IMG/VR virus record: IMGVR_UViG_2648501400_000014
Length of the DNA stretch: 5,888 bases
DNA from: a virus
Taxonomy: Duplodnaviria > Heunggongvirae > Uroviricota > Caudoviricetes
Strand: one strand, 5' to 3'
In this document: in pieces, positions 1 through 5,888 of the stretch
Position numbering within the stretch: position 1 is the stretch's first letter
How the letters are laid out: each line of letters opens with the position of its first letter
Notes under the pieces: generated by a model
Databases searched by the model: none
What the model was told of the DNA's origin: nothing
The model's input: the letters and a program-made list of their open reading frames with translations, nothing else
Program-made: the position numbers and the translations under genes

Positions 1-501
1 CAGCAGCATGGCTGCAGAACAGGCCGTGTCATTGCACAGTGCCCAGACCGGCTTCTGCTGACGGAGGCGGTAAATCATGTCAGCGCAGTCAAACGCGCCG
101 GCGGCCTGCCCGCCCGGACTGTCAATGTCCAGCAGTACGCCCCGCACCTGGCTATCCGCCATTGCCTGCTGAAGACAGGCGACAATGCCGTCATAGCCTG
201 TCATTCCGGAAAATGGCCGCATCCCCCCCAGCCGGTGCACCAGCGTGCCGGTCACCGGCAGTACAGCAATACCGTTCACCACCCGGTAAACACGGGCCGG
301 TCGTTTACCTCCGGCCATGTACTCGTCCGTTTCAGCCAGCATTCCGGGAGCATCAAGCTGTACCTGCTGCTGTGGTACCGAAAGACTTGCTGCCCCCATC
401 TCGCGCCCGAGCGCGCAAAAGAAAACCCGCGCATAGGCGGGCTCCAGAAGCAGCGGTTCATTGAATGCTGCGGCAATAATGTGTGAAAGATTACGTCTCA
501 C
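1..501 (-). CDS. C: Head maturation protease / scaffold gpC-like (S49 ClpP/SppA-type serine protease); N-terminal 167 codons only, gene runs off the left window edge
   Basis: The minus-strand frame with codons on plus triplets 1-3, 4-6 ... 499-501 is open across the whole interval. My hand translation reads VRRNLSHIIAAAFNEPLLLEPAYARVFFCAL...VNGIAVLPVTGTLV...GMTGYDGIV...VLLDIDSPGGQAAGAFDCADMIYRLRQQKPVWALCNDTACSAAMLL. This aligns colinearly with lambda gpC as I recall it (...FNEPLMLEPAYARVFFCAL...NGIAVLPVSGTLV...GMTGYNGII...ILLDMDTPGGMVAGAFDCADII...KPVWALANDMNCSAGQLL). The only in-frame start is GTG at 501-499, with GAGGAG about 10 nt upstream, overlapping the portal stop by 11 nt. The 6-frame track misses it because there is no ATG; track ORF 276..476(-) is in a different frame. 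Gene order after the portal matches lambda. Confidence 0.85.
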   Translation of the reverse strand, partial: MRRNLSHIIAAAFNEPLLLEPAYARVFFCALGREMGAASLSVPQQQVQLDAPGMLAETDEYMAGGKRPARVYRVVNGIAVLPVTGTLVHRLGGMRPFSGMTGYDGIVACLQQAMADSQVRGVLLDIDSPGGQAAGAFDCADMIYRLRQQKPVWALCNDTACSAAMLL

Positions 502-2083
502 GGGGTGTTGTCTCCTCTTCCGGCCTGCGACTCTCCGCTATCTGCTGCTGATACGCCTGCGCTATCCACACCGGACGTGAGAGTCCGGCTTTTTCCCGCT
601 CTGCAGATTCCCTGACCTGCTGGCGGAAAATGTCCTGATAATCCTCGCCCATCAGCGCCAGCTCTTTCTCATACGTGCTCAGTCCGGCCTCAATGCGCAT
701 CACCGATTCCTGAACCTCCTTGAGCCCGTCAATGGCCATTCTTCCGGCACCAATCCACTCTGCCCGTGACCAGGCTGATCGCGCCTGATAAAAATCAAAA
801 CGCGCCCGTGGCGGACGGATAATCCCCCGAAGAAGTGCCTCTTCCAGCCAGCAGGAAAACATCTGCGTGGCCAGCCGGGCCGCAATAAATTTTCGCCGCC
901 CCATAAAATAGCGCCACGACTCATTGGCAGAGGCCCTGGCACTTGAATAACTGACCTTCGAGTAATCACGGGACAACTGTTCGTAGGAAACGCCAAGACC
1001 GGCGGCGATATACCGCAGCAGCGCCTGTTCAAGCGCCGAAAATCCATTGTCTGAATCCTGCGCAGTCTGTAGTTTCAGATCATCCCCGGGGAAAAGGTGC
1101 GGAATTTTGACACCACCCAGCGTCACGTTATTCGTGTCATACCAGGTGGAGAACTTATCCAGAATATTAATAAGCGGATTATCCTTCTGCCCCTGCGGCG
1201 CACCGGCGATATATTCAAAGGCCTTTTCGGTATCAAGGTCACTTTCAATCGTCGCTGCATACATCGCCTTCACTATGGCCGACTGAAGCTGTTTTGCCTG
1301 CAGGGAATCGAGCATCTTCAGCCGTTCCATTACGCTGTAAAACTGATTGGCCCCACGGGTCTGCCCGTCCTCCACCGGCTCGAAAATATGCAGCATGGCC
1401 GGACGCCCGGTGGGAAGTTCACGCGGGATCCGTTCCCATCGTCCACTCCCGGAGAACGGAAAATCATCCTCACAGATATGGTACGCAACGGCACGACCAT
1501 ATCGATCGACCTCCACACCGGCCCGCAGAAAACGGTTCCCCATACCGTGTCCTGGCGTGTCCACCCGTTTCGGACTCACGGCTTTAAAACGCGTACGGAA
1601 TAACTGCGTGGTTTCCGTATCCCAGACCGGCTGCACAAAGATTTCGCCGTTAAACGCATGAACGCCCACACCTTCACGGATAAATTCCGTGAACGTGCGT
1701 TTTCCTTCCACGTCGATCTCGCCAGACATCCCTTCGGCGTATTCCGACCAGGCCGCCTCCACCTCATCGACAAAGCTTTTTGCTGCGGTCTCCCGCATCC
1801 CCAGCCAGCGCCAGTTCGGACGGTAGCTGATAAGAAACATATGCCCGACAATGTGATCCTTATGCAGTGCCACCGCATTGGCCGCTATTCCGTTATTGCG
1901 CACCAGATCATCTGCCCGGGCATTCCCCAGACGCAACGCAGGCAGCAGGGCTGCATCGGCACTCTGCGCCGGTGGCAACCACTCCGCCATTTGCCCGCCA
2001 AATCCTGCACCGCCCCCGTTGTAGCTGAGACTCTCACGAAGCGGAACGCCGTTCACATCAATCAGGACAGGCGTTCGTTTCAT
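491..2083 (-). CDS. B: Portal protein (lambda gpB family)
   Basis: 530-aa ORF from the track. It has long colinear stretches shared with lambda gpB as I recall it, for example GNARADDLVRNNG, FNGEIFVQ, LFRTRFKAVSPKR, FEPVEDGQTRGANQFYSVMERLKMLDSLQ, SAIVKAMYAATIES, LQTAQDSDNGFSALEQALLRYIAAGLGVSYEQLSRDY, ARASANESWRYFMGRRKF and WIGAGRMAIDGLKEVQESVMRIEAGLSTYEKE. Length is close to lambda gpB (about 533 aa). The start ATG overlaps the W stop (ATGA at 2080-2083), and the gene sits between W and C as in lambda. Confidence 0.95.
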   Translation of the reverse strand: MKRTPVLIDVNGVPLRESLSYNGGGAGFGGQMAEWLPPAQSADAALLPALRLGNARADDLVRNNGIAANAVALHKDHIVGHMFLISYRPNWRWLGMRETAAKSFVDEVEAAWSEYAEGMSGEIDVEGKRTFTEFIREGVGVHAFNGEIFVQPVWDTETTQLFRTRFKAVSPKRVDTPGHGMGNRFLRAGVEVDRYGRAVAYHICEDDFPFSGSGRWERIPRELPTGRPAMLHIFEPVEDGQTRGANQFYSVMERLKMLDSLQAKQLQSAIVKAMYAATIESDLDTEKAFEYIAGAPQGQKDNPLINILDKFSTWYDTNNVTLGGVKIPHLFPGDDLKLQTAQDSDNGFSALEQALLRYIAAGLGVSYEQLSRDYSKVSYSSARASANESWRYFMGRRKFIAARLATQMFSCWLEEALLRGIIRPPRARFDFYQARSAWSRAEWIGAGRMAIDGLKEVQESVMRIEAGLSTYEKELALMGEDYQDIFRQQVRESAEREKAGLSRPVWIAQAYQQQIAESRRPEEETTPRET

Positions 2084-2286
2084 AACCTCACTCCCAGCGG
2101 ACGACGGCGACGCCGGGTTGTCCCCAGTACCGACTCCGCATCATTGATCGCCCGGTTAAGCTCATCCAGAGAAGCCGCCGTATATTCAATTCTGCGACCA
2201 TCTTTCTGGACAGACACCACCCGTTTACCGGTTAATAAATCAAGGCGCGCCTGACGCAGCGCCTGCAGTTCAGCGACTGTAACCAT
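2080..2286 (-). CDS. W: Head-tail joining / head completion protein gpW
   Basis: 68-aa ORF, the same length as lambda gpW. The motif LxxLLTGKRVVSVQKDGRRIEYTAASLDEL and the C-terminal RRRRR tract match lambda W as I recall it ([26 protein letters not shown] ... QRRRG). It lies between terminase A and portal B and overlaps the A stop by 17 nt. Confidence 0.9.
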   Translation of the reverse strand: MVTVAELQALRQARLDLLTGKRVVSVQKDGRRIEYTAASLDELNRAINDAESVLGTTRRRRRPLGVRL

Positions 2287-4198
2287 TCACTCCTCCGGAC
2301 AGCTTCGCTGCCAGTTCTTTCAGGGTTGGCCGGGTCGTCTCTTCTTCCCGGGATTTTGCCAGTACAGCCAGATCAAGCTGCCAGCGTTGCACGGACACAC
2401 GTAATGCCGCGTAGGCATACACCAGGCAGTCCAGCGCTTCGTTACGCCGCTTTTTGTTATCCCACAGCAGACGCATCTTTCCTTTTTCCCACTTCTCCAC
2501 AAGCTCTTCCGCCACCAGTTGCTGCGCCTCTGTCTGCGAAAAAATCTCCGGATCATCAGGAAAACGGATGGCATACGACGTGGCTTCATCCGCAGGAGTG
2601 GGATCGGCTTTCATACGGGCATAGAGAATTTCTTTTGCGGTGTCCGTTCCCACTTCACACAGATACACGCCCCGCTGATTGCGGGTTTTTGGCATGGTGA
2701 TCACCGGCTTGCCATAGACAGATGCGCCTTTTACCGGCAGCACCCGGAAAACACCGTGTTTTTTTGATCTCTGATAAACAATTTCACCATCGATCCCCCC
2801 GGTGTCCCAGCAGACACGGGAAATAGTCATTTCGGTGCCATCCGCATGGCGGTATTTTTTGTTGATCGCCGCATCCACACGTAACAGCGTCTCTTCCTCA
2901 TCAGGACGCCCCATAATGATGATTTTATCCACCAGAAAGGCTTCCTCTCCCGGAGCCCATCCCCAGACATACATCTCAAAACGGTTTCGCTGCGAGTCAA
3001 TGCCCGCCGTCAGATAAACCACCCGGGCAGGCACCGCCGCCGTGTAACGCACCACCTTATCCATCAGTACCTGGTGATCGAGTTTTTCGCCCACGGCCTC
3101 TTCCCAGGTCTCGCCCAGCGTGGTGTTCACAAAGGTTTTCAGGCCGTTGGGATCTTTCAGTGCATCCAGCCAGTCATAGACAATCTGTACCCAGGTGGTG
3201 AACGGACTGTACGCCGTCCAGATATGGAACGTGATGGAGCGCGGCGGCGGAATTTCATCACCCCGGGCGCTGAAAAACGTCAGACCGTCACGGGTCCACA
3301 TGCCCGTGTTTTCACAGATCCACCGCCCGTTGTTCTGGTCAAGCTCAGACTGATGGATCACGCAGCCATGATGTTCACAGAGGTAGAAAACGCTTTCGGG
3401 ACTGTCCTTCTCCCATTTAAGCCCAAAAGGCGTGGACTCATCGCCAAATTTCAGATACTGCGCCTCCCCACAGTGCGGGCAGGGCACATAAAAACGCATA
3501 AAATGCGCCGACTCGTTAGCCGCTTTTTCGATCTGGCAGGTGCCTTTGATTTTAGGCGTCGAGCCGCGAATGGATTTTGGCCACACCGACCCCTCAATAC
3601 GCTTATCCCCCAGCAGGGTTGGCGAGCCCTCTTTTTCGACATCCGGCTCGAACGAGGAAAGTTCGTCATAGCAGACCACGTCCACGGATTTTTCACGGTA
3701 GTTTTTGGCGGCAGCGCCGCCCAGGCACCAGAAACCGACGCCCGATGAAAAGCGTTTCAGCGTGAGGGTATTATCACGATGTTTACGCCCAAACCACGGT
3801 GCAAGATCGAGTAAAACCGGCACATCCCTGATCGTGGGTTCCACATGAGATTTCATAAAATCTTCAGCAGCAGAATCCGTGGGCTGGAAAAGAAGGCTGT
3901 TGCGTGATTTATGCTCAATAAAATAAGCCTCCACTCCCAGCAACATCTTTGTATAACCAACACGGGCAGATTTAATCAGATTAACAGTGCGGATCCGGTC
4001 ATTCCCCATGCTGTTCATGATGGCAACCTGAAACGGCAGTGTTTCCCACCGCCCCGGGGTGTAAGATGACTCTTTCGGAAGGTAATAATGTCGATCTGCC
4101 CACTGAACTGTCGTCAGAGGGACAGGAATTTTTAGCGCAAGGAGGCCGGTTGCTATCGCTCCTGCAGAATTAGCCGCCCTCAGTTCGTCTGAAATCAT
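2270..4198 (-). CDS. A: Terminase large subunit (lambda gpA family; ATPase plus endonuclease)
   Basis: The track ORF 2270..4240 (656 aa) matches lambda gpA along its whole length as I recall it: [20 protein letters not shown], Walker-A-like [135 protein letters not shown] place the start at the third in-frame ATG (4198-4196, MISDEL...). It is preceded by AGGTGGA, gives the same N-terminal spacing to the YYLPKE motif as lambda gpA, and gives a 29-nt overlap with Nu1 (lambda has about 26). The upstream ATGs at 4240 and 4216 lack an obvious Shine-Dalgarno. Confidence 0.93.
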
Positions 4199-4718
4199 CA
4201 ATCCACCTGCGCACATTCTCACCGGCTTCAGAAGCCACATCGGATGCTTTCGCGATTTCAGTTTTCACAGCATCAAGATGTGCGGGTGATATATCAGGGT
4301 ATTTACGCTGCAGTGTCTGAGGGACACGGACAAGGATCCCTGATATATTCTGTGCCACTCGCTGAAAGATGTAGGTAAATAACTCCGTCTCGAGGACAAG
4401 GCCTTCCTCACGAGCATTTTTCAGCTTCTGTGCATCGGCCTGTGCCTTCGTCAGTCGGTAACGTTCGTAATCAATGGTGCCGGGCTGAAGGTCTGATTCG
4501 CTGGCAGCCCTCAAATCCTCGATCTCTTTACGGAGTTTTTCGTTTTCAATATCAGATTCCCTCTGCGCATACCACTGAATGGCAGCAGTTGTATCAAAAA
4601 CTGATTCAGTCCCTTTCCCTCCACCAGAAACTAGTGGTAACCCCTGACTCTGCCAGGCGGTGATGGTCCTGACATCAACGCCAAAAATATCGGCCAGTTT
4701 TTTCTTATTGACGTTCAT
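4170..4718 (-). CDS. Nu1: Terminase small subunit (lambda gpNu1 family; N-terminal winged-HTH cosB-binding domain)
   Basis: 182-aa [106 protein letters not shown] is colinear with lambda Nu1 ([103 protein letters not shown], from memory). The C-terminal third is diverged. GGGGGAG lies just upstream of the ATG. It is the first gene downstream of cos, as in lambda. Confidence 0.93.
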
Positions 4719-4737
4719 ACACTCCCCCGGGAACCAG

Positions 4738-4748
4738 AAAGGATCTGA
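4738..4748 (+). repeat. cosB R1-like element (AAAGGATCTGA); candidate terminase small-subunit binding site
   Basis: Exact 11-mer aaaggatctga. Its reverse complement recurs at 4780..4790 and a 10/11 copy lies at 4838..4848. Position (between cosN and the Nu1 start) and alternating orientation parallel lambda R1/R2/R3. In phage orientation it reads TCAGATCCTTTCT, resembling lambda R1 CGTTTCCTTTCT. Confidence 0.6.
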
Positions 4749-4779
4749 AAATGGCGTTTTCTAACAAAAACAGCCTTTG

Positions 4780-4790
4780 TCAGATCCTTT
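4780..4790 (-). repeat. cosB R2-like element (inverted copy of AAAGGATCTGA)
   Basis: tcagatccttt is the exact reverse complement of 4738..4748, giving an 11-bp perfect inverted repeat with a 31-bp spacer. Analogous to the inverted lambda R2/R1 pair. Confidence 0.6.
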
Positions 4791-4813
4791 TATATTTTTA
4801 AAATTCTATTGAT

Positions 4814-4826
4814 AATCAAACAGTTA
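4814..4826 (+). promoter_or_regulatory. IHF-consensus site (I1-like) inside cosB
   Basis: aatcaaacagtta fits WATCAANNNNTTR exactly. It sits in an AT-rich tract between the R3-like and R2-like elements, which is where lambda I1 sits. Confidence 0.5.
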
Positions 4827-4837
4827 AAAAGAAGAAG

Positions 4838-4848
4838 AACGGATCTGA
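4838..4848 (+). repeat. cosB R3-like element (aacGGATCTGA)
   Basis: 10/11 match to the 4738..4748 element in the same orientation. In phage orientation it reads TCAGATCCGTTCTTCTTC, which contains the CCGTTCTTCTTC string that I recall at lambda R3. Confidence 0.55.
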
Positions 4849-4887
4849 TTTTTCCCTAAAAATTTTCATAAATAGCGAAAACCCGCG

Positions 4888-4899
4888 AGGTCGCCGCCC
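4888..4899 (-). other. cosN: 12-nt cohesive-end sequence (GGGCGGCGACCT on the phage top strand), terminase nicking site
   Basis: The plus strand reads aggtcgccgccc, the reverse complement of the lambda cohesive end. A surrounding core of about 44 bp (4859-4905; phage orientation ACGGGGCGGCGACCTCGCGGGTTTTCGCTATTTATGAAAATTTT) is identical to the lambda cos sequence as I recall it. It lies about 170 bp upstream of Nu1. Confidence 0.85.
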
Positions 4900-4935
4900 C
4901 GTAGCCTGCCGGATCGCCGGAAAGGACCCAATAAA

Positions 4936-4952
4936 ATGATAATAATTATCAT
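4936..4952. repeat. cos-proximal palindrome atgataat-a-attatcat (cosQ/I2-region element)
   Basis: Perfect 8-bp inverted arms with a 1-nt centre, about 37 bp on the right-end side of cosN. Lambda carries a similar palindrome (GATAATGATTATC) at the equivalent place, from memory. Confidence 0.5.
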
Positions 4953-5137
4953 TTATATAAATACCATCACACATCCCACGTACACCATAAAACCACGACA
5001 AATAATCAATTTTGTCCAAGTCATGCATTAATTGATCTGTGTCAACTTAACGTAAAGACATCTTAAGACAATACAAATCAGCAGCACTGAACACGGAAAA
5101 ACACAATGTCATCAAAAAATAAAGCTTCCCAAACCAG

Positions 5138-5278
5138 ATGATTAATCAAATCCATATTGCCCTTGAACGTAAGGGATCGGGTAATTTTTCGGCATGGGTT
5201 ATTGAAGCCTGCAGGAGAAGGCTGGCAACAGATGCAAAGCACCTGCGCCCGGCCAGCATGAAAAATAACGAGAAATGA
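5138..5278 (+). CDS. Small hypothetical protein (46 aa), ribbon-helix-helix-like helix-loop-helix remnant; possibly truncated or pseudogenised
   Basis: Hand-translated ATG..TGA ORF not in the supplied track: MINQIHIALERKGSGNFSAWVIEACRRRLATDAKHLRPASMKNNEK. It matches the C-terminal part of a small ORF at the equivalent lambda right-end position (…RNIRFPNQMIEQINIALEQKGSGNFSAWVIEACRRRL…, from memory). No Shine-Dalgarno is evident; the start overlaps the stop of an 11-codon upstream ORF (5106..5141) in an ATGA arrangement. Confidence 0.4.
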   Translation: MINQIHIALERKGSGNFSAWVIEACRRRLATDAKHLRPASMKNNEK

Positions 5279-5410
5279 ACGTTCGGTTACAGGAACCGGT
5301 AGCTACTGTCTTCTAACAATATTTCATCTTCATATCCGGCGAAACAAGACTTTACCCTGCAGGGATGTACTGAATAGCAACAGAGTGATAATTAACTTCT
5401 GATAAAATAA

Positions 5411-5737
5411 TCAGGGTGCTGAAGGACTAAAGATAAATGTTTTCTTCACGCCTTTACGCGGCTTGTCCTTCTCAAATCGCCATTTTGCCATCGCCTTTAC
5501 AACCTGCTCATCAAACAGATGGTGCGGCTCTGAACGGATAAACTCAATTCGGGTGACAGTACCATCAGCACCAATATCAAACTTCACATCAACCCGTCCC
5601 TTTATATAATTTGCCGCGGCATAGGCCGGATATTGTGGTAATGCCTTAACCAACTGTCGAGGCATATCTGTTTTATGTTGCGTACAGCCCATAACCAAAG
5701 AAGACAACAAAATAATTAACGGAAGATTTCTTTTCAT
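5411..5737 (-). CDS. Predicted lipoprotein consisting only of a TonB C-terminal-like domain (about 108 aa); candidate phage moron
   Basis: Track ORF 5411..5752(-). The start is more likely the internal ATG at 5737, giving MKRNLPLIILLSSLVMGC: a basic n-region, hydrophobic core and a lipobox-like VMGC with Thr at +2. The remainder, LPQYPAYAAANYIKGRVDVKFDIGADGTVTRIEFIRSEPHHLFDEQVVKAMAKWRFEKDKPRKGVKKTFIF, aligns with the E. coli TonB C-terminal domain (…[71 protein letters not shown]…), sharing PQYPA, G.V.VKFD, DG.V, F.E.V..AM..WR.E..KP. There is no TonB-like transmembrane anchor or Pro-rich spacer. Stop is TGA at 5413-5411. Confidence 0.8.
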   Translation of the reverse strand: MKRNLPLIILLSSLVMGCTQHKTDMPRQLVKALPQYPAYAAANYIKGRVDVKFDIGADGTVTRIEFIRSEPHHLFDEQVVKAMAKWRFEKDKPRKGVKKTFIFSPSAP

Positions 5738-5757
5738 TTTTATTCCCGGCATAGATA

Positions 5758-5774
5758 AGAATAAGTCTTATTCT
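5758..5774. promoter_or_regulatory. Palindrome agaataag-t-cttattct immediately upstream of the lipoprotein gene (candidate operator or 5' UTR hairpin)
   Basis: Perfect 8-bp inverted arms with a 1-nt spacer, ending 21 nt upstream of the 5737 ATG on the coding strand. Confidence 0.4.
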
Positions 5775-5829
5775 AACAATGCAGCCCTGTCGGTCATTAG
5801 ACTGGCCCCCTGAATCTCCAGACAACCAA

Positions 5830-5876
5830 TATCACTTAAATAAGTGATAGTCTTAATACTAGTTTTTAGACTAGTC
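5830..5876. promoter_or_regulatory. Cluster of palindromes (tatcactta-aa-taagtgata; tagtct..agacta; actagt; gactagtc): candidate operator sites
   Basis: Read directly: a 9-bp-arm inverted repeat at 5830-5838/5841-5849; tagtct (5848-5853) paired with agacta (5868-5873); the self-complementary hexamer actagt (5858-5863) and octamer gactagtc (5869-5876). All lie about 100-140 bp upstream of the lipoprotein start. Confidence 0.4.
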
Positions 5877-5888
5877 ATTGGAGAGCAG

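Follow-up and report, generated by a model that had tools for sequence, protein, structure and literature searches.

Only three packaging specificities, those of phages lambda, 21 and N15, are on record, and the Feiss laboratory has pointed out that more diversity might be expected (PMC4669245). Experimentally, lambda and phi80 (also 434) share one specificity and 21 has another (PMC4669245). N15 is the precedent for a third specificity as well as for cross-packaging in an asymmetric form, and lambda DNA is packaged by its terminase although the N15 helix and R3 are very different (PMC4669245). In the reports on lambda (PMC4669245, PMC9026076), the alpha2 helix of the small terminase subunit (TerS, or Nu1) comprises residues 17-24, of which residues 20 and 24 discriminate, and bp 55-63 of R3 are contacted, with bp 56, 58 and 59 being critical. 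The same reports present bp 56 as a documented TerS contact and as a genetic discriminator between lambda and 21: E24 of lambda TerS touches T:A 56 and clashes with the G:C 56 of phage 21. For Gifsy-1, bp 1-70 of cos have been aligned with those of lambda, 21 and N15 (PMC4856287, Fig 1B), and in the literature reached, no binding, footprint or packaging experiments and no specificity work were found on the class that Gifsy-1 represents.

Packaging specificity determines what a terminase will package among co-resident prophages, satellites and cosmids. On it also depend the decoy action of prophage cos sites and the viability of recombinants. Here we compare with these systems the cos region of a 5,888-nt stretch of viral DNA (the window, IMG/VR record IMGVR_UViG_2648501400_000014). 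We regard it as probable that this region is a packaging site in which a Gifsy-1-type cognate pair of TerS and R sites forms a cassette, accompanied by a separable interaction module of the phage 21 type.

The cos site and its neighbours

A lambda-like E. coli prophage is represented in the window by its left end. On the minus strand, cosQ, cosN, R3, an IHF consensus, an inverted R2 and R1 are followed by terS (Nu1), terL, W and the portal gene (Table 1), and terS overlaps terL as in 21. Beyond cos lie genes for a DUF3950 protein and a TonB_C lipoprotein, as well as the end of an IS3-family element, in which the window ends. Base n of the cohesive end corresponds to window coordinate 4900-n. 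The start of terL was picked by homology to 21 gp2 and by RefSeq annotation.

Table 1. Features of the prophage left end, in window coordinates and, where given, in cos coordinates
Feature	Window position	Strand	cos bp	Remarks
portal	491-2083	-		
W	2080-2286	-		
terL (gpA family)	2270-4198	-		642 aa; Pfam GpA_ATPase and GpA_nuclease; N-terminus of phage 21 gp2 type
terS (Nu1 family)	4170-4718	-	start at 182	182 aa; PF07471
Predicted recognition helix, TerS residues 16-25	4673-4644 (codons)	-		class-defining T20, A21 and S24
cos region	about 4735-4929	-		
R1	4750-4735	-	150-165	TTTCAGATCCTTTCTG
R2	4779-4794	+	106-121	GTCAGATCCTTTTATA; inverted relative to R3 and R1
I1	4814-4826	+	74-86	IHF consensus AATCAAACAGTTA; between R3 and R2
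R3	4850-4835	-	50-65	AATCAGATCCGTTCTT; register of lambda R3 and 21 R3
I2-like AT-rich spacer	4851-4882	-	18-49	cosN-to-R3 distance equal to that of lambda
cosN	4899-4888	-		12-nt cohesive end GGGCGGCGACCT, same as in lambda and 21
cosQ-like heptamer	4923-4929	-		GGGTCCT; 30-24 bp upstream of the cohesive end, distance as in lambda

The 30 bp upstream of cosN are identical to the lambda right end at 27 positions. These include the heptamer GGGTCCT, which we take to be cosQ, the packaging termination signal in lambda. The extent of I2 has been given as bp 18-50 (PMC4856287). The R cores begin at bp 53, 109 (inverted) and 153, positions common to lambda, 21 and Gifsy-1, and R3 of 21 is annotated at bp 50-65. 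A search with AGATCCKTTYT, allowing at most one mismatch, found R3, R2 and R1 as the only matches in the 5888 bases. Shuffled sequences had a mean of 0.42 matches and reached three in 0 of 200 shuffles, by which a chance origin of the repeats was ruled out. The one perfect match to WATCAANNNNTTR in the window is I1, at the coordinates of the annotated phage 21 I1. In a set of 66 distinct AGATCC-class cos sequences, conservation reaches at least 95% in the cores of R2 and R1, and the spacers are variable.

The lambda arrangement that a sequence-only reading had ascribed to these sites, with R3 and R1 in one orientation, R2 inverted and an IHF site between R3 and R2, was confirmed in exact register. 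Lambda (also 434 and phi80) has the same order cosQ-cosN-I2-R3-I1-R2-R1 and the same cohesive end. Judged by its cohesive end, cosQ, three R repeats and I1, the window cos can be classed as a lambda-like complex cos. An N15-type simple cosB, which has a single R3 and lacks I1 and any nearby R2 or R1, is excluded, all of these sites being present. The N15/Monarch class shares with the window a lambda-like cohesive end and the same TerS family, but N15 possesses just one R3 (GAGGTTGTTGTT), lacks an IHF site and has a helix that is unrelated, whereas the window cosB is complex and tripartite. Like the window, Gifsy-1 carries an IHF-type site between R3 and R2. In contrast, its cohesive end is GGGCGGCAGCGT, where the window has that of lambda (GGGCGGCGACCT), the R-site spacers differ, and the host of the window is E. 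coli.

Recognition helix and R-site classes

The window TerS matches PF07471 over residues 1-162 (E 1.9e-85), and its PDB matches are 7LXS, 7LWR, 7LW0, 1J9I and 6HN7; by these similarities it is a small terminase subunit of the Nu1 family. Over its full length it is 81-82% identical to phage 21 gp1, the highest value among the named phages compared, only about 75% identical to the TerS of Gifsy-1 and 51-55% identical to lambda Nu1. The DNA-binding domain is 85% identical to that of Gifsy-1 (7LXS), 74% to that of 21 (7LWR) and 60% to that of lambda (7LW0). The protein is composed of a Gifsy-1-like N-terminal winged helix-turn-helix and of a middle part and a TerL-binding end at the C-terminus that are 21-like. 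The three structures are crystal structures of TerS DNA-binding domains, released in March 2022 under one shared title, and no paper behind them was found by PDB code or entry title. In a single-sequence AlphaFold model of the window TerS, helices are predicted at residues 5-12 and 16-24, and the variable residues 16, 20, 21 and 24 would share one face of the second helix. This model (mean pLDDT 70.8, below 50 in the wing) was relied on for helix boundaries only.

Lambda and the window share the winged helix-turn-helix TerS domain and the 3′ half of the R sites, TCC(G/T)TTCT. They differ at helix residues 20, 21 and 24 (Q, N and E in lambda; T, A and S in the window) and in all three R cores, which read GTTTCC(G/T)TT in lambda and AGATCC(G/T)TT in the window. 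In the shared register, R3 is AATCAGATCCGTTCTT in the window, AATCGTGTCGGTACTT in 21, AGGCGTTTCCGTTCTT in lambda and AAGCATGTCAGTTCTT in PhiR5_1. At bp 54-56 the window has AGA, lambda GTT and the 21 type (A/G)TG; bp 59 is C in the window as in lambda. Both changes relative to lambda had been noticed in the sequence-only reading, and the lambda core (CGTTTCC(G/T)TTCT) and lambda helix that it gave proved right. The alignment that it had proposed, with the cos regions and Nu1 proteins of lambda and 21, gave the same register with distinct R cores and a distinct helix. Phage 21 shares with the window the type of the TerS C-terminus and the TerL N-terminus, cosN, the cos architecture and spacing, and S24. 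It differs at helix residues 16, 20 and 21 (P, E and R versus V, T and A) and at bp 55, 56, 59 and 62 of the R cores (CGTGTCGGTA versus CAGATCCGTT).

On these signatures the window falls outside the lambda class (Q20 N21 E/D24 with CGTTTCC), as it has T20 A21 S24 with CAGATCC, and outside the 21 class (E20 R21 S24 with C(A/G)TGTCGG), of which it fits S24 only. It can be assigned to a Gifsy-1-type class, defined by T20 followed by a small residue at 21, by S or N at 24, and by AGATCC(G/T)TT in each of the three R sites. Gifsy-1 itself (NC_010392) has the helix VRT(I/V)TAWQSQ and the R cores AGATCC(G/T)TTC at the same positions. A series of loci 99% identical to Gifsy-1 (L111-L124) has CAGATCCGTTCTT as R3, CAGATCCTTTCTT as R2 and CAGATCCTTTCCT as R1, with the helix VRTVTAWQSQ; the corresponding helices are PRTIERWQSQ in 21 and IRTIDRWQTQ in PhiR5_1.

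The association between helix and R sites was followed in two sets of loci. The first comprises 177 loci collected from GTDB genomes and IMG/VR by TerS similarity (112 distinct combinations of cos and TerS), with the cos numbering anchored on the conserved I2 segment, and the second comprises 120 loci collected by the R3 DNA pattern, 88 of them with terS on the same strand. The class of the helix (residues 20, 21 and 24) and the class of all three R sites are inseparable in about 265 loci, a count inflated by shared ancestry because helix and R sites are no more than about 200 bp apart. The class-specific bases stand at constant positions (bp 53, about 109 inverted, and about 153). QN..E/D helices occur with CGTTTCC (lambda, phi80), ER..S helices with C(A/G)TGTCGG (21), DR..T helices with CATGTCAG (PhiR5_1), and T(A/G/S/T)..S/N helices (also listed as T(A/G/S)..S and ST..N) with AGATCC (the window, Gifsy-1, Providencia and others). 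In the R3-ascertained set, 88 of 88 TerS proteins have T20; their residue 21 is A, G, S or T, and their residue 24 is S or N. The few seeming exceptions to the pairing are all register shifts of 1 bp. As a positive control, the classes recover the specificity shared by lambda, 434 and phi80 and separate that of 21.

Could this pairing be a mere product of linkage and descent, with differences that are neutral or nearly so and with full or asymmetric cross-recognition between the window and the lambda or 21 cosB? We consider this unlikely. It would agree with the weak and poorly specific DNA binding of lambda TerS in vitro (PMC6739421), with the lambda-like 3′ half of the R sites and with the residue 24 shared with 21. 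However, the same class-specific bases are found in all three R sites at every locus, and bp 56, which is altered in the window, is the genetically proven discriminator between lambda and 21. Moreover, markers that are equally close or closer do reassort, whereas helix and R sites never do: variants of the cosN right half and of the TerS wing, as well as of the TerS middle and C-terminus, each occur with more than one R class. The pairing is therefore more than linkage alone.

Two independent recombinants, in both of which helix and R sites were kept together, also speak against the neutral explanation. First, the 21-type locus L082 and the AGATCC-type loci L065 and L068 are identical over bp 1-41 and from codon 26 onward, and their wholesale difference is confined to what lies between, bp ~42 through codon 25. 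Second, L133 joins a cosB and DNA-binding domain of the window type (97-100% identity) to the C-terminal half of PhiR5_1 (100%), with the junction inside a conserved coiled-coil region. We conclude that cosB and the helix that would read it are exchanged as one cassette. The matched change of R sites and helix that the sequence-only reading had suspected is thus supported by the sequence comparisons. Its origin by divergence from lambda is not: lambda is the wrong reference, since TerS is nearest to 21 overall and the DNA-binding domain and cosB are of the Gifsy-1 type.

A similar distinction applies to the TerS-TerL interface. The TerS C-terminus (WIDDFRR.EG.) and the TerL N-terminus (MISD...) do differ from lambda, which has an interaction module of another type, as had been stated. 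They represent the ordinary phage 21-type module, and they covary with each other as a second module that reassorts independently of cosB and helix. Consequently, the idea of a single co-evolving unit comprising both did not hold.

Packaging specificity and the proposed initiation complex

In our proposal, packaging of a lambda-like E. coli prophage would start at this region (cosQ-cosN-I2-R3-I1-R2-R1), next to which lie the terminase genes. By analogy with lambda, a TerS winged helix-turn-helix dimer would bind R3 and the inverted R2 on either side of an IHF-induced bend at I1, and R1 would be an accessory site. TerS placed in this way would anchor TerL for the nicking of cosN at a distance of 47 bp. 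A reading head, made up of T20, A21 and S24 on the outward-facing side of helix 2, would be cognate to the three AGATCC(G/T)TT cores of the Gifsy-1 type, and the short cassette that phages inherit and exchange consists of cosB and terS codons 1 to at least 25. The remaining part of TerS forms, with the TerL N-terminus, the second, separable interaction module of the phage 21 type. From the lambda analogy we infer that the window TerS binds its three R sites. The invariant R17, T18 and Q23 may face the invariant T57 and C58 and the downstream T-rich half, and the bases that are changed in the window R sites include bp 56.

The window is a further case of a known sequence-defined class, placed on a 21-like backbone, and not of a new kind. 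The Gifsy-1-type pair of reader and sites is a discrete class, common in E. coli prophages and swapped as a cassette. It is likely, as far as sequence can tell, that this class represents a packaging specificity separate from that of lambda and that of 21. Since bp 54-56 and residues 20, 21 and 24 differ from lambda and 21, the terminases of these two phages are expected to recognise the window cosB poorly, and vice versa. Partial cross-recognition is conceivable, because S24 is common to 21 and R bp 57-65 are common to lambda. Likewise, the packaging of lambda DNA by N15 terminase implies that sequence classes are not necessarily mutually exclusive specificities. A sequence rule that connects helix residues 20, 21 and 24 with R bp 54-56 and 59 could predict the packaging compatibility of helpers with satellites and of phages with each other.

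A more far-reaching proposal, which we find rather unlikely, is that the AGATCC/T-A-S pair constitutes a fourth, functionally separate packaging specificity, widespread among prophages of Escherichia, Salmonella and Providencia, exploited by PICI-like satellites that retain an orphan cos of its type, and possibly based on Dam-sensitive recognition. The class-specific helix residues (Thr, Ala, Ser) are all small. Every R core contains a GATC whose methylatable adenine falls on cos bp 56, where lambda and 21 are told apart; this suggests a possible Dam sensitivity. If so, the start of packaging might depend on the methylation state, as is reported for the P1 pac site by Sternberg and Coulby (1990). 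GATC is not enriched around cos above the window background (3 per 120 bp are found elsewhere too), so the Dam idea draws only on the position of GATC in the R core. No link between GATC and cosB was found in the literature.

The proposed initiation site might also be out of use. In the closest sequenced copy of the window, a degraded prophage of EPEC E2348/69 (99.5-99.8% identity), head genes are truncated, a truncated S49 protease gene is fused to tail genes, and IS elements are nearby; the window, too, ends in an IS3-family element. With head genes truncated in that copy, this particular cos may have fallen out of use. That it has become an inert remnant in a decaying prophage, unused by any resident terminase, is nevertheless very doubtful: in the window every cos subsite and the reading frames of terS, terL, W and portal are intact, and the same left end is present, at a coverage of at least 80%, in 246 complete E. 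coli genomes. Furthermore, a related phage that belongs to this class could still use an intact cos in trans.

Finally, it is hardly credible that the R2-R1 inverted repeat acts chiefly as a nucleic-acid hairpin, be it a fold of the late transcript or a cruciform, which could for instance control terS translation: the minus strand of 4725-4800 does fold at -27.4 kcal/mol (z = -4.8 versus shuffles) and R2/R1 pairing is kept with two-sided changes across classes (11 of 14 pairs), but inverted copies of one binding site inevitably resemble a covarying stem, R3 changes together with R2 and R1 in every class while lying outside the hairpin, one locus (L057) has neither R2 nor I1, and the same sites in lambda are established TerS binding sites (PMC4669245). 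Because R3 changes in concert, protein binding is the simplest reading of the R2-R1 palindrome. A terminator reading was dropped as well, the search for a terminator-like site having found none.

Orphan cos sites and a natural fusion of R3 with R1

In some two dozen of the loci collected by the R3 pattern, a complete cos of the AGATCC type stands with no terS downstream. In these loci a terS converges on cos from the other side and ends 191 bp from cos bp 1; its product has either PRTIERWQ(M/T)Q, a 21-like helix, or a domain that resembles that of N15. In one island that was read further upstream (L238), the converging terS has its own cos, of the 21 type. The elements are islands of ~13 kb at tRNA-Pro, with genes for an integrase, a primase or RepA-type helicase, SSB, ProQ, PerC and TerS, together with pyocin/immunity cargo. 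Owing to this gene content, which is devoid of capsid genes, they count as PICI-like satellites. The orphan cos keeps all of its sites intact in the islands, away from any cognate terS, and the island module is full-length in 24 complete E. coli genomes. In EcCICFT073, two cos sites are known, and their cosB was unrecognised (PMC6739421).

Locus L057 carries a natural R3/R1 fusion of the AGATCC class, in which exactly 100 bp, including I1 and R2, are deleted. An R3/R1 fusion of this kind has been proposed to have given rise to the simple cosB of N15.

Natural exchange and loss within cosB

Comparison of the collected loci provides examples of cosB being rearranged in nature. Two independent natural recombinants were found. 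In the first (locus L082 compared with L065 and L068, alignment A3), the swapped block consists of cosB and the first 25 terS codons, and the backbones are otherwise identical. In the second (L133 compared with L001 and the window), the block comprises cosB and the first ~55 terS codons. Crossovers fall within I2, a conserved segment, immediately past WQSQG, or in the coiled-coil region, which is likewise conserved. A different kind of change is seen in L057, where R3 and R1 are exactly fused with the loss of 100 bp, including I1 and R2, leaving one R site 81 bp ahead of terS. This fusion corresponds to the unequal crossover proposed by Feiss, by which a Monarch-like cosB would give rise to the simple cosB of N15.

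At the opposite end of the protein, the terS frame in the LT2 Gifsy-1 record (NC_010392, L125) stops at 164 aa (..ASGRAPR), whereas IMG/VR relatives 99% identical to it encode 181 aa ending in ..WTDDFRRAQGE. This difference in the TerL-binding end may reflect a frameshift or a sequencing difference.

Orphan cos sites and variant cohesive ends

PICI-like islands of ~13 kb, inserted at tRNA-Pro, were seen to carry terS. Their gene content also includes integrase, primase or RepA-type helicase, SSB, ProQ, PerC and pyocin with immunity, and no capsid genes are among it. In the island read upstream (L238), terS is preceded by its own 21-type cos. A second, orphan cos of the window/Gifsy-1 type lies directly 3′ of terS in these islands, in convergent orientation, and comprises cosQ, cosN, R3, an I1-like element, R2 and R1. 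The full-length module is present in 24 complete E. coli genomes. The orphan site may be the counterpart of a second, unexplained cos in EcCICFT073.

In a subset of the cos sites from phages and islands (L063, L065, L068, L082, L105, L213, L221 and L238), the cosN position (cos bp 1-12) is occupied by 12-mers of the form GGT......ACG: GGTCTGGGGACG, GGTCATAGCACG, GGTACGGATACG and GGTAGCCATACG. These depart from lambda in the left half too; the left half of cosN is said to be under selection. Such 12-mers are either cohesive ends of a different kind or cosN sites that no longer function. Judged by sequence, PhiR5_1 (L001, PV340545) and L126-L132 form an additional reader/site class, with helix IRTIDRWQTQ and R3 CATGTCAGTTCTT; the repeats at R2 and R1 show less regularity.

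Dam sites and a hairpin in the R-site region

Within every R core of the window/Gifsy-1 class lies a Dam site. Its adenine falls at cos bp 56, the base pair by which lambda and 21 are told apart (PMC4669245, PMC9026076). GATC is kept at all three R sites in 64 of the 66 distinct cos sequences of this class. The frequency of GATC around cos shows no statistical excess over the background of the window, and no publication connecting GATC with cosB was found. The inverted repeat made up of R2 and R1 folds, together with the intervening spacer, into a strong hairpin (-27.4 kcal/mol, z = -4.8). Lambda, 21, Gifsy-1 and the islands all retain hairpin potential in this interval despite their differing sequences.

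Coordinates of features in the window and in related loci
Feature	Sequence	Position	Strand
terS/orphan cos of an island	L238	3560-4640
Island L329	E. coli C5, NZ_CP010122	2183900-2196250
Further islands	L224, L237, L244, L284, L314, L221, L230, L285
R3-R1 fusion	L057	1120-1220
R2-R1 hairpin	window	4725-4800	-
GATC in R1	window	4742
GATC in R2	window	4783
GATC in R3	window	4842
DUF3950 protein, 46 aa	window	5138-5278	+
Lipoprotein with TonB C-terminal domain, 113 aa	window	5411-5752	-
Multicopy repeat	window	5798-5888

The window beyond cos

At the end of the window lies a multicopy repeat. It occurs in 4814 of 5426 E. coli genomes, with up to 41 copies per genome, and is missing at the corresponding place in E2348/69. 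In strain 33-6 it stands immediately upstream of an IS3-family transposase with a programmed frameshift, and we take it to be the left end of IS2. The lipoprotein and DUF3950 genes, located between the lysis region and cos, occupy the position held in lambda by bor, and are probably moron cargo.

Follow-up and report, generated by a model that had tools for sequence, protein, structure and literature searches.

Anatomy of the right end of a lambda-like prophage carrying a predicted TonB C-terminal domain lipoprotein gene beside cos

The last 989 bases (4900-5888) of the stretch of 5,888 nucleotides analysed here, referred to as the window, appear to form the right-arm end of a lambda-like Escherichia coli prophage, with late transcription running on the complementary strand. 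Instead of a single acquired block, the segment comprises four parts of differing origin, namely a cos flank containing cosQ, a DUF3950 gene, an accessory gene encoding a lipoprotein with a TonB C-terminal domain (TonB_C) and the end of an IS2 element. This four-part anatomy is held with high confidence, and a lambda-type right end with one accessory gene and an IS2 tip is the probable explanation of the segment as a whole. Anatomy, homologies, patchy distribution, purifying selection and fold were all observed in the course of the analysis.

The architecture of this right end is already known, and a near-identical sequence is annotated in E. coli O127:H6 strain E2348/69, whose prophage (1.295-1.301 Mb) exhibits 99.5-99.9% identity over window positions 291-5797 and encodes TonB family and DUF3950 proteins identical to those of the window. 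Unlike the window, the E2348/69 prophage has no IS2 at the site and its head genes are truncated left of window position 291. At least 80% of the window was found in 246 complete E. coli genomes, with identities of 97-99.5% among the matches listed, and the relatives and the IS2 sequence point to E. coli or Shigella as the probable host. The features of the right end and of the adjoining packaging site are as follows.

4170-4718, minus strand: Nu1, the terminase small subunit (Pfam Phage_Nu1, E = 1.9e-85)
4719-4887, minus strand: cosB, with three putative Nu1-binding R-type repeats containing GGATCTGA
Within cosB: putative R sites R1 (4740-4748), R2 (inverted, 4781-4789) and R3 (4840-4848); repeat families D1, I1 and I2
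4888-4899, minus strand: cosN cohesive end, the reverse complement of GGGCGGCGACCT (alignment and phage 21 annotation)
4900-5119, no strand: conserved non-coding cos right flank, 35.9% GC, aligning with lambda 48262-48502
4923-4929, minus strand: cosQ heptamer GGGTCCT, identical to lambda 48473-48479 (alignment)
5126-5797, no strand: mosaic block, 93% identical to Stx1a phages and JLK-2012
5138-5278, plus strand: DUF3950 (YlcI-YnfO-type) protein, 46 amino acids (Pfam DUF3950, 67.7 bits, cutoff 25)
5411-5737, minus strand: predicted TonB_C lipoprotein, 108 amino acids (Pfam TonB_C, PF03544, 57 bits, cutoff 24.6)
5770-5797, minus strand: weak candidate promoter of the TonB_C gene (-35 ATGACC, 16-nt spacer, extended -10 TG-TAGAAT)
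5798-5888, plus strand: IS2 left end reading inward, 91 bases, 90 of 91 identical to the start of K-12 IS2A

Packaging site and base composition

The elements that define a lambda-type cos are present, comprising the cosN 12-mer, the cosQ heptamer and three cosB R sites between cosN and Nu1. The 12-nt sequence of cosN is the same in the window, lambda and phage 21, and lies at 4888-4899, the position implied by the initial annotation; lambda bp 48502 corresponds to window position 4900 in the alignment. The lambda heptamer at 48473-48479 is that of lambda cosQ, and phage 21 has a cosQ feature at the position equivalent to that of the window. In lambda and phage 21, R3, R2 and R1 lie at positions that align with the R-type repeats, but the core sequence differs, CAGATCC in the window against CGTTTCC in the lambda cosB R site. 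The Nu1 of the window is 82% identical to gp1 of phage 21. Together, cosB, cosN and the flank at 4900-5119 with its cosQ make up the packaging site.

Homology to lambda extends to window position 5212 (lambda 48169-48502), and megablast against lambda-type phages yielded 83-86% identity over 4859-5096. In close E. coli relatives of 97% identity the match across the cos flank ends at 5116-5119. The most AT-rich part of the right end, 4900-5119, had been regarded as cargo; it is conserved and homologous to lambda 48262-48502, and is therefore not cargo. The accompanying idea of a conserved core at cos, where mosaic segments are joined, was borne out by strain 2013C-3264, which carries the same right end on a different Nu1, with a breakpoint near 4859. 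Two open reading frames (ORFs), one of 70 amino acids at 4816-5028 that spans cosN and one of 54 amino acids at 5078-5242, were rejected as genes, both being without a family match, and a search of 4600-5888 against Rfam (E <= 1) identified no RNA families.

The contrast between an AT-rich right end and GC-rich structural genes, as initially described, is real. The G+C content is 40.6% (402 of 989 bases) at 4900-5888 against 54.8% at 1-4718, with 56.2% in the portal gene and 48.8% in Nu1, and the hand counts previously given (36/60 at 1981-2040, 17/60 at 4921-4980 and 29/60 at 5521-5580) are exact. GC3, the codon measure used here in place of host codon adaptation, is 0.59-0.61 in the portal and terL genes, 0.47 in the DUF3950 gene and 0.40 in that of the TonB_C protein. 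A two-segment likelihood model of GC yielded a log-likelihood gain of 44.1, against a maximum of 7.6 in 200 permutations, which places the step far beyond chance. The model places the change best at 4512 or 4682, with a 2-lnL support interval of 4485-4756, so that the break falls near the start of Nu1 and not at cosN, where the compositional boundary had been drawn; forcing the break to 4899 reduced the gain to 30.2. The drop begins within Nu1, left of cosN, and the 181 bases of cosB to the left of cosN (4719-4899) already have a G+C content of 37.6%. Inside the AT-rich block, the gene module has 42.5% and the cos region 36.7%, a difference that was not significant (Fisher p = 0.06).

The TonB_C gene has a G+C content of 43%, the lysis genes 50-52% and the head and tail genes 54-60%. 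Lambda exhibits a similar profile, with 53-58% from Nu1 to B and 40.1% between the end of Rz and the right end, and those of E2348/69 and phage 21 are lambda-like too. The contrast is the standard composition of lambda-type phages, in which the head genes lie above the E. coli average and the interval from Rz to Nu1 lies well below it. Low GC beside cos is by itself no evidence of cargo, and GC-rich head genes are no sign of a GC-rich host. The head genes of lambda are equally GC-rich, and the host of 55-60% GC suggested earlier, such as Klebsiella or Enterobacter, is unsupported because all close relatives, including every close match listed, are from E. coli. The compositional finding is of little weight; an AT-rich Rz-to-Nu1 interval with an accessory slot is textbook lambda architecture.

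Gene content between cos and IS2

The DUF3950 gene, antisense to late transcription, is a conserved cos-adjacent gene and not the cargo that it had been taken for. Its product matches all 30 of the 30 profile positions of PF13132 and also PHROG 949, scoring 20 bits against the narrower NCBIfam model YlcI_YnfO_N, below the cutoff of 30. The complement strand of lambda (~48112-48243) encodes an intact homologue of 44 amino acids, 63% identical and unannotated in lambda, and homologues also occur in the closest relatives of the window, whereas none was detected in the right ends of phage 21 and Perceval. Between the window and lambda, pN is 0.19 and pS 0.94, with synonymous sites saturated. The literature searched contained passing mentions of DUF3950 only.

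The TonB_C lipoprotein gene is the sole accessory gene of 4900-5888, and is exchangeable. Presence of the segment throughout related phages, which the initial annotation had named as an argument against cargo, holds for 4900-5232 and fails for 5233-5797. An extra gene between otherwise adjacent genes, as expected of a moron (an additional transcription unit of a phage genome, as understood by Juhala and Hendrix), is found in the TonB_C gene and not in 4900-5232. The proposal of acquired cargo stands for this gene alone, and is unsupported for the cos flank, the DUF3950 gene and the IS2 end. In relatives that are 97-98% identical up to approximately 5116, the sequence diverges progressively within the DUF3950 gene, 5233-5797 is absent and a different segment of 466 bp with an ORF of 45 amino acids takes its place. 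In JLK-2012 and the Stx1a phages, which share the mosaic block, the module adjoins an unrelated HNH/terminase packaging system. The block is cut by IS2 in the window and runs approximately 297 bp further in E2348/69. The TonB_C module was found in 415 of 5426 E. coli genomes (~8%), with O157, O26 and O111 Stx-phage backgrounds among the carriers, and only five of the 5426 have cos and the module contiguous as in the window.

A 70% identical allele of the protein is present in phages 21, Perceval and ev017, and a Klebsiella phage encodes a 41% identical relative. Inspection of four records (those of JLK-2012, phage 21, Perceval and this Klebsiella phage) placed the gene after the lysis genes in each, and in the window it occupies the Rz-to-cos slot, where lambda has bor. 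The right end of lambda (Rz - bor - lambdap78/79 - cosQ/cosN) resembles that of the window in having an outer-membrane lipoprotein as an accessory gene in this interval and a DUF3950 ORF adjoining cos; its lipoprotein, however, is Bor and is encoded on the opposite strand, whereas the TonB_C lipoprotein is on the late strand. Relatives are annotated in phage 21 (CPT_21_73, 'TonB C-terminal domain protein'), Perceval (LF82_160, 'TonB fragment') and CP-933N ('partial tonB-like membrane protein'), all like the window protein in length (108 amino acids), lipobox and TonB_C domain, lysis-to-cos position and orientation. Phage 21 and Perceval, unlike the window, carry bor in addition to the TonB_C gene, and the window protein is a separate allele (dS ~1.5) whose gene has IS2 inserted 60 bp ahead of its start codon.

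The last 91 bases, previously counted as phage cargo, are IS2. This IS3 family element begins with TAGACTGG at 5798, representing the terminal inverted repeat and adjacent leader, and the match to E2348/69 ends at 5797; its transposase genes and 5-bp target duplication fall beyond the window. The prophage-IS2 junction was absent from GTDB representatives (one genome per species, exact search) and from complete E. coli genomes. The candidate promoter abuts this junction and matches the consensus at 9 of 12 positions plus the TG; the number of such sites in the region did not exceed that in shuffled sequence, and the promoter is a weak lead only. A scan of 4700-5888 yielded no terminator-like site, so that none is predicted for the TonB_C gene, and the predicted RNA fold downstream, between the convergent genes, was no better than that of shuffled sequences (z = 0.4 and 0.7). 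In the LF82 lysogen, transcription of the homologue in Perceval exceeds the prophage background 8-fold (PMC9928086).

The predicted TonB C-terminal domain lipoprotein

The 108-residue protein, for which there is an alternative upstream ATG at 5752, scored 57.1 bits against TIGR01352 (cutoff 27.1) and matched the E. coli TonB C-terminal domain (CTD) in the PDB at E = 1e-16, over TonB residues ~153-235. It is 38-44% identical to TonB CTDs. The AlphaFold model has a pLDDT of 87.6, and Foldseek superposed it on 2gsk_B (TonB with BtuB) and 2grx_C (TonB with FhuA) with rmsd values of 1.0 and 1.1 Å, at a TM score of 0.88-0.92 as normalised by target length. The match to TonB includes the last strand, residues 94-103 of the phage protein. 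Residues 1-18 are predicted, by pattern match only, to be a lipoprotein signal peptide with the lipobox VMGC (MKRNLPLIILLSSLVMG-C18). Cys18 is invariant in an alignment of seven sequences (relatives 42-70% identical), and the lipobox cysteine is retained in most of 17 wider relatives. The mature protein would consist of a complete TonB C-terminal domain following a tether of ~8-10 residues. It has neither the N-terminal transmembrane anchor for coupling to ExbB/ExbD nor the proline-rich spacer, and scored 50-74 bits against full-length TonB equivalog models with cutoffs of 265-448, and so cannot be classed as a TonB. An origin by capture from E. coli tonB was rejected because the CTD identity is only ~38-44% and other Enterobacterales contain lipoproteins that are more closely related. 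The dN/dS ratio of 0.13 indicates purifying selection which, with the conserved lipobox and the expressed homologue, marks the gene as functional and not a relic.

Two wider accounts of the right end were weighed. The view that 4900-5888 as a whole is a single moron-like cargo, acquired horizontally and placed beside cos, in a phage of a host of 55-60% GC, agrees with a GC drop that is both real and strong, with the sharing of 5126-5797 at 93% with otherwise unrelated Stx1a-type phages and with a recombination joint in the cosN-proximal DNA. Nevertheless, this account is improbable and has largely been refuted already: 4900-5212 is homologous to the right end of lambda, DUF3950 occurs in lambda and the closest relatives, the terminal 91 bases belong to IS2, the GC break (4485-4756) is left of cosN, the head genes of lambda are as GC-rich and the close matches are all from E. 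coli. A more sceptical account would recognise no cargo at all, low GC simply reflecting non-coding packaging or regulatory DNA (cos, IHF bending sites and spacers) in which the ORFs are spurious or decaying. GC does reach its minimum (36-37%) in the cos region, which is non-coding, the 4816-5028 ORF is spurious and homologues bear database labels such as 'TonB fragment' and 'partial tonB-like'. However, the low dN/dS of the TonB_C gene, the pN of the DUF3950 gene alongside saturated synonymous sites, the conserved lipobox, the confident and complete TonB_C fold, transcription of a homologue in a lysogen and patchy presence among near-identical prophages together render an absence of cargo highly improbable.

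Possible role as a membrane-tethered TonB decoy

A threonine at position +2, with no aspartate, would direct the lipoprotein to the outer membrane, where the protein may bind the TonB boxes of TonB-dependent transporters. Because the transmembrane anchor and proline-rich spacer are missing, it would be incapable of energy transduction and would act as a competitor of the TonB of the host. Such a decoy would damp TonB-dependent entry by phages such as T1 and phi80, group B colicins and microcins. The mechanism is plausible, though its chances are put at somewhat below even. A rather more tentative suggestion is that this lipoprotein and its relatives in phage 21, the Stx1a phages, CP-933N and Klebsiella phages represent a natural dominant-negative TonB; it is as tentatively proposed that, on the inner face of the outer membrane, this would fill the TonB boxes of many transporters and confer broad protection upon the lysogen. 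If true, protection from TonB-dependent phages, colicins and microcins would be achieved via a shared energy-coupling step and not via a single receptor, which would constitute a simple new form of exclusion or colicin tolerance.

Overexpressed fragments of TonB provide the nearest experimental parallel, being likewise TonB domains in the periplasm without the energy-coupling N-terminus. As summarised in a preprint, periplasmic fragments 33-239, 103-239 and 122-239 inhibit the activity of the TonB system (bioRxiv 10.1101/2020.01.05.895219), and such fragments inhibit transport by FhuA and FecA in a dominant-negative manner. They are soluble, overproduced laboratory constructs, whereas the phage protein is predicted to be lipid-anchored and is naturally expressed. 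Cor of phages phi80 and N15 and Llp of T5 are phage lipoproteins that interfere with FhuA and exclude other phages (PMC11436027, PMC9586334). Their likeness to the TonB_C lipoprotein is one of proposed functional analogy, with no relationship in sequence or fold, and they act on one receptor, whereas a TonB_C decoy would interfere at the TonB-box step, which transporters share. Searches of the literature for phage-encoded TonB, a TonB decoy or phage 21 TonB found no functional study, and PADLOC returned no defence-system match for either the TonB_C or the DUF3950 protein. A strong dominant-negative TonB would cost a lysogen iron uptake, a consideration that counts against a decoy. Since the gene is co-directional with the late operon and no terminator is predicted, it could be mainly a late gene rather than one of lysogenic conversion.

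Other functions for the lipoprotein were weighed against the decoy. As a spanin-like or accessory late protein, it would have its site of action at the outer membrane or peptidoglycan and its time of action at lysis, not in the lysogen, and a full-length match to PHROG 1267 ('Rz-like spanin', category lysis, E = 3e-42), a position downstream of the lysis cassette in the same direction in every phage inspected and the lack of a terminator between the gene and late transcription are all consistent with this. The PHROG label is probably positional, however. By definition, o-spanins are short, proline-rich lipoproteins that pair with an i-spanin, whereas u-spanins are lipoproteins bearing a transmembrane segment at the C-terminus. 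The TonB_C protein folds as a globular TonB CTD and has neither a hydrophobic nor a transmembrane segment at its C-terminus; moreover, the same prophages already possess Rz-type 'lysis protein' genes, phage 21 is annotated with both an i-spanin and an o-spanin, close relatives with the same lysis genes are without the TonB_C gene and a homologue is expressed in an uninduced lysogen. A role in lysis is quite unlikely on this evidence.

Service to host physiology or virulence, for example through peptidoglycan binding or modulation of a particular transporter, by a phage-borne copy of a chromosomal enterobacterial family is rather unlikely. Raoultella and other genera also encode short lipobox-TonB_C proteins amid ordinary chromosomal genes, which counts against the decoy and points to a housekeeping function in the periplasm that is independent of phage exclusion. 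These relatives, 27-52% identical and in non-phage neighbourhoods, are found in Raoultella, Klebsiella, Serratia, Erwinia and Pantoea, and the slot in lambda and phage 21 also holds bor, the gene of a serum-resistance lipoprotein. The TonB_C domain nevertheless keeps the strand that TonB pairs with TonB boxes, so transporter binding may remain its simplest activity.

Organisation of the late genes and the cos site

The architecture of the window is already known, and an almost exact copy of its sequence is already annotated in RefSeq. The following features were recognised.

491-2083, minus strand: portal
2080-2286, minus strand: W-type head-tail joining protein
2270-4240, minus strand: terminase large subunit
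4170-4718, minus strand: Nu1
4719-4887: cosB, with three GGATCTGA-containing repeats placed as R3, R2 (inverted) and R1
4888-4899, minus strand: cosN, the reverse complement of GGGCGGCGACCT, aligned with the joined lambda ends
4900-5119: conserved, non-coding cos-flanking DNA, with the window's lowest GC content (35.9%)
4923-4929: cosQ heptamer GGGTCCT, placed by alignment with lambda
5138-5278, plus strand: DUF3950 protein of 46 aa (Pfam, 67.7 bits)
5411-5737, minus strand: lipoprotein of 108 aa, with signal peptide (VMG-C18) and TonB_C domain
5798-5888: left end of IS2, 90 of 91 positions identical to K-12 IS2A

A prophage of E. coli O127:H6 E2348/69 is 99.5% identical to window 291-5797, and at least 80% of the window is present in 246 of 5426 complete E. 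coli genomes. In this closest relative (E2348/69, L002 4354-4802) an S49 peptidase gene (gene C-type) is truncated and fused to a truncated NlpC/P60 tail gene; the head and tail genes between the two have been deleted and the prophage is therefore defective. Window bases 1-290 still match intact relatives.

Alignment to the joined ends of lambda placed lambda bp 1 at window 4899 and bp 48502 at 4900, with homology extending to window 5212 (lambda 48169). The core of the cosB R sites is CAGATCC in the window, compared with CGTTTCC in lambda and CGTGTCGG in phage 21. The gp1 of phage 21 is 82% identical to Nu1 of the window, the differences clustering in the first ~35 residues, the DNA-binding helix-turn-helix. 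From these comparisons, the window looks like a carrier of a third cosB/Nu1 packaging specificity.

Lambda-type phages are 83-86% identical over window 4859-5096 (megablast), and the match to 97%-identical relatives continues as far as 5116-5119. Profile searches with a 70-aa ORF spanning cosN yielded no family match. The non-coding stretch at 5011-5089, lying between cosQ and the start of the DUF3950 gene, is conserved with lambda 48320-48399 to about the same degree as the cosQ-cosN core; neither an Rfam family nor a strong promoter match was found within it.

Base composition and the position of the break

The initial annotation described 4900-5888 as an AT-rich, moron-like segment acquired beside a conserved cos core; the observation is confirmed, and its interpretation is supported in part. 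Hand counts of G+C at 1981-2040, 4921-4980 and 5521-5580 were reproduced exactly (36/60, 17/60 and 29/60), and GC content was 54.8% over window 1-4718 against 40.6% over 4900-5888. A two-segment GC model gave a log-likelihood gain of 44.1, far above the maximum of 7.6 among 200 permutations, and the contrast is therefore real. The break had, however, been misplaced to the right of cos. The best-fitting change points were 4512 and 4682, with a 2-lnL support interval of 4485-4756, and forcing the break to 4899 reduced the gain to 30.2. The 5' end of Nu1 thus marks where the AT-rich block begins, and the block also covers cosB, which lies to the left-arm side of cosN. Within the block, conserved cos DNA did not differ significantly in GC from the gene module (p = 0.06); composition by itself does not tell cargo from core in this block.

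The portal, terminase large subunit and Nu1 genes have GC contents of 56.2%, 53.4% and 48.8%. Lambda has the same pattern of GC-rich head genes (Nu1 53.1%, A 54.0%, B 58.2%) and an AT-rich right end (40.1% from the end of Rz; 42.6% for bp 1-190). In the E2348/69 prophage the Rz-to-Nu1 interval is 37-46% GC, the lysis genes 50-52% and the head and tail genes 54-60%; the Rz-to-Nu1 interval of phage 21 is 45.3%. The mean GC content of E. coli is approximately 51%. On these figures, GC-rich head genes are a property of the lambda lineage and no sign of a Klebsiella or Enterobacter host, for which the earlier suggestion has no support.

The accessory gene and its mosaic joints

Only the TonB_C gene fits the description of cargo; 4900-5119 is conserved cos flank, 5798-5888 is IS2, and the DUF3950 gene is real and conserved. 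The complement strand of lambda (~48112-48243; L003 3613-3744) contains next to cos an intact 44-aa DUF3950 ORF, MIEQINIALEQKGSGNFSAWVIEACRRRLTSEKRAYTSIKSDEE, which is unannotated in RefSeq NC_001416. Its product is 63% identical to that of the window (pS 0.94, with synonymous sites saturated; pN 0.19). The closest relatives have YlcI/YnfO-type versions at this position, and no homologue was found within the stretch examined of phage 21 and Perceval.

Relatives that are 97-98% identical up to ~5116 diverge gradually inside the DUF3950 gene, and in place of 5233-5797 they have another segment, 466 bp long and containing a 45-aa ORF. Of the 5426 complete E. coli genomes, 415 contain the module at 5280-5797, but it is contiguous with window-type cos and Nu1 in just five of them. 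In phage JLK-2012 and Stx1a phages it is present at 93% nucleotide identity, adjoining an HNH endonuclease and an unrelated terminase. Phage 21, Perceval and ev017 have a 70% allele of the TonB_C gene, and a Klebsiella phage has a 41% relative. The gene lies downstream of the lysis genes in JLK-2012, phage 21, Perceval and the Klebsiella phage, the four records inspected.

E. coli 2013C-3264 encodes identical DUF3950, TonB_C, Rz, RrrD and holin proteins, with this shared right end joined near window 4859, between cosN and R3, to a different Nu1 of lambda length. This join bears out the proposal that the conserved cos core is a mosaic joint and implies, from sequence, recombination within the cosN core.

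Insertion between otherwise adjacent genes agrees with moron status for the TonB_C gene, but a terminator scan and RNA folding revealed no terminator of its own. Its composition is distinct from that of the lysis and head genes, though not from that of its immediate neighbour. The only candidate promoter (5797-5770) is weak (9/12 plus an extended -10; scan not above shuffles), and IS2 is inserted against its -35, 60 bp upstream of the start codon. With the element in place, the late operon upstream is separated from the TonB_C gene, cos and the head genes; the prophage-IS2 junction was absent from the 5426 complete E. coli genomes and the GTDB representative genomes searched. Indirect support for moron status comes from the Perceval homologue LF82_160 ('TonB fragment'), whose transcription in the LF82 lysogen exceeds the prophage background 8-fold and which the authors class among the morons (PMC9928086).

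The TonB-domain lipoprotein

The alignment of the lipoprotein with residues ~153-235 of E. coli TonB is free of gaps (E = 1e-16) and includes the PQYP motif; the protein has Leu at the position of TonB Q160, where Q160L is presumably a functional suppressor allele. Its AlphaFold model (pLDDT 87.6) superposes on TonB in complex with BtuB (2gsk_B, rmsd 1.0 Å) and FhuA (2grx_C, rmsd 1.1 Å), including the final strand (residues 94-103), the counterpart of the strand by which TonB pairs with the TonB box. As it has neither a transmembrane anchor nor a proline-rich spacer, the protein was rejected as a true TonB. The database label 'fragment' is misleading, since dN/dS is 0.13 against both alleles and Cys18 is invariant across relatives 42-70% identical.

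Residue +2 sets lipoprotein sorting (the Lol rule), and Thr at this position predicts sorting to the outer membrane. The TonB domain, ~8-10 residues off the inner leaflet, could there occupy the TonB boxes of transporters without delivering energy. A preprint (bioRxiv 10.1101/2020.01.05.895219) describes inhibition of the TonB system by periplasmic TonB fragments. The likely benefit would be that TonB-dependent phages are excluded and group B colicins tolerated, by analogy with the FhuA-blocking lipoproteins Cor and Llp; unlike these, the TonB_C lipoprotein would act on the shared TonB-box step. No experimental test of the protein was found in the literature searched, and PADLOC returned no match.

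A late or lysis role is the alternative favoured by PHROG 1267, which matches the protein over its full length and is labelled 'Rz-like spanin' (category lysis). Neither the fold of the protein nor its domain content is that of a spanin; the label probably reflects gene position, a mis-annotation that could spread. The selection and expression data are at odds with the gene having no function at all. The protein may instead have a physiological role common to the chromosomal members of a wider family of lipobox-TonB_C proteins (107-133 aa), some of which, 27-52% identical, lie outside prophages among ordinary chromosomal genes of Raoultella, Klebsiella, Serratia, Erwinia and Pantoea. A phage lysozyme is nearby in only one of 15 loci (Serratia, L025). 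Neighbours of these chromosomal relatives (L012 5001-5402; L016 4998-5333; L016-L030) include ahpCF, GST and GGDEF genes in one setting, and in another a regulator of the LacI type with small proteins of the periplasm or outer membrane.

What the first reader, a model, noticed from the sequence alone, without database searches (positions are those of the whole stretch)
5106..5278. Small right-end ORF looks like a ribbon-helix-helix protein that has lost its DNA-reading beta-strand
The 46-aa ORF has the helix, G-x-S/N loop, helix pattern of Arc/MetJ/CopG ribbon-helix-helix proteins (IALERKGSGNFSAWVIEACRRRL). In the lambda counterpart, as I recall it, an Arg-rich N-terminus and a beta-strand (…RNIRFPNQ) precede this. 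Here the same frame upstream reads …VIKK-stop(5120-5122)-SFPNQ-M…, so the beta-strand is cut off by an in-frame TAA. The upstream ATG (5106) is in another frame and ends in an ATGA overlap with the 5138 start. The gene may therefore be a decaying remnant, or a translationally coupled short form lacking DNA-binding capacity.
Basis: partly seen in the sequence, partly recalled or inferred. Interest (0 to 1): 0.4.

Follow-up and report, generated by a model that had tools for sequence, protein, structure and literature searches.

The report
Truncated remnant of phage YlcI/YnfO gene
The 46-codon reading frame is what is left of a common 64-66-codon lambdoid-phage gene (YlcI/YnfO family, probably an Arc-like DNA-binding protein) after a 28-base deletion removed its most conserved N-terminal segment, so it is most likely an ordinary, recently broken accessory gene.

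Summary
ORF 5138-5278 (46 aa) is preceded in frame by TAA at 5120-5122, and an ATG at 5106 opens an 11-codon frame that ends in an ATGA overlap.

The ORF matches Pfam DUF3950 over the whole model (E 8e-19). It equals residues 21-66 of the 64-66-aa YlcI/YnfO proteins of lambdoid phages. One of these is an unannotated lambda ORF at complement 48109..48303.

The lesion is a 28-bp deletion near 5123/5124, not a nonsense mutation. ATG 5106 is the native start. The deletion removes codons 6-16 (RTRRTTTRNIR) and shifts the frame. The nearly invariant I-R-F motif is lost.

The allele is rare: 11 of 5426 complete E. coli genomes and 14 IMG/VR contigs carry it, against thousands of intact copies. Other 46-aa database entries are contig-end or start-call artefacts. 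ATG 5138 has no Shine-Dalgarno sequence, so any product would depend on reinitiation.

Ribbon-helix-helix ancestry of the family is likely but only weakly shown. hhalign against Arc gives E about 0.001-0.003 in the expected register, and there are weak HicB-like, Arc-like and CdbA hits. Fold searches found nothing.

Verdict: a recently inactivated accessory gene, of low interest.

The parts
4888..4899 (.). cosN cohesive-end sequence (AGGTCGCCGCCC). Context only. The gene's native start lies 207 nt to its right, on the strand opposite to Nu1.
   Evidence: The reverse-complemented right end of lambda aligns from window position 4900. The Nu1 homologue lies at 4170-4718 on the minus strand.
5106..5141 (+). 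Native start codon and first five codons (MSSKN) of the ancestral YlcI/YnfO gene, now running into a shifted frame. This gives an 11-codon ORF, MSSKNKASQTR, whose TGA (5139-5141) overlaps ATG 5138.
   Evidence: Alignment with lambda, JLK-2012, 569R3, HEC0067 and BEN2908; translation. Its Shine-Dalgarno pairing is -3.5 kcal/mol, against -5.0 to -6.0 in intact alleles.
5120..5127 (.). Deletion junction, between 5123 and 5124, give or take a few bases. 28 bp present in all intact alleles (ACCCGCAGAACnACAACCCGCAAyATCC) are missing. The TAA at 5120-5122 lies in the frame of the downstream ORF.
   Evidence: Alignments A2 and A6. The junction sequence occurs in 11 of 5426 complete E. coli genomes and in 14 IMG/VR contigs.
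5124..5137 (+). Leftover of codons 16-20 (..C TTC CCA AAC CAG, that is (R)FPNQ). It is in frame with the 46-aa ORF but lies upstream of its ATG and downstream of the TAA, so it is not translated in that frame.
5138..5278 (+). 46-aa ORF, equal to residues 21-66 of the full-length protein. It has a helix A remnant (about 5138-5173), a G-S-G-N turn (5174-5185), helix B carrying NFSAWVIEAC (about 5186-5242), a variable tail and a stop codon at 5276-5278.
   Evidence: Pfam DUF3950 at E 8e-19. NCBIfam NF041551 scores only 20 bits against a cut-off of 30, covering model positions 14-39. AlphaFold2 on the full-length relative gives helices at 19-32 and 37-55. On the short form it gives helices at 3-8 and 15-35, with pLDDT 54 over the first ten residues. 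There is no Shine-Dalgarno sequence (-0.1 kcal/mol).

Best explanation
The ORF is the 3' two-thirds of a YlcI/YnfO-family (DUF3950) accessory gene. Lambdoid phages carry this gene next to cos and the small-terminase gene, on the strand opposite to the late operon.

In this lineage a net 28-bp deletion removed codons 6-16 and shifted the frame. These codons encoded the basic arm and the K/R-x-I-R-F strand motif, which is the best conserved part of the family. Ribosomes starting at the native ATG (5106) now stop after 11 codons.

The downstream 46 codons stay open only because the deletion is recent. They begin at a Met codon that was already present inside the intact gene.

Inferred: the intact protein is probably an Arc-like ribbon-helix-helix dimer that reads DNA with the N-x-R face of its N-terminal strand. 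Any 46-aa product, made only by termination-reinitiation at the ATGA overlap, would lack the DNA-contacting residues (N14, R16) and two core residues (I15, F17). It would therefore be non-binding and probably poorly folded. In effect this is a pseudogene in a decaying or mosaic prophage.
For: 1. Family membership and which part is retained. Pfam DUF3950 is matched at E 8e-19 over the whole 30-position model. In full-length proteins the same domain starts at residue 21.
2. The deletion. Alignments with five intact alleles show the conserved start, then a 28-bp gap, then restored homology.
3. What was lost. I15, R16 and F17 are nearly invariant across 21 diverse full-length members. The score against NCBIfam NF041551 falls below its cut-off.
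4. Rarity. The junction is in 11 of 5426 complete E. coli genomes, 14 IMG/VR contigs and no GTDB species representative. By contrast, homologues occur in about 4200 genomes, and all 80 best viral loci are full length.
5. Other 46-aa entries are artefacts of contig ends or start calling.
6. Translation signals. ATG 5138 has no Shine-Dalgarno sequence and the native one is weakened.
7. Decaying hosts. All three carrier prophages inspected are damaged: a head/tail deletion plus IS elements in E2348/69, a tail deletion in 2013C-3264, and an IS3-family insertion with truncated early genes in F2_81. The window itself carries an IS3-family end at 5788-5888.
8. Ribbon-helix-helix inference. hhalign against Arc gives E 0.0012-0.0031, aligning NIRFP with NLRWP. 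One of 300 column shuffles reaches the score. Twelve of 22 members hit PHROG HicB-like, and one member hits Arc-like repressor families. The ribbon-helix-helix protein CdbA is the second-best hit in the PDB (PMC7156744). AlphaFold2 gives a helix-turn-helix layout with a non-helical stretch (residues 14-18) just before helix A.
Against: - The 46 codons show no decay. All 18 carriers keep the frame open, with three protein variants.
- Divergence from the nearest intact alleles has pN/pS of 0.12-0.22. This is what a constrained coding sequence looks like.
- That pattern is also expected if the divergence predates a recent deletion. In support, the window-type 3' sequence is at least 99% identical in 10 of the 11 carrier genomes, and every other match, including the recombinant eleventh carrier, is at most 91% identical. 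Differences from the variant carrier form a recombination patch at 5153-5440.
- The ATGA overlap could allow reinitiation, so expression is not excluded.
- The ribbon-helix-helix assignment has no significant Pfam, PDB-sequence or fold-search support.
- No experimental function is known for any family member.
Confidence: 0.8

Rival explanations
1. The short form is functional. The 11-codon leader is translated and ribosomes reinitiate at the overlapping ATG. The helix-turn-helix product then acts without DNA binding, for example by forming dead heterodimers with intact YlcI/YnfO proteins from co-resident prophages.
For: There is an ATGA stop/start overlap. The frame is open in all 18 carriers. 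pN/pS is 0.12-0.22. The allele sits on prophages with different packaging modules and in hosts from humans, pigs, dogs and chickens. E2348/69 holds a second homologous copy.
Against: Both the Met codon and the ATGA sequence pre-exist in intact alleles, so nothing was built for coupling. There is no Shine-Dalgarno sequence at 5138 and the native one is weaker. The carriers are too similar (99.4-100%) to show selection after the deletion. The one divergent carrier is a recombinant. The allele is rare. Two nearly invariant residues (I15, F17), which align with core residues of Arc, are gone. AlphaFold2 confidence for helix A falls from 86 to 54 in the short form.
Confidence: 0.1
2. The family is not ribbon-helix-helix but some other small helical fold. 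In that case the lost segment is not a DNA-reading strand, although the ORF is still a truncated remnant.
Against: Several independent weak hits all point to ribbon-helix-helix proteins in the same register: Arc, CdbA, HicB-like and Arc-like PHROGs. A monomer model of an obligate dimer cannot form the ribbon. The pattern of alternating strand residues, Pro, helix, G-x-(S/N) turn, helix is the canonical one. The N and R of NIRF align with Arc N11 and R13; that these Arc residues contact DNA is from my own knowledge of Arc.
Confidence: 0.2
3. The frameshift is a sequencing or assembly error, and the real gene is intact.
For: The junction lies next to an A-run (5114-5119).
Against: The lesion is a 28-bp gap, not a homopolymer slip. 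The identical junction is found in 11 independently finished genomes and 14 other contigs.
Confidence: 0.01

Closest known systems
YlcI (DLP12) and YnfO (Qin) of E. coli K-12, and the unannotated 64-aa lambda ORF at complement 48109..48303 (Pfam DUF3950 PF13132, NCBIfam NF041551, PHROG 949)
   Same: The helix A, G-S-G-N turn and helix B core (NFSAWVIEACRRRL) are the same. The position is the same: between the lysis/moron region and cos plus the small-terminase gene, on the opposite strand. Identity over the retained part is 85-89%.
   Different: It lacks residues 6-16 because of a 28-bp deletion and a frameshift. It falls below the NCBIfam cut-off. Only 46 aa remain, and there is no ribosome-binding site of its own.
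Arc repressor of phage P22 (Arc/MetJ/CopG ribbon-helix-helix superfamily)
   Same: Full-length relatives align without gaps to the Arc strand and helix A (NIRFP-xx-hydrophobic pattern against NLRWP), followed by a glycine turn and a second helix of similar length. The size is similar, 53 against 64-66 aa.
   Different: The similarity is weak (E about 1e-3). Helix B is not aligned by hhalign. There is no structural or biochemical confirmation. The window ORF has no strand at all.
CdbA of Myxococcus xanthus (PDB 6sbw), a ribbon-helix-helix nucleoid protein
   Same: It is the second-best PDB hit of the distant-member profile. The alignment runs from the end of the strand through helix A into the start of helix B. 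CdbA is described as ribbon-helix-helix in PMC7156744.
   Different: E is 0.35, which is not significant on its own. The biology is unrelated.
Overlapping stop/start (ATGA) translationally coupled gene pairs
   Same: The TGA of the 11-codon leader overlaps the ATG of the 46-aa ORF.
   Different: The overlap is created by a frameshift from codons already present inside the intact gene. Nothing indicates that it is used.

Membership tests
YlcI/YnfO family (DUF3950) | Match to Pfam PF13132 above the gathering score (25 bits) | tested here: met
   67.7 bits, E 8.1e-19, model positions 1-30 of 30
YlcI/YnfO family (DUF3950) | Match to NCBIfam NF041551 (YlcI_YnfO_N) above its cut-off (30 bits) | tested here: not met
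   20 bits. Only model positions 14-39 of 42 are matched, and the first 13 positions are absent.
YlcI/YnfO family (DUF3950) | N-terminal basic arm and the nearly invariant K/R-x-I-R-F-(P) motif | tested here: not met
   I15, R16 and F17 are nearly invariant in 21 full-length members. They are absent from the window protein because of the 28-bp deletion.
YlcI/YnfO family (DUF3950) | N-F-S-A-W-V-x-x-A-C motif in the second helix | tested here: met
   NFSAWVIEAC is present. These columns are invariant or nearly invariant.
YlcI/YnfO family (DUF3950) | Position beside cos and the small-terminase gene, divergent from it | tested here: met
   This holds in the window, lambda, DLP12 with ybcW-ylcI-nohD, and JLK-2012 and 569R3 with an HNH/TerS module. 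It does not hold in the PICI-like element L113, where the gene lies between a Bro-like gene and a primase gene.
Ribbon-helix-helix superfamily (Arc/MetJ/CopG) | N-terminal beta-strand that pairs with its twin in the dimer and reads the major groove | tested here: not met
   The window ORF starts at the first residue of helix A. The strand codons are deleted or untranslated. Full-length relatives do carry a strand-like motif in register with the Arc strand.
Ribbon-helix-helix superfamily (Arc/MetJ/CopG) | Helix A, G-x-(S/T/N) turn, helix B | tested here: met
   The sequence reads ...IALERKGSGNFSAWVIEAC... AlphaFold2 on the full-length relative gives helix 19-32, turn 33-36 (GSGN) and helix 37-55, with pLDDT 81-86. 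This is a prediction only.
Ribbon-helix-helix superfamily (Arc/MetJ/CopG) | Statistically significant similarity to an established ribbon-helix-helix family or structure | tested here: inconclusive
Ribbon-helix-helix superfamily (Arc/MetJ/CopG) | Homodimerisation and sequence-specific DNA binding | not testable with these tools
No experimental data were found.
Translationally coupled overlapping genes | Stop of the upstream ORF overlaps the start of the downstream ORF | tested here: met
   ATGA at 5138-5141
Translationally coupled overlapping genes | The arrangement is maintained by selection or used for expression | tested here: inconclusive
   The ATGA sequence pre-exists inside intact alleles. 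The carriers are nearly identical, so they are uninformative. Expression cannot be tested here.

The most novel reading that the evidence does not exclude
The 46-aa helix-turn-helix fragment is made by reinitiation. It then acts as a 'poison subunit': it heterodimerises with intact YlcI/YnfO proteins encoded by other prophages in the same cell and strips them of DNA binding. This would be a naturally arisen dominant-negative form used in competition between prophages.
Probability: 0.04. Interest if true: 0.45.

Novelty: already known. Interest (0 to 1): 0.12.

Why it matters
It matters little in itself. This is a recently broken copy of a very common, uncharacterised lambdoid accessory gene, and RefSeq already lists the product (WP_001339565.1) as a DUF3950 protein.

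Three minor points are useful:
- Annotation pipelines call this remnant, and several contig-end artefacts, as genuine 46-aa proteins.
- The lambda reference record still lacks a CDS for its intact 64-aa family member, which lies 199 nt from the right cohesive end.
- The family, present in about 4200 of 5426 complete E. coli genomes, is probably an Arc-like ribbon-helix-helix DNA-binding protein. That gives a concrete, testable starting point for a gene of unknown function in the best-studied phage.

Tried and rejected
- Searches of PDB sequences with one protein and with two profiles gave nothing significant.
- Pfam at E up to 10 gave no ribbon-helix-helix family for any of 22 members.
- Rfam found no RNA family in the window.
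- The promoter scan found no sigma-70-like site between cos and ATG 5106, and no terminator.
- The literature holds no functional study of YlcI, YnfO or DUF3950. The lambda ribosome-profiling paper is not held.
- I first took the window to be E2348/69 itself. That is wrong: identity is 99.5% over 291-5797, and both ends differ.
- I considered that the other 46-aa clusters (P0004, P0007) and the 52-aa cluster P0012 show a conserved short form. I rejected this. They sit at contig ends, or in L006 upstream of the called start the frame is intact.
- I considered that pN/pS of 0.12-0.22 proves selection on the short form. I rejected this as not discriminating. The divergence is concentrated in a recombination patch, and there is no intermediate allele between 99.4% and 91% identity.

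Full report
**Setting.** The window is part of a lambda-like prophage, read in reverse relative to the lambda map.
- It holds the N-terminal part of the S49 head protease, which runs off the left end of the window.
- It holds the portal gene (491-2083, minus strand), the W-like head-tail joining gene and the large terminase gene (2270-4240, minus strand).
- The Nu1 small terminase gene lies at 4170-4718 on the minus strand (Pfam Phage_Nu1, E 2e-85).
- The right end of lambda aligns from window position 4900, which places the 12-nt cohesive end at 4888-4899.
- To the right of cos lie the ORF in question (5138-5278, plus strand) and a TonB_C lipoprotein gene (5411-5752, minus strand). At 5788-5888 lies the terminus of an IS3-family element.
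- The closest complete genome is E. coli O127:H6 E2348/69, at 99.5% over 291-5797. The region 4860-5420 is 100% identical there.

**The observation.**
- The 46-aa ORF is present.
- The same frame upstream reads ...NVIKK-TAA(5120-5122)-SFPNQ-M.
- ATG 5106 opens MSSKNKASQTR, whose TGA overlaps ATG 5138.
- The ORF is a real gene fragment. It matches Pfam DUF3950 at 67.7 bits (E 8e-19) over all 30 model positions, and it matches PHROG 949.

**What it derives from.** Full-length relatives are 64-66 aa.
- Examples are JLK-2012 gp69 and 569R3, with MSSKNRTRRTTTRNIRFPNHIIEQINIALEHKGSGNFSAW..., and the HEC0067/BEN2908 allele.
- Lambda itself has a 64-aa ORF at complement 48109..48303. The reference record does not annotate it, but newer lambda-like records label it YlcI/YnfO.
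- In these proteins the Pfam domain starts at residue 21. The window ORF is therefore exactly residues 21-66.
- K-12 YlcI lies in the same place: ybcW, ylcI on the minus strand, then nohD.

**The lesion.** DNA alignments show the following.
- The window keeps the native ribosome-binding region and start, ATG TCA TCA AAA AA., encoding MSSKN.
- It then lacks 28 bp present in all intact alleles. Homology resumes at GC TTC CCA AAC CAG ATG ATT, encoding (R)FPNQMI.
- The deletion removes codons 6-16 (RTRRTTTRNIR) and shifts the frame.
- The TAA at 5120-5122 and the TGA at 5139-5141 are only the stops that the two shifted frames happen to meet.
- Met21 and the ATGA sequence already exist in intact lambda-type alleles (CAG ATG ATT), so the overlap was not created by selection.
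- ATG 5138 has no Shine-Dalgarno pairing (-0.1 kcal/mol). The native start's pairing is weaker than in intact alleles (-3.5 against -5.0 to -6.0).

**What was lost.** An exhaustive search of 1.8 billion cluster representatives found only 102 family representatives.
- In an alignment of 21 diverse full-length members, the nearly invariant positions are I15-R16-F17 and N36-F37-S38-A39-W40-V41..A44-C45.
- The deletion removes the first block entirely.
- Accordingly, the NCBIfam YlcI_YnfO_N model scores 20 bits, below its 30-bit cut-off, and matches only positions 14-39.

**How common the short form is.**
- The junction sequence occurs in 11 of 5426 complete E. coli genomes. These are 10 strains, because E2348/69 is present twice.
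- It occurs in 14 IMG/VR contigs and in none of the GTDB species representatives.
- By contrast, family homologues are found in about 4200 genomes, and all 80 best viral loci are full length.
- The other 46-aa clusters (P0004, P0007) and the 52-aa cluster P0012 in the protein database are not independent short forms. They sit at contig ends, or, in L006, the upstream frame is intact and an internal Met was called.

**Is the remnant under selection?**
- All 18 carriers examined keep the 46 codons open. There are three protein variants.
- Divergence from the nearest intact alleles has pN/pS of 0.12-0.22. Among intact alleles the value is 0.08-0.10.
- This does not separate the two hypotheses. 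The window-type 3' sequence is at least 99% identical in 10 of the 11 carrier genomes, and the next best matches, including the eleventh carrier, are at most 91% identical.
- The simplest reading is that an already diverged intact allele suffered a recent deletion, which has since spread by recombination among prophages.
- All three carrier prophages inspected are damaged. E2348/69 has a head/tail deletion and IS elements. 2013C-3264 has lost tail genes. F2_81 has an IS3-family insertion and truncated genes in its early region.

**Is the family ribbon-helix-helix?** The evidence agrees in direction but each piece is weak.
- An hhalign comparison of the family profile with an Arc profile gives E 0.0031. 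With a profile of the distant members it gives E 0.0012. My recalled Arc sequence was verified as P22 arc.
- NIRFP aligns to Arc NLRWP, and helix A aligns to helix A.
- Only 1 of 300 column-shuffled Arc profiles reaches the real score. The reversed control scores 5.9 against 18.1.
- Twelve of 22 members weakly match PHROG 497, HicB-like (best E 8e-5). One distant member matches three Arc-like repressor PHROGs (best E 7e-4).
- The second-best PDB hit of the distant-member profile is CdbA (6sbw), a ribbon-helix-helix protein (PMC7156744). It is in the expected register, but E is 0.35.
- AlphaFold2 on a full-length relative has mean pLDDT 70. It gives helix 19-32, a four-residue GSGN turn and helix 37-55, preceded by a non-helical stretch at 14-18.
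- The 46-aa form gives a shorter, low-confidence helix A, with pLDDT 54.
- Against the assignment: no Pfam ribbon-helix-helix model is hit, and all three fold searches were empty. That is expected for a monomer model of an intertwined dimer.
- I put the ribbon-helix-helix assignment of the intact family at about 0.75-0.8.

**Mechanism.**
- Shown: the gene has lost codons 6-16 and its reading frame. Only an 11-codon peptide can be made from the native start.
- Inferred: the intact protein is a small dimeric DNA-binding regulator. It is expressed as a 'moron' antisense to the late operon, beside cos.
- Relatives also occur in PICI-like satellites between a Bro-like gene and a primase gene, which fits a regulator (PMC13612085).
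- From my own knowledge, Arc residues N11 and R13 contact bases and L12 and W14 pack in the core. The aligned residues N14, R16, I15 and F17 are all missing here.
- Any reinitiated 46-aa product should therefore neither bind DNA nor fold well. Function has most likely been lost. A dominant-negative role against paralogues cannot be excluded, and E2348/69 does have a second copy, but I consider it unlikely.

**Novelty and verdict.** The family is known (Pfam, NCBIfam, PHROG; K-12 ylcI and ynfO). The truncated product is already in RefSeq as a DUF3950 protein. No functional study of the family was found. The finding is a correct and careful observation of an ordinary event, a recent inactivating deletion in a dispensable prophage gene. 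Interest is low.

Noticed in passing
window 5788-5888: This is the terminal roughly 100 nt of an IS3-family insertion sequence; I recall it as the IS2 left end. It ends just before the transposase start and lies about 40 nt upstream of the TonB-like gene. It is multi-copy in E. coli, with a median of 3 and up to 41 places per genome. None of the 18 other carriers of the deletion allele has it at this spot.
   Followed up: partly
window 5411-5752 (-): A 113-aa lipoprotein with a TonB C-terminal domain (lipobox LVMGC; Pfam TonB_C at E 2.7e-15). It is convergent with the remnant ORF and sits in the slot where lambda and DLP12 carry other accessory genes (ybcW/lambdap79, ybcV/lambdap78, bor). It is a moron of unknown role.
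   Followed up: no
L005 200-394 (lambda NC_001416 complement 48109..48303): The lambda reference record has no CDS for its intact 64-aa YlcI/YnfO homologue, which lies 199 nt from the right cohesive end. Newer lambda-like records do annotate it.
   Followed up: yes
P0004, P0007, P0012; loci L006-L011: Database clusters of 46-52-aa 'DUF3950 / YlcI' proteins, holding 17-64 member sequences each, are artefacts. The contigs break inside this multi-copy prophage region, or an internal Met was called although the upstream frame is intact (L006).
   Followed up: yes
P0034, P0041, P0050, P0054, P0070, P0090, P0114 and others: Many metagenome 'representatives' of the family are frameshift-riddled versions of the lambda protein itself. 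They are probably error-rich reads or assemblies of lambda control DNA, and they inflate the apparent diversity of the family.
   Followed up: no
P0099 (129 aa); L112, L113 3501-3683: One family member carries a C-terminal small-terminase (Terminase_2) N-terminal domain (E 1.7e-6). Its nearest relatives in viral contigs are unfused. They sit in PICI-like elements with the gene order integrase, AlpA-like, Bro-like, YlcI-like, primase.
   Followed up: partly
window 4934-4954: A perfect 10-nt inverted repeat, AAATGATAAT / ATTATCATTT, lies 35 nt to the right of cosN. It is largely conserved in lambda (GTGATAATGATTATCAT). It may be a cos accessory site; I did not check it against the cosQ literature.
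   Followed up: no
window 4777-4804 (+): This is the best sigma-70-like site pointing toward the remnant gene (TTGTCA-16-TAAAAT, 10 of 12). It lies on the Nu1 side of cos. No promoter-like site was found between cos and ATG 5106. If it is real, the gene would be transcribed only across a sealed cos.
   Followed up: no
P0077 (177 aa): This protein starts at the family's Met21, continues through a YnfO-like tail, and runs on into about 120 further residues. It may be a read-through or fusion in a Qin-like prophage, or an assembly artefact.
   Followed up: no
L003 1195-1643; L012 10288-11266; L013 26585-28948: All three carrier prophages inspected are defective, each in a different way. E2348/69 has a fused S49 protease / NlpC-P60 pseudogene, meaning head and tail genes are deleted, plus IS200C and ISEc13. 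2013C-3264 has gpU fused to tail-fibre remnants. F2_81 has an IS3-family insertion and truncated early genes.
   Followed up: partly

What the first reader, a model, noticed from the sequence alone, without database searches (positions are those of the whole stretch)
5411..5752. Stand-alone TonB C-terminal-domain lipoprotein encoded at the phage right end: candidate TonB mimic
The gene encodes a lipoprotein-type signal peptide (MKRNLPLIILLSSLVMGC, Thr at +2, so outer-membrane sorting is expected by the E. coli +2 rule) fused directly to a domain that aligns residue-for-residue with the TonB C-terminal domain, which in TonB binds the TonB box of TonB-dependent outer-membrane transporters (FhuA, BtuB, FepA, CirA and others). 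It lacks the TonB N-terminal membrane anchor and proline-rich spacer, so it cannot transduce energy, but it keeps the Q-YP and WR motifs of the box-binding region. It sits in the cos-proximal right-end segment where lambda carries different genes, which is a typical moron location. My hypothesis is that it is a periplasmic, membrane-tethered decoy that competes with TonB for TonB boxes and so blocks TonB-dependent phage (T1- or phi80-like) or colicin/bacteriocin entry; this would be functionally analogous to Cor or Llp, which target FhuA, but by a different mechanism. I cannot verify novelty without a database search.
Basis: partly seen in the sequence, partly recalled or inferred. Interest (0 to 1): 0.85.

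Follow-up and report, generated by a model that had tools for sequence, protein, structure and literature searches.

The report
Prophage lipoprotein made of TonB's C-terminal domain
A lambdoid prophage gene just upstream of cos encodes a small outer-membrane lipoprotein that is essentially only the receptor-binding end of the host energy transducer TonB; the gene is real, conserved and already annotated in about 30% of complete E. coli genomes, but its function, plausibly jamming TonB-dependent phage and colicin entry, has not been tested in anything I could find.

Summary
Window 5411-5737 (- strand) encodes a 108-aa protein. It has a lipoprotein signal (lipobox LVMG-C18, Thr at +2), an 8-residue tether and a TonB_C domain (Pfam E=2.7e-15). 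The domain aligns without gaps, at 40% identity, to E. coli TonB 153-231. The AF2 model superposes on TonB from the BtuB and FhuA complexes at 1.2-1.5 A. There is no membrane anchor, Pro-rich spacer or second hydrophobic segment.

The gene lies about 510 bp upstream of cosN, between the lysis cassette and Nu1. It has low GC (43%) and is under purifying selection (dN/dS 0.13 between two clades).

It is not new as an object. It is identical to the E2348/69 'TonB family protein', and 1616 of 5426 complete E. coli genomes match. Phage 21 carries it as 'TonB C-terminal domain protein'. EDL933-style annotation calls it 'partial tonB-like'. PHROGs labels the family 'Rz-like spanin', which the anatomy contradicts.

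Related lipoproteins of about 110 aa sit in non-phage chromosomal contexts in Klebsiella, Raoultella, Serratia and Erwinia.

The decoy idea is plausible but untested. TonB Q160 is Leu here, and V225/V226 are Lys. I found no functional study.

The parts
5411..5737 (-). Coding sequence of the 108-aa stand-alone TonB_C lipoprotein (stop codon at 5411-5413). The alternative upstream ATG at 5752 is not conserved.
   Evidence: It is 100% identical to E2348/69 WP_000828067.1.
5684..5737 (-). Signal peptide MKRNLPLIILLSSLVMG plus the lipobox Cys18 (codon at 5684-5686). Thr at +2 predicts outer-membrane sorting.
   Evidence: Pattern match and conservation of the Cys across the family. The +2 sorting rule is established knowledge. 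Lipidation was not tested.
5663..5683 (-). Short tether (TQHKTDM, residues 19-25) between the lipid anchor and the domain. It stands where TonB has its spacer.
   Evidence: Comparable short tethers occur in homologues: the domain starts at residue 25-37 in all of them.
5426..5662 (-). TonB C-terminal domain, residues 26-104, equivalent to E. coli TonB 153-231.
   Evidence: Pfam and TIGRFAM hits, gap-free PDB alignment, AF2 model and Foldseek search.
5770..5797 (-). Candidate sigma-70 promoter of the gene's own: -35 ATGACC at 5792-5797 and extended -10 TGtTAGAAT at 5770-5778. The -10 element is conserved in clades A and B.
   Evidence: This is a consensus match only: 5 sites were found against 3.3 expected by chance. 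Conservation is the main argument.
5798..5888 (+). Context: the end of an IS3-family element (IS2-like from my recollection of its terminal sequence), inserted 60 bp upstream of the start codon. It is absent from the E2348/69 reference.
   Evidence: The match to E2348/69 stops at window 5797. The 99-bp end occurs a median of 3 and up to 41 times per genome. It abuts an 'IS3 family transposase' gene.
4888..4899 (-). Context: cosN, which marks the right end of the packaged phage genome.
   Evidence: Exact match to lambda GGGCGGCGACCT. Nu1 lies immediately downstream.
5138..5278 (+). Context: a convergent small gene of the DUF3950 / YlcI-YnfO family. It accompanies the TonB_C gene in clade A prophages.

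Best explanation
Shown. This is an intact gene under purifying selection, carried by lambdoid prophages in the variable segment between the lysis cassette and cos/terminase. Its product is a lipoprotein signal followed, after a tether of about 8 residues, by a complete TonB C-terminal domain. It has none of the parts that let TonB transduce energy: no ExbB/ExbD-coupled membrane anchor and no proline-rich spacer.

Inferred. [quoted passage not shown] This holds the domain at the periplasmic mouths of TonB-dependent transporters. A conserved extended -10 element suggests it has its own promoter and is made in lysogens.

Proposed mechanism, inference only. The tethered, un-energised domain engages the same partners as TonB's C-terminal domain. 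These would be TonB-box strands of transporters or of incoming group B colicins, bound by edge-strand pairing, or possibly the C-terminal domain of TonB itself. It thereby competes with TonB and damps TonB-dependent uptake. This would give the lysogen partial protection against TonB-dependent phages, colicins and microcins. It would be a natural version of the dominant-negative periplasmic TonB fragments made in the laboratory.
For: Domain and fold.

Six of the seven TonB C-terminal residues found functionally important by Cys scanning are identical and the seventh is conservative. Y163, F180, G186, F202, W213, Y215 and F230 (PMC3005593) correspond to Y36, F53, G59, F75, W86, F88 and F103. The columns invariant across the whole small-lipoprotein family are, with one exception, residues shared with E. 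coli TonB.

The lipobox Cys, a short tether and a non-Asp +2 residue are conserved from the E. coli prophage clades to the Klebsiella, Serratia and Erwinia homologues.

dN/dS is 0.13 with dS of about 1.5 between clades A and B.

The position is constant, after Rz/Rz1 and before the terminase. This holds across different packaging modules (Nu1/A; HNH plus terminase) and in a Klebsiella phage. The gene sits beside the lipoprotein moron bor/iss. Its GC is 43% against 53-56% for the structural genes.

The extended -10 is conserved in otherwise divergent upstream regions.

Precedent: over-expression of the periplasmic TonB domain inhibits import, and TonB binds transporters even when inactive or not intact.
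Against: No binding, localisation, expression or phenotype data exist for any family member that I could find.

Positions proposed to touch the TonB box differ (contact positions): Q160L (Tyr in clade B), V225K, V226K, K231S. R166, which I recall as a FhuA contact, is Tyr. On the helix face that contacts barrels and TonB boxes in vivo, R204 is Glu and N208 is Lys.

Homologues at 38-52% identity lie in housekeeping-type chromosomal neighbourhoods with no phage or iron genes: lacZ-lacI, ycgN-dsbB, araBA. This suggests an ancestral function other than phage exclusion.

A general TonB block should cost iron uptake. Yet the gene is common in EPEC, EHEC, APEC and UPEC.

No PADLOC defence model matches.
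Confidence: 0.4

Rival explanations
1. The protein is an envelope or host-fitness lipoprotein that uses the TonB_C fold as a generic periplasmic binding module for another partner, such as peptidoglycan or a non-transporter outer-membrane protein. The phage copy would be a lysogenic-conversion gene of the Bor/Iss type, affecting envelope robustness, serum or stress resistance rather than TonB competition.
For: Chromosomal homologues in Klebsiella, Raoultella, Serratia and Erwinia lie in non-phage, non-iron contexts. In Klebsiella and Raoultella they sit next to a glycine-zipper lipoprotein gene. The family has its own conserved features not found in TonB: SEP(H/Q)xLFD, and Lys at the V226 position. 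In APEC and phage 21 the gene is adjacent to iss/bor. The family forms a clade apart from TonB proper in a rough NJ tree.
Against: No alternative partner is indicated by any result. The family's invariant residues are nearly all TonB residues, including ones that are poorly conserved among TonBs generally but conserved in enterics. [quoted passage not shown]
Confidence: 0.3
2. The protein is a late or lysis-associated product. It could be a spanin-type component, as PHROG 1267 labels the family, or an accessory that acts on the envelope at or after lysis.
For: PHROG 1267 'Rz-like spanin' matches over the full length with E=3.4e-42. The gene lies downstream of, and on the same strand as, the S-R-Rz cassette. 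It is predicted to be an outer-membrane lipoprotein, like the o-spanin Rz1.
Against: The carrier phages have their own Rz (PF03245) and, in phage 21, an Rz1 (PF06085). The protein has no N-terminal membrane anchor with a coiled coil (i-spanin) and no C-terminal membrane segment (u-spanin). It is not embedded in or overlapping Rz, and is separated from Rz by 0.3-1 kb that often holds opposite-strand genes. The curated phage 21 record calls it 'TonB C-terminal domain protein', not a spanin. Chromosomal homologues have no lysis genes nearby.
Confidence: 0.05
3. The gene is a non-functional captured fragment of host tonB ('partial tonB-like'), carried passively.
For: Older annotations describe it as 'partial tonB-like membrane protein' or 'TonB fragment'. 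It covers only the last ~40% of TonB.
Against: dN/dS is 0.13 at saturating dS. A lipoprotein signal has been added and is conserved. The 108-aa ORF is intact in hundreds of genomes. The host tonB gene was not matched at the nucleotide level: the 'distant' blastn hit only 1616 of 5426 genomes. The family is distinct from TonB proper.
Confidence: 0.02

Closest known systems
C-terminal domain of E. coli TonB (residues ~150-239; PDB 1U07, and 2GSK and 2GRX in complex with BtuB and FhuA)
   Same: Same Pfam and TIGRFAM domain and the same alpha-beta-beta-alpha-beta fold. The alignment is gap-free at 40% identity. Y163, P164, F180, G186, F202, W213 and F230 are conserved, and Y215 is replaced by Phe.
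   Different: There is no N-terminal ExbB/ExbD-coupled anchor and no Pro-rich spacer. The domain is anchored through a lipoprotein signal, to the outer membrane by prediction. The protein ends at the equivalent of TonB residue 235. Changed positions: Q160L, R166Y, V225K, V226K, K231S, R204E. All NCBIfam TonB equivalog models score far below their cut-offs, for example 74 against 315 bits.
Phage 21 CPT_21_73 'TonB C-terminal domain protein', and RefSeq 'TonB family protein' of E. coli prophages (including 'partial tonB-like membrane protein encoded within prophage CP-933N')
   Same: Same family and architecture: 108 aa, lipobox, TonB_C. Same position between Rz/bor and cos. Clade B is 70% identical. 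The E2348/69 protein is 100% identical.
   Different: Nothing essential; this window's gene is a member. None of these has an assigned function in the records.
Cor (phi80, N15) and Llp (T5): phage lipoproteins that inactivate the TonB-dependent transporter FhuA for superinfection exclusion
   Same: These are small phage-encoded proteins acting on a TonB-dependent transporter. Llp is described as a lipoprotein of the inner leaflet of the outer membrane that binds FhuA (abstract of bioRxiv 10.64898/2026.03.26.714494). Cor is described as inactivating FhuA (PMC11436027). This is the proposed functional analogy.
   Different: No sequence relationship was detected; the Pfam scan at E<=1 returned only TonB_C and TonB_2. 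The fold and the proposed mode are different: mimicry of the energy transducer rather than receptor-specific binding. The gene travels with the lysis-cos segment across phages that have different packaging and head modules, so nothing ties it to the carrier phage's own receptor.
Engineered periplasmic TonB fragments (Howard et al. 2001, J Bacteriol 183:5885, as cited in PMC9841981)
   Same: These are a TonB periplasmic or C-terminal domain delivered to the periplasm without the energy-coupling anchor. They are reported to inhibit transporter-mediated iron import.
   Different: They are laboratory constructs, soluble and over-expressed. The natural protein here is lipid-tethered and has diverged to 40% identity. 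I could not read the primary paper.
Bor / Iss lipoprotein morons of lambdoid phages
   Same: Outer-membrane lipoprotein genes in the same Rz-to-cos segment. They are adjacent to this gene in APEC IMT5155 and phage 21.
   Different: No homology: there is no Bor-family hit. bor/iss lies on the opposite strand.

Membership tests
TonB energy transducer (NCBIfam TonB equivalogs; functional TonB) | N-terminal cytoplasmic-membrane signal anchor that couples to ExbB/ExbD | tested here: not met
   The N-terminus is a cleavable lipoprotein signal ending in LVMG-C18. Alignment to TonB begins at TonB residue ~151-153.
TonB energy transducer (NCBIfam TonB equivalogs; functional TonB) | Proline-rich periplasm-spanning spacer | tested here: not met
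   Only 7 residues (TQHKTDM) lie between Cys18 and the start of the domain.
TonB energy transducer (NCBIfam TonB equivalogs; functional TonB) | Score above the curated whole-protein cut-off of a TonB equivalog model | tested here: not met
   The best is NF008084 at 74.2 bits against a cut-off of 315. All five PRK10819 models fall below their cut-offs.
TonB_C domain family (PF03544 / TIGR01352) | Domain HMM score above the gathering threshold | tested here: met
   PF03544 scores 57 bits against 24.6. TIGR01352 scores 56.9 against 27.1.
TonB_C domain family (PF03544 / TIGR01352) | Three-stranded sheet packed against helices, as in solved TonB C-terminal domains | tested here: met
   The AF2 model has H38-42, E47-55, E61-70, H76-85 and E94-103. 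Foldseek TM is 0.86-0.91 and rmsd 1.2-1.6 A to 1u07, 2gsk_B and 2grx_C.
TonB_C domain family (PF03544 / TIGR01352) | Binding of TonB-box strands of TonB-dependent transporters | not testable with these tools
   No complex prediction or binding assay was available. Contact positions are partly changed.
Bacterial lipoproteins sorted to the outer membrane | Signal peptide with a lipobox and invariant Cys | tested here: met
   The PROSITE-style pattern matches at residues 8-18. The Cys is conserved in both E. coli clades and in the Klebsiella, Raoultella, Serratia and Erwinia homologues. No LipoP or SignalP run was possible.
Bacterial lipoproteins sorted to the outer membrane | No Asp at +2 (Lol-avoidance signal absent) | tested here: met
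   The +2 residue is Thr here, and Ser, Ala or Thr in all homologues inspected. Actual localisation was not tested.
Spanins (the PHROG 1267 label 'Rz-like spanin') | i-spanin: N-terminal membrane anchor plus coiled-coil periplasmic domain. u-spanin: lipoprotein signal plus C-terminal membrane segment | tested here: not met
   There is no hydrophobic segment after residue 20; the maximum KD(15) is 0.53. The fold is TonB_C, not a coiled coil.
Spanins (the PHROG 1267 label 'Rz-like spanin') | o-spanin: a small lipoprotein gene embedded in, overlapping or abutting the i-spanin gene, and the only spanin set of the phage | tested here: not met
   The carrier phages have a separate Rz (PF03245) and, in phage 21, an Rz1 (PF06085). 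The TonB_C gene lies 0.3-1 kb further downstream.
Cor / Llp-type superinfection-exclusion lipoproteins | Sequence homology to Cor or Llp | tested here: not met
   The Pfam scan at E<=1 gave only TonB_C and TonB_2. The PHROGs scan gave only phrog_1267 and phrog_34172.
Cor / Llp-type superinfection-exclusion lipoproteins | Blocks infection through a TonB-dependent transporter | not testable with these tools
   This requires plating and adsorption assays.
Known anti-phage defence systems (PADLOC) | Match to a defence-system protein model | tested here: not met
   No PADLOC hit at E<=0.1.

The most novel reading that the evidence does not exclude
The protein is a natural, phage-borne dominant-negative mimic of TonB. 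[quoted passage not shown] Lysogens would become resistant to TonB-dependent phages, colicins and microcins. This would be an exclusion mechanism aimed at the shared energy-coupling step rather than at one receptor. The chromosomal homologues in Klebsiella and Serratia would then be endogenous brakes on TonB-dependent uptake.
Probability: 0.3. Interest if true: 0.75.

Novelty: new variant of a known kind. Interest (0 to 1): 0.5.

Why it matters
If the decoy reading is right, a gene that matched in about 30% of complete E. coli genomes would be a broad-spectrum exclusion factor. Carriers include EPEC, EHEC and Stx1a phages, APEC and UPEC, and the classical phage 21. The factor would act on the common TonB step and would be a natural protein inhibitor of the TonB system. 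This bears on phage-therapy host range, on colicin and microcin ecology in the gut, and on siderophore-antibiotic uptake. It would also give a function to a family of small TonB_C lipoproteins in Klebsiella, Raoultella, Serratia and Erwinia. If the reading is wrong, the family still shows the TonB_C fold reused as an outer-membrane-tethered module. It would also correct a misleading 'Rz-like spanin' label in PHROGs. The tests are simple and the strains (phage 21, E2348/69) are standard.

Tried and rejected
1. Ten full-text literature searches found no study of this protein. They covered prophage/TonB-like/lipoprotein, phage-encoded TonB, superinfection exclusion, 'TonB family protein', moron, accession numbers and 'tonB-like membrane'. 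The primary paper of Howard et al. 2001 is not held.

2. The spanin label (PHROG 1267) is rejected on anatomy and on the presence of separate Rz/Rz1 genes.

3. Recent capture or a fragment of host tonB is rejected.

4. A Fur box upstream was considered. The 17-bp palindrome AGAATAAGACTTATTCT (5758-5774) matches the Fur consensus in only about 11 of 19 positions by my hand alignment. It is lost in clade B through a 13-bp deletion. It is not pursued as iron regulation.

5. The upstream ATG (113-aa form) is rejected because it is not conserved.

6. A locus search with the 14-sequence alignment failed for lack of a conserved stretch. A narrower alignment worked.

7. Foldseek against viral structures (BFVD) gave nothing at E<=0.001.

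8. PADLOC gave no hit.

9. The terminator scan found none in window 4700-5888.

10. The promoter scan is not significant on its own: 5 sites against 3.3 expected.

Full report
**What the window is.** The window is the cos-spanning end of a lambda-like prophage read in reverse. All on the - strand are portal (491-2083), a head-tail joining gene (2080-2286), terminase large subunit (2270-4240) and Nu1 (4170-4718; PF07471, E=1.9e-85). An exact lambda cosN, GGGCGGCGACCT, lies at 4888-4899 (-). Everything to the right of about 4900 is therefore the right end of the packaged genome. Positions 4700-5797 are 99.9% identical to a prophage of EPEC E2348/69 (NC_011601).

**The observation.** The ORF at 5411-5752 (-) is real. 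The first ATG (5752) is not conserved: relatives have GTG there or a 13-bp deletion. The second ATG (5737), with its AGGAATAAAAATG context, is conserved in both clades.

Residues 1-18 (MKRNLPLIILLSSLVMGC) satisfy a PROSITE-style lipoprotein pattern. The +2 residue is Thr.

Residues 26-104 are a TonB_C domain. PF03544 scores E=2.7e-15, 57 bits against a cut-off of 24.6. TIGR01352 scores 56.9 against 27.1. They align without a single gap to E. coli TonB 153-231, with 32 of 79 residues identical.

An AlphaFold2 model has pLDDT 78-93 over residues 31-108. It superposes on TonB taken from the BtuB and FhuA complexes at 1.5 A over 79 columns and 1.2 A over 77 columns, with TM 0.89-0.91.

The mature protein has no other hydrophobic segment. 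It has no counterpart of TonB's membrane anchor or proline-rich spacer. Only seven residues separate Cys18 from the domain. All NCBIfam TonB equivalog models score far below their cut-offs.

**One correction.** With the offset of query residue n = TonB residue n+127, the 'PQYP' glutamine is TonB Q162. TonB Q160 is Leu33 here and Tyr in clade B. Q160 is the classical TonB-box contact and suppressor site. From my own recollection of the genetics, Q160L is itself a suppressor allele. The 158-162 region is dispensable for TonB activity. The change therefore does not argue strongly either way.

**Is it a working gene?** Yes. Two clades exist in E. coli. Clade A is this gene, with signal MKRNLPLIILLSSLVMGC. 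Clade B has MKRRLLLLFLLSVLAVGC and is 70% identical.

Of 5426 complete E. coli genomes, 1616 have a match: about 415 at 95% nucleotide identity or more (clade A level) and about 1200 at 60-80% (clade B level). Almost all are annotated 'TonB family protein'. IMG/VR holds at least 218 viral contigs with the gene.

Between clades, dS is about 1.5 but dN/dS is 0.13. The lipobox Cys and the whole domain core are invariant. The 'distant' blastn matched only 1616 of 5426 genomes, so it did not pick up the host tonB gene that every strain carries. This is therefore not a recently captured or decaying tonB fragment, despite old labels such as 'partial tonB-like membrane protein encoded within prophage CP-933N' and 'TonB fragment'.

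**Genomic position.** In every phage or prophage inspected the gene lies between the lysis cassette and the small terminase subunit, on the late-gene strand. This holds whichever packaging module follows:
- Nu1/A cos type in E2348/69, APEC IMT5155 and phage 21.
- HNH plus terminase type in JLK-2012 and O145 RM12761.

In APEC and in phage 21 it sits next to the lipoprotein moron iss/bor. Its GC content is 43%, against 53-56% for the portal and terminase genes.

The upstream regions of clades A and B differ widely. They share TTGT(T/C)AGAATAAGAC, which is an extended -10 (TGnTAGAAT; window 5770-5778), and the ribosome-binding region. This suggests, but does not prove, the gene has its own promoter. 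The promoter scan alone is not above chance.

**A wider family.** An exhaustive HMMER search of 1.84 billion representatives found full-length matches, signal peptide included, to other proteins of about 110 aa at 34-51% identity. Most of these have a lipobox and none inspected has Asp at +2.

A scan of species-representative genomes placed them in Klebsiella, Raoultella, Serratia and Erwinia. Their neighbourhoods are ordinary chromosomal ones:
- lacZ-lacI, a glycine-zipper lipoprotein gene and DUF1440 in Klebsiella and Raoultella.
- minCD ... ycgN, then the gene, then dsbB-nhaB-fadR in Serratia.
- araBA in Erwinia.
- EAL and GNAT genes in a second Raoultella copy.

A Klebsiella temperate phage carries a 41% homologue, again between its lysis genes and terminase.

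A rough NJ tree places all these lipoproteins together and apart from TonB proper. The architecture is therefore a conserved family of Enterobacterales, not a phage-only invention: lipobox, a short tether, then TonB_C (domain start at residue 25-37). In E. coli the family is prophage-borne.

**What it is not.** PHROGs assigns the family (phrog_1267, full-length match, E=3.4e-42) the label 'Rz-like spanin'. This does not survive inspection:
- The carrier phages have their own Rz (PF03245) and, in phage 21, Rz1 (PF06085).
- The protein has neither an i-spanin anchor with a coiled coil nor a u-spanin C-terminal membrane segment.
- The curated phage 21 record calls it 'TonB C-terminal domain protein'.

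No PADLOC defence model matches. There is no Bor, Cor or Llp homology.

**How it most likely works.** The composition is shown. The rest is inference.

The +2 rule predicts outer-membrane sorting. [quoted passage not shown]

Six of the seven TonB C-terminal residues found functionally important by Cys scanning are identical and the seventh is conservative: Y163, F180, G186, F202, W213, Y215 and F230 (PMC3005593; mapping). The columns invariant across the whole lipoprotein family are almost exactly the residues shared with E. coli TonB. [quoted passage not shown] Their conservation could therefore reflect the fold rather than recognition.

Published precedent supports the idea that an un-energised C-terminal domain binds transporters and can compete. 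Over-expressed periplasmic TonB domain inhibits iron import (Howard et al. 2001, as cited in PMC9841981). [quoted passage not shown]

I therefore rank the competitor or decoy mechanism first. A variant is that the target could be TonB's own C-terminal domain. From my own knowledge, TonB is far scarcer than its transporters, which would make it the more economical target.

**Against the decoy mechanism.**
- Positions proposed to contact the FhuA TonB box differ (V225K, V226K, K231S, Q160L), and Lys at the V226 position is largely conserved across the family alignment.
- The hydrophilic helix face that crosslinks to FepA is altered: R204E, N208K, R212K.
- The chromosomal homologues suggest a housekeeping role.
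- A general TonB block should be costly in iron-limited hosts, yet the gene is common in pathogens.
- No expression, localisation, binding or phenotype data were found.

My confidence in the full mechanism is about 0.4. An unrelated envelope or fitness role is the main rival at about 0.3.

**Novelty and verdict.** The object is known to databases. It is identical in E2348/69, present in phage 21, Stx1a phages and CP-933N-type prophages, and named 'TonB family protein'. Within the limits of ten full-text searches of open-access papers and bioRxiv, its function is unstudied.

It differs from TonB in architecture and, by prediction, in membrane location. It differs in fold and proposed mode from the known receptor-blocking lipoproteins Cor and Llp. 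I file it as a new variant of a known kind (phage lysogenic-conversion or exclusion lipoproteins; TonB_C domain proteins).

Interest is moderate (0.5): it is a clean, cheaply testable hypothesis on a very widespread gene, but there is no direct evidence yet.

Noticed in passing
window 5798-5888: The last 91 bases are the end of a multi-copy IS3-family element (IS2-like from my recollection of its terminal sequence). It is inserted 60 bp upstream of the TonB_C start codon and directly abuts the predicted -35. The E2348/69 reference and the other close matches lack it at this site. The insertion would cut the gene off from late-operon read-through.
   Followed up: partly
window 5758-5774: A perfect 17-bp AT-rich palindrome, AGAATAAGACTTATTCT, overlaps the candidate -10 and the start of the 5' UTR in clade A. 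Half of it is removed by a 13-bp deletion in clade B. It is only a weak match to a Fur box by hand alignment, so any operator role is unknown.
   Followed up: partly
window 4937-4951 (- strand): A perfect palindrome, TGATAATTATTATCA, lies about 40 bp upstream of cosN, next to where phage 21 has cosQ annotated. From memory the same sequence is at lambda's right end. It also equals the 7-1-7 Fur-box consensus as I recall it. This was not examined.
   Followed up: no
window 5138-5278 (+): A 46-aa DUF3950 / YlcI-YnfO family gene is convergent with the TonB_C gene. The same small gene accompanies it in the clade A prophages inspected and precedes the Nu1 homologues. Its function is unknown.
   Followed up: partly
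PHROGs phrog_1267 (matched by window 5411-5737): The PHROG that corresponds to this family is labelled 'Rz-like spanin' (category lysis). The anatomy, and the presence of separate Rz/Rz1 genes in the carrier phages, contradict this. It is probably an annotation carried over from neighbouring lysis genes.
   Followed up: yes
L007 7998-9301 and L103 1277-5336: The Klebsiella/Raoultella chromosomal locus pairs the TonB_C lipoprotein with a DUF1440 (YagU-like) membrane protein. A Klebsiella temperate phage carries homologues of both, at 56% and 61% identity. This is either a functional pairing or a sign that the chromosomal locus is a relic of phage cargo.
   Followed up: partly
P0143: An unrelated 152-aa lipoprotein (lipobox LAGC) has a ~40-residue acidic or Ala-rich linker and a C-terminal domain much closer to TonB proper. 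It appears to be an independent case of a lipid-anchored TonB C-terminal domain. Its organism and context are unknown.
   Followed up: no
one search hit list (e.g. P0034, P0037, P0043): Many of the best non-family hits are long proteins (350-1300 aa) with 3-5 tandem TonB_C-like stretches. They were not examined.
   Followed up: no
L014 (Modestobacter excelsi contig of 418 bp): A 418-bp contig in an actinobacterial assembly encodes the N-terminal 67 residues of the protein at 70% identity, which is clade B level. It is most likely E. coli prophage contamination of that assembly.
   Followed up: no
L003 4354-4802: In the E2348/69 prophage the portal gene is followed directly by fragments of an S49 peptidase gene and an NlpC/P60 gene, then tail-tip genes. 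Most head and tail genes are missing, so the carrier prophage is defective there. The window's left edge (1-490) lies in this junction.
   Followed up: no
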